A stretch of 63,044 nucleotides of DNA, the filler included, from Folioceros fuciformis (lineage: Eukaryota), in NCBI GenBank assembly GCA_049999805.1. It is 11 parts of 11 records of this genome, joined end to end, with 100 filler letters (N's around TTAATTAATTAA, not from the genome) between each part and the next. Parts side by side here need not be neighbours in the genome. Positions count along the whole stretch, not along the records: positions 6,945 to 22,898 come from JBNGIO010001710.1; 10 more parts are not named here. One strand, given 5' to 3'. Each line of letters opens with the position of its first letter. The stretch's first letter is position 1. The position numbers were made by a program, and so were the translations under genes. The notes below the pieces were generated by a model, which was not told the origin of the DNA, did not search any database, and saw nothing but the letters and a program-made list of their open reading frames with translations. This document shows, in pieces, positions 1 through 63,044 of the stretch.

Positions 1-329
1 CGCGTGGGATTTTCAAGCCCGAAGCCTGCGCTTGAACCCGTGCGCCTGACCTGCATGCCTTCCTGCACTGACACGCCGTTCCTGCATCAGCTCGAATCGG
101 CGCGCCGGTTCACCCGCTCAGCCAAGGGTTTCCTATGCGCCTCCTTCTGCTGCATCACGGCATACAAAGTGGCGCGTTGGCCGCCATCCTTGCTTATACA
201 CCACATAACAGAAACTGCAAGGAATTCTGCGAGGAATCTGGGGTGCCATACCGGGCGTCATCACATCTGCTCTAGGCGTCATCAGACTTGCTCCCCTGTT
301 GCCGCCAGGTCTGCTGATCGCGCCCTTGC

Positions 330-3300
330 ATGGCTGGGACTCCTAATCCTCGCTCTGGATCCGCTCCGGATCATGGCGCTGCTGGGGTTCTCTTCGGCGG
401 ACCAGCCGCGTTGGTGACCTCTACGGCTTCTTCTTTATTTGACGCCCTCGCTGATTTTGCCGGCTTCACTGGGACCCAAACTCCTTCAAGATTGCAAGGT
501 ACTCGGGCCGCTGCTTCACTTGCTTCCTCTGCGCCAGGCGCGGGGTTTTCCACTTCACTGCCAACCCAAGGAGCTAGACTTGGGAATCCTTTGCCTGGAC
601 CAAGAGTTGGATTCGCCAATCCTCTGCCTTCCTTTGGAACTGGAGGGGGTGGACTTGGAGTAGGACCTCCCCCTGTGCAATCCCTTGGTGCCGGGCTTGG
701 CAACCCCTACTCTCAACTGCTTCCCTATGCAACACCTAGCTATCAGCCTTCGTATACAATTGAATTTAAGGAAAAAGATAGGTTTAACAAGAACAAATAC
801 CCTGTCTGGAGTGTGCGCATGCGTGCAGCTCTTGAAGCCAGACATGTATGGAGTGTTGTGAGCGGGCATCTCCAACCCCCTGCATCAACCGCCAATCAAA
901 TTGACAAGGACAAGTGGGAGAACGCCAATAACGTGGCACGTGCTTTGTTGATTAGTGGCCTCGATGAGGTCTTGGTGCCAGACATTGCTTACCTTACAAA
1001 GGCTGAAGAAATCTGGAACCAACTTTCACAAACATATGATGTGAAAAACATACTTACACTGGTTGTAGTTCATGGCGAACTCTTTTCCCTTTGCATGCGA
1101 GACAGTGACAAAGCAGTTGTGTTTGTTGCAAAGTTTCGGCATCTCAGAGCTCAGTTAGCCTCTCTTGGTTCTCCCATGACTGAACTCGATGCGGTAGCCC
1201 AACTGTTGACCAGTCTCCCTTCTAACTATCAGCCTTTTGTATCCAGTTATGGATCATCCCTAAGGGACGCAGCAAAGGCTATGGCTGCAGGCCAGCCATC
1301 ACAAATCAGCTTCACTGACGTTGTTGGGGCCTTATTCCAAGAACAGCAATCGCGCACCAGATCTCATGCTAGTTCTGGATGCATAAAAACAGATAAAGTG
1401 CTTTTCAATCAGACCAAGCCCCAATTTCCCAACAATCTCAGTAAGAAGAAGACTACAGTTGCTGGTTCCTCAAAGGATTCCAAACCTGGTCAGGTTAAGC
1501 GCACAGGCTCTTGTAATTGGTGTGGCTCCCCTGGTCACTGGGAACGCGAATGTAGGAAGAAGAAATCAGGCGAACCTAAACGTGTTGAGAAGATCCAAAA
1601 AGGGTTTGAAGCACATACGGCCACTAAGGATCGGTCTTCTCCAGGCCATCTTCACAAACAGCCTGTCGTTATGACGACTTGTCTATTTACTTCTGCCAAG
1701 CCTGATACTTCTTGGTACTTGGACTCAGGCGCTACTACTCACATCTACCACAATCGGAGTTTGATCAGCAACTTTGTCCCCCTTCACATTTCTGAGCGGG
1801 TTCTCCTAGGTGATGAACATACCCGTTCCGGTTTGAAGATTTTAGGGAAAGGCTCTTGTCATTTTCAGACCTCCAGTGGTCAACTCTTCCAACTTGCTGA
1901 TGTTTTGTACTTTCTTGCCATGGCCAAACATCTTGTGTCTGTTAGTCAGCTCCTAGGGCTACGTCAGTACATCATCACCTTTACCTCAGTTGGATGTAGT
2001 ATTTTTCAGACAGACTCCGCCAAGTCTTTGGTTGTCCAGGGTTTTCTGGAGAATGATCTCTACCGTTTGGACATGTCTTGTGTTCCTACACACAGTGCTC
2101 ATTTAGTAGCCAAGTCCTAGGCCTCCCTAGCTCAGCTTTGGCATGCCAGGCTAGGGCATGCCAACCAAGATAAGCTTCTTCGCACGTCTAATTTGGATTG
2201 CTATAGAGAGCCCTTACCCAAATGTTTTAAAGAGCTTCCCGTCTACAGTTCCTGTATAGTTGCTAAGCAGAAACAGTTGCCATTCCCGTCTGCTCTTGCA
2301 CACCGCACATCAAATATTTTGGAACTTGTCCATGTGGACATATCTGGCAAGATACATGTGCCGTCGCTAGGCGGATCTCTTTATTACCTGACTATCACTA
2401 ACGATTATAGTCGCTATTCTTGGACATATCCTATGAAGAGGAAATCGGATACCTCTGAGTTTTTTCAAGAGTGGCTGGTTATGATTCAGCAACAAACCGG
2501 ATGCCTTCTTTGCTACCTCAGGTCAGATAACGGCGGCAAGTTTGTAAACTCTTCCTTCAACTCCTATTTGGCAGATCAAGGTATTACTCGTCAGCTAAGT
2601 CTTCCGTATACCCAGCAACAAAACGGCGTTGCGAGCGTCGGAATCAGACCCTGCTCAACATGACACGCAGTATGTTAGCTTGGTCCGGTTTAAGTAAGGC
2701 CTACTAGGCAGAGGCGGTGGTGACCGCCACCTATATCCTAAATCGGCTTCTTACCAAGGCTGTTCATGACCGAACTCCATTCGAAGTGATGTGGCAAAGG
2801 AAACCCAGCTTGTTACATCTTCGGGTTTTTGGCTCCCCTGCTTATGCCCTGATTCCTTCTGAGCAGCGTAAGAAGTTGGATGACCGGGCTCGCCCTTTAA
2901 TTTTCGTTGGCTATGGCAAAGAATCAAAGGCGTATAAGCTTTACGATCCCCTTACCACAAGTTTGATTTTTGCTCGCAGTGTCAGCTTTAAGGAGCTCGT
3001 TCACCTTGCATGCTGATCTTGCTTCTGCGTTTCCTTCTCCTGCTCCTCTTGATTATTCTGATCCAAACGACTATCCTTCCGAGTTTCCTCAGGATTCTGT
3101 TTATGAACTGCCCTTTTCTTTGCAAGCCCCCGACAATTCAGGGGATGGAACTTCAGCATCTCAACCTGGACTGGCAACTCAATCTGGACCAGCAAAAGCA
3201 CCATCTCAGCCTGGACCTGCCGTTTATACTCAGCCTGCAACTCAGCTCGCAGTTTCCAGCCCTCAATTATCCCAGCAGTTGTCCTCCTTACCTGATGAAT

Positions 3301-5240
3301 AAGATGCTGGAGATGCTCCTGTACATGCTCCTGTCATGGCTGCGGTAGCTGCAGAAATATTCAGTGCTGATGCTTCTGATGCTGATCCTGTTCAAGAAGC
3401 TTCACAGCATTCAGGCTCTATAGATGAGATCTCTTCACCAAACTTTATACAAGCACAGTTCGAAAATCAACTTGAGCCAGAACCGGCTGTTCCTGAACCC
3501 GTCATGGAGGAAAGGAGATACCCTAGTAGATCTCGTCCTCCCCATGACCAGTGGCATGAAAAGCCTTATCAACCTGAAGATTTCCGTCAACCTTGTTCTG
3601 CCCGACTATGTGAGGTCTATTCTACAAGTGTCATTCATCCTGCAGAACCCCGCACGTATCAGGAAGCCATTCATGGGAAAGATAAGCATCACTGGATTCC
3701 GTCAATTCAAGATGAAAACGACTCACTGATGAAAAATGAGACATGGGAACTTGTCCCGTTACCTGCTGGACGGAAGCCGGTGAGATGCAAGTGGGTTTTC
3801 AAACACAAATTGAATGCTCAGGGTGAAATCGCTAGGCATAAGAGCCGCCTTGTGGCCAGAGGCTTCTCTCAGGTTGCTGGAGTAGATTTCAATGAAACTT
3901 TCAGCCCTGTTGTGGAGGCACAATCCATCCGTATGATGTTAGCTTTAGCTGTAGCAAAGGACTGGGATTTACAACAAATGGACGTTTCTACAGCTTTCCT
4001 CTACGGGGATTTGGAAGAGGACATTTTCATGACCCAACCTGAAGGGTTCATTGATTCTGAGCACCCTACCTGGGCTTGCAAGCTGAAGGAGACCATATAT
4101 AGTCTGAAGCAGAGCGCTCGCGAGTGGTACAAGTGCATTGACAAGTATCTGAAGTCTATTGGCTTCCAACAAAATCTGGCAGACTCCAATGTTTACCTTT
4201 ATGCTAACAAAGGCCATATGGTCCTTCTAGCACTTTATGTCGACGACGCCATTCTTGCGTCTAACAATCAGGAGTTGCTAGCTTGGGTCAAGGGCATGCT
4301 CCATAAGAGCTACGACATGAAGGACATTGGAGCCCTCACTTTCGTCCTCGGAGTACAGCTTATCCGTGACAGGCCCAATAGGACTTTGATCCTGCACTAG
4401 ACAAAGTACATTAACGAAACTCTTCGCAGCTTCAATTTGCAAGATGCAAAGCCTGTCAGTACACCTGGCAGTGTTGGCTTAAAACTCACCTCCCAGCAGA
4501 GTCCCCAGGATGCAGATCGTGAGTTGATGCACCTGGTTCCCTAGAGACACGCCGTCGGATGCCTGAACTACATTAGCTGTTGGACACGTCCCGATATTCA
4601 ACATTCTGTTAGTGCCGTGTCACAATTTCTTGAGGACCCTGGACAGACTCATTGGGTAGCTGTAAAAAGAATTCTACGCTACATTAAGGGTACCTCCACA
4701 TTTGGCTTATGTTTCCAAGGGACTGACGAAGCTGTTAGTCTGCTAGGGTATTGCGACGCCGATTGGGCCACTGATCCAGATCAAAGGTGCAGCATCTAAG
4801 CTTACTGCTTTCTCTTGTCTAGAGCCGCCATCAATTGGAGTTCTAAGAAACAAGTTTCAGTGGCACTCTCCTCCACCGAGGCAGAGTACAAGGCCTTAAC
4901 TGATTTTGCAAAAGAAGCCGAATGGGAGCGTACCTTCCTTGCTGGTTTGAATTTTTCGCAGAAGGCTCCTACCACCATCTACTGTGACAACTTGTCCACC
5001 ATTGCTCTGGTAGGAAATCCCCGCTTCCATGCCCGAACGAAGCACATCGAAATACACCACCATTTTGTCCGACATTCTGTGGAGCGTAAGGTGGTCAGCA
5101 TCAAGCACATCTCCATCGAATTGAACACTGCCAATGTTCTTACCAAGAGCCTCCCGACGCTTAAGCACACCTTCCATGCTAAAGCTTTGGGTTTGGTGGA
5201 TTACGTCACCTACTTGCCCAGCTCTTTCTCGCACACTTAG
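330..5240 (+). mobile_element. Degenerate Ty1/copia LTR retrotransposon gag-pol (gag, zinc knuckle, protease, integrase, RT, RNase H)
   Basis: Domains in copia order: gag W..RMRAAL, CNWCGSPGHWEREC knuckle, WYLDSGAT protease, LWHARLGH, ELVHVD/LRSDNGG integrase, CKWVFK...KSRLVARG and LYVDD RT, GYCDADWA...ALSSTEAEY...HARTKHI RNase H. Broken by stops (2118, 2705, 4398, 4542, 4798) and a frameshift near 2635. The 5' LTR was not found in the window. Confidence 0.96.
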
Positions 5241-5344
5241 CATGGTGGGCTCTTCTTCAGAGATCTCTGGTCAGATGAAGCTTTCTCGCTCACTCTAGTC
5301 GCCCAGATTTACTCTTCCCTCCCATTCTAACTAGTGTTTTGGTT

Positions 5345-5561
5345 AAGGGGGTGTGTTAACAAGAACGTTAGGGTTATGTATGAGTAACCAACGTCATGGT
5401 AAGAATGATATTTAGCTATTGTCCAAAGGTCACTTACAATATATATATAAGACATTATGTACCTTTTTTAATTTGATTAATTACAACATATTTTTCTCTT
5501 CCTCTATCTGCTATGTCTAGCAACTAATATCTCTGTCACCTGGATGCCCCACATCGTGACA
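5345..5561 (+). repeat. Polypurine tract and putative 3' LTR of the copia element
   Basis: AAGGGGG (5345-5351) followed by TG-TGTTAAC; TATA-like TATATATATAA; candidate end ...GTGACA at 5561. The 3' boundary is uncertain because there is no second LTR to compare. Confidence 0.6.
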
Positions 5562-6844
5562 TCCAGGATTGTGGTGAGGGTTTCCTCGCCACCGAGGGGT
5601 GTAGAAAACGAATCAGTGCATCCCCCCTCTCCGTTTCATTTTCATATTAGTTTCTCTTTTCTCCCCCTTTTTTTATTATAGTTTCCTTTTCTTATTTCAT
5701 TCCATTCCTCTTTACATTTCCTAACTTGCCTTTTTCCTTTTATCCTGCATTTCTTGGTGCCATATTTGCAGTTATTTATTATCCTTCTTATGTTTTGCAT
5801 AACAGTTGAGAAAAGTAAGCAACGTGAGGTGGTCCCATTCTTATCGACTTCTAAGCTTGAATACATGAAGGCTTACGTTACATCAAGAATGAAGACTAGT
5901 GTGCCTGTAGGGGATACTCATAATAATTGGCCAAGAGGGCAAGATGTGGTCGAAGAGATCTCATCAACTGAAAAATTCTTGGATAATGTTCAAACAATAC
6001 CTACCAACCAAGGTAAGCACTAGCTCATATGTGAAGATATTTTTATTGTTGAAAATATTAATCTTCAATGTGTCTCATGCATATCCCGTTAAAGGTATCT
6101 TGATATAAGGCATCAAATAACCCTAAAGCTGGATTCCAGAAAATATTGCGAGGGTAGCCCTAGTTGGCGAGCACGATGCTTGCAAGTAGGACTTAAGGAG
6201 GAATCAAAGATGTATTTCCACAAAATGCAAGGTGGAAATCAACAACCATTTGCTCCATGTAATATATTATAATAGGCTAACAAAGTACAATATGTTAGCA
6301 GGATTATGAAAAGTTGGAGGAAAGTAAAGCGAAAATGGGTGAAGATAATATCCATATGGGTTTGATATCCCCCCTTTTTTGTTTTATTTTTATGTTTTTG
6401 AGGTTATGGTCCTTAACGGCTAAGAGGTGAGGATATGTAGAAGATAAATGTGTAGGGACAAAAAACCTAAAAAATATCTATCCCGCGAAAGATAAGGGGC
6501 AAAAGGTATCAAATACCTAGCAACTGTATGCCCGAAGGTGGATTAAATGAGACCACTTAAGTGGTGTGCCCTAGAGATTATGCTACCGTTGAGCCTCCAA
6601 CTGAATATGTGTGTCAAAGTAGTGGAATTCACATGTTGCGGCTAGGTTCGGAACCATGTAAAGAGTTCAAAGGACACACTAAGCACATATACAGTAAGTG
6701 TTCTTGTATCAAAAAAAATAAAGGTAAAAAGGGATAATATAATTAGCCTTTGTCTTTTTTTTTGTCGGGTCTGCTTGGGCACTCAGCAAGGATGCTGGGG
6801 AGTATTATGAAGACTATTTAGAGATTGAGGAGGAAATGGAATAT

Positions 6845-6944
6845 NNNNNNNNNNNNNNNNNNNNNNNNNNNNNNNNNNNNNNNNNNNNTTAATTAATTAA
6901 NNNNNNNNNNNNNNNNNNNNNNNNNNNNNNNNNNNNNNNNNNNN
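6845..6944. other. Artificial contig linker (44N-TTAATTAATTAA-44N); identical copies at 22899, 25438, 33813, 39942, 44993, 47268, 49409, 52092 and 55135
   Basis: Ten identical 100-nt blocks; the core places stop codons in all six frames. Confidence 0.98.
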
Positions 6945-6990
6945 CCAGGCTGCGGTCAAGAAGGGGCTCATTTGGGGGCTGCGGGGCTGG

Positions 6991-9900
6991 ATGGCTGGCC
7001 AGCGCCTTGAGGCGCAGGGCGGGGGTTCCGGGGGCGGAGAGGAAATAGTGGAGGTGGATGTTGCGGAAGAACGGGGTCTGGAGGTGCGGGTTGCGCGGGA
7101 CGTGATTGAAGAATCGGTTCCTGCCAGGCACGAGGAGGGAGAAAAGATGGACGTCCGGGACTGCAATTCTTGTCACAGCGGGCAGGGGGACGCCATCGTC
7201 GTGGCTTCAGATTATTGTGGCGCCGACCAGGCAGTGGAGGTGGACGCGAGCGCCTTCGATTTTTGTAGCGGCGGGAAGGAGGAGCTTGGAGCGGACCAGT
7301 CGGCCGAGGTCTACGAGCAAGAGCGTGTTCCCGGAGCGATGGAACTGGACTCCACGGAGGAGGAGGAGGAGGAGGAGCTGGCTAGGACAGAGGTTGACGA
7401 AGCCAGCTCCCGCGAATTTTGTTCGAGTGGGAAGGAGCCGTATTTGGAAGAGGACAATGAGGTTGAGGTCGACGAGTTCAGCTCTGAACAACAGTTTTGT
7501 GACATCGGGCTGGAGGAAGATCCGTTAGAAGACCAGGATGAGGCCGAGTTGGACGTGGGAGAGGAAGCGGATATGAACCATGGCCAAGAGGCGGCCGGTT
7601 TTGTACCTTGTCAGGCTGGAGCTCTCTCGGAACAGGTGCGTGTAGTGGAACTGGCCGTGACTGAAATTGACGAGGCCACCGATCGGACATTTCTTCACGG
7701 CGGCGATCTGTTACAAGACGTGATGACGCAAGAAATTGACGACGCCACCGATCCTGCTTTTTCTCACGGCGTAGCTCTCCTACAAGAGTTGGAAGTGGAG
7801 GGGCAGGCGAAGACGGAAGAAATTGTCGAGGCGACCGATCGTGTAATTTGCGACGGGGGAGGTCTCTCGCAAGAGGAGAAAGTGCAGGACTTGGCAACGC
7901 CAGGAACTATCGAAGCCGCCCGTGCTGATTTACGTCTTTCTCGAGAGGAGCGGCAGCTGGGAGCGCAGCCTGAAGAGGCGAAAGGGGAAGCGACACAGGA
8001 ATTTGAAACAACAGAGATTGACGATGCTAGCGCTCCTCAATTTTGTCTTAGCGGGGAAGGGGTCTCTCTGGGAGATGATCCAGAACCAGAAGGGGTGGAG
8101 GTGGCGGAAGTCGATGTAGGGGAAACGGCGAGAGCAGAGGTTGATGATGAGGCGACCGTTGCTGATGTTTGCCTTGGCCAAGACGACGGGGCTATGCGAG
8201 AGCAGCCAGAGGGCGTAGAGATGGATGTTGTGGAAGGACTGGCTAGCACAGAAGTTGACGTAGTCAGGCTGGAGGACCCGTTGCCGAAAGAGCGCGATGG
8301 AACCTCGGTGCTACCGTGCCGCCAGGATCTGGACAGCGGAGAGCGAGACGCAGGCCATCCAGGGAGCGGAGTGTCAATGGAATTTCGAGCAGAAAGGGAA
8401 TCAGGAGACAATGCAGGGCAGGCTGCGGAAGTCGAGCGACCTCCAGGCTTAGAGCACGTGGGCGATACATTTTCGGCGAGGGAGCTTGAAACTGGCAGGG
8501 ACCCTTTATCGGGGGATTCCCAGGTTCCAGTAGCTGAAGTCCCAGGACGGGAGCATGAGCAAGAGTCAAGCACTAACACGGTGGTTGAGAATGAGGATAA
8601 CTGTACAGATACGGACGAGCTTGCTGAGAAGCCTGAGGAGACGGTTCGGAGAACTTGGGAACCGGACCAACAAGTGCACAACGTCCTGCACGAGCACCAG
8701 GAAAGTTTTTCAGCCACAGGAGACGCAGCAGTCACAGAGGGAAATGAAGAGGAGACATTTACTCCTCCAGAATCTGAAACTGTGTCCATTCCTCTACACT
8801 GGCACCCGAAGCCTTGCCTTCATATTTCTGGTCTCGGAGGATCTGTAGCTCAAGAGGTACGAGCACGCTGACATCTGAAACTATTCGTTTTCAGAAGCAT
8901 TGTGCCCCTTTCCTCCAGCACCTCTCTCTAACTACACAGACATGCCAAGAGAGACTTTGTTCTGAATGTTTGGAAGGAAATGCTTGGTCTGTTGTTTGCT
9001 TTCGTGATTGATTTGAGGTTGCATTGTCAAATCAAGTTCTCTCCAACTTTCATCTACGCGCTTGCGCCTTTGTGAACTATTGCTGAGGAGGGTTGAACTG
9101 AAACGAGGGCATGTGTTATGTGTCACAACAAACAATCTGACCGAGTGATGTTTTGGGCTAAGAAATCGGAGACGCGGGATGATTTCTTGATTCCCATTTT
9201 CTGTCAACGGTGTCATCTCTGCCTTAAAACCATCGGTCCTTCTGTTTTCAGGTGACATCCTCTAAGTTGGCATGTTGGTCCTAAGCAGAACCGGTTGTTT
9301 TATAGTATCAGGATTTTGTGGATGGATAAACATGATGTGTATGGTAGAAGATGTATCACGACTTTGTGGATGGATAAACAAGAGGTCGAATGGTAGAAGA
9401 TGAACAAAGAGCAGATCTTGTGGAGTTGAAGGGCCTGACTGGTGGGATGGGAGGGAAAGGAAAGGAAAGGTAGAGAGAGAACTTCGTGCATCAGGGCAAA
9501 GCTCTGAGACCCCGTTTTGTAGTTGATGGTCTTCGAGCAAGGTTGTGACTTGTGGGGATTCTTATTTTTATGTATGTGGTGAGTTAAGATAAGGAAGACC
9601 AGATGTGTGAAGAGGGAAGGCCAAATTATATCTAATAAAATAGGTAGCATCAGGTTGAATGTAACCAAACAGATCAAGGGTCACAGGGGTGTCATGAAGC
9701 CCTGATTCCGCCGTGCTATTCTGTTTCCACAACAGACTGGAAACCAAGACTGGATGTCTAATGTGATGGTTTTGTGTCTTCCTGCCTGATCCTTGTGAAA
9801 CAGCACCAGATCTCATTGTTTTGAGAAGCATAATTTAAAGTTGCTCCAACATGCAGGAGCTGCTTCCATTCATCAATCAATATGTACCACTTGCTAGCAT

Positions 9901-12900
9901 GGTGTTTGAAAACGAGAAGAGAGATGCTGTTATTGTCCGTTGTGAGATTGCTCCTGAGGAGGCAGATGAGGCAGTCGCAACTCTTCGGGAGGCCTTTAAC
10001 AACACTCGATTTAAAGAAAAGACACTCGTGGTGGAAGCATTCCGTCCTGATTCTCTCTTGTTCATTGGGAACTTGACACCGGAGATAGACGACGAATCTC
10101 TACGCAAAATGTTTGAACCACATGGAAAGATTGAACGAGCTTTTGTGAGTTTAAGTAGTGTGGTTTCTTACTTTTGAGCCCTTTGTTCTTTGCTTTGTGG
10201 AACCCTTAGTTCTGATGCTGCCAAGAGCAGCTAGCTTACGACTCAGGTCTTTGTAGGTTCTGCGAAATCAGGAGGGGAGAAGTAAGGGATATGGCTTCGT
10301 GGAGTACAGCCTAAAATCACAGGTGAGGTCATTGTATCTTGATTAGTTGCCAGTCTGTAGATAATACGAGCCCTTCCATTTTAAGAGTAGCTGACAATGC
10401 AATAGAGCTTACAGGCAACTACAGCGAAGCTAGTAATGGGGAACATCGACATGGATGGCCGAGTTCTTCGTGTGGAATGGTCAGACTGTAGGAAAGTTGC
10501 CGACATGTTTTCAACTGTTTTGTTTGTGGATCGAATCGCAAAGGAGTGCCCGAATGTAAGTACGTGTTTTCTCGACTACTTGCAAGGGTCAAGGAAGGAA
10601 ATAAAGAAAGTTGAAACATTGTTGGCACAGCAAACTTAAGTCTAGAATGGTAACATCAGACTCCTGTCGCGTGCAGATTGAGGACATCCTGAGAACTCTG
10701 TTCGGGGAGTTTGGAAGGGTGCGCGATTGCCATCTGGCAATTGGTATGAGTCAACAGTTCCGTGGCTTTGCATTTATTGACTTCAATCATTCTACTTATG
10801 CTGATAAAGGTGTAATATCCCGTCTTATCATGTCACATCAAGTTATATTGCTGTCAGTCAGGTTCACAGACGAGGGAATGAGCTTGTTGAGGTAACATGT
10901 AGACTTAACAGTGAGATGCATTGGTCTTTCTCTTTGATGTGATAACTAGCTCATGAAGCTTTAGATGGCAAAGAAGTGGAGGGCTCCAATGTACGAGTCA
11001 GCTTTGCAAATCCGTCCAAGTCAGCTCAGGTATGATAAAGGATGTCGCTTCCCATTATTTTTCCTGAATTCAGGTTGCGTGCTTTCCGCATCATTTATTT
11101 GGTGTGGTTTATTGTGCTTCAGTCATACAAATCACGCTTTGGCAATCAAGGTCTCACTTCTGGAGTTTCTGGCAGGGGCTTCCCTGGTAGGTCCAAAGGT
11201 CTTCTCTGGTTGGAATATCATGATGCTTTTCTTGATTTTTGGTGGTCTCTGTCTTCGTGTTCTGTTGTCACTGAGTAGTTGAACCGGCACTGCTTTGGGA
11301 ATCTGATGGTTTTAACTCTCAATTCTTTCCCTTTACCAGTTGTGCCTGCAATGATGGGTGCTGCTATTCGAGGGCATATGGCAATGCCACTCCTGGCTCC
11401 TCGTTTTCTTGGTGCACGACCATGCATGCTTGGGATGGGATTAGGCATGGTAATGCCTACTGCGATGAGTTTTCTGTGCTATGTGTTACTGGTTTGCATT
11501 TTTTGGCTTGTAAGAGAACTAGCATTGTCACTCATGAGAAGTGTCGCTAACCTTTTTTGCTGCCTCTTGCTTCCAGCAATTTGGAGGCGGGGCACCGGTT
11601 GGACCAGGTATGATTGGCCGTGGTCTCGTTAGTCCATTGTTGAGTGGAGGAGCGGGCATGCTGGGACCAGGGTCGATTGCTGGAATGATGGGGCGTGGTC
11701 CGGGGCTTCTGCTGGGTGAGTGAATGCATGAGGTTTTCGTTCGTTATGGCTAGCTCAAAAGATGTCAACTGACCTCAACATCTCTCTTTCAGGACCGGTA
11801 CCCATTCCATCTGCAGCGATAGCCCAGGTTAGTATTAATCGCTCCTGGGTGATTCATATCAACTGCAGCACATCCTTCCAGTGCTGATTCTTCGTGTCTT
11901 TCAAGCAGGTGGCCACTGCTCAAGCAAAGGCTCGTGAGGAAGAAGCCAAGGCAAGGGCAGAGGTCTGTGTAATTGCAAGCAATGGCACTCATTGATATTA
12001 TAATATGTTTTTTTTGACAATTCTCTCACAGTTGATGGTGGACTTCTTAAACAGTTTAGGAGGTTGCAGGAGGTTGCACAACATTCCCAGATAGCACCAG
12101 TAAACATTGTATGCTGGAATGTCAATGTAGTTGAACATAGTCTCGTTCAGCTTTCTGTAAGGACAGGCAGAGAACACAGCTGCCTGAGCGTAATTTGAGA
12201 GCTTGATCTATGATGTGGTTGGCAGCAGTCAGGGCAAAACTATTATCAAGATGTGCAGTATCCTTATCAACAGGCTTACCAGCAAACTGGACAGCAATCC
12301 TCGATACCAGTCCCGCAGCAGGTACCCTTGTTGTAGTCCCAATGCATGTGCATTAGAAAAGCTTGAGAGCAATCCTTTATTCTACCTCTTCCATTCATTT
12401 AGCTTATTTGCCTGTGAGGCCTTGTTATCTAGGGGGACAGTACTTGGTTTCATTTCCATGGTCTGGTGCTTGGAAAGAGATCCAACTATTTCGATGACTG
12501 TTTGTGAATATAGCAGCCGCAGCCGCAGCACCACAATGGGCAACAGGGGCACCAGACATATGCAGCTACATACTTTTCTCAGACTGGCCAGCAGCATCAT
12601 ATACAGCAGCAGCAGCCACTGCCGCCTCTTCCGCAACCGCAGCACCACCAGGTAACTTGTGTCCAGGGGTCCTCTCCTTGACGTTCTCCTCCCATTAGTT
12701 TCATCACGTTGTTACCTGACATTCTCTTGCTTCTGAAACAGACAGCCTATTATCATCAGCAGACACAACCGAGTCCGCAGGTTCGTCACTCTAATTATTA
12801 TCTTACTAGGGTAACCTCGGCAAGTTAAGGAATTGTTTTGGCAGTGCTAGAGTTTGTCTCATGTAACCCGTTGTACCCAAATCCCGTCGGACCCTCAATG

Positions 12901-14467
12901 TAACGTTGGGCTGCAGCAAAATGGACTGGAAAGCGACTTGATTTGACCATTGATATTCTTCTTGGTCACTGCAGACATCAAATAGTGTACAGCAGCAGCA
13001 GTACAACCAGTATGCTCAGCAATACAGTCAACAATACGGCCAGCAGCCTTATGGTAATCAGATGACAGCGCAGCAATATGGTCAGCAGCAACAGCAGAAT
13101 ACAAGCTCACAAGTGACACAGCGCCCCCAACAGGAGTATGCAGAGCTTTATGCTCAGCAGTTGCAATTGCATCAGCAGCAAGAGCAACAGCAGCTGCAAC
13201 TGCAGCAGCAGCAACAACTGCAGCAGCAGCAACAACAGCAGCAGCAGCAACAACTGCAGCATCAGCAACAACAGCAGCAAAAGCAAAAGCAGCAACAACA
13301 CCACCACAATCAGCAGCGACAATATCAACAACGACATCAACCCCAACATCATCAAGAGGCTGCTGTCGCTGCGTCCACCAGCAACATGTCTGCTTATGCT
13401 CCAGACATAGCTCAGCCACTCACTTATGCTCCCTATTATCAGCATCGGGTACGTTCTTGTAAATTCTTTCCTTCTCTCCCTTTTAGATCTATAACATCAG
13501 CCTAAATAAAGCCTGGGAGGCTCGTGTTTGTTGTAGGCTACAGCCATTCCTGGTACACAGACTCCAACTTCATCTCCGGTGGCTCAACAGCAGCAGTCAT
13601 TGGAAGCACAGTGGGCAGCATACTACGCAGCACAACAAGCTGCTCATCAGGTTTAATATATTTCTGGCTTTACTTCCAGTGTAAGAAAACTGTCCTGAAT
13701 GGGTTTGTCTTGACAAGTGGACTGGTGTCCTAACAGACTGAGGGTGTCAATAATGCTTATAATGAGCAGGGGAGTGTTAGCCAACAACCACACCAGAATA
13801 GCGCAGTCACTTTGACATCTGGCTACTATCAGGTCATTTCCTAGCTGTGATAAAACCCTATTTTAAGACCAGTAAGATTGCTTTGAGGCCTACTGGGCAT
13901 GTGGAACTACTTAACTAAATTGCTGACGGAACGTGCAGCAATCCTCTGGGTCAGATGTGGGGCAGAAGCGATCAGCCGATCAGATGGAGTATGGATCTCA
14001 AACTATGGTAATGAGTTGGTCAAGCTCTTTTTGTTTGGCCAGTGGCAAACTTGTTTCACTCAGTTGCTCATTTCAAGCACGCTTTCCAATGCCAGCAAGG
14101 TGCATACGCCTACAATCAGCAAGGCGGTTCGAACGCAGCAGCTTATCAGCACCATGCAGCTACATCTGACACCGTATATCAAAATCAAAATGCTAGCACG
14201 GGTAGCAGCTTTCAACAAGCTGCATTACCAGCATTATATCAGCATCAGACCCTGTCAGCGGGCTACCAGCAAACTGCAGATGCTGTTGTCTACCAGCAAC
14301 CTGCAGATGCTGTTATATACCAGCAACCGGCGGATGCTGGTGTCTACCAGCAGCAGCCTTCTTCCAGTTATCACCACCAACAATCCGCAGGGACATACCA
14401 CCAACCACATCAGGGAGCGACTGTATCAGCAGCAGTCTACGAATACAGCAAAAGGCCTCGATATTAA
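6991..14467 (+). CDS. Multi-exon RNA-binding protein: acidic N-terminus, three tandem RRMs (RAVER-like), Gly/Pro/Met-rich linker, Gln/Tyr-rich C-terminus
   Basis: GT-AG exons 6991-8856, 9857-10144, 10257-10322, 10415-10555, 10677-10809, 10950-11029 splice in frame. They give LHISGL (RRM1), LFIGNL/KGYGFVEY (RRM2) and LFVDRI/RGFAFIDF (RRM3). Further small exons lead through polyQ (about 13165-13300) to YSKRPRY-stop at 14467. The start may lie upstream, in the gap. Confidence 0.85.
9305..9402. repeat. Intronic 48-bp tandem duplication
   Basis: GTATCA..TTTGTGGATGGATAAACA..ATGGTAGAAGATG at 9305 and 9353. Confidence 0.7.
13165..13300 (+). repeat. Coding CAG/CAA polyglutamine tract
   Basis: Mixed CAG/CAA run encoding QQQ...QLQ...QKQKQQQHHH. 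Confidence 0.9.
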
Positions 14468-17423
14468 ATGGGAGAGAATGGTGCATGTTGCAAGTGAAGA
14501 GACAGGGGCGGGCTGGCCAGATATGGTTGTAGAGGGCGGAACTGGCACGCAGGCTAACTCAGCCAAAGGTTTGGAGCTACTAGCTGGTACGAGGAGGCTT
14601 TCCAAAATCTTACAGGACATTGGGTCTGAAAGAGAGTTAGGAGGGAGGGGTTGGGATAATGGGAGCATAGTAATGGTCTTGAACAAGCCATTGTGAGATG
14701 GTGTTGAGTTGTGTTGCTAGGTTTCTTGAGTGCAGATGAGGATGCTGACTAAATTTTCTGATGGTGTGCGAATCTTTCCAGTGTGGCTGGGGTGTGGTAT
14801 CTGGGGGCCATTGTGATCTTAGCAGGTGTAGGGAATCGTTGGAATCCTCTTATGTTAAAATGGGCTCATCTAAAGAGATGCATGTACTCATTGCAGAAGC
14901 ACAGTGAGCATTAGTTTTCGTAAAGGCTACTTGCAAAAAGAGTGTTTAGAGCTTAGGGGTACTGGAAATTCTGTGTTGGGAAATGGATAATGTTTGTTTT
15001 GTGTGGACTGTTATATCTTCTTAATGCAACAATCCACTCTGCCATGTATGCATGAAGCTGTGCAGTCATCAACAGCAAAGAAGGGTGCATATGGAGTGAC
15101 GTTGTGGCATCACCTTTTGGAGCAAGACCTCCACTGACCCTTGGCGCTTCTGTTCTGCTTCTGCCATCCATCATCTGCTTCATGTGGGTTCCCAGCTGAG
15201 GCTGAATTACACAGTTGAGGGATCCATGGGGATATTGCCCAAGTTTGAGCAATTTATATGTGGTAGCGATGAACGACTGTGCATACCTCTGACAAGGGTG
15301 AATGAAAGTGGTGTTGGCTTGGTGGCTTTCCTGTGTTATTGAGAATTCTGGCTATTGCAAACTGTATTGTTCCAGATTGCATTCAATTTTGATATGGTGA
15401 TGTGACCACCAAGTCATCATCATCGGATGAAGTAGAGCAGCGGTATTTTAATTTTGAAGTGACGGGATAATTGGAAGGAATGCATTTCATGTAATGGCAT
15501 CACCTGGATCGTGGAGAGGCTTTGATGATTGCTGTATAACTTCCATCCCATCTGGGTTCCGTTGTGAGCAGCTTGTCCGCAGTTTTCAGTGAAGGTCTCA
15601 TCCTCTTCGTTTTGGTGAAGAGGAGTGAAAACATTCTTCTCTGATCAGCTGTCAAGTTCTTCTACTGAGGTAATGCAAAAATCCCTGTCCTGTGGGTAAT
15701 TACGCATAATCCAGTTTTAGCTCAACACTTGGCTTCAATTTGCACACCTGCCAAATGTGAAATCCAACGGGTTCTGCCTCCCTGGTGTAGAGGTGGCCTC
15801 TTCCTGAATCCAGAGGCAGCTAGGGCTCTGGAGCTTTCATTCTTCGGGAGGACATGTGTCCATTCATCATCAAGGGCCCATACCTGGTGGACAGCGGAAC
15901 GTAGTGTAAAGGAGAGGGTCCTTACAGCCAATCAAGGCCCCCTTTAACATCCTCAGCGGGTAGCCGGTAGCCGGGAGAGCAGAAAGCTGGAAAAGAGCTC
16001 CTAGCAAGTAAGAGTCCTGTCCTTTTGACAACGTACAACATGTTATTATTTAAGTATTATTATCGTTATGGTTATCATGTTTCGCTCATGCGCCATCACC
16101 AAAAGGAAAGGCTGCAACTGCTAGATACATACCGGACAGCGTAAAACTGGAAAATGACATGCAACGGGACGGAACGATAAAGTACAAGAATCTTTACTAG
16201 AATTTAAAAGGTTTGAAGCGGGGAAACGTGATTTACAGGGAATGGCCATTGTATGTAAACGGTAGGAGGCTATTAGGAGGCTGAGGAAGGTTCGCCCTGG
16301 AGAGCCTGGACAGCAGTTGGTGGCAGAACGGGCAATATTGTCCTACATAAACAAGGCACACAGGGGACAGATAGGCTGGCATTGGAATCTGGCCATAGGG
16401 CACAGAGAGGACGCAAGTCAACAGTCCTGTCACCTTGCCCGACCCTCGCTCTCTCTCTCTCGCGATTCACAATTCGCCGTCCCGATTCCCGATTCTCGAT
16501 TCGCCGATTTGCTCATTGCTTGCTCACCATGTCCTGCTCTGAGCTCCTACCAGCTGTGGGCTCGTGTACAGTTTCCCAAGCATGTGCTAGTTATTACCAA
16601 CCCCAGCTTCCGGACTCTGCCTGGAACCGAGCTGGAGCTGAAGCCGGATCCGGATCCAGAACTTGGCTGGGCCCTCTCTAAACCTTGCTCCCGCCCCCCT
16701 CACTAATCTGTCTTTTGTTCCGGGAACAGGTCACGAGTCTCTGCTACCGTGGCGTGTTCATTTGCTCGCATCCCCCTGATCCAAAATTTCATCCGTCACC
16801 CACGGTCCTGCGATCTGCGGAATTTGCATGCGCTGTAGCTCGGCTTCTTTGCGCGCGTTATCGATCTTCTGGCCGTGGAGCGTGCAAGCACACGCTGGGC
16901 TGCTGGAATGGCTTTTGTTTCCTCGTCGACGCTGAATTTCAGCTGGATTGTTCATGGAAGCTGACCGAGGTCCTGTATCGGAGACCTGGAAGGTGTCTCA
17001 TCATGCTTGTTGCCGGGACCGGGAGCAAGGGTAGCTGTGGTCTGTGCTCTGCTGCTACTGCTGCTGTGTGGAAAGCAGAGCCGGTGCAGCAGAGCAGGGG
17101 CCCGGGACCCCAGATCCAGCGCACCCAAGACTGGTTGAGGCTGAGGGTGCGGATGACAAGATTTGGGATTTTCTCCTCCTGCTCCAAGTATGAGCATCGC
17201 TGGGGGGCTGGCCAAGTCTAGGGGGCTCCTGCGCTTCCAGGCCCGCAGTTCCGAGAGCCCGGAACGGGCTCGCTTGGCCGGGGTCAAGGAGGCTTCGAAC
17301 AGTGCGGAATTGTTTGGACGCACCGGTGCGCATGCGGATGCTTTGCTTTCGTGCCCATGTTAGGCAGAGTGAGTTCAGGACCTTCGTATGCCGTGAATCT
17401 AATGAAGTGTCGGCTTTGCAGAT

Positions 17424-20400
17424 GTGCAGGCTCAACCCTCACTTGATGAAGGAGTCTCAGGGGAAGGAATGATCTTTCAGCTGGATGATGCCCGTGCTCT
17501 CAGTGACGTTCACTCTCAAGGACTGCGGGCCTTGTCGTGCCCCATGGAGATACTCGTTGATGGCAGTGGCCAACCAGGAGTGGATGGTGTTCATGGGAGC
17601 CATGGGGTCCCGGGTAAAGACGGTGCAGATGGCGCTCCTGGAAAGGTGAGTGAACGTTACTCGTGTAGCCCAGCGTGCCTGTCATTCAGTGTTGCCATCT
17701 GACTTGTCTCCTCCGATCAGCCTGGGTATGGACCGTCAAGGCCTGGTAAACCTGGCTGGGATGGCAAGGATGGTAAGCCTGGTATGGCAGGCAAGAAAGG
17801 GTTCAAGGGCGGAAATGGAACAAGTGGTGGACGGGGTGCGAATTTCCATGTCGAACTTTCCAGCTCTGACTCATATTCCGTGCAAGTCGCTGGATTTATG
17901 GAGTTGCCGGCAACTCCTGTTCTCCAGACACTGGACCCTGATCAACCTCAAAATACTGAGACCATGAGCACACCTGGTGGATTTTTGAGGCATTCCTTGC
18001 AGTTGCAGCGTCCTTCTTCTGGAGATTCCCGAGTGAATGGGTGAGCGTCGTTGCCTGCGTGGAATTCAAACTTGGGAATTCGCATTGCCTGATGCTAAAA
18101 GAACCCATTTTGTGATAAGCTGTTTCGTTTTTGATTGCGCAGGCCTGTCGAGGCTACGGAGGATAAGCCCGGACATGTATCTTTGGAGCCAGGGAGATGT
18201 ATTGTGATTCGAGCCAGCGGAGGACGGGGGGGTCGTGGTGGCAATGGTGGAAATGGTGGCAATGGTGGCAGGGGTGGCTCTGGTGGGTCAGGAGGCCAGG
18301 GAGGTGATGGAAAGAAAGGGCTGAAGCCTGGAATGAATGGTGAAAATGGAGGGGATGGTGGTGCTGGTGGCAATGGAGTGCCAGGTGGAGCTGGTGGTGA
18401 CGGTGGTCCTGCAGGCAAGGGAGGGAATGCAGGAGCAGGAGGTCGCGTTGTGGTCCAAACCACAGATCCTACTTTGCTCATGCTTGTAGAGGTTGATGTA
18501 CGACCTGGGCTCCCTGGAGAAGCAGGAATACCTGGTATTGAATACAGGTTCACACTCTCTTTCCATCTGACAGCGTGGGGTGACCTGTTCAGTGTCCTTC
18601 ATTGTACTTAGTTTTGGTATGTACTGTGATTAGGCTTTCTGGGGCCCTGGTCTTTTTGATTTTTAAATGGAACCTGTAACACTCACGTATTCAAGATGCT
18701 AAGTCCGTGTCTTCTTCTCTGTTTTCGAGTAGCATGTGCTACTTGTCACGTGAACTGAGTATGCGTGCCTGTTTCGTCAGGAATAGGTGGCACAGGAGGT
18801 GAGTCTGGAAAGGCAGGTGCTCCTGGCCCTCCAGGTAAAGGCGGGCCAGGTTGGGACAAGCTCTATTTGAAAAAATCACGAAAGACAAAGCATTTTACGT
18901 GCCATAGTGGCACCCATGGAAGGCCGGGGAAAATGGGTGCAGCAGGTTCTCCTCCAGCTCTCATGGGGTCCCCTGGCCTGCCTGCAGACGCCGGCAAGGA
19001 AGCACGGCCTGGGCAGGTGAGGCTTCGGGTGCCAGAGATGGTTCTACCCTGGTGGCGTGCGGTCTTGTCCATCGGCTACTTATTAGCTCTGCTTGGGGTC
19101 CTGTGTAAGGGCGAGAATTACATTTGGCTGGTGGGAATACAGGTTACTTGGATTGTCAAGTCTCATGATGGGGAAGTGCTGGAGAGAGGAAAGGATCGTT
19201 ACAACTGCGTGGTGACACATTTTCGGGTCCAGTCATCTTTCAAAGATGGCGTGATACGACCTGGTGGGGAGGTGCTAATTGACCAGGTTTGTGTCCTCAC
19301 GATCATCGTTGCTGCAGCTGCCCCGCTGGATGGGCACCGAACTTGATGGTCTTGCATGCTTCAAAGGTTCTGACATAGCGTCCTACCCCTTCAGGTGGAG
19401 GTCTGTAACAGTGGTGGAATTACTCTTCCTGGAGGCACTCGTCTCTTCTTTCAGGAGACGGCAGTGCTCTTTTCTGTCGATAAGAATTCCATCGAAACGC
19501 TCCCTGCTATACGGCCTCATAAAACTCACAAAATCAAAAGGGTATTTCGCATGCGGGTTATCGAACTGGCTTCCCCTGTTGGAGGGTCATGTTTCAACGC
19601 CACCACGGCAGTAGTCCCATGTGTTGACCTGCTGGGGCGGCCATTCCGGTCTTCAGATAAACTGCTTGAGGCAAGTGGGCGTATGCAAATTCATTCACGC
19701 TATTTGGGGCTTTGTATTTTGCATTCCGGCAATTGTGAATCGTGGTAGCCCGTCGGATACTGGACGTTCTCATCAAAATTTATTCAACTGAAGGGTGAAG
19801 TGTCTGGTCGCATGCAGATACCGTTGCGATATCCAGTGCAGATCGTTGGAGATGCCGAGTTTCCACACACTGTAAGAAAAGGAGACGTGGTGGTCGCTAA
19901 AGTCAGATTGCGGAACATCTCGACAGGAGTCTACGGGAGCAGCAGTAACATGTCTCTAACTCGTCCTCCGTACATATTTCATTCTCATTTACCCGCAGTG
20001 TATTGTATTTTGACGCACAGTGTACCTATCAGGTCGCTGGGCCCTGTCAAGGTTATGGTTTTGATGTTTGTTGAACTGGAAGATGGTCGGAGAGTGGAGT
20101 GCTCTTGGACGAAAGATGCGGAGTATATTGCTCCAAGTGAAGACTGTATCTTGGGAATATCTTGTCGCATCAACAATGACACTCTTGCCTATTCTTTGAC
20201 AAGTATCCAAGTTCATCTGCTGCTAGGAGGCCAGAGTGTAGAATATCGGTGAGACTCGTGTGCTACTTTAGCTGTGCGGTTCCCAATTGGCTACTTCTGC
20301 TTCCAGTTGTTGATTTGCTGCTCAACTTGCAGGCATCTAGAGTCACGTGTGGTTCCTGTATATGAGAAGGCCAAGGAGGCAGTTTTCATAACAGACTCTC

Positions 20401-21846
20401 AGCTGAAGCCCAAGGAGTATGTCGCTTGGAAATACGTGTTGGCCATATTAGGATTGGAACACGTATGCTGGGATGTTACATGGCATTGTACATTTGCTCC
20501 ATCAGAGGTCGCGTGGCTAGGAGGTCATAACTTAGTAATATTGCCTCATGTTCCCCAAGACCATGGCCTCTTACATTGGATAAGAATGGTCTTACCGTGG
20601 CATGTTCATACACTAAGTGGTCCAGCTTCAGCAGAGAATGCCGGAGGTGAGCTGTGCCGATTGGGGCAGTTTGAAAGTTTGCAGTTGTGATGACATTTCT
20701 TTGTCTGAGTGTCGCTAAATTCAGGAAGGTCGTTTGTTGACGTGAGCAGCTGTTGTAATGGGTCCATACCCGAAGGATGTCAGTCGGCACATGATAAACT
20801 GGGAAAGCTTGGCAACAACCAAGGTTGTTAAGACATCGAGATTCAGAGTCTCCTGCTTCGGAGACACAGAAGACAGGGCCGCCAGAAGAGCTGCCACTCA
20901 AGCTCTCCACTTCCAGGATCAACTGAATGCGCTGAATCAAAATCAATACAATTTTGTGGTCTCCCCTTCCATGAAGCGTGGGAGTGCCCTTGTGAAGCTC
21001 CGAGCATACAGAGAAATACTGCCAGCTATGTTTCGGTTAAGAGCAGCTCCCATTGAAGCTGTAGCTATTCCATCAGGGTTCTTCCCTGAATCGTCTACGG
21101 AAGTCAAGGAGGAGGTCTCAGAGGATGTGTTCGGTTTTGAGAGATGGTCTCCGGAACTGGGCAGGAGCAAAACGGAGCGACCAGCGACTCAACATCTTTG
21201 GTCTCCCATTCCCCTGTGGTCACCATTTGGTTTTGCAATCTCTGCAATGCTTGTGTATTTGCCAATCAAGTTCAAGTTACGGGTCTTGGCTCATTTTCAC
21301 TCCCACCCTCCTGGGCAGCTACCACTATATTTCACATCTAACGTCTCGTTCATCCAGGTAAGCCTTTGAGACCCCAACTCCTCTGTTTAATCGGGAGGAA
21401 TCGCCTTCTTTTGTGGAATCTAAATATTCTTTCTCACTCTGTAGGTCATTGGGCTCGGCTTGTACTATGATGTCAAGATGGACTGGTATAGTAGGAGGGA
21501 CTCTCTCCCTCATGGGGAATTACTGGTCGCCGAAATCGAAAGATTGGTGAGCAGTGGGCAGTGGTCTGGGTGGTCTCTGACCCAGGACTACGTTTACGCG
21601 CTCACCGGAGGTCTCATCCATTTTCGATCAGAGTTGAGCTCCAGACTTCTTTCAGGTCGGTCATCCAAAGCTAAAACCACAGTCAATGCTTTGATCGAGA
21701 GGGTTCAGGCGGCCATATGTAGAGGGGAGATGAAATTTCCTACAGAGAAACAGATCAAGCAGGTGTATGATGGCCTTACGGTCCTTCCACCCTGGCTCTT
21801 CGTGGATGCGACGGAAAAGCCGCCGATCCAGATAGTTTATGAATGA
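17424..21846 (+). CDS. Multi-exon protein of unknown function with Gly-X-Y (collagen-like) and GGX repeats followed by globular domains
   Basis: Coding blocks flanked by GT-AG sites (e.g. donor 17646, exons about 17721-18041, 18144-18533, 18781-19016, last exon 21445-21846). Repeats include GQPGVDGVHGSHGVPGKDGADGAPG and GGRGGRGGNGGNGGNGG. Start codon uncertain (first in-frame ATG at 17469). Confidence 0.75.
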
Positions 21847-23883
21847 TACGGTTTTCCCGGAGTGGTAGTAGCGGGTCTTCCAGGAAGTGCCTGTGATTTG
21901 TATTTTATCCGAGATTCTTTCAATACCATGTCCGTAGATGTGAGCAAACAGCTGGACAAGCATTCTTTTTGAGATGATAATAACATGGAGGGTTCGATAG
22001 GCAGATAACTGTACTCGTTCTTAGAGTTGAGGAGACTCCTCCGTCATATTCAGGAGTGACCTGATGAATTCAAACCTCCCTCAACTCCATCGAAATGGGG
22101 CTGCACAGGATGCGACTGTGAAGACTCAACCAGTTTGAGCGAAGTCGTGCCGTCCACTAACTACACGGTATGCCCAATTCTATCCGACTTGCCTCATTGC
22201 AGTGAACTGTGGGTCTTCGGACGGAAGAGTACCATCACGATAACCTGCTGGAAGTGCTTGCTGAAAGTGGCCGATCCGAGAGGCATTCCCCGAACACAAT
22301 AATAACTGGCCAACAAATGTAACACGTGCTGTTCCCGGGGCGGAAATGCCTAGCATAGCTGACAGCATAGCATGAAACGTTCAGTGCCTTGCCAGTAACA
22401 GCGAAGCTGTGTCCCAGGTGGATGGAGGAGGTTTCCTTTGACACGGATTAGTGGATTACGCTTCCACCGTAATAAGACGGCAGTAGTGATAGTCGGATTG
22501 CAGCCCTCGCTGAGGCCGCCAGCAGGCCTTGCTGTGGCCGTCATCTCATACCGATTCCGCCTCCGCTTGTGCGCCATGAAGCTAATGACAACGGGAGGGA
22601 AGGATATGCTAGAAAGCAGCGCGATAACCTTCCCCAGACAATACTAATCCGACAATCCTGTGACTGCTCTCACAATCTGTGAGTGAGCCTCTATCGCTCT
22701 AAAAAATGTTTTGGTCAAATGTGGCCGCCCTTTTCTTCGATGGCCTCGCCATGTCTCGACACACGCGGCACGACCTGCATCGCGTTTCCCCGAGACCTCC
22801 CAGGGCTCGGCCTGCCTGTCTCGCATGCCTTCCCTTCCACTGTCCCCCGTTTTAAACCCCCACCGATCTGAACCTGCCACAAGCTTCTGCTTCTATTTNN
22901 NNNNNNNNNNNNNNNNNNNNNNNNNNNNNNNNNNNNNNNNNNTTAATTAATTAANNNNNNNNNNNNNNNNNNNNNNNNNNNNNNNNNNNNNNNNNNNNAC
23001 TCCAAGTAGAGCAGCACTCAATAGTGAGGAATCAGTCCAAAACCCAACCAACATTGAACACCCAAAAGCTACTCCTATTCAAAACCCTTGGCTTTTTGTA
23101 TGCTCTTCCAGAGGCTGGGAGGCACCTTTCCCAATGCAATCTCTTCTTTGCAGACATGCAATTTCACCTCAAGTTCTGTATCTATCTATAGTGAATTCTT
23201 CTTCTCCATTGTTGTTTTTAAAGCCAGTTGATCTCCATGCATAACTCACAAATTCACTTCCACTGATTTGGCTTGTGGAACAATTTTTAATTTCACCTAG
23301 TTATTTTATGAAGCCCGTAATTTTATTTTCATTCTCTAGTAAAAAAAAGGTCATCCTTTACCCTTTATTGAGCAATCCTAAAAATCATGGAACAAAATTA
23401 TATGATTAAAAATACATTATATTATATATTTAAATATATATTAGAAACTTATTTGTAAGAATGAGATTTTCTATTATTGATAAAATCATCCTTATAGTCA
23501 TTCGCTATTACTACGCAACCACCATGATAACACCTCTTTGCAGAAAGGTTAAGCACATCTTTCTTTTGTATACAAATTTTGGTTAACTTCTCAAAGAACA
23601 ATGTAAAGAGAAGTATAAAGATGAAAGAAAAACCCTCCAAAAAAAAGCACTCCATTAAATTCACAAAGATTTGATAAACTCAAGACATGAGAATGTTTTT
23701 AAAATGTTTTAATGTTTAGAAGTACTTAAAGGCTCCCTCTCGTGACCTGCAATTCTTCTAAGAATATTACCAATATACTTGAATTCATATACAAATCTAT
23801 AATTTTATTTTAAATCTAATACACATACCTATATTTTGTGCAATGTAGAATGGTGGGCAAATAATTAAGAATCTGATTTTTTA

Positions 23884-25400
23884 CTAAGAAGTCAGGGAAG
23901 GTCTTTGGACTTGAGATGTCTCTTCTTGTTGAGTAGACTCCAAGACTTCAGTTAACTCCGATTGGCTGCCATCTTCAACTCCAGTAGTATCTGTGCTTCC
24001 TAACTCTAGTGCTTCTTCTATATCCAAGGGGTTGGATACTAACTGAGCTACTCCTTCTATGTTTAAAGGACTAGGTTGAGCCTCTACTCCTTGCCCATCT
24101 TTATTAATGTAATCTTCCTCGATAAAAATAGTTTTGCATAACCTTGCAATAGCCAACTGGATCCAAAGATGCAAGTCTTAGTGACAATATTTCTTAAGTT
24201 TTCACTCTAGCTGAAAGAAAAACCCAAGAGCAACAACAACAAAGTCATTCATTGAGAGTTGAGAGCTAAGTAGGGGAAGCTCTTTTTGTATCATTACCTT
24301 GTGACCATCTGGTTGTTGCACTGCATAAATCAATTCAACATCGTTATCTGATGCTTTTTCTAGTTGGGATTGAGAAATACTGGTGGTACCCTCTTGAGGG
24401 AGGACTTGATTGATCACACGTGCCCTCATAGCTCTTGGAGATAGCCCTATAATTTGGATGCCCTAAGCAAAGAAAAAGATGAGGTCATTGACATGCTAAA
24501 GTATATATATCCAAAGATTGTTCATGCAGGAAGACATGTGTACTACTAATATGAAAGCATACAAGAGGTCGCACAACATGCTCATCATCTGTTGTAGGTG
24601 AGATTTGAGAAGTAGGCCAATTAGCAATAATCTGCCCATCATCATCTGCCATAGGCATCTTGGATACTTTCACCACCATAATAGCAACAAAGATCTACAT
24701 GTAAAAAGATACAAAGTCACTTAGCCCCTCTTGTTGCATCATTCAAAAAATACTACAACCCATTAAGATAGAGCTTATGATAACATGAAAATCTTACTTG
24801 ATAGCAAAGAAGGATGGAGTAAAGGACCAGTGGAGCAGCACAGTTGTATTTGTGACATGGTTGTCTCTTGGCATACACTGCTAGTGATAGCAAGCTGAGT
24901 AGAATTTGGGCAACTGAGTACTGCACTTACCTCCATCAAAAGATGCACCCAACCAGGGTCAATTACTTAGCCGAGAGCCTATTACATTGACTAGATAAGT
25001 AGCATTATGCTCAGACTAGAATACATTATGTACTTGTTGAGATACATCACTTTTCTTTTCAAACAAAGTGTGTGCTATTACATCTACAACAGCTAGATAG
25101 GGAAAGAATAAGCCATGAAAATGCTTGTGGGTTGTAGTCTCTCCACCCACAAGTTCATGATTTTGATTTTCAAAAGGAGGAACCAAGGCTGTTGATAGTG
25201 AATTCAACCCCTAATGATCTACACCAAAGGAGCTGAGACTACCAAAGAGGGGATATAGCCTCGAGAGCATATGAACGCAACCAGCTCCACTGCTCTATTG
25301 AGCATCATAGGATAAAGGTGCCATGGAAAGTAACTTGCTGTGAACAGCTGGTAGCACAGCACTCCAACAATTTCTATCTATCGGAGAAACGAGAGTGTTT
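23884..25400 (-). pseudogene. Decayed coding remnant, probably transposon-derived
   Basis: Colinear short protein-like ORF fragments on the minus strand separated by stops, in AT-rich DNA between gaps; no recognisable domain. Confidence 0.3.
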
Positions 25401-25773
25401 TGTTTTAGCAGGCGTAATCAAGATGAAATGGCTGCACNNNNNNNNNNNNNNNNNNNNNNNNNNNNNNNNNNNNNNNNNNNNTTAATTAATTAANNNNNNN
25501 NNNNNNNNNNNNNNNNNNNNNNNNNNNNNNNNNNNNNACAACCCCCCAAACCACCTTGTGAGCACGCGCCTTGCAAAATGCTGATCGCCAACCCTAGGTC
25601 GTGCATCCTCCAGGTGTTAGAGACCATGGCCGGCTGGTGCGTACCGCGCATTTTCGTGTTCAAGTTGAATTGAACTCAACGTGGCATTTTTGAAGCGGAG
25701 ATGAGGCATGCAAGGAAGGTCATAGGGCAAAATACAAGTGAAGTAGGAAGATATGGTGAGGGACACAGAATGA

Positions 25774-25863
25774 AGGAAAGAATGGCGCATGAAGAACGAC
25801 AGGAAAGAATGGCCCATGGAGAACGATAGGAAAGAATGGCGCATGGAGAACGATAGGAAAGAA
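25774..25863. repeat. 27-bp tandem repeat, about 3.3 copies
   Basis: AGGAAAGAATGGCGCATGGAGAACGAT-like units at 25774, 25801, 25828 and (partial) 25855. Confidence 0.85.
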
Positions 25864-26367
25864 CCCTGCTCGGAGGATGGACTATCTCCGAACCATTTAT
25901 TACTTCGCCTTCGGACCAATACCAGGCAAAAAAACCCTAAATCAACAGCTTTATTCCTCTTCACCACCGGATGAACCTGACGTACATCACGAAGTGTAGC
26001 TACAGCCTCTGGCGACTAACTGCACTGGAGTTCCGTTCTACGTTGAATGTCTTGTCTGTGGATTAGTGTCCACCCTTTCCACCGGTGTTTAACCTCCGAC
26101 CACGTTCTGTCTTGTAATGCATAGAGAAAGCGCTACAATTTCACGACTAGAGGATTTCTCAACTACTTCATTTGAAAACTTTAGCTTCATGCAACCTTTC
26201 AACCTACCGGGGAATACCGGAGTCCAGAATACCTGCAAAAAGCAGAGTTGGGAGAAACAGTCTTCTGCAGATCCATCAAAGCCATACTACGTCAGCGGCA
26301 ACAGCTGAGTGTGCCATACACCGGCAGTACCTCGATGTCGTTGTCACGGTCGCGACAGAACCGAAAT

Positions 26368-29300
26368 CTAGACACTCACAGGCGATGTCTGTGCAACGAG
26401 ACATACAGACACGAAAACGAAATTAGCTGCATGCAAGGGCCAAATCTCTGAGAAGCGTTCATTCGTATAACTCACCTTTAAATTCCAAATATCTGTTGCA
26501 TATTCCTCGATGGTCCGATCACTGCTGAAACGTCCCATTTTGGCTGTACTGATCTGCAAAATTCCAAGACAGCTATGAGATGGGATACTGTGACACGCGT
26601 GACACATCGGCATGATTTTACAGTGAACAATTACTCTACACCTACAATGCATCGTCGCGTCCATTCTGAAGTGTTCACAAAGAGATGGTCCACTGCAACC
26701 TGTCAATTTAAGACCACGTCAGCTGCAGCTTACCTTCATTCTCGAACAAGGCATTCACTTTTCAACATCTGTCATCGGAAAGCAAGAAAAGGGCACACTA
26801 TATCACATGCTCATCGATATATGAAGGCCAGTCATGGTTGAGCAAGTAAAAGTCGTTGCCATTTAGGACTGAGTCTAACAATGGTTGAAAGGTGGCAACA
26901 TCGCCAAACATGCCAGACTCGATCAACCGGAACACCTGTGCGCAAGCACAACAGTAACTCTGTCAGATAAAAGTAGTCGGAATGGAAAGAAATCCTGCTG
27001 TCTTGTAAGGCGGCAAGTTCATGGGTCATTGACGTCACCTGTACTAGGCGATCATCCATTACGACATCATGGGATTTCATGGCAAGTCGAATGCTGTCAG
27101 TCTCATCAGCCCGAGCTCCAAAAATGAACATATTCGCATTACCAATCACATCTGCGATTTCGACGTTTGCACCGTCCATAGTACCAATGATCAGTCCACC
27201 ATTCATGGCAAATTTCATGTTCGAGGTTCCACTGGCTTCCATCCCTGCTGTAGAGATATGCTGAGATATGTCACTGGCTGGAACGACAGCCTGGCCAACC
27301 AGACGCGTGTCAAATTCTCTTGCAGACTTGGTGTCCAAGGAAGCAGTATGACAGAGGTGACAAATGAGACCATGTACCTCAGCAATGGAAACACTGTAGT
27401 TCGGGATGAAGACAACTTTCAGCAAATCCCCAACTTCAGGGTCATTATTGACCTGTTCAGCAACCCTAAGCAAAGCACATACATCATGACAGCTGAATGG
27501 AGGACATAGCAACATACCAAAGCGACTTTCGCCTAAGAAGCCAAGACAGATAAGTGAAAGCTATGCTCGTCCCTGATAATGGTTAGTCAAAGCTAGGCAT
27601 GCCTCGGAAGAATCATTCCTAATGTTTAATTACACTTGCTACAGATACGTACCCGTTGATGAGATGAATGATGCACTTGGCAAGATAGTAGCCCGGTGCT
27701 GCTTTGCCAGCAAAAATGACAACACGGGGCACCATGGCCGCCACCTCAGACGCTGTGCTACTCTGCTTTGCACAAGAAACGGAAAAAAATAGGCATGGAG
27801 ATCACAGTTGGCATCAGAATTCAACACTGCAAAAGGACGTTAAAAGGGTTTGCACTTTGATTGTGTGAAGCCGATGGATAACACTGAAAATGTTCAGCAG
27901 TTGGCGCTTGTATTCATGAACACGCTTAATATGTACATCGAATAGTGCCCTTTCATCAACCTGTGAATGCCCACCACAGTCAACCACGCTGAAGACATAT
28001 GCCAGTACACATGGACTGAGGGAACCTGCATAAAAGACATTATGGAAAGCAACTTACCTCCACTCCAACTAACCGCCTGATAAGATTGGCCAACCGTCTT
28101 TTGTTCTGAAGCTTTGCGTTTTGCCACTCCCTTTGCAATTCCACGTTCGCGGAGAACCTCAACAACCCCTACAAACAAGGGCCAGCTTAGTCCAATGTAA
28201 CCTCTTCAAGCGATTAGGTGAGAGACAGAGACAGCGATGGCAACCAGATGAAGGGATGGCATTCAAGGTAATCACATGTAGGAGGCCAAGCCTTGAGATC
28301 CAGCGATCTGTCTCAAGCCACTTGCTTATGACCTGATCCACATAACTGTTGACGGTCAGATGGCTGGAATGCAGGCAATGCAATCTAGGTTTCTTGCACG
28401 TGTTCGGTACCTGACTCAAACAAGGATTGGCGATGTGGATCCACCTGCGGGGAGTTACTCCATTCGTTTTATTTTGAAACTTACCGGGTGTGAGCTCCAC
28501 AAACGCAGGGAATAGACGAGTTTTAACCAGGTCAGAATGTATTTCTGCAACACCATTCACCGTATGAGACCCGACCGTTGCAAGAATAGCCATCCGAACC
28601 ATCTTTGGATAACTTTCCTCGATAATACTCATCTTGCCAAGTCTTTCTGGGTCCTCTCCCCATTTATTCTTCACTGCCTGCAAAGTAACACGTTAGGAAC
28701 ATAAAAGCAGAGGCACCCTAAAGTGGTGTCCCAACACGCAGAGACCATACCTGCAGGTGACGGTAGTTGATTTCATATATTATTTGCAGGTGACGAGGAA
28801 GCAATATTTCAAGAAGAGGAACGGGCCACTTCTCCAGTGCTTCTGGAAGAATCGTGTGATTTGTATATGCAAAGGTTCTAGTTGTAATTGACCAAGCATC
28901 ATTCCACTCCATATGCTGCAAATCAACAGACCCGATTTAGACAGTGCGTGGCAACATGACGTCCTTCCGCGCTTAGCCCAGAATGACAGACCTCTTCATC
29001 CAGTAAAAGTCGCATAAGCTCTGGAATTGCAATAGTCGGATGAGTGTCATTTAGTTGCACAGCAACCTTTGTGTGCAACTCCTGCAGACTTCTACCTGTC
29101 GCCTTGTATCTAACGAGTATATCCTGAAAATTTGTGTCAACCTTAGTGTAATTCAAATGTCCATCAACACAAACTTCCCTTCCCATCGACAATCACAAAA
29201 CTCAAGAGTACATTGAACAGGAGAGGAAGCTAAACCTAAAGCTTACTTGCAGACTGGCTGAAACAAAGAAGAATTGCTGCTTCAAACGCAATTCCTTGCC

Positions 29301-30758
29301 AGCATCAGAATTATCATTGGGGTAGAGTACGCTGCTTATTGCCTCAGCTCGATCTCGAGCCTGGACAGCTACGGTGTGCTGTCCTGCATTGAACGCTTGG
29401 AGATTGAATTCCTCAGACGGTCGACTGCACACAACTTGTAACAAGTTAGCCTAGAAGCAACAGGACTTTTCCTGACGTCATGGTGGTAGAATGAACTAGA
29501 CTACCTGTCCCAAAGCCGCAGTGTGTTGGTGTTATATGTACCATATCCTGGGATGGGAGTGTCATATGCCACTGCTATGATCAATTCACCTCCTTCCCAA
29601 TTAAACCGAACACCGCCCCCACTCGTTGAGCATGTTACCGAGCCATAAAATCTTACTGGGTACTGCACGTTAATACGCTCAATCTCCCATGGATTCCCAT
29701 TTTTCAGCCAATAATCTGGTTTCTCAACTTGCTTGTTTTCCACGATTGTCTGCTCAAACAAGCCGTATTTGTAACGGATTCCATACCTGCAGTCAGGGGT
29801 TCCTAATCAGTCGCAGAATGTAAGAAAGACATTTTGAGATGACCAGGTGTGTCAGACACAACACAACACAACAAGCCACGTTCTCCATCTAAGCAACAGG
29901 AATATTTTGGCAAAGATGTACATAGGGAGAACAAACCCAGAAACAGCTGCACCCACCCCCAGGCAGGGTAGTTGAGTGTTGCCAATGAGTCCAGGAAGCA
30001 TGCTGCGAGACGACCAAGACCACCATTTCCAAGACCGGGGTCCTTCTCCTCCTCTGCCTACAGCTTTGACAAGTCAAATCTGTGCTGGGGAACCTTCCAA
30101 CTTGAACATCAACCTGAAGCATTTCTTACCGTTTCCTCAAGAACATATCCTAAGCGCTTCAACACCTCCGAGTAGGGACCCTGTCATGCCAGGGACGGGT
30201 TTAGCTCAAATCGTGGTTTACCAAGAAGGCTTAAAGACTAGGGTTAGAGTGCAATGTACGAAAGCTACGTGGTGGTCTGGACTACAGACCTGGACACCGA
30301 GATTAGAGATAGCATTCAGCAGCGTTCGTCCCATCAAAAACTCCAGCGACAGATAGTAAACTCTCTTGTCATCCTGCAAAACAGGTGAACGCTCTCACCA
30401 ACGTCGGCTCCACACACCGATACGCTCCATCCCCAAAATTGTGGCCAAGAGTTGCCAGTACAAGAGGACAGGAAAGTGATACCTCCTGTGCATAATGCAG
30501 CTCCGTATCAATCCAACGCTCAATTAGATGATCCCTCACACTTTGCGCCGTGGCTCGGTACAGAACCGGAGGAGTGAGAGGAGCCGCACGGTGAGCGAGC
30601 GTGATATGCGTGTGGTAAAGCAATGACTGCAGCAGCGTGTCATCCTCCTCTCCCGCCTGCACCACAGGCCTGGGCGGCACGGTGATGGCATTTCCATTGC
30701 TCACATGGTGCTCGTGCTGGTTCCGGGAGCGCTGGCTGCCCCTTTGGTGGCTAGCCAT
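26368..30758 (-). CDS. Alpha-glucan (glycogen/starch) phosphorylase, GT35, multi-exon
   Basis: [105 protein letters not shown] (PLP lysine), [11 protein letters not shown]. Likely last mini-exon TSPVSV-stop at 26368-26388. Confidence 0.96.
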
Positions 30759-32576
30759 GGTTCATCCACAACCTCACGCACGCCCTCTCTCGCTTCTCCC
30801 TTCTCTACACACCTGCCCAGCAAGTGATATCTTCAGGAAGCTGCATTCCACGCTGTGAAGCAAATTCCACTCAGCGCCGAGATTGAAGCAAGCACAAGAG
30901 CACTGCAGCCCAACAAACCTCCAGAAATCCAGGCTGCCTGCCAGGCTCATCAGCTTCGACCGGCGGAGCTCAAAGGCTGCCGGGGCATCGCCCACCAAAC
31001 ACAGCGATGAAGACGATGAAGAACAAGAAGCCGCATCCGCACGCCTGTGACCGACACCGCGGGAGGATCACATCCGACGCAGCAGGTGAGCGCTGGACAG
31101 GTGTCGATGAGGTGCCCATGGCCATGGAGCCCGCACCCGCAAACACAGCTGGAGTGGTAGGACGACAGCGATCGACACCACCAGCTTCCGGTTCCCAGGA
31201 TTGGTCCACTGCCCTGCTACAGGCCAAACGGTTGTACAACGTGCTATTCCTGTTTACACCAAGTCTGCCTACTGCCCAGTTCTCCTCCAGGCTCCACACA
31301 TGGTAACGTGCGCTGGTGTTAGCTGGAAAGCGCGGTCCGAATTTCCCAGTGTCGTCACTGTGGAGCTCGCGGGATCTGTCTCTACCTGCGCGCCGCGACG
31401 ATGCGGGGTGTGGCCCAGTACCAACCAACTGCAGTGACGATAGACAACGAGGCCTGCATCAGCAACCTCACAAGCTCGGATCTCTGTCAGGCTATGCCGT
31501 CTTCTGTCTTTAAGCTGTGGAGTGGCAAGGCGGCTAAGGGGTCCGTCACAGACAAGTCACGTCCCTTTGTACTTGTTTATTCATCTCCACAATCCGGATC
31601 TGCTGTTGACAGGCCTGAGACACAGGTGTGACACAGTGTCTGCTGCAGGTCCAGTTGACGATGAAGGACCTGGCAAACTGTCACACGCCAGGATTCATAC
31701 ATGTGCGGAATCAGGGAGAGTCGACTGCGTGCTTCTGTACCGGATGTATCTACTGTCTTGCCTTGTTTTTTTCTAGTTCGTTGCAGTTCGAACCGCTCAT
31801 GTCCATCATCTGCTCCATGTCAAACAGGAGCGGTAACGGAGGGAGGCTACACGGCTCTCACAGCCCTGTTGGTAGCTGGTATCCGCAGATTCCAGGTCAC
31901 GAAGACGGGACTATGGCAACGGTGAACCTGACGCGATCACTCACCTGTACGATCGGCAGCAGTAGCCCAGCGGGGCCAGTTGAGAGTGACCCATCACTCT
32001 TGTGCGGTCACCGCTAGACTACTGCTGCAGATCAGACAAAGTAAGTGATGTGACGAGAGCAAACGGGGAGAAAGGTCTGGTGATGTTGTACCACTCTGAT
32101 GGGAGAAACGTGACCACCTCAGGGATGGGGCCGAGACCCTAAAGTAGAGGAAGGGGCTGTGAGTTGGTTTCCCCCATTATGGGTGCTCACAGTTGCATGT
32201 CCCATGCCACCCCTTGGATGCTCCGAACGGCATGAAACCCGTTTTGTCGCAAAGTCGTTTCCTTTGATCATGAGCCCCATCTGAGGCAAGCATACCCTCC
32301 AAGGAGTGATCAGCTGGGACTCGAGTCAAGTCCAGATCTTCAGTAGAGACGAGTCGGTCCTCGACACGGAGGACAAATATATCATAACAATGTGGATCCG
32401 ATTGGCTTGTCGTACAAGCCACACGAATTCCTAGTTGAGAGCTGGCCAGAGCTCTTCCCTGAAGTGAAATGCTTGGGCATCTCAAAGCGTGGCCCCATCC
32501 ACGTCATGGGGATCATTGGGATCCATGAGGACATCTCGAGTTAAACCATAACCAATCACATTGTTTGCAAATTGTT

Positions 32577-32633
32577 CTTAAGACTTGTTCTCCAAGTTTC
32601 TTAAGACTTGTTCTTCAAGTTTCTTAAGACTTG
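32577..32633. repeat. 23-bp tandem repeat, about 2.5 copies
   Basis: CTTAAGACTTGT at 32577, 32600 and 32623. Confidence 0.75.
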
Positions 32634-33912
32634 TGCTAAGGCTTAGCAACAGAGTTGGTCTCCATCATATTTTAACCTCCTTTGCACATACATACATTTT
32701 AATTATTGATATACATACTTTTAAAACCTATTATGATATTAAAATATTACAAAAACTAATTATAATTTGAATTTCCTTTCATGAAAAAAATCATTCATCT
32801 TTTATTTAAAAGTGCTCTAACATGAATGAAGGTGCACTTAAAATATAAAAAGATCTCAACTCAAGTCTTTATCCAAAATATAGTACATAAAGACATGTTT
32901 TGGAGCCACTAACCTAGGAGTCCGTTGTCCAAAATAATGTTGCTCAATAATTTCAGTTTCACACACATGAGACTGGTGTAAAGTCCCTCTTTCGTGCCAT
33001 GCTAAGCATATCCAAAGCTTGCCTGCCCAAGGGACGCAGAGAGCATAAGTCCTTTCCTTCTCCCCTTGTGGGAGTCAATATTTGCGAGATAATCGCGACA
33101 ACTACGTATGCACAGTCACAAGGGTCCCAGTTATCACCGTGAGTTGCGGCCAAAGTCGGGTATCATGCGAGGTGGCCCTTGTTCGCGCGTACCCTTGTCC
33201 AAGGTGGTGGCCCGGAAGGCGGGGGGTTTAGGCCCTGACCACGGTGGTTTAGGGTTTTAGCTCGTGTCCTGGAATAAGCGCTTGCTTCTGGGACACTCTT
33301 TCCTTCAGCTGGCTCCTCATGCATTTCACTACCGGAATTAGCGTCGTCTACCTGCTGATTATCGAGGTCTGCCGGGCTGCAGAGCCAGTCCAGGATCCAA
33401 GGAGTGCAGTCTGGGCAATGGACCGTGCAGCAGAGATTGGGATCTCTGGTATTCAGAATGTTGCCTTATTTTGACCGCGCGCTTGGTCTAGAGGTTTTGC
33501 GCTGCGGCTGAGGGAAGATGAGAGCGGACCGGCCTGTTTGTTGAGTCCTGTGCAGATGGATGCTGTCCGACTGAAGCAGGCTTTTGTGGACGATCTGTAG
33601 CGGAATTCGTGAATGTGCAATCAGCCGAGCATGGTGGCGTAGTGAGCGCGTTTAGGGTCGGTACGTGAGGATCGTACCTCTCCTGATCCTTATTAAGGAT
33701 GGCGGCCTCCTGCTTCGGTTTGAGAGGGCTTGCAGCTGCAATCGCTGCCGCGCCTTTCGTGCTGGGGAATTCAGCATTGGCAGAAAAGAGGACCCTTGCC
33801 GATGTATTTCCGNNNNNNNNNNNNNNNNNNNNNNNNNNNNNNNNNNNNNNNNNNNNTTAATTAATTAANNNNNNNNNNNNNNNNNNNNNNNNNNNNNNNN
33901 NNNNNNNNNNNN

Positions 33913-36003
33913 GATCAGGATTGTGTACCTGCGTTGTGCTGCGGGCCACTGCGTTTTTCAAGTTGTAGGATGCTCGGTCACCTGAAGTCCAAGAACCGAA
34001 ACCGAACCTGCACAAACGGAGAAGATGAGGGAGGCGGGAACCCCAATGTGGTCACGTGGTTGACAGATTTGTTGGAGAGAGAACGCACCCCACGACGAAA
34101 AAGGCATAGCCGTCTATGTGCCACGACTGGATCTGGATCTCGTAGTTCTGGAACACAATCTCCAAGAACCCCCGGTAATCCCCTGCCAGAACAGGGGTGC
34201 CCAGAGCAGGGCTCCCGCCCTGTGGTGTCTTGGACATGCCGTTCAGTGTGAAAATTCCATGGATGCCCAGGAAATCTGCAAGCTTGATGGGCGTTTCCGG
34301 GACCACGAATGACACGTCGTTGACGGCAAAGCGTTGCAGGCCTCTGATGACTGGCGCGGAATTGGCTATCAGAAAGGTTTCGGTGACTTTGATTAGTCCG
34401 TAGTGGAAGGAGCCCTGAGGATTGGGACGTGCTGCACCCGTGGTTAGATTCCACCTGCATGGGAAATGAAATGTGGGTCATGAATTCGGCTGGACATCCA
34501 GGACCTGCTGACTGTCATGGTCCGTAGATCTGGAGGAGGGAGGGACCGGAGTCAAACCTGATGCTGCGGGCTTGCTTGAGTGACGATTTGATGTCTCGAG
34601 GCTTGGGAGCGGCTGGCAGTGGCCCCGACGCACCTTGCTGAGAGTTGGAGTAGTGAAGTACGGCCACCCCGGGAGCTGTGATTGCAGGATCCTCAAACCG
34701 TGCACTGGCCACGATGTAGTAGTCTCGGGAGCTTTGGTTTGCTGTGACCAGGACAGAACAGGACTGCCCGACGTGGATGTCCAGATTATCATACCACACC
34801 TGCTTCGTGTACGAGCCCTCTGCCTCAACCAGCAGGAGCTTGTGGCTTTCAATCCGGAAGTTGAGAGAGGTTGAACTGCCAACATTTGATATCCTGAGAC
34901 GGACAGTGGCACCTGCAAGTTCCAGGACGGGGATCTCAGCTGCAATCGCCTCTGAATTCGAAGCAGGCAGTTGCAGCTAGCGCTGTCTGCTGCAAATTGC
35001 AGATGTGTGGAGGAGACGGGTCATGGGTACTTCACCGGGATTCACTGTGACGGTCGTGTGGCTGCCATTGCCGAAAGGCCCCTTCCCGTTGATGAGCACT
35101 CCATCGGGAGCCCGGAGGAGCTTTCCGTCTTCTAGCTGCGCTCGCAGGGTCTGCAGAAAATAAATGAAGAGGATTTAGTAGACTTGTCCAACTGCAGCGA
35201 AGAGTGGGAGCTGCTCCACAAGGCTCTATGGCCGGTCAGACTTACGGTGTAGGGACTGTGGAACCAGTCCCCGACCAGGATTGTGACATCGTCATCCGGA
35301 GGGGCAAAGGGGACCGAGATGACCGGCCTGTTGTCGAAGCGGATGCCGCCAAATCCGCCAGCAGCTTTTTGGAAGAAAGCAGAGGGGGCGTAGAAGAAGC
35401 TCCCAATCTGATCCTTGGCTTGGAAGTGGTAGGTCCAGTTGTGGCCGGGAAGGATAGGGCAGTTGGTGCCCGGGACTCCATCTTGCCAAGAGTTGTGGCG
35501 CAGTTGGACTCCATTCCTGCCACCAGTTCCAAGCCATCCTTTTGAAAACCATTGTCTTTGGCAGCTTGCAATGTTTGCCATGTGCCGCTCCAAATAAGGA
35601 CCAGTAGTACCCTACCATGTAAGGAGGAAAGGTTCGTCCAGATTGTTGAACACGTTGATAACAAGGTTCCAATTTGTGGTAGCATGGAGCACGGGTCCAG
35701 GGAACAGGCCGTTGATAGCAATCACCTGGCAGAGCAATCGAATCCACATGCATGCAACCAATACGCTAAGTACGCAACTGAAGCAGCAGCTGCAGCGAAC
35801 AATTTGATCGAAGCACACAGGCTGCGAGAACGCAGTGTGCAAAGTACCTTCTGACGCACTCCGAGTGGCGCTGCTGTGACGGTCGTCACATTCCACGCCA
35901 GAGACAGAGTGGGGTCCTCCGCCCTGAGACCCGGGAGGACCAAGTTGAAGAGCAGCAACAGCAGCAGCCACAAAGAGGGCTGTAAACTGGTGCCTCTCGC
36001 CAT
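33913..36003 (-). CDS. SKU5-similar (SKS) multicopper-oxidase-like protein, 3' end lost in the gap
   Basis: Signal peptide MARG...LLLLLLFNLVLPGLRAEDP; INGLFPGP, NNLDEPFLLTWNGVQLRHNSWQDG, QAKDQIGSFFY, RISNVG, ARSIRWNLTTGAARPNPQGSFHYG, QSWHIDGYAFFVVG. Most copper-ligand His residues are replaced, as is typical of the SKS family. Confidence 0.93.
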
Positions 36004-37177
36004 CGCTGTATACCGTGGAGACAACCCAATTACAGAAGACTCAAGCAGAGACGGGCTAGGATCTCTAATGCAGCAGCTGATGAGGAGCTGCCATCTTGAA
36101 AGAGTAATGCCAGAGCTTGTACGAAGAGCTGTGTTGAAGAGCAAATGCCAAGAACGAGGGACTTGATGAGTGTCTGATGCGCATGGTGGCCCACGAGAGA
36201 GTGAACAGAGCAAAGGTACAGGGAAGGCATGCCCGGAGTAGGAGTCGACACGCTGCGCAGCTCATCCTGCGTACAGCCTACACGCAGGCATGAAGGAGTG
36301 ATTGAATGCAGATCCTGCAGGGCACGGTCGTCGCCGTCGCCTAAATAAACCTCATGAGCAAATGAACGCGCCTGCTCGCTGTATCCCCGGTACCCCGTGC
36401 TGCCGACGTCCTCTCACCTCTCCTCCGGGCCGCAAACACTCCGGCAACTGGCTTCTCTTTGCACCGTCCGCAATGCTATCCCGCAAGATGAGCGTTTCAA
36501 ACCTGAAGGCGATATCGGAAGCGGTTCTGTTCGACGGGCTTGCACCAGGCGCGAGCACAAGGACGAGCTCACGTCTTTGCCAGGCAGCAATGCGATGTGA
36601 CAACATGTCAGGCTGAATGAACGGCCTCTCGAATTTGTGCTCCTCCCGCCATTCCCACCCTAGGTACAACTGAGTCTTGCCTATGCTTCTTGCGCTAGAG
36701 GACCAACGATGTGTAAGTACGTCTGAAGTCGGTATGACCAGTACTGTACGTCTGACGTGATTCTTTCAGAGCCCGCCATGCCCGGCTGCCCAGCTATGTA
36801 CAGTACTCCACATGAGGTGCATCACGTGACCTCTACAGTCTGGTACTGGCAGCCTGTCCTTGGGAGAACACCCGACTGTGACTAACGGGTGTGCAGCCAC
36901 TGCAGGGATGAAGCCTCCAGGTAAGCACAGCCGTGTACAGTACGTACGAGAGCCTCCAAGGCACTGTATGCTTACAGGAAAGCACTCGTTTACGAGGCAC
37001 TGTGACAGGACTTGGACTTCGGTAGAACAGGTTACAACAGGAGCGCGATTCTCTCAAAGTGGCGAGCTGCACGTCAAGTACACATTTAAGCTTTCCGGAA
37101 CAAGCAGAAAACCTTAGACCACATTGACAGCATATTGTATTGTACATGGCACTGCTACCCCGGAATAGAAGAATACC

Positions 37178-39383
37178 TGGTAGCTTTTAGTGTCTGTCTG
37201 CTTGACCAATCAGCCACTGTATCAGCACATTGGGGCTGGTCCTTGAACTCCAAATACAAAGAAAACATCACGTGTAATGACTCCACCCGGCTTTTATATC
37301 TATCCACAAGAAGAAGAGTGCGCCAAATCAGAACCCCAGAAATCGCAGCTACAGCCCATGGAGGCCCTACACAATACTAGACCATAACGGTAGAGAGGGT
37401 GGCGGGATGAGTACACAGGAATGTCCAGAATGGCACAACAAATATCACTGAATGTAGGAAGATCAACATCCAGCTTTGCTGATGGAAGTTCAACCTCCTC
37501 AAGCACTTTCTCAATCTCTGGTGGCCACTCCTGCAACATGGAAATGCAGTTGCTCATTCTAACGGTACATTGTGGTCCAGTTTGGCGTAGAAAGATATGC
37601 CGCCCATACCTGCATGAGCTTATCAATATCTGGCATTGGCTTTGAGTAAATGACTGACGGAGGAGGATTATTCCTGTGCAAGTCCCTGATACTTGTGATC
37701 CAAGCATCTATTTTCTTTGGGTTCTTGTCTGCATTCTCCAGCGAGCTCACCTGCATACCGTTAACGAAACGGGAATGTTAAGCTAGAGCTCTCCGTTTCC
37801 TTCCGATACCTGCTGGAAGTTTTTCTCCACCATCTCACCTGAAGTGGAAACTGGCTTGCTTGCATAGAAGCAGCTCGAAGCTGCAAGCTTACAACAGCCG
37901 GATCGCTTTGTTTTGGCCCACTCTCATCTAGAACCTGACAGGAATGAAACAAAAGCTTCGATTCAACCGATGGACTGCTGCGCAGACACATGAGAGCTTA
38001 GAGACTGGAAAAGTTGACAGGCATGTAACAGGCGTTCAATGATAGCAAGCCCACGAAAGCCCATTTCTGTCCCCCCGGACACCCACATCTCCCTCAACTA
38101 CCTTCAACCCTAAGTGGTCTGGGACACCATCTGGTCGAGGCACTTTGAGGAACTCATCAATCGCGCCAACAGCAGGTATATAATCGGGGATGAAAGGCCT
38201 CAGTATAGTCCCTATCTCCACACCTTGCGGCTTGAAGCTGTCAATGTACTGAAAGAGCCCACTGATTTCCTCACTCACCTGCAGCGGCAACATCTCACCT
38301 CCATCACATTCATGAGCAGGCCCCGCCACCCAAAAGCCTCTCACGCTATCCAACAAGCCATACTTGAAAATGCTCATACGCAGACGCATCGCCATGCAAA
38401 ATCAATGGAATATCCAAAGGCGTCAAGCTTCCGTTGTCTGAAGAGTCCCGGCTACTTGGCTCGTCTTTGGCAGTTGGCAACGACAGACCGGGATCGCTGA
38501 CAGGCAGAAACAGCAAACGGAAACGTTCATGGCCTTAACCACGATTGACCTACCTTCCTCTCTCCACAAGGGTCCCAACAATCCCTCATGTGTGAACCAG
38601 GCAGAGCACAGAGCATCATCACCTGGCGGGCACTGGAGTTGCGGACTGCACACATTACCAAGCCCGGAATAAGCAACGAAGCTCCGTCTCTGGCAAACCC
38701 TTGGCCATCCGAGCAAAAGCAGTACCTGCGGCCTGAAGGAGTTGGCTGAGGTCTGCTCAAAAAGGCCATCGCTTGCGGATTGGTGCAAGGCCCTTCTACT
38801 CTGCAGCCTGTCACCTGCCACATCCACCAGAAAAGGAACTTCCCACACTGAGCCTTTCCATCACATCCCATCCCATCCCGCCATAATCCAGCACACACTT
38901 CCTACGTCCACCTACCTACCTGCCGACTTCTCAATTGCGCCCTGCATGCTCAGCAGCTGATGCGCGTTGTCCAGCTCACTCTCCCCGGTGCGCGAAGCGG
39001 CGCTGGAGGCGTCTGAAAGCTGCAACAAACTGAGGAATCACACCACACCACTTGCCACAGCCCCGCCTCCCTGCTCATGGGATCAGGAAACGTACGCCGT
39101 CGTGCATGGTGAAATCATAGTTGGTCTGCCGGGAGAAGGACCTGAGCGGCGACACCATCGCTCTGATGTGCGTGGGAGAAATTAGCAGGGCGGGAGACAG
39201 ACCACCTTCAGCCATCGGCGGAGACATGACGTAGGGAGGAGACGGCAAAATCTGCGTCGACTCCCGATGCGCTTGTCCAAGTGCATCCGGAACAGCATCT
39301 CTGGCTCCCGCTGGAGACAACGAATCTCCGGACAATGTGGGAGAATTCAAACCAGGTGACGAAGATGCCGTGGTGGAGGCCAT
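37178..39383 (-). CDS. IFT46: Intraflagellar transport protein 46 (IFT-B complex)
   Basis: LFQYIDSFKPQ...LRPFIPDYIPAVGAIDEFLKVPRPDG, VLDE...QSDP, IDAWITSI...PMPDIDKLMQEWP, CAILDIPV|YKSRVESLHVMFSLYLEFK across GT-AG introns. The start (39383) and a final exon below 37178 are approximate. Confidence 0.9.
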
Positions 39384-39793
39384 TCCTTCCACCTCGCTTG
39401 AGACAGGCAAGCAATTCTTGCGCGCTCAAGCAAGCGGCGACAACAAACTCCTCCCACATTTCCACGCTCTGTGCATCCTTGTCGTTGCAAACCACCACTC
39501 TTCCGGTCCGGACCCACATTTCCACACAAATTGTGCATATTTCTAGGTACTGTTCACTTTTTCAAGCAGGTACAGGTAAGTACATAATAAATAATTGAAT
39601 AAACCGTGACATAATGGATACTTTAAACGCTTTGCAAAATAACTTACTAAACTTCTGTATAATATTGAAAGAACTAAGGAATGAATGCAAACGCCCTTTC
39701 CTTTCCTTGCCCTATATCTGGACCCTACATATTTAGGTCTTTAGCACGAAAATAGTCTTAGACTTTATGAATACAGGGAAACCACATCAACAA

Positions 39794-39941
39794 AAGAAGT
39801 AGTGCAAGTTTTTCTTCATTTTGGTAATAACAAGAAGTAGTACAAGTTTTTCTTCATTTTGGCAACAACAAGAAGTAGTGCAAGCTCTTCTTCATTTTGA
39901 CAACAAGAAGAAGTAGTGCAAGTTCTTCTTCATTTTGGCAA
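39794..39941. repeat. 38-bp tandem repeat, 4 copies, running into the gap
   Basis: AAGAAGTAGTGCAAGTTTTTCTTCATTTTGG..C units at 39794, 39832, 39870 and 39908. Confidence 0.9.
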
Positions 39942-40660
39942 NNNNNNNNNNNNNNNNNNNNNNNNNNNNNNNNNNNNNNNNNNNNTTAATTAATTAANNN
40001 NNNNNNNNNNNNNNNNNNNNNNNNNNNNNNNNNNNNNNNNNTGCTGAGAAATCGTTGAGAAATTGTTAGGAGAGTTTGCTGAGGTTTGAACCAGATTGCT
40101 AGGAAATTTCTTAGGAATCCCTGGATGTTTGTGGAGGACTATGGAAGGCTACTGATGTTGCTATAAGATTGCTGGAGACATTGCTGAAGAGCTGGAGAAA
40201 ACGGCTGAGAAGATTGTTGGAGAATGGAGGAAGAATGCTGAAGATTGGATGTGAAATTTGGAGAGTTGCTGCGAGATTTCGAGGTGTTTGTGAGCGGCTA
40301 TGAAAGCCTATGGAAACCCATGAGAGATTGTGAGGGATTGTGAGGAGTTGTGAAGGATTTGCTGGAGATTGGTAGGCATTGCTGAAGATTGAAACGCTTG
40401 GGGCAGGCATGTGAGAATAATTGTGATCCAGAGCTCTTGTGTGTGTTTTGTATGTGTGTGGAGTGCTGCATGAGTGTGTGGGGAGGTGTGGCTGATCCGC
40501 AAGGCTTTGTTCCCCAAGGATCAGCCCTTGCATGTGTGGGGAGCATGGAATAACCCAGCTTTGTGAGTTTGGAAGGTCTAGGGCAGAAACCCGTAGGTGG
40601 AAACCTGTGGCGGCACCTACGCTGGAAATAATTAGTTAGGGTTTGGGGTGGGACCCACCA

Positions 40661-40810
40661 CGGAGGTAGCCGAAGCGGCTACCAGTAATTGAAAGATGAC
40701 GGAGGTAGCCGAAGCGGCTACCGGTAGTTGAAAGATGATGGAGGTAGCCAAAGCGGCTACTGGTAGTTGAAAGACGACGGAGGTAGCCGAAGTGGCTACC
40801 GGTAGTTGAG
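40661..40810. repeat. 39-bp tandem repeat with an internal hairpin, 4 copies
   Basis: CGGAGGTAGCCGAAGCGGCTACCGGTAGTTGAAAGATGA-like units at 40661, 40700, 40739 and 40778. Confidence 0.9.
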
Positions 40811-41897
40811 CCCCTACCTCGGTAGTTGAAGGGTCGGTAGTTGTAGAGACCCCCACCCCAGTAGCCGAGTAGGTCTATCAGGTAGTCCAGGGACAGAGGT
40901 AGGGATAGTTGAACCTGTAGGTAGTGGAGCTGGGGTATTGAAGTCCAACCTAGGTAGTGACTGACTTTTAGAAGAAACCTATGTTATTTGACACAAATCA
41001 TTCCCTTGGGATCGAATCCCAGTGCTATAACGACAAAGAGGGTTTGTGTGGACCTCGCAGCACCCTCGGGTGCAATATTTTCTCCCACACATATGCATAG
41101 AGGCAAAGGAAGATACAAAGATTTGGGACATGGAGTGGAGTATAGAATACCTATCTTGAAGAGTGGTCAAATATAGGGTCGACTCTAGAGTTGAGAAGCA
41201 ACTGGGACCCTAAACGAGGAGAGGGAGGAACAAAGTTTGCAAGCCTCACCCTAGTAAGGAGAGCTTGATGCAAAAATAGCCCAAGGAAGGATTAAACCTT
41301 AAGAGTACCATGCTATACCAATGAGCTCGGCATGTCTACCTTGATTGCTAATTGGCTAAGGTATAAGACTAAATCTCATTGAACTTTAAGAGCAGGGTGT
41401 ATGGTTAGAGAGCTGAAATTATGCATCATCTTGATAAAAATGTTGTCTAGAGTCAAATTAGTGTGTAACATGGTTTGCTTCTAACGGTTGGATTCCACCA
41501 CATTGGGCTTTTGATGAAATTTTTGTGGCAAATATCCACGATTCTTTAAGTTTTCTATGAAACATGTGAAAATGAACTATAAATTGTACATGGCATACTT
41601 GGTATTCATCATGACAATGAAGCATGGCAAAAATTTTAAAAGCTATCCAGTTACATGGTTGGAATGCCATTCCTGGCCACAATTACATGCTTTGATAAAA
41701 TCCAAAATCGGCATTAGTAGTGTAGGTTAATGTTAGCTAGTATAGGATTTTCATAGTTTTATGGATGAGTGCGCCGGTCTACCAGCGCACTCGTACGTAG
41801 GGTGTGCTAGAAGTACGGCACACGCATAGATAGAGTGTGCCGGTTCTCCAATGCACTCACATAGGATGTGTGCCGACTAACCTACACACTACTACAG

Positions 41898-42058
41898 GAG
41901 GCATGCATTCGCGGCATTGGCACAACGAGGCATGCATTTGCGATACTAGCGCAACGAGGCATGCATTCGCTGCATTGGCACAACGAGGCATGCATTCGTG
42001 ACACTAGCGCAATGAGGCATGCATTCGCGGCATTGGCGCAACAAGGCAAGCATTCACG
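41898..42058. repeat. 29-bp tandem repeat, about 5.5 copies, alternating A/B variants
   Basis: GAGGCATGCATT.. units at 41898, 41927, 41956, 41985, 42014 and 42043. Confidence 0.9.
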
Positions 42059-43459
42059 GATTATCAACTACTGAAATGTGCAAAATTTCTTTGGACATGC
42101 ACATCTGACATGGGTATTGTTTAAGGTATACTTTAAAGTACTTTCCGAGTAAGGTCTAAGGATCTACTAGTTGGTCATCGATTCCATCTGGAGGGTTTTC
42201 CGGATCTCGTTTCAGCACGTACAAGTTCTTTCTAATAAGGTTTCGAGTGCGAGCATGGAGTTGTTTCTGACGGGTCAATTCAAATCCATATGCTAGAATA
42301 AAAGTGTCCAAGATAGATAGTGTGTCAATATGCTTCCGTAATCTTCTGCTTGGTGTCATTTTTGTCCTCCTCTAGAACCCTTGGGAGGATCTTCATTTGG
42401 CAATATCATAACCTCTTGGTATCCTATCTACCACAGCTTGGACAGAGGGAAGATCGGGCTGAGGGCGTCGGCCGGCCGATGAGATGCCACAGCAATGGGC
42501 ACAACATCCACTGCTTGCGGCTAACTTCCACCGGGCTGTGCCCCTCGCTGGCTTCCGCCCATATCCACATCTCGTTGGCAACCTTCAAGTGCAGGCTTCT
42601 TCTTCCCCACACATTGTTTCTTCACAAGAGCGTGCTCCCCTTCCTAGTCCCTGGCATCCCCACCTGCCCTCACCATCGCCCTACTTCTAGGCACCATATC
42701 CTCGAATGCCAAGGGGAACATATTTAGGCTGCACTTCCAATTCCCTTCCGATTGTTGCCACGCTCCAACACGGCTGCAAGCTGTGCGTAGTTGCGCCCGA
42801 ATACGAATACAGGTATTTCGTATATGACAACTACTTAAAGCCCTCTACCTTCACATTTCCAGCCTTTTAGCCTCTCGTCTTAGATACGCTTTGTTTGTAG
42901 CAACCCTAAAACAAAATAACAGTGTCTTCAAGCTATATATATATTGATATATATTTTACTGTACACCTCGTTATTGAAAAGGACACCAAATCATGAATAG
43001 TTGACTGATGGGTTCGAAACCCAACAAATGACGGCGTTCTGCTATACCGCAAATCTCCATAGTAGATACGGGTGCCGGCGTTATTCATGATGCTAGCACT
43101 GCTTAATGCGTACCCAAGGAAACAATGTCGTTTTGCCGTTGCTTTGTGCCCACCAATGATCTACGATCTGTTGCCACAAGACTTCCAGTCAAATGCTTGG
43201 AGATCCTTCACCTACCTCATATTACTAGAGATCAAGCACCGATACAACAACGTACCACACAATGTTGAGGCCGCTCCATAGCGCAGAGGGCAACAATATT
43301 AGCATTGCTTTCCGCTATACCTGCATTGTTGTAGACATTCTTCCACCCTTTTGTTCTCTTCAACTTTGTGATCACTTTGGTGGCTGCGTACAAGAGGATG
43401 CATCTACTTTCGTTCTACACGACCCAATTGGCAGATTGAACCAGACTTGCTCACCACCT

Positions 43460-44990
43460 AAACCCTAAACTCACCAAGGAAGCAGGTGAATCAGCGCAGT
43501 GAGAGGTCGTCCAAGAGCGGGCTGAGAGGGAGCCAGAGGCACCTCAGGAGAGGGTGCCAGAAGTAGAAACGACCCCAGCTGAGGTGGTGGCCAAATTAGG
43601 GCACACTCAGGAAAAGGAACCCTTCCCGGGATGGAAAGAGATTTTTAGAAGGGTTCCTCTGGTGACCAGGCTGTAGACGGAGGATCTGGACAAAGTTCGG
43701 GTGCTACTGGGGAGACAGACTCTGGACAGGAGCATGGCTCCTAGGGGTGAGTTGCAACAGGTGGACCTGCCAGGCCTGACCGCGGCAATGGTATAAGCCC
43801 AGGCGGATATGTTAGACCAGGCTGCCAGGGCACTGACCTAGTTGAGCATGCAGGGGGAGAAGGAGGCCGAGGCACGGGAGAAGTTGGCTGAGGCTGAAGC
43901 GAGTCGGCAGCACCTGGAAGAGGTCTGACAGTCCTTGAGCGTGGCCAAGGAACAGGCAAAAGAGGAAGCCCGCCAAGCGAGAGAAGAGGTGTAGACGCTG
44001 AAGGAGCAGCAGGAGTCACTCCCAGCTCAGGTGAGAGGGGCCCATGGAACTAACCAAGAAATGCAACATAAATTATTAAGAGCCCAGGAACGGAAAGCGG
44101 CTGTAGTGGAGCAAGTGCAGAAGTTGGCGGACAGGTACAAGCGGGAGTGGGACAAAGCCCGAGGCAAAGTGAAGGGGAAGGGTAGAGCCAGGCGAGGTAG
44201 TTAAGCTACAACAGAGGTAGCTGAAGAAGCTACCGGTCAGGGAGAGGCAACGCCAGTAGGGGAGAGCCCGACCCCGATAGTGGAAGAGGCGACCGTCGAG
44301 AACCTACAGCCCGCAAGTGTGGAAGGGCAACTAGCACCAGGAGGACGAAGCAGGGAGGAGCAGCAGCTGGGGGAATGGAAGATCCTCCAGTGCCCCTAGA
44401 GAGCAAAGGGCAAATAGTTCGGAGTAGCCCACGGGAGGAAGGGGTAAGCACTTCCTTTGCAACAGAGGATCAGATTGTGCTGCACTATGAGGAGGAGGCC
44501 ACTTATGTGCCTGGCTTCTATGTGGATGGAGCCCGTGTGCTGAAGTTAATTGTATATGTGCATGTGGGCTTAGAAGGGACGAGGGGCTACGGCCTACAGC
44601 TAAGGACCCGTAGGGGGTCCTTCTACTACTGTTGCCGAGTGTAGGGGCTGCCTCCCTACTACTCAGAGGCAGTCCTGGTGGAGCTGACGGAGGAGGAGGC
44701 ACAGGCGTGGGTTGAACAGGAGCCAATGTTAGTCCTCAGCAATAGGCGACGGGAGAAGAGAAGGAGTCCCCTATGACGGGACCCACCTATGCCGCCATCG
44801 AAAGCGTCCAACAGCAACAGCATTGAGGTGGAAATCCTCTAGGAGGATTTGCCCGACCAACGGCAAAGGAGGAGAGCCAGAGGATGGGGAGTGAGAGGAG
44901 GAGCGCAATGGCCAAGCAAGAGGCGAACGCGGCGATGAGAGAGGCTAGAGTAAATGCATCCTAGAATAGACTTCTGTAGAATCTTTAGGA
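43460..44990 (+). mobile_element. Heavily decayed purine-rich/coiled-coil-like ORF remnant, probably retroelement-derived
   Basis: GAG/AAG/CAG-rich pseudo-coding sequence with many stops in a gene-free, repeat-rich segment; no diagnostic domain. A similar remnant lies at about 46090-46850. Confidence 0.35.
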
Positions 44991-47367
44991 GANNNNNNNN
45001 NNNNNNNNNNNNNNNNNNNNNNNNNNNNNNNNNNNNTTAATTAATTAANNNNNNNNNNNNNNNNNNNNNNNNNNNNNNNNNNNNNNNNNNNNTAAAATCA
45101 AGATGGAAAATTCTCCCAACTTGGCAATGTAATAGACCGCAATGTTAGAGCATATATAGTGTCCCTAACTATATTTAAACATAAGTGCTAGATAAACATA
45201 GACAAAACGGCACGACTGTTTGAGGGTAAATTGGTTAGGCAGATAAACTGCTATTTAAGCAGTAACGCTGTTGTAAAACTTGATTTTATTATTCAATTGT
45301 AAAATACATAGAGAACTATTCCAAGAATTGTTATGCTCCCTAATCACTTTGTTCTCATCCAAATCGCCTATTTCTTGCAGACATGCAGACAATTACACAC
45401 ATGCATAACCAATCGAATGAACCGTGTTGGCAATACAAGAACAAAGCCCTCCTACCTACATCAAAGCTATGATCATATATGATATAGCAATCACGTAAGA
45501 TATTTCTAGGAGGGAGATATATCCAAGATGATTGCACCTCCAACCATTCAGCGAAGGCTATGAAGGACAAGGCAAATCCAATTGAGCACACAGCAAGAGT
45601 GGACAACACCACCCACCATCAAACTACAGGCTCTTGCAGGTGGAAACATGCTCACGCAACCAGGTTGGTACCTGGCCTTGCCTTGCCTTTTGTGGTTCAC
45701 CTCCAACATCTTGAAGGATTTGCGATACCCCCTCATCCTTCGTTACGGTAAAAACCGGGTAAGCTGCAACCCAACCGAGTGCATTAGCTTCCACGACTTG
45801 AGAGCATGCGCAGGAGGTGAGGTTGCGATAGGAGCAACATAGCCCTGCAACCCTGCAACCCCGCACACTGGAGACTTTCTCCAGCCACGAAATCCTCCAC
45901 ACGACTCCATTGAATGTATGTGACTTGCAAATGCTTCTGGATTTGCCAATTTAACGTGTCTATACTAAAATGTCCGAGCGGTGGGATCTGGATGTTGAGC
46001 GGGCAATCCATCGGAATGTAAGCACGGTGCAAAGCGTGCTTGCTTTAGGGTTTAAGCAAAATGTTGTTGAAGCTTAAGGGTTTAGCAGTTGGGAACCTGA
46101 GCCACCAAAGGATTCCGAGGGGGAAGTCGCGACGACCAGAAAGAGGAAAAGCCAAGCAATAGGACAGAATGTGGCGAAGAGAGGGAAGATGATAGCAGGT
46201 GAGCATGAGGTGGCAACCCCATCTCGGATCACCAAATCCAAGGTTGCCATAGAGTCGCGAGAAGAACGGGCAAAAGGGAAATAGTAGATTGCCCCCTCCA
46301 CGGTGCTGGAAAATGAAATGCCAAGGGTTAATGAGTCAATAGCTGGGCCAGGAGGGTTAGCCCTGGCGGCGGAGGCTTCCGAGGAGTGGATGGATATTTT
46401 CACGGTCACTCCTTTGAACTATCCAGTAAGAGAGGGAGCAGGGGACGTGGCTCGAGTAAAGGAGTGGTTGTGGAAAAGGATGGGTACGGGAACAACCCAT
46501 ATCAGTGATTTACAGGGGTTGACCTCAGCCATGGCCCAAACCCGGACGGACCTTCTTAACTAGGCCGCAATGGCGCTCACATGCTCAACAGGCAAGGGCA
46601 ACACGAGAAGCTGCTAAAGGAAAGGTTGGAAGAAGTTGAAGGTAGAAACAAGGCAGCAAAGGGCTGTAAGCGGCAGAGCAAGGAATTGTTGGGTAAAGTA
46701 GAGGAGGAGTTGAAGGTGATCGCAGATCAACAGGAAGCCTTGGTGAATCAAGTGAGGTAGCCCATGCTACAATCTAGGAGCTTCAAAATGAAATTTCCCA
46801 AGCTCTGGAGCGAGCAGCAACATTGGAGAAATTCAAAAGGTTGTCGTGCTCCCGGCATCAGCTATTGTGAGCACTTCAGTTCAGTCCATCAGCTGCAAGG
46901 CTAATGTCTTGTGCACTGAGAAAAAGGGAACAAAAAGATTGTCCATTCCCTCCCAAAGATTTAAGGCTGCTCACATGCGCCATAGCTCACTTCATGTCGT
47001 AAAGCTGCAAAAAGGGGGCTGCCCTCGTCGGGCTGCCCAGAGTTGGTAAGTCACTAGTGGGATGCCACCATCTCCCTTACACCCACAATCTGCACCAAAT
47101 AGCTCTTTCTTTCATAGACAGCTAGTGAACAACCAAAAAAAGGGTTTAGGTCTTCCGGTGGTTCCTCTAATGAGCAACTTTCACAACTGCCTTTCTCCTC
47201 GCCGTGTTCGGTCTCTTAGTTTGGTGCCCTTCCAAGCCGTTTCCCGTGGGCTGTATGAGCCCACGCGNNNNNNNNNNNNNNNNNNNNNNNNNNNNNNNNN
47301 NNNNNNNNNNNTTAATTAATTAANNNNNNNNNNNNNNNNNNNNNNNNNNNNNNNNNNNNNNNNNNNN

Positions 47368-48240
47368 ATAGAGTCACTATACAAGGGAGCTCAAGGGGGT
47401 ATTTATACCCCCTAAAAGAGCTCCCTAGGAAGCTTCACAAGAAGCGCATAGGAAGCTGCTCAAGAAGCTTCCTACAAATTAGCTTAAGCTAATCTAAACT
47501 AATGGTACTTAATTAGACACTAATCTTAGACTAAACACATTAGTCTAAGCACATTGGGCTTTAATAACCCTACAACCTCCCCCTTAAAGGCCAATTTACC
47601 TTCATAGGAGAGTGGTCTACATCATGCCCATGAGTGTTCGAGCTTGTGCGAATTGCTCCGTAGAGAGCCCCTTGGTAAGAACATTTGCAGGGTTGTGACT
47701 GGTGTGAACTTTAACAAGCTGTACCCTCTTGTCTTCCAACACCTCTCGGATGAAGTGATACTTCACTTTCACATGTTTGGTCTTCGCATGAAACACTGGA
47801 TTCTTCGCCAATTGGATAGCACTCTGGCTATCACAATGCAACATTGGCAGCTCAACCTTCATCCCCAAATCTCCCACTAAATGAGCAAGCCACATGGCTT
47901 CCTTGCATGCCTTAGCCGCTGCAACATACTCGGCCTATGTGGTAGATAGCGTTATGCACGATTGCAAACATGATCGCCATGAGACTGCCCCTCCAGTGCA
48001 CATGAAGACATAGCCGGATGTGGACCTCCTTTTGTCCATATCCCCTGCATACTCAACATCCGTATATCCCACGACAGATGCATCTTCACTACCAAAACAT
48101 ATGCACAAAGCTTTTGTACCATTCAAGTACCTCATAACTCCTTTCACTGCCTCCCAATGCTTCCTGCCAAGGTTTGACATAAACCTGCTAACCACTCCTA
48201 CTGCAAACGCAATGTCAGGACGCGTAGCAATCATTGCATA
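47368..48240 (-). mobile_element. 3' end of a second Ty1/copia element (RT end, RNase H, PPT, partial 3' LTR)
   Basis: YAMIATRPDIAFAVG, GYTDVEYAGDMDKRRSTSGY, LSTT*AEY, CDSQSAIQLAKNPVFHAKTKH. PPT AAGGGGGAG near 47577-47585 (minus); LTR begins TGTAGGG at about 47574 and is cut by the gap. Confidence 0.93.
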
Positions 48241-49066
48241 TGTGGAGGGAAAACCCCAGGCACTGATTGCCGACGGGTTCCACCTTTAGTGGCCACACTT
48301 ATCCCACTGTCGTTGAGACATTGGGTTCCGTTCCTACGAAGGAGCGATGGGGTTCCTTGCTGCTGTGGATGGAGGGTCGGACTCAATCGACTCGATGATG
48401 GATTTGAGGGCTCCCCTCCAGCTTTGATCAGGTGTAGGACAGGCCTCGCTGTCCAGAGGTCAGCTGCACCTCTCTTGGTGCCCACAAACTCACTCTAGTC
48501 ACTACAACGACCCTAACCTCTTAGATCTGCAACTTCCCTCACTCAGTCACTCACTCTCTCGCTCCAACACCAACACCAGCAACCAATAACGACACCACTA
48601 CCTTCTACACTTCCCTACTAACTCCTCCTACCCGGCAAGAGTCACTAGACTAACCCCAAAGAAAAGAAAGAAGGAAACACACTCCCCTTTCGGATATCTC
48701 CTCCCCACAACCTTACTAGATGCCATGAAACATAACCGGCCTACAGCACTTGTCCAACCAGACACTGTACAACCGACAACATGCAGCTTGCGATCCTACC
48801 AGACGTTGCACAGCCGGCAACACACTGCAGGTCCTAACCCAAGCAGGGACAGACCACAAGAGCTTATGTAGAGAGTACCTCCAAGAGCTCACGAAGTGAC
48901 AGACTGACTCCCAAAGTGAATGACTACCTCCTCCTACAGGCTCACCAGATCTTATAGGAGCCTCTCTCTCTCTGACTTCACCTCTCTCTAACTTAACAAA
49001 TATTATTTTAATAGGACCACTAGCCTAGCCGGTTGTCACCAACCACGTATTTAGACTTCTAGCACA
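48241..49066 (-). mobile_element. Putative LTR of an element inserted into the copia RT
   Basis: RT similarity stops abruptly at 48240. The new sequence starts TGTGG and has a candidate other end GCACA at 49066, preceded on the minus strand by purine-rich GGTGGCAGGA. TATA-like CTATAAG near 48955 (minus). Confidence 0.5.
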
Positions 49067-50842
49067 TCCTGCCACCAATGAGCTGGCCCTACCACTACAA
49101 GGATCTACCACCTCTTAGACTATCCTGAGACTTCGGAGGATGTATGATCTTCAAAGATTTGCGATCGCCGCCTCTTCCTTGTTGGATGGCCGCTCGCTAA
49201 GTCTTCCCCTGCAACTGTTCACCCTTGGTGGTTGAGCCAGCCTCTAGGGGAGGAGTATGAGTAGTGGGAAAGATAGAGAGAGGTAAGAAGCAATGGGATC
49301 AGCAACCGGAACCTGGCCTGAAAACGGTAGCATATTCAGCGGAATCAGCTTCCAACCGAAATGGTTCCTTGGCCATGGAAGACTAACCCTGGGGTGCTGG
49401 AATAGGCCNNNNNNNNNNNNNNNNNNNNNNNNNNNNNNNNNNNNNNNNNNNNTTAATTAATTAANNNNNNNNNNNNNNNNNNNNNNNNNNNNNNNNNNNN
49501 NNNNNNNNCCACTTCGATGTGCTATCCAAGGGCCTTTGCGGTGGTGACCAACACATTCTTGTGTAGTTAAATGTTTAAACCATCTTGGTTTATATTCAAT
49601 TCTCTCGGTAACTATGAGTAAGTTAGGTCAAATGGTTTGACTTATATGTCTTATTTTAACTTTGTTTTAACAAAAAAATTTACTTTCATAGAGATTAATT
49701 TTGTCCTTGAGACATGCATTCATGTTGATTAATGCATGTCTCCTGTGTGTCATGTTGCAGGTGTTTCGTAGAAAGGCTATAACATGTTTTCGTCTTTATT
49801 TCATACTTCGCAATGAGACATAAGCTTCTAGTAGGATGAGTAAGTCCTACACCACCAAGAAGATGGAGCTAACAAGTACATGAGGTTACTCAAAAATTTG
49901 AGTGACTCATTCAACCTTTGTAAAGCTGGGTACTTGAATGGCATATGGGGACATGGTGGCCTTGGGACTAGCCCTGTTGGGTTTGTGATTTTATTTTCCT
50001 TGTCTTTTTCGATAAAGTTTCCCTTTGCCCCACTCGGTGCATTATTTATTGTTTTGATGTAACGTGATTAGAAGAGCACAATCCCAAAATTCAAAAGACG
50101 CATCCGTTCCGGACATCGAAAGTTGACGGCTGCGGGCCCGATGACTCACGCGGACATAGGGGCTGGTGAAGTTGTGCAACTCTGTGTCGCACACGATGTG
50201 GGGAACGTGCCATGTGCGTTCTCGATGCTGGCACAGTCGTGCTCACTCGCCCTCCGCCGCAAATCTCGCCTACCACACTTGTCTTGCAACTGCGTGCGGA
50301 GTCAGTCCGCTCATGCTACACGGCAGTGGCTAGCTCCGCGTACTACAAGAGCTCGTTCGGTCAACACTGCTTTCCCAATTCTGAGCTGCGCAGGTTGGTC
50401 TCCATGCACTGCACTGCAGATTGAGGCTCACAGGAGCTGTCGGTGTGTTTTCTTGGAGTGTTCTGTCGCTCTGTGTTCTTGTTGCGGGACTGGCTATATC
50501 TTGTTTGTAGATGCAGAGCAGTGTATGAGGAGACTCTCTGAGTCGGATCGTCTGCTTCTGATCGTTTCCTCTTCGATTTGTTGAATGCTGCAGATGTCAG
50601 GCTGGTTTACGGTGTGGAAGTGATGTTTTGTCGACTGTTGTGCACAGTTTTCAAGCTTGGTTGGAAGGAATTGAGCTGCAGACTTGATCTGTACGACTCT
50701 TGAGGTTTGTACGTTCTGTTTGTGTTTGGCTGGGTAGGCGAGGGTTTGGCCATGGTTGTTTACTCGTGGTTTGTTGAGTTGACTGTGATTACGGTGTCTT
50801 GCAGGGACTTAGCAAGATGAATGTGACAACCATTACTCAGGA

Positions 50843-51746
50843 ATGTCTTCAAAGGAGCCTGATAATAACGAGCGTTCCAATGTGGCACAGAAACCGGTCG
50901 AGGCGCCCTCGAAGTCAGGGCAAGACCGTTGCTTTTGCAGTAAATCATTCCTCGCAGGTGACAAAGAATCAAGCCGAACCGCAGCGTTGTCCGTGCCAGC
51001 CGTCTGTCGGAAGCAAATCTTGAATTACTTCCTTAGGAGAGGAGGTGACGCCGTGGACGAGGTGGAATTGCTGTCGCGGGGTAGGAAAGAAATGTACTTG
51101 GAGCTTCTGCGAGGAACAGTGTGGTGGATTGAGGATGGTGAGCAGGTGAGTGGATGGATGTCGATTTCGTTTGTCAGTATGCCGTTAACTATTGGAGGTT
51201 GGGAATCATCTCATCGGACTGCTTGGACAGAGTGCAATCCTCGAAGCCACCCAGATGCGATCACGATTGGCCACAGTATTATGCATGCGATGGCTCATCT
51301 TCTGTCTATCTATCGCAGGTATGTTACCAGCTAATAATTTGTCTCTAACTCTGCTACGGTGTGATACTTCTTACAAGGCTGAGACGGATTGTTATTTGCA
51401 GATCTTGGGTCGGCTGTGCGTCTTTCCCAGGGTGCCTGCTCTTGTTCTACCTCCCATAGAATGGATGCCTCTGTGTCCAGCCAGAATGTGGCGTTTGTGC
51501 GATATGGTGCACGTCTCTATGTACCAAAATACTCTCTCTGGCAAAAGACCCATGTGTCCAAACTTGGCTCTCAACGCCTTGGCCACGCAGCGCAAGCTGG
51601 TATCTATATTTCAAAGCGTGCTTGCACTAGAGACTCATTGTTGTTCATTTCAACTCCGAATATGCGACATGCCTTCCAACATGTCACATAGCAAGTGCCT
51701 CGAGGTCAATTGTAGACAAGAATTGAAGCATCTTTACACAAGCTGA
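50843..51746 (+). CDS. Possible spliced gene of unknown function
   Basis: Overlapping ORFs with strong donors (CAG|GTGAGT at 51147, CAG|GTATGT at 51319) and an acceptor (TTTGCAG at 51400); no recognisable domain. Confidence 0.3.
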
Positions 51747-51949
51747 TCCCTGCAAATCTCACAACGTAGCCATCAACAACAATAGCACAGCTAGGGCCAC
51801 TTTCCATGGCCTAGTTTTGTGCCTGTTTGGTCTAGATTTGTTTCCTTAGATAGTAACTTACAGGGTCGTCAGCAAAACTTTCAGCGATGTGCGGACGATG
51901 CGGAATGCACCCCCTCTTGCGTGTTGTTCGGCTGAATGCAGTCCACCGG

Positions 51950-52091
51950 GCATAGGGCATAGGGCATTGGGTAACGTTGGGAGTAGGGCATTGGGCATTG
52001 GGTTTGGGGTAACGTTGGGAGTAGGGCATTGGGCATTGGGTTTGGGGTAACGTTGGGAGTAGGGCATTGGGCATTGGGTTTGGGGTAACGT
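51950..52091 (+). repeat. G-rich 38-bp tandem repeat running into the gap
   Basis: GTAACGTTGGGAGTAGGGCATTGGGCATTGGGTTTGGG units at 51971, 52009, 52047 and (partial) 52085. Confidence 0.9.
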
Positions 52092-53939
52092 NNNNNNNNN
52101 NNNNNNNNNNNNNNNNNNNNNNNNNNNNNNNNNNNTTAATTAATTAANNNNNNNNNNNNNNNNNNNNNNNNNNNNNNNNNNNNNNNNNNNNCGCATTCCG
52201 AGCTCCCCGGGCTCCGCCAGCCCCACCTCCGCGTAACCCCTGGTCAGGCCAGGCTGACCTCGGGTCAGGGTGCCGGTCCCGGAGGCCGGTGCCCTGCCTG
52301 ACAAGGAAAGGGTGGGTTGCAGGTAGTAGGTAGTCGACACAACGTGGGGTGGTGAATTATTGCTACCGTTGTTTGGGCGACGCCGGGATCCAGGAATCTT
52401 CGCGAGTCCGTTGCCACGCCACGCGGCGAGGTTTTGTCCACAAGCGCGTGGCGTGGCGCGAGCCGGTGAAACGGCGCTTCCAGACTCCGTCCAATCCAAT
52501 CCGTTGCACACCTCCTTAACCAATGGGTGGCCATTTCCATTCCCCGTCTCCTTTTGTCGCCATTCGGACCAGCTTTACGCGGTGCTGCTGCTTTCCAGAC
52601 TCCGCACTTCCCAAGCTTCATCATCCAGGCTGATGAGTCCATGACGCATCCTTGCCACCACACGCCACCACCGTTGCATAAGTGCATCGTCTCGTACACT
52701 ACCATGTACTGTTTTCTTAATTTTCGTGTTAAACAATAAAAAAAAATAGAATAGTTGGTGTCTATTTGTGAATCGCCAAACTCTACCTACCCATCAACAT
52801 CTTGTAGTCACAAAGTTGACAATATGATTATGAGGTCCACTTTCACATTATATTATACATTAAAACCCATATTCCTAAGCATATTTTATCCTCCGTTCTT
52901 CGTCCTATGGCCCAATTGTGGACGGTGAGGTGAACTGGTCGCGAAAAAGAGGAGGACTCCATAAATGCATATTCCTTGGATATGAAAGCATATTCCTTGC
53001 ATTTCAATTGCCCCGTTCTCCCCAGGGCTCATGCTAAACCTCCCGACAAAGTTACGAGGCACGGCTTTCCAAGCACGGAGGCCCCACCACATGCCATCCA
53101 CCGTGCCCATGCTCCATGCATACCATGAGGCCACCCGTCCTGCCCAGGCGTGCCCTTCACCGTCGCGCACGCCGGTGTGAGACCACCGGTGACCGGCCTT
53201 GTGTATGGCAAGGCGTCCTGTATTCTGTATCTTGTTGTTTGTATATTTGTTGAATACCGTATTTCAAACTATGGCGGCAATGTTTCGAATACTTTCGTCG
53301 CCCGCATTTCCTTATGCCTAAGGGGCGCTTTCTATGTGTACTCAAATCCATTTGGATAAATAAGTTTTAGGCACTTTTCATGTTCCATAACACCATGTAC
53401 AATGACCAAAAAGTGCCGGATTATGAGGGCACTCACCGGGACGAAACGCTGCTCCCAGTGGTGCACCTCAGAACTAGTTCTTTGCCACTGCGAGCGTCTC
53501 AGAAATAGTTCTTTGTTGTTAGCGCAATCATGGCTGATCGTCAAGACCACCTGATTCTCGCAACTATGATGGCCGTTGTGGTCACAATCCCAAGCGCCCA
53601 GAGTTGTGTTCTTTCGCTAGCTTGCTAGTTAACTACCTACATTTAAAGCTAAGGCCTAGTTAGACTAACCAACGTGGTCTGCTTTTTGCAATTGACCACG
53701 GTGCAAACTAAGCCCTCTCAGCAAACAATTGTGCACACTCACCCTCGCAACAGACAATTATATTGTCCTCCCGTACTACAATCTGCCATTGTCTTCCAAA
53801 TGTTTGAGGTATTTTGTTGCTACCATGAACGATCTCTTTCTCTCTTCTTATTTCTATCCTAATGAATTCATTGTTGCTCAGCTCATAGGTCATGACTTGG
53901 TGATTTTAGGTGTAACCATGTGCTAACTTTTCATTTTCA

Positions 53940-55134
53940 GGAATTCTAAGCATCAACTCAAGGCCCAAGAATGGCCAACTTGGACCCAAATGGTACACTT
54001 GAGGGTTGCCCCTTTCTCATCCAATATCCGCCATATAGACCATTTGGAAAAGAGTCTTTACAGTGGACTGTAAGTACTCATACTGTTCACCAGAAAATGG
54101 CTTGCATTAAGTTAGCATATGATATGGCAAACAGGACAGATGATTTCTTGCAAGGGGAATAGGATAACTTCATTTTTCCAACCAAGTTTGTGAGAAGAGA
54201 CCATTAGAAAGCTCCCTTGCAAAGGGCGTACAAAGTCATAAACTCTAGCCTCGTAGAATATACAAAGTATAAGTGTGCTTACGAGCCTAAGGACAAAAAG
54301 CTTATTGGCAAGGAGTCCTTGCTAGACATGTCAACACGATTCAAAGTGGGAAAATGCAGTAAAAAAGCCCGGATAAATGCTGGTGAGAGCATGAAACGGG
54401 GTTGCCAATTTAATTTAATTTTTTTATTAGTCGTTTTGTCTATTGGCTTGTTGTTGCTCGAATTCGTGTACATGGTTGGTTCCATATTGATAGTGATAAT
54501 AACTTTTGTCATGAGCTCTTAGATTTTGATGGACCAACTAAGTTTCAATTAGCGCCTTCCCTAAGCAACACTAAAAGAGAGTGGGTAAAGCATAAGTTGC
54601 TTTGCAAATTAAGTCTACATGATATTCTTGGAGACCATGTGGCTCAAGTTTATGGCAAAAGGAAAGCTAATCGTAATTGTAAACTTCAACGAGATGATTA
54701 TTTGGTTATGAAGGACATTTGGAATCTTCAAAGTGAGTTGCAAGCAAGGTCTTGGAGGCTACACAATAATGACGCAGATAGTGTGTGTTTGTGGAAGGGC
54801 CTCCATTTAGTATGCGTTTTTCATTGTACTACATGATATCAAGGTACGTCTCCAAAGTTTATTCTTGGCATTCAAACTTCATTTCAACATAGTCTGATGC
54901 TAAAGTGGGGTCATAAGTTTTTAATCGCCATGGACGCCATATTTGGAACCAACAAATGGAAGGTAAAAACATCATGCTTTAGTTTAGGTGTTCATATTTT
55001 AAGTTAAGTTTTTATTTATTTATTTAAGCTCGTAAGTTCAATTATTTTATTAAGTTGTTAATTTAATAAACTAACCTAATGTTTAGCTTGCACGGTTTGT
55101 AGTTTCAATTATTCACTTGTCTAGTGTTCGACGA
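53940..55134 (+). mobile_element. Degenerate Mutator-like (MULE) transposase, 5' part
   Basis: KRGCQFN, RDDYLVMKDIWN, LHNNDADSV..W, FILGIQT..Q..LMLKWGH..LIAMDAIFGTNKWK|FQLFTCLVFD. This resembles the D(A/S)TFGTN first catalytic Asp motif of MULE/SWIM transposases. Contains stops and frameshifts; truncated by the gap. Confidence 0.8.
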
Positions 55135-55574
55135 NNNNNNNNNNNNNNNNNNNNNNNNNNNNNNNNNNNNNNNNNNNNTTAATTAATTAANNNNNNNNNN
55201 NNNNNNNNNNNNNNNNNNNNNNNNNNNNNNNNNNGTGTACGTGTATCCCTTCACCACTCCCTTGGGTGATTTTGGGACTCAGCAGAAGAGACTGAAAGTT
55301 CTGGAAGAGGAGCTTGGTTGGAGTTTACCTAGCTACGAGAATTCTCTACAAGATGTTTGAACTACAACAGCGTAGGCTGCGTTTTATTCCTTCTCCATAA
55401 CAGATTCATTGTACTACGCGACTGAGGAGCATCCCATTCCGTGGATAAATGCCTTTGTGTACAAGTTTGGAGATTTCAACTCTGCAGACTACTCCTACTT
55501 CTACGAAATTCCAAAGAGAGACAAAACTGATCTGAGCGTTGCCCAAATTCGGGAAAATGGATGAGAACCTAGCA

Positions 55575-56444
55575 CTAAACCGTGGTGTCCGTCTTCCCCT
55601 GGAAGGCAAGAGCAGGATCCAGACCCAAAGCTTCCAAGATGGATGCATTGGTAGGATGATCTGCAAAATTTTTCTGCCTGAAATCCAGCAAAACAGGCCC
55701 ACCTTTGGCCAACACGAAAGTTGCCCCTAGTTGCCTGCGCAAGTCAAATTCAACGTGGCGTTAGTAGATGGCCGTACACATCGGCAAACCTAGCTGTTGT
55801 AACATAGAGAACCAAGGCGTACCTTCCATCGCCCACGGTTTTGTTGTGTGGAAGGAAGCTGTATCTCTTGTAAGCTTCCTTCACTGACTTGTCGGTCAGC
55901 AGCATCTTCAAAGCACCGAGAGCGCCCACAGACTTGATTTGCAAAGCCGCGTGAATCTTCTTCCCATTGTCAACGTACAACTCCTTCCCCTTCCAAAATT
56001 CCCCCTTCACGAACTCTTCTACGCCAGTCTGCTCAATCCCTGTGATAGTAACCGGGTCAGCTGCAAACTCCAACGAAACCCAGAGCTCGCAACATCCCAA
56101 ACACAAGACCCACCTACAGCCACAACCCGCACTCCACTCTGCTCCAAAATGGGTACAATCTTGGAAAGCTCCAAAGCATTGCCCCTGCAAATCGGGCAAC
56201 CGAATCTGCGAAGAATATGGATAACAGCAGGCTGCAAGCACAGAACGCGACCAAAATTATCAGACTCTAAAAATTCCTGAACATGTGAAAAGGCCAAGCA
56301 GACCGGCAGGCACCATCAGCTCACCTGGTCTCGCCACAATGTGGCTATCTGTATAGTCTTCTCCTCTCCAGGCCCAGAGACCTTCTCCAGCTCAAGCTTC
56401 CCTATGGCATCAGCGATAGCTGTGGATCCCTTCCCCTGTCCCAT
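55575..56444 (-). CDS. Peroxiredoxin-like 2 (FAM213/PRXL2B-like, AhpC-TSA_2) thioredoxin-fold protein
   Basis: Spliced MGQGKG...LWRDQ|PAVIHILRRFGCPICR...VRVVAV|GIEQTGVEEF...LYVD...GDGR|QLGATFV...RQKNFADHP...TTV-stop; intact CxxC. Confidence 0.88.
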
Positions 56445-57219
56445 GCTGCTACAAGTTGATGAATGTCCCTGATAAGCCCAAGAGCCTCCTCCTATCGCGC
56501 GGTAGCTTAGCTGCAAAAAAAAACAGGGTGAATGCACTGGGGGTCTGCAGCAAACAGGCAGCCTCACTAGCGGATCCAATTGATGTTCCTGAAGACTTAG
56601 GAGCGTTGAGCAACCGACGCGTTTTATATTGAGTACAGTGTAGCACGCTGGCTCTCAAGCAGGAGGCTGCCAGCTCCCCGAGGAAATGGGCTGGATGCTC
56701 CTGCGTCTGACGCGCGGCAGCTTCCTGATACACGGCCATCCGGACGCTCCACCTTCGAAAGGACGCGGTCCACCCCGCTTGTCTCGGTAACTTCGTTGTC
56801 GAAACCAAGGCTCGCCACCAGTACTCTGAGTACAGGCTACTTGGTAGCCCCTCCGAGCAAAGCGACAACATCCTGTTTTCCTTTGGCATTTACTTTATGT
56901 AGTGAGGTCTCGGCTGGAGTACTACACACCAGAAAGACGTGGTGTGGTGACTTTGAGGAGACCTCCACCTTGCACAGCAGCTTCTCACTGGCTTAAGTAT
57001 GAGTGATGACCTTAGCAATGAGCATAAGGACGCAAGCACCAAGACTGAAAATCTTCCTCGCTCTTCTCAGAGGATAGGTGATGGCATGCACACTCCCGGA
57101 GGCCATCTCTGCAGGAGAGCGCATCGTTACAAAGAGTACTGAACCAGTTGCTGTTAAAGTGAGACCCTGTCAAGAAGGCTAGAACTCTCGTACTTGGGAT
57201 ACTGTTTCACATTCATCTT

Positions 57220-57960
57220 TCAGAAGAACAACGACGCCCAGGCTCCCATGAATGCCAACCCTCCGAAAGGAGCTGCTTTCGCGTACGATTTGTCCTCGAG
57301 AAACGCTACAGCATAGCATCTGCAATGTGGCACACGTTCTCTAAGCCTCAGCTGCTGACAATTTGGATCTCGCATCCTTCAGTATTCCCCCAACTGAGAT
57401 AACAACGCAGAGGTAAAGTATGAAACTCACGTCCCGGAAAAAGCAAAAATTCCAAACGTGAGGAGCCCACCGAACTGCACACACAGATCGGATTGTGATT
57501 TGGTCACGGAAAACCAGAGCTTCCAACTTCCACAGCAGTGGAGACTGAAAAAGAACAGGATCCAACGCTCACAACGTGAGGGTGCTTCGTCTGAGGGGCT
57601 CCGAGGAGAGCTGCCGTGTGGATGAAGTGATATAGGTTGGCTGTTTGCCAAACCTGCCAACATCCGGATCTACAGTGAGAAACATTGGCAACCCTAAACA
57701 AGCTCCAGGCAACATTCTCCTGGCATTCTAGCCCCTGTGCACTCAGAGAACTCACATCTTTGTATGCTGGATTCCTTGGCTTGAACATGTGAGATCCATA
57801 TGCCCCCAACCCCACTGCAATCAAGCCTGCAAGAAGCCATAACGAAACACTCGGGAGTGAAGCAAACCACAATTGCCAGATAGCAAGGCTGATTGAGGAG
57901 AATGAGAACGAATTGCACACCGGACACCGCGGCCACTTTGTGCCAGCGCTTCGGATCCAT
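57220..57960 (-). CDS. TMEM256/DUF423 small membrane protein
   Basis: Five exons: MDPKRWHKVAAVSG|LIAVGLGAYGSH..|VWQTANLYHFIHTAALL..|FGGLLTFGIFAFSGT|CYAVAFLEDK..APFGGLAFMGAWASLFF-stop. Confidence 0.92.
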
Positions 57961-58139
57961 GGAGTGTGAGGAAAACAAAGATGCCATCGAAGTCGGAAGA
58001 TGTTACGTCCAAGCTATCCTGCACTTCTTATAAGGATAAGAGCGAAGAAATCCATTACCGTCCCCTAGGAAATCCGTCCATAGACTGACTAGCAAAAGTA
58101 TGGAAGCTACTCAAAGTTAATGTGTCGATTAAGATCATG

Positions 58140-58212
58140 CACCCCCGGCGGGACTCGAACCCACAGTCCCCTGATTAGAAGTCAGATGCCTTATCCATTA
58201 GGCCACGGGAGC
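58140..58212 (-). tRNA. tRNA-Arg (anticodon UCU), intronless
   Basis: GCTCCCGTGGCCTAATGGATAAGGCATCTGACTTCTAATCAGGGGACTGTGGGTTCGAGTCCCGCCGGGGGTG folds as a cloverleaf; anticodon loop CTTCTAA; A and B boxes present. Confidence 0.96.
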
Positions 58213-58313
58213 TGCTTCTGGAAGTACTAAAGCTTAGAAAAATTCAACAAATTTGTTTTTTCCGACGAGTTCATATATCCACCCCGTCTTTGCCAGGGTC
58301 TGAGAACGCAGCT

Positions 58314-59096
58314 ATGGCGGGAGAAGAAGTGGAGGCGGCGCGCAACCCCGACTCCAAGGATCTGCAGCAGCAGAGCAAGGCCTTGGACTCACTGACGGAC
58401 CATGTGGAGGACCGTCAGCTTGATTCCACTCGAGTGCAACAGGTCCTGCCCTGACCGGAGTCTTGCAGCCTTGTCTCGATCATTTTGATAGTTTTGGAGC
58501 TTGTGGCAGACCTCGAACAGTCTACGAACCAATCAAAGAAGAAATTGCCTCGTAGACTGGTCGGGGATCGCTGATTGCGATATGGATGACGTTTTCATTG
58601 GCGTCTGCTTGTGACGTGGGGAGGCTGGCACATAGGGTTTCAATCCAGATGTGGTTTTAGGTGACGTGCTGACGGTTGTCCCATTGCTGTGGCCTTGTCA
58701 CGGCAGGCTATGGCATCCATTGCGGCCACTGCTGAAGCAGATCGTAACGCACAGAGGCTGAGGTCATCTGATTGTACTTTAGTCTGCAAGATCGAGTTTG
58801 CGTTGTGCGTGTAGCTTGGGGTCGAGGTATTTATGCGACTGCATGTCCACAGGGAGAAGGAATTGGCCTCTGTGAAGATCAATCCTGCTGACATCGATGT
58901 GATTGCTACTGAGCTTGAGGTACTGTATCTGAAGGTGTCCCGGATATGGTTGCTTCTGTGGCTCGCTTATGAGTACTCGCGTTACTCAGATTGCATGGTA
59001 TTTTTCTGCTTGTAGTTGGATAGGAAGGTCGCTGAAAGGAGACTGAGGGAGCATCTGGGTGACGCTACGGCTGCCATTCGCTCATTTCTCGTGTGA
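58314..59096 (+). CDS. HYPK: Huntingtin-interacting protein K (NatA-associated, C-terminal UBA-like domain)
   Basis: Four exons: MAGEE..DSKDLQQQSKALDSLTDHVEDRQLDSTRVQQ|AMASIA..QRLR|EKELASVKINPADIDVIATELE|LDRKVAERRLREHLGDATAAIRSFLV-stop. Missed by the ORF track because of introns. Confidence 0.92.
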
Positions 59097-59573
59097 TTCA
59101 ATAATTCCAACATTGACGAGGATGGGAAGATCCGCATGGTTGCAAAGTTCAGGCAAGTAGACCTGTGACGTATCGGGCGCATGCTGCTGTTGATCACCGT
59201 AGTGGGGGTTTTCAGTCTTTTTGACACACACTCCTTGTCATAATCAGATGGGAGGAATTAGGGGCCAGCAATGGTGGCATCCGTTTGTCTTACAGAGCTC
59301 CGAGTACCTAGTGGGCCCGAGGTTTTAACAATTTTGTTCTTTTGTTTTTCCAAGTTGCAAAGAAATCACATTCATGCTTCCACAAGCTCATCATTCGGCC
59401 TCCCAACGTGTTCGATGCATTCTTCATCCAATTTAGTGTCCCTCTGGCACAATTCTAGGGATTCTCGTATCTGTGATGGCCTGAGTGTGTGTCCCTTACA
59501 AGGATCCAGTCTCGCGTGGTACCTCCACCGGTGGTGCGCCCTCTCTCCTTCCCCCACCCTATGCTGCACCTTG

Positions 59574-61495
59574 CTATCTCATGCTCCAGCCCAGCATGAG
59601 CCCTGCACCAGCAAGGCTGAGGCCCAAGGTGAACGCCAGTCCCACCGTGGACTCCATTACAACACACGACCCTTCTGATCTCCACTTGATCGGTGACTGC
59701 TTCTCTTCTTGCATTTGCAGAAGCTGATACCTCACGGTATGCCCCTTGCCTGTGTTTCTCCAATGGTGGTGAGACAAGTGTTCCAGAGTCTTAATGGGAT
59801 TGAATGTGCTTTGTTGCACCCACACTGAGTTCTTTTTGCAAAATGCGCGCAAGCAGAAATTTTCGGCCTCCAATGAAGCCACACGGCGCCGGTAATACGT
59901 CAACGTCGCTGCTTCTCTGCAAAACATATGAGCAAGCTGCTCCTTCTCCCGGTTGGCAATCTCAGCTACTTTGCGAGCTTGCTTGGCGTCTTTCTCTGCC
60001 TCGCGAGCCCGGGTCTGAGAGCGGCACAGGGCTTGGCCCAGAAGCCCAGGTTCCCGCTCGAAGCAGCTGCTCTCTCCCTCCTCTCCGCCCCAACTTCCGC
60101 TCAGACTGGGTGTGACGTGAAAGCGAGACCAGGCAGTCAGTCCCTCAAACGCTTGCAGAATGGGAGGGTGAGGTGAACAAGGTAGGAAGCCGGCTCTTAC
60201 CTGTTCGGCCTTTGGGACTCATCTCGACTTGGAGAAGCAATGGCTGCAGTGTTAGAGGTCTCCGGCAGCTCTAGTTCTTTGTGCTGCAGACGGCCAGGTG
60301 CGACACTCATGCTGCTATTGCCGAAGATGATGCTCAGCAGAGTCGGGGGCAGCCCCAAGTTTTCCAGCTGGGTTTGATTGTCCTCACTGAACAAGGACTC
60401 CCTCTTCTTGTTCATAGATTGAGAGAGGCTCAGTTCATAGTAAGAGGGAAAACACGTCTTCATCTGCGGACTACTCTCACTGCTCTGAGGGGTGGGAAGA
60501 TCACAGTTTTCCAGGCAGTCAGAAGCCTTCTGCGCAACCAGAGCAGCGAGCTCGTGCTTACCAGCTGTTCGCCACCACACACTGCTCTCGGTCTGGGACT
60601 GGGACTTGTGCTCTGTAGGTGACGAGACTGCCACGAACCCATCAGTAGTAGCAGCAGGTAAGTCGCAGTTTTCCAGGCAATCTGCTGCCTTCTTGGCTAC
60701 CAGGGCAGCTAGTTCCTCTGGACTGGCAGTGCGCCACCACACTGTGCTTCCTGTTTGGAGCTTGGACGGGGTCCCTGGTGGCGACATGAAGGAGCTACAA
60801 ATAACACTGTTCCAGAACATCCTCGACTGATCATCATCGATACTGGATCTGTCCGGAAACCATATGCTCTCGCCGTCTCCAAGGTGCTCCATCCTGCTGC
60901 TGCTGCTGCTGTGGGAAGTGCCATTCTCACTGCTTCCTCCATCAATTTCTTGGCCTCCAGTGACAGGCACAAACTCGTCTTCCTCAAAGCTACGTCTCCA
61001 GCGTGGAACTGCAAAGGAGGAATCCGACGACTCCAACGAGGGGCAGTCAGCTTGGCGATCTACCACCACCTGCCACTCCAAGTCGAGGGCGGATTCTTCA
61101 GGTCTGGATGCCAGGTTAAGCAGGCCTGCAATCCCCTTGGCCGACATGTGTTTCTGTTCCTGCAGCTTCTCCGAGCCCTCCTCGAATCCTATGCACATTC
61201 TTGGACAGCGCACATGCCGGGAGGTGGAGAGCTTGGCGGGGATCTGAACTGCACTCCAGTGGTGGAACTCCAAGTTGCTCTCCGGAGGCGAGCGTGCGTC
61301 CAGAGCTGCCCAGCTGTCACTGAGAAACAAGGACTCGATCCCGTTGTGCTGGTCCTCTGGCCTGATGTGTGCAGATGCGTAGGCATACGGCAAGCGAGGC
61401 ATGCCCAGCTCCATGTCCATTTCCTCCTCCACCAAAAACTGCTCTGTCGACGCGCGAACCCAGACGGTTTGTGGCTGCGCACCCAGCACGTTCAT
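59574..61495 (-). CDS. Plant-specific uncharacterised tail-anchored protein (At1g01240/At2g46550-like)
   Basis: WWRTA...ELAALVAQK..DCLENCDLP motif (twice), QALCRSQTRAREAE coiled coil, C-terminal TM GLAFTLGLSLAGAGLMLGW. One short intron near 60160-60200. Confidence 0.85.
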
Positions 61496-63044
61496 GTTGT
61501 CGCCCTTGCTGCTGCTCGTTGTAGAGTCTCTGCACCATCAACAACGAAGGAATTGTTTAACCTCCAACTCATGATTTGCTACACACGACAACCTAATCCA
61601 CGCTCTGCTACGCAAAACATTTGAGCCCAATTCAGCCTAATCTACGCTCTGCTACACAAAAAATTCGAGCCCAATTCAGGCTGGTTTAGCAGCACGCGTG
61701 CTCAGTGTGGACGTTCACCTTCCGAACTGGCCATGCACCGCCATGCTTGTAACAACGCTGTGTTGCATTTGATTCAGTTATTCGACGATCATTTCAATCT
61801 CGCATGATTTCACGTTCCTCCAACTTCTCGATCCTGCGTACATGCATCGTGAGTCCGGATTCTTCGAGTAAGCCCATCATCTCCGGCTCCGACATAATAA
61901 CGCTACTAAATGATCACTGAACTCCACGCAAGCTCCACAAACGAACATAGCAGAATTCCCGAGTACCCGCCTTCTAACCTAAGAGACATTCCCCAAAAGA
62001 GGACGACGAGAGCCAAACAGGATCAAGCAACACGATGCCACACACTCCACACGGCAAAACAAAACTGCGTCCCTAATCGCCCACCATTTCTGCCCGGTGC
62101 CTGTCATATCCTCCACAACCCACAGTTCTTCGCAGCATCGATCCACAGCCAAGAAGGAACAGAAACCAAAGCGGCCCACTCTCCAGGCCAAGAACAATCC
62201 TCTCCTCAAACTCCCGAGTTCCCACCACCACACTTCCAGAGCCACAGGAACAGGCAAAGGACAACGCAATTGAGATCTGCTATCCAGGCAGTTTCTCCAA
62301 GTGACACAAAGACACTCTTGTCGCCCACCAGAGTCAGCAGGCTCCTCCCATGCACTTCTCTCGAAAGCAATGCGTGCCCATGATCCAAAACCTACTGCTG
62401 GTGCAATATTCCCAGCCCGGACTGATCGTGAACCCGTGCTAAACATGCTCACATACCTGCTTGGGCATCACGCCAAAGACAGTTGTCCCAGTTGGTGCGT
62501 CACGCAGTACGATGAACAGCATTTGGCGTCCTCCATCCCGCGTCATCCTCGTCCCCGACTACACTATGGCACCCCACCCGTGGAATGGTGATGAAAGCTG
62601 GCTGCCACGGGAGAGCTCCCGAAGCCATCCATGACCGGTGAGTACCTGAAACTACCGGGTGGTGCACCAGGTTCACCGGCCACCAGCCTGGTGTGCTCTT
62701 TAACTGTGGTTTCGCAACAACCGACAGCCCTTTTGTATAGTATCAGCTCGTCCCGTGCTGTTTCGACTAATGTCCGCTTGTTTGGGACCCGACCCATCCC
62801 GCCGCTTCCGAGTCTCAGCCATGGTCACTCCAAGAACCTGCAAGAACTGCTCCCCTCTCCCCGGCACATCTCATCCCATCTCACGCAGATCCCTTGCCAC
62901 CAGATCCACGAACCCGACGAATTTCACCTCCAACGTACACCGAATCCGCCTAAAATCACATGCATGCAAGATCCATGGCAGCGGCGCCGGACGCACCAGA
63001 GATTGGGTCTCCGCCTCCTCCGCATCAAGACGAGAGCGACTCCG

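Follow-up and report, generated by a model that had tools for sequence, protein, structure and literature searches.

A RAVER-like three-RRM protein encoded by an expressed multi-exon gene of the land plant Folioceros fuciformis

The window analysed here (63,044 nucleotides, parts of 11 records of assembly GCA_049999805.1 joined end to end) carries on its + strand part of a plant gene that is expressed, has multiple exons and spans at least 7043 to 14467; its product has a three-RRM core that is RAVER-like as judged by sequence comparison and a predicted fold. The protein is quite probably a plant member of an ancient, eukaryote-wide family of nuclear hnRNP-type RNA-binding proteins whose animal members are RAVER1 and RAVER2. 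A preliminary description of this DNA had read the protein as part of an old PTB-RAVER module; its observation is confirmed and its interpretation partly supported.

Gene layout and splicing

Splicing was assessed with contigs from four public runs, whose RNA nature is the tool's guess, aligned to the window. The 1,000-base intron 8856|9857, which had been proposed to split RRM1, is spliced out in contigs of three of the four runs; 10144|10257 and 10809|10950 are joined in contigs of all four and 10555|10677 and 11029|11123 in three, all five with GT..AG borders. The 2,978-base contig of run X1 is identical to the window (zero differences). Spliced transcripts are the best explanation, because the contigs skip a chain of GT..AG introns. 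Breaks in tblastn alignments of annotated homologues (Marchantia P0002, P0003 and Cryptomeria P0008) coincide with the proposed exon ends, the HSPs stopping at 8856, the end of exon 1. Reading the sequence gives the six in-frame exons of the preliminary description with GT..AG bounds, all six exon junctions proposed there are joined at GT..AG in the contigs, and its seven quoted peptides are all found (7/7) in the spliced translation. Intron 1 also holds low-depth contigs at 8951-9599 (2.7-2.8 vs 19.1) and a 48-base tandem duplication (9305-9402).

The open frame around exon 1 is 6901-8871. Its last 15 codons within the exon (8812-8856) encode the first strand of RRM1, and the exon 1 product is a long acidic N-terminal region (Glu 17%) in which the motif TE(I/V)D(E/D)A(S/T) recurs about 6 times. 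Of the five RRM-exon pieces, three match Pfam RRM_1, which scores 30.2 bits on exon 2 (residues 68-95) and 29.9 on exon 5, both above the curated cut-off of 20.7, and 18.4 on exon 3, slightly under it. The five short exons after RRM3 encode a conserved SYKSRFG, a Gly/Met/Arg-rich region and a charged helix (ATAQAKAREEEAKARAE). Tail joints among those listed are 12780|12975, 13448|13537, 13650|13737, 13832|13939 and 14007|14096.

Table 1. Features of the RAVER-like gene (positions along the whole window)
Feature	Position	Strand	Content or basis
Exon 1 (covered part)	7043..8856	+	2,978-base contig of run X1, unbroken; 7043 is the start of the covered part, N blocks at 6845-6888 and 6901-6944 masking the 5' end
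Intron 1	8857..9856	+	1,000 bases, GT..AG, interrupts RRM1
Exon 2	9857..10144	+	Remainder of RRM1, then junction and RNP2 end of RRM2
Exon 3	10257..10322	+	RRM2 RNP1 (KGYGFVEY)
Exon 4	10415..10555	+	RRM2 end, RRM2-RRM3 linker (LRVEWSD...MFSTVLFVDRI), RRM3 RNP2
Exon 5	10677..10809	+	Mid RRM3 with RNP1 (RGFAFIDF); phase 1 at end
Exon 6	10950..11029	+	RRM3 end (..NVRVSFANPSKSAQ)
Five short exons	11123-11186, 11340-11449, 11577-11715, 11793-11827, 11909-11962	+	Contig joints, homologue HSPs, spliced translation
GMLGPGS, loosely PRI-like peptide	11655..11675	+	
Gln/Tyr-rich tail, several exons	12055..14467	+	Homologue HSPs, contig joints, tail motifs
CAG/CAA poly-Gln tract in tail	13169-13300	+	
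EAQWAAYYAAQ in tail	within 13537-13650	+	
VGQKRSADQM in tail	within 13939-14004	+	
C-terminal YEYSKRPRY, then stop codon	14465-14467 (stop codon)	+	

The three-RRM core

RAVER1 and RAVER2 (ribonucleoprotein PTB-binding 1 and 2; structures 3H2U, 3SMZ, 3VF0) have three contiguous N-terminal RRMs with lengths and spacing as in the window's protein. Among solved structures, only human RAVER1 RRM1-3 aligns across all three domains by profile, Foldseek and VIA-align comparison, and as the sole collinear three-RRM match it bears out the proposal that the protein is RAVER-like. The Marchantia core aligned to RAVER1 in a single stretch (12-260 to 24-267, 95.9 bits), as did a six-sequence plant profile (110.2 bits, positions 7-254 of 264), for which the next non-PABP match reached 66 bits. 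Yeast PABP had higher whole-sequence scores than RAVER1 (109.5 vs 95.9 with the Marchantia query, 126.9 vs 110.2 with the profile), which are only the sum of three separate domain matches. The RRM2-RRM3 linker aligned to RAVER1 LYVHWTD..., and the human RAVER1 strings given in the preliminary description all occur in the RAVER1 chain of the PDB alignment.

RAVER1 is also the best match to the predicted three-domain fold. With an AF2 model (pLDDT 79.3, pTM 0.70), whose domain arrangement is not independent evidence since the AF2 training PDB entries include RAVER1, RAVER1 chains took Foldseek ranks 1-4 (E 2.0e-20 to 4.9e-18; TM 0.59-0.62 over 255-266 columns), followed at rank 5 by E 1.8e-12 and TM 0.28. 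VIA-align gave Z 17.9, 17.4 and 16.5 over 252-254 residues for RAVER1, and next Z 14.5 over 91 residues. Identity to RAVER1 over the RRMs in the structure alignments is about 25%.

The kinship is unevenly spread over the domains. In hhalign comparisons of plant and animal RAVER domains, RRM2-RRM2 scored 190.7 and RRM3-RRM3 180.3, with all off-diagonal and PABP pairs at 101 or less. At the level of sequence profiles, RRM2, the RRM2-RRM3 linker (W-[ST]-D...VDR[LI]) and RRM3 thus show a specific kinship with the same RAVER parts. RRM1 taken alone is, by the same kind of comparison, not specifically RAVER-like: its plant profile scored 54.0 against animal RAVER RRM1 vs 54.5 and 50.9 against PABP RRMs, and RAVER1 was not among the 10 PDB matches (phmmer, E up to 10) of Marchantia RRM1, the best being hnRNP L at E 0.019. 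RRM1 is degenerate, without aromatic RNP residues; RRM2 and RRM3 keep canonical RNP1 and RNP2 residues. The suggestion that the similarity reaches beyond RNP1 and RNP2 therefore holds for the linkers, RRM2 and RRM3 (one-stretch alignment, hhalign), and fails for RRM1 (phmmer, hhalign).

Family distribution, phylogeny and alternative identities

Exon 2 matched 13 plant proteins from liverworts, a lycophyte and a conifer (53-62% identical, E 7e-30 to 3e-21). In an exhaustive search of 1.84 billion representatives, the plant profile gave matches that run in a single stretch over nearly the full profile; those with a name include Tasmannia at 397 bits, Acytostelium at 207, Pterosperma at 190 and Chlorokybus at 186 and, lower, Synstelium at 179, Diphylleia at 158 and Spirodela at 117. 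The family is present in land plants, green algae, a cryptophyte, dictyostelids, Diphylleia and cnidarians; many of its rows are metagenome or Logan proteins. Restriction to seed-free plants, as first proposed, does not hold, given that a conifer (Cryptomeria) and an angiosperm (Tasmannia) have members and Spirodela a divergent one, and the notion of a plant-animal relic gives way to a family found across eukaryotes. The claim that no plant orthologue had been described agrees with the searched literature, in which no plant RAVER is described; a 2013 potato study (PMC3663837) states that a Raver-like protein was not found in plants.

The closest animal members are cnidarian RAVER-like proteins (Nematostella P0169, Pocillopora P0173, Actinia P0175), whose scores against the plant profile are 119-135 bits (135 for Nematostella) and which are 38-40% identical to plant members. 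The Nematostella protein is a RAVER by PDB search (RAVER1, 167 bits, E 5e-48, one stretch). In the reverse search with a cnidarian profile, fish 'ribonucleoprotein PTB-binding 2' scored 200 bits, and two plant members, P0003 and P0016, scored 168 bits with 38-40% identity. By best single-domain score to the plant profile, RAVER-like animal proteins reached 89-134 bits and generic multi-RRM proteins at most 76. Cnidarian C-termini (YYDSNKRLRY, YEANKRPRF) and a GQKRAAE motif resemble the plant ones, whereas their RRM1 is divergent (the profile alignment begins at position 64) and their tails are Pro-rich, those of plants being Gly/Met-rich. Like the plant members they are uncharacterised, with misleading automatic names ('bromodomain-containing protein 4', 'glutenin').

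In a careful ML tree built on 62 rows of RRM2-linker-RRM3, a 100/100 branch of length 0.63 divides 30 rows (11 plant, 5 amoebozoan/CRuMs/unknown, 14 labelled animal RAVER-like, including fish RAVER2) from 32 generic multi-RRM proteins. Its outgroups were picked among the top matches to the plant and cnidarian profiles, leaving out DBHS (NONO/SFPQ) and hnRNP M, and vertebrate RAVER1 was compared through the PDB only. The plant rows group together at 81/85; of the 14 rows labelled animal, 13 do so at 97/85, Guillardia P0065 not falling with the animals. The tree groups the window's family with RAVER2 and cnidarian RAVER-like proteins, apart from PABP, nucleolin, MRD1 and hnRNP Q-like proteins.

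The family also shows, in sequence comparison, a common tail plan: Gln/Tyr richness, the W..YY and GQKR motifs, and a basic C-terminus. The C-terminal motif [S/N]K[R/K][P/L]R[Y/F] occurs in 8/13 plant, 3/5 amoebozoan/CRuMs/unknown and 6/16 animal proteins (including RAVER2) and 0/32 outgroups; the corresponding counts are 10/13, 1/5, 2/16 and 0/32 for W..YY, and 7/13, 2/5, 4/16 and 1/32 for the GQKR-type motif. The window's gene carries all three, and fish RAVER2, of the same clade, has the same plan. Unlike RAVER, the gene adds the acidic N-terminal region, 600 residues or longer here, and its tail is far longer and more Gln-rich.

Could the RAVER likeness instead reflect canonical RRM residues and chance collinearity in a generic multi-RRM protein, with no specific common ancestry? 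The merely generic similarity of RRM1, the higher summed PABP scores and a protein-atlas look-up that yields generic RRM clusters only (all <0.9) are compatible with this, but the one-stretch alignment continues through the linkers, the RRM2-RRM2 and RRM3-RRM3 scores are nearly twice any off-diagonal pair, and the 100/100 branch, the bridging sequences in dictyostelids, Diphylleia and cnidarians and the tail motifs, all but absent from the outgroups, argue for common ancestry; we disfavour the generic reading as improbable. Membership of another named family (FCA, hnRNP Q/R-LIF2, PABP or DBHS) is hardly credible. The Cryptomeria orthologue bears the automatic NCBI name 'flowering time control protein FCA isoform X2', and FCA, also nuclear and from plants, likewise combines RRMs with a Gln-rich tail; FCA, however, has two RRMs and a WW domain, and the window's family three RRMs. 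NONO RRM1 is the top PDB match of exon 2 alone (33.7 bits; RAVER1, 25.8), yet DBHS proteins (NONO, SFPQ, PSPC1) have two RRMs only, then a NOPS domain and coiled coil, and NONO covers only positions 83-163 of the plant profile at 65.6 bits (vs 110.2 for RAVER1), ranking after RAVER1, PABP and Pub1. Precomputed Pfam assignments of the 13 plant proteins contain RRM_1 without WW, NOPS or PABP C-terminal domains (extra families are PF10419 on P0006 and PF16842 on P0012), and PABPs and an hnRNP Q-like protein lie across the 100/100 branch.

Possible PTB binding and proposed function

RAVER binds PTB via PRI motifs, with the strict consensus [S/G][I/L]LGxxP. Unlike RAVER, the window's gene lacks a strict motif in its three forward frames and spliced part, and among the 13 plant homologues scanned one has it, Diphasiastrum P0012, at a non-conserved place. 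With this motif missing, action through PTB as in RAVER1 is no more than a possibility, and a plant PTB-RAVER module stays hypothetical. A working PTB co-regulator, part of a PTB-RAVER pair older than the plant-animal split, would use a Gly/Met-rich-region peptide to dock on plant PTB, at the helical face of its RRM2, in the manner of RAVER1 PRI motifs; we think this unlikely. Candidate peptides are GMLGPGS and LLLGPVP, the latter across the 11715|11793 junction. The window's gene, Marchantia, Calypogeia, P0003 and Diphasiastrum P0014 carry GMLGP[GA]S, which falls outside the strict consensus, about 90 residues past RRM3, and the peptide occurs in 5 of the 13 homologues; its Cryptomeria counterpart is GMLGTGA, and fish RAVER2 PRI motifs sit 115-255 residues past RRM3. 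A relaxed pattern is present in 9/13 plant homologues, where shuffling predicts about 0.1 per protein, but these land-plant matches are inherited, non-independent copies, the Gly/Met-rich composition makes GMLGP-like strings likely, and the pattern occurs in 0/5 amoebozoan/CRuMs/unknown members, cnidarians having P-L-[LM]-G forms only. In the potato study (PMC3663837), phage display on StPTB6 selected a GVLGPWP-containing peptide, with an StPTB-binding consensus of [S/G][V/I][L/V]G, which would favour docking of this kind.

For the plant RAVER-like protein itself, the canonical RNP1 and RNP2 residues suggest that RRM2 and RRM3 bind single-stranded RNA, and RRM1, without aromatic RNP residues, may serve as a protein contact or scaffold. 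RAVER1 RRM1, which offers a parallel, was crystallised in complex with the vinculin tail. KRPR at the terminus would be a classical nuclear-import signal, and the Gly/Met/Arg-rich and Gln/Tyr-rich tails could make multivalent low-affinity contacts to other RNP proteins. Most likely, as far as its predicted parts indicate, the protein would act as a nuclear regulator of pre-mRNA processing.

Exon structure and intron-skipping contigs

The three RRMs are encoded on the plus strand by six coding pieces bounded by GT..AG, read from the sequence between positions 8812 and 11029. With three annotated homologues as tblastn queries, the alignment breaks coincide with the borders of the six pieces, and the coordinate-joined translation contains all of the peptides quoted in the preliminary description. 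Contigs from four public sequencing runs, aligned to positions 7000-14700 for evidence of intron skipping, bear out the proposed in-frame exons, including the split of RRM1 by a 1-kb intron (8857-9856); ten further joints among those listed reach 14007|14096, with 14 more beyond the listing. One 2,978-base contig from run X1 matches the window with no differences, while contigs of the remaining three runs come from other organisms and differ from it at many positions. RNA is a guess as the type of these runs, and no run containing the sequence is recorded as RNA; since the contigs skip a chain of GT..AG introns, spliced transcripts are the best explanation. The six-piece spliced gene is confirmed as an observation.

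Coding pieces, intron joints and other features of the three-RRM gene and its surroundings (positions in the window)
Feature	Position	Strand	Remarks
Coding piece 1	up to 8856	+	terminal part of a long open frame
Coding piece 2	9857-10144	+	bounded by GT..AG
Coding piece 3	10257-10322	+	bounded by GT..AG
Coding piece 4	10415-10555	+	bounded by GT..AG
Coding piece 5	10677-10809	+	bounded by GT..AG; phase 1
Coding piece 6	10950-11029	+	bounded by GT..AG
Intron (1,000 bases, GT..AG)	8856|9857		skipped by contigs in 3 of 4 runs
Intron (GT..AG)	10144|10257		skipped in 4 of 4 runs
Intron (GT..AG)	10555|10677		skipped in 3 of 4 runs
Intron (GT..AG)	10809|10950		skipped in 4 of 4 runs
Intron (GT..AG)	11029|11123		skipped in 3 of 4 runs
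N blocks	6845-6888, 6901-6944		conceal the 5' end of the gene
Spaced motif copies	7390-8100		about six copies, in exon 1
Low-depth contigs	8951-9599		intron 1; run X1
48-base unit	9305-9402		intron 1; tandem duplicate
Poly-Gln tract (CAG/CAA repeat)	13169-13300		within the Gln/Tyr-rich tail
27-base unit, 3.3 copies	14263-14352		in the tail; encodes YQQPADAV repeats
Stop codon	14465-14467		directly after YEYSKRPRY

The gene extends beyond the feature first described, with exon 1 covered from at least position 7043. The product of this exon is acidic over some 600 residues (17% Glu) and carries spaced copies of TE(I/V)D(E/D)A(S/T)..F..G. Roughly 600 residues stand ahead of RRM1, compared with 70-270 in the homologues, and the long acidic N-terminal region looks like a lineage-specific expansion. 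A contig of run X2 over this region carries many substitutions and in-frame indels relative to the window. The N blocks at the 5' end belong to a wider pattern of ten pairs of 44-base N blocks along the window, with 12 bases inside each pair (the last ends at 55191-55234); they may stand for a repeated element masked at each copy, or for stretches that were withheld. Within intron 1, two contigs of run X1 occur at low depth (2.7-2.8, vs. 19.1 for exons) for which intron retention, precursor not yet spliced and carried-over DNA are possible sources. A search of 6900-14700 against Rfam at the gathering threshold gave no matches.

Kinship of the RRM core

A search with the exon 2 peptide recovered 13 longer proteins at 53-62% identity among 168 candidates, including Marchantia polymorpha Mp7g14020, Calypogeia fissa, two Riccia species, two Diphasiastrum genes and Cryptomeria japonica. 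The 13 proteins share one plan as far as a C-terminal YDYSKRPR[FY], and precomputed Pfam assignments place RRM_1 on all of them, with additional families on two (PF10419 on P0006 and PF16842 on the Diphasiastrum protein P0012). In the annotated Marchantia protein the family terminus is replaced by an unrelated ...FPRETKS, which suggests that the last exon of this gene model was mis-called.

Annotated orthologues served as stand-ins for the spliced protein of the window in the searches. When a profile built from six plant members over their three RRMs was compared with all PDB sequences, human RAVER1 RRM1-3 (20-262) aligned in one stretch over profile positions 7-254 of 264 (110.2 bits), and the Marchantia core sequence by itself gave the same pattern. 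The human RAVER1 strings given in the preliminary description are present in the printed Marchantia-RAVER1 alignment. An AlphaFold2 model of the core (pLDDT 79.3, pTM 0.70) retrieved RAVER1 chains at ranks 1-4 with Foldseek (E 2.0e-20 to 4.9e-18, TM 0.59-0.62 over 255-266 columns; rank 5, E 1.8e-12, TM 0.28) and at ranks 1-3 with VIA-align (Z 17.9, 17.4 and 16.5 over 252-254 residues; the following match has Z 14.5 across 91 residues), although AlphaFold was trained on the RAVER1 PDB entries and the domain arrangement in the model is thus non-independent evidence. By profile, Foldseek and VIA-align, the three consecutive RRMs are collinear with RAVER1 RRM1-3. A protein-atlas look-up with the Marchantia RRM core returned generic RRM clusters only, all below 0.9.

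The likeness is unevenly spread among the domains. Domain-by-domain comparison with hhalign scored 190.7 for RRM2 against RRM2 and 180.3 for RRM3 against RRM3, with all other pairs at or below 101; plant RRM1 scored 54.0 against animal RRM1 and 54.5 against a PABP RRM. RRM1 searched by itself against the PDB returned 10 matches with E no higher than 10, the best being hnRNP L (0.019), and RAVER1 is not one of them. By these two tests RRM1 has only its position and length in common with its RAVER counterpart, whereas RRM2 and RRM3 are nearer to RAVER RRM2 and RRM3 than to other RRMs, by hhalign and in the tree. The proposal that similarity reaches into linkers and atypical positions thus holds for RRM2, the linker and RRM3 and fails for RRM1, and, from the hhalign results and the tail motifs, kinship is carried by the tail together with RRM2, the linker and RRM3.

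A careful ML tree of RRM2-linker-RRM3 (62 rows, 177 columns) parts 30 rows from 32 generic proteins by a 100/100 branch of length 0.63. The 30 rows comprise 11 plant, 5 amoebozoan/CRuMs/unknown and 14 labelled as animal RAVER-like, the last including fish RAVER2, a sturgeon relative and Guillardia P0065, which does not group with animals. Plants fall on one side (81/85), as do 13 of the 14 ‘animal’ rows (97/85), and the window sequence is sister to Marchantia (98/90); a quick tree agrees. The generic rows, drawn from the hit lists of the plant and cnidarian profiles, contain PABPs, nucleolins, MRD1 and an hnRNP Q-like protein, and are without DBHS or hnRNP M proteins. The tree check put forward in the preliminary description thus favors RAVER-like kinship, with fish RAVER2 in the clade of the plants, and PABPs and the hnRNP Q-like protein beyond the 100/100 branch. 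With the plant profile run over 285 sequences (hmmsearch), the best single domains scored 89-134 bits in RAVER-like animal proteins and at most 76 bits in generic multi-RRM proteins.

Three other families were weighed for the plant proteins. PABPs, which differ in having four RRMs and a C-terminal PABC domain, come closest by score: yeast PABP reaches a sum of 126.9 bits with the plant core profile, exceeding RAVER1, and the next family after these two reaches 66 bits. The PABP sum is made up of three separate domain matches (49.5, 55.7 and 36.5 bits) rather than one collinear stretch, PF00658 is absent from the precomputed Pfam assignments of the plant proteins, and PABPs lie across the 100/100 branch. 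DBHS proteins (NONO/SFPQ/PSPC1) carry NOPS and a coiled coil after two RRMs. Exon 2 by itself scores higher with NONO (33.7 bits) than with RAVER1 (25.8 bits); the NONO match is limited to profile positions 83-163, and NOPS is absent from the precomputed Pfam assignments. FCA, the name given automatically to the Cryptomeria protein P0008 (‘flowering time control protein FCA isoform X2’), has two RRMs and a WW domain; the family has three RRMs, and PF00076 is the only precomputed Pfam assignment of the Cryptomeria protein. Similarly misleading are the names of Nematostella P0169 (‘bromodomain-containing protein 4 isoform X2’) and Actinia P0175 (‘glutenin, high molecular weight subunit DX5-like’), and all three names probably stem from Gln-rich tails.

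Distribution across eukaryotes

When 1.84 billion representatives were searched exhaustively with the plant profile, 21,830 hits passed E≤0.001 and 66 of them E≤1e-30. Among the best 150, matches covering nearly the whole profile in one stretch come from Psilotum (498 bits), the angiosperm Tasmannia (397), Acytostelium (207), Pterosperma (190), Chlorokybus (186), Synstelium (179), Diphylleia (158) and Spirodela (117, a divergent protein of 342 residues); Guillardia has a partial family member. The Nematostella protein scored 135 bits with the plant profile and matched RAVER1 in the PDB in one stretch (167 bits, E 5e-48), making it a RAVER by this test; a reverse search with it, scoring only word-sharing candidates, recovered the plant member from Tasmannia at E 1.7e-28. 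A profile of two cnidarian sequences and two unnamed relatives, also scored on word-sharing candidates only, gave 200 bits for fish ‘ribonucleoprotein PTB-binding 2’, 168 bits for the plant members P0003 and P0016 (38-40% identity) and at most 161 bits for PABPs (25-30% identity). Two high-scoring hits to this four-sequence profile were rejected: sponge P0179 (254 bits) has about 10 RRMs and meets the plant profile only in generic matches, none above 32 bits, and a Capsaspora ‘PABP’ (P0036, 184 bits) matches in four separate generic stretches. In the RAVER-like protein P0033 of the sturgeon Acipenser sinensis (UNVERIFIED_CONTAM), the RRM1-RRM2 block is present twice with identical wording and PRI motifs are absent; its gene model is probably mis-assembled or mis-predicted.

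By these results, a RAVER-family gene is indicated for conifers and at least some angiosperms as well as for ferns, lycophytes and liverworts, and the family also reaches green algae, a cryptophyte, dictyostelids and Diphylleia. Confinement to seed-free plants, the setting given in the preliminary description, is not borne out, as members occur in the conifer Cryptomeria, in Tasmannia and, in divergent form, in Spirodela.

The tail, a candidate PTB link and possible function

C-terminal to the RRMs are a conserved SYKSRFG stretch, a Gly/Met/Arg-rich region, a charged helix and a long Gln/Tyr-rich tail. Motifs of the tail in the window gene include EAQWAAYYAAQ, VGQKRSADQM and the C-terminal YEYSKRPRY. 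The plan (Gln/Tyr-rich, W..YY, GQKR, basic C-terminus) is common to fish RAVER2, which has WNQYYY, GQKREY and a terminal KKKRI where the window gene has WAAYY, GQKRSAD and a terminal SKRPRY. A basic C-terminus, [S/N]K[R/K][P/L]R[Y/F], was found in 8 of 13 plant, 3 of 5 amoebozoan/CRuMs/unknown and 6 of 16 animal rows and in 0 of 32 outgroups, W..YY in 10, 1, 2 and 0 of the same groups, and a GQKR-type motif in 7, 2, 4 and 1; several rows are truncated gene models, so that a missing motif is weak evidence. Animal examples of the basic terminus include coral YYDSNKRLRY, Actinia YEANKRPRF and fish RAVER2 YFKKKRI. The aligned contigs look cut at the CAG/CAA repeat of the tail.

RAVER1 and RAVER2 have been studied as animal PTB co-repressors. 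In the literature searched, no account of a RAVER from plants or protists was found, nor any paper on Mp7g14020 or on RAVER2 in invertebrates; the earlier remark that no plant orthologue has been described agrees with this and with a potato study, the one paper of that literature to raise the question for plants, which reports that a Raver-like protein was not found in plant databases (PMC3663837). That study gives the PRI motif, [S/G][I/L]LGxxP, as what makes RAVER a PTB partner, and reports that plant PTB selects GVLGPWP-like peptides (PMC3663837). Strict PRI motifs, which RAVER carries in its C-terminal half, number zero in the three forward frames of the window over 6946-14700 and zero in the spliced part; the positive control, fish RAVER2, has two (0.02 expected), and the 13 plant-family homologues scanned have one, at a non-conserved place. 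Land plants do conserve a relaxed GMLGP[GA]S, placed some 90 residues beyond RRM3 (GMLGPGS in the window), and LLLGPVP arises over the 11715|11793 junction of the window gene. The peptide preference reported for plant PTB makes a PTB link worth testing, and the PTB-RAVER module of the preliminary description would be an unproven, candidate interaction. A broader scenario, which we regard as rather unlikely, is that RAVER is no animal invention but a single branch of an RNP protein present throughout eukaryotes, whose partnership with PTB was in place by the last plant-animal ancestor, that the plant docking peptide drifted to GMLGP[GA]S/LLLGPxP, and that this family is the missing PRI-type ligand of plant PTBs sought by the potato study, overlooked as most model angiosperms appear to have lost it or to keep only a diverged form.

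The best reading of the protein is a nuclear hnRNP-type regulator. RRM2 and RRM3 retain canonical RNP residues and would bind RNA, and RRM1, without aromatic RNP residues, probably serves in protein contact. The C-terminal KRPR fits the classical import consensus, K-[K/R]-x-[K/R], and may direct nuclear import, and the low-complexity tails could provide multivalent contacts.

Overall, the preliminary interpretation is partly supported: the RAVER-like identity holds, and the gene is an extension of the known RAVER family rather than a new kind of system. With this result the range of RAVER, known so far from animals, takes in most eukaryotic supergroups, and the members in green algae, a cryptophyte, dictyostelids and Diphylleia shift its origin back to early eukaryotes. 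It also corrects the automatic names FCA, bromodomain-containing protein 4 and glutenin. The Marchantia orthologue, a single annotated gene, offers a tractable model for the ancestral job of RAVER, PTB-independent or PTB-dependent, and could also show which proteins partner plant PTBs.
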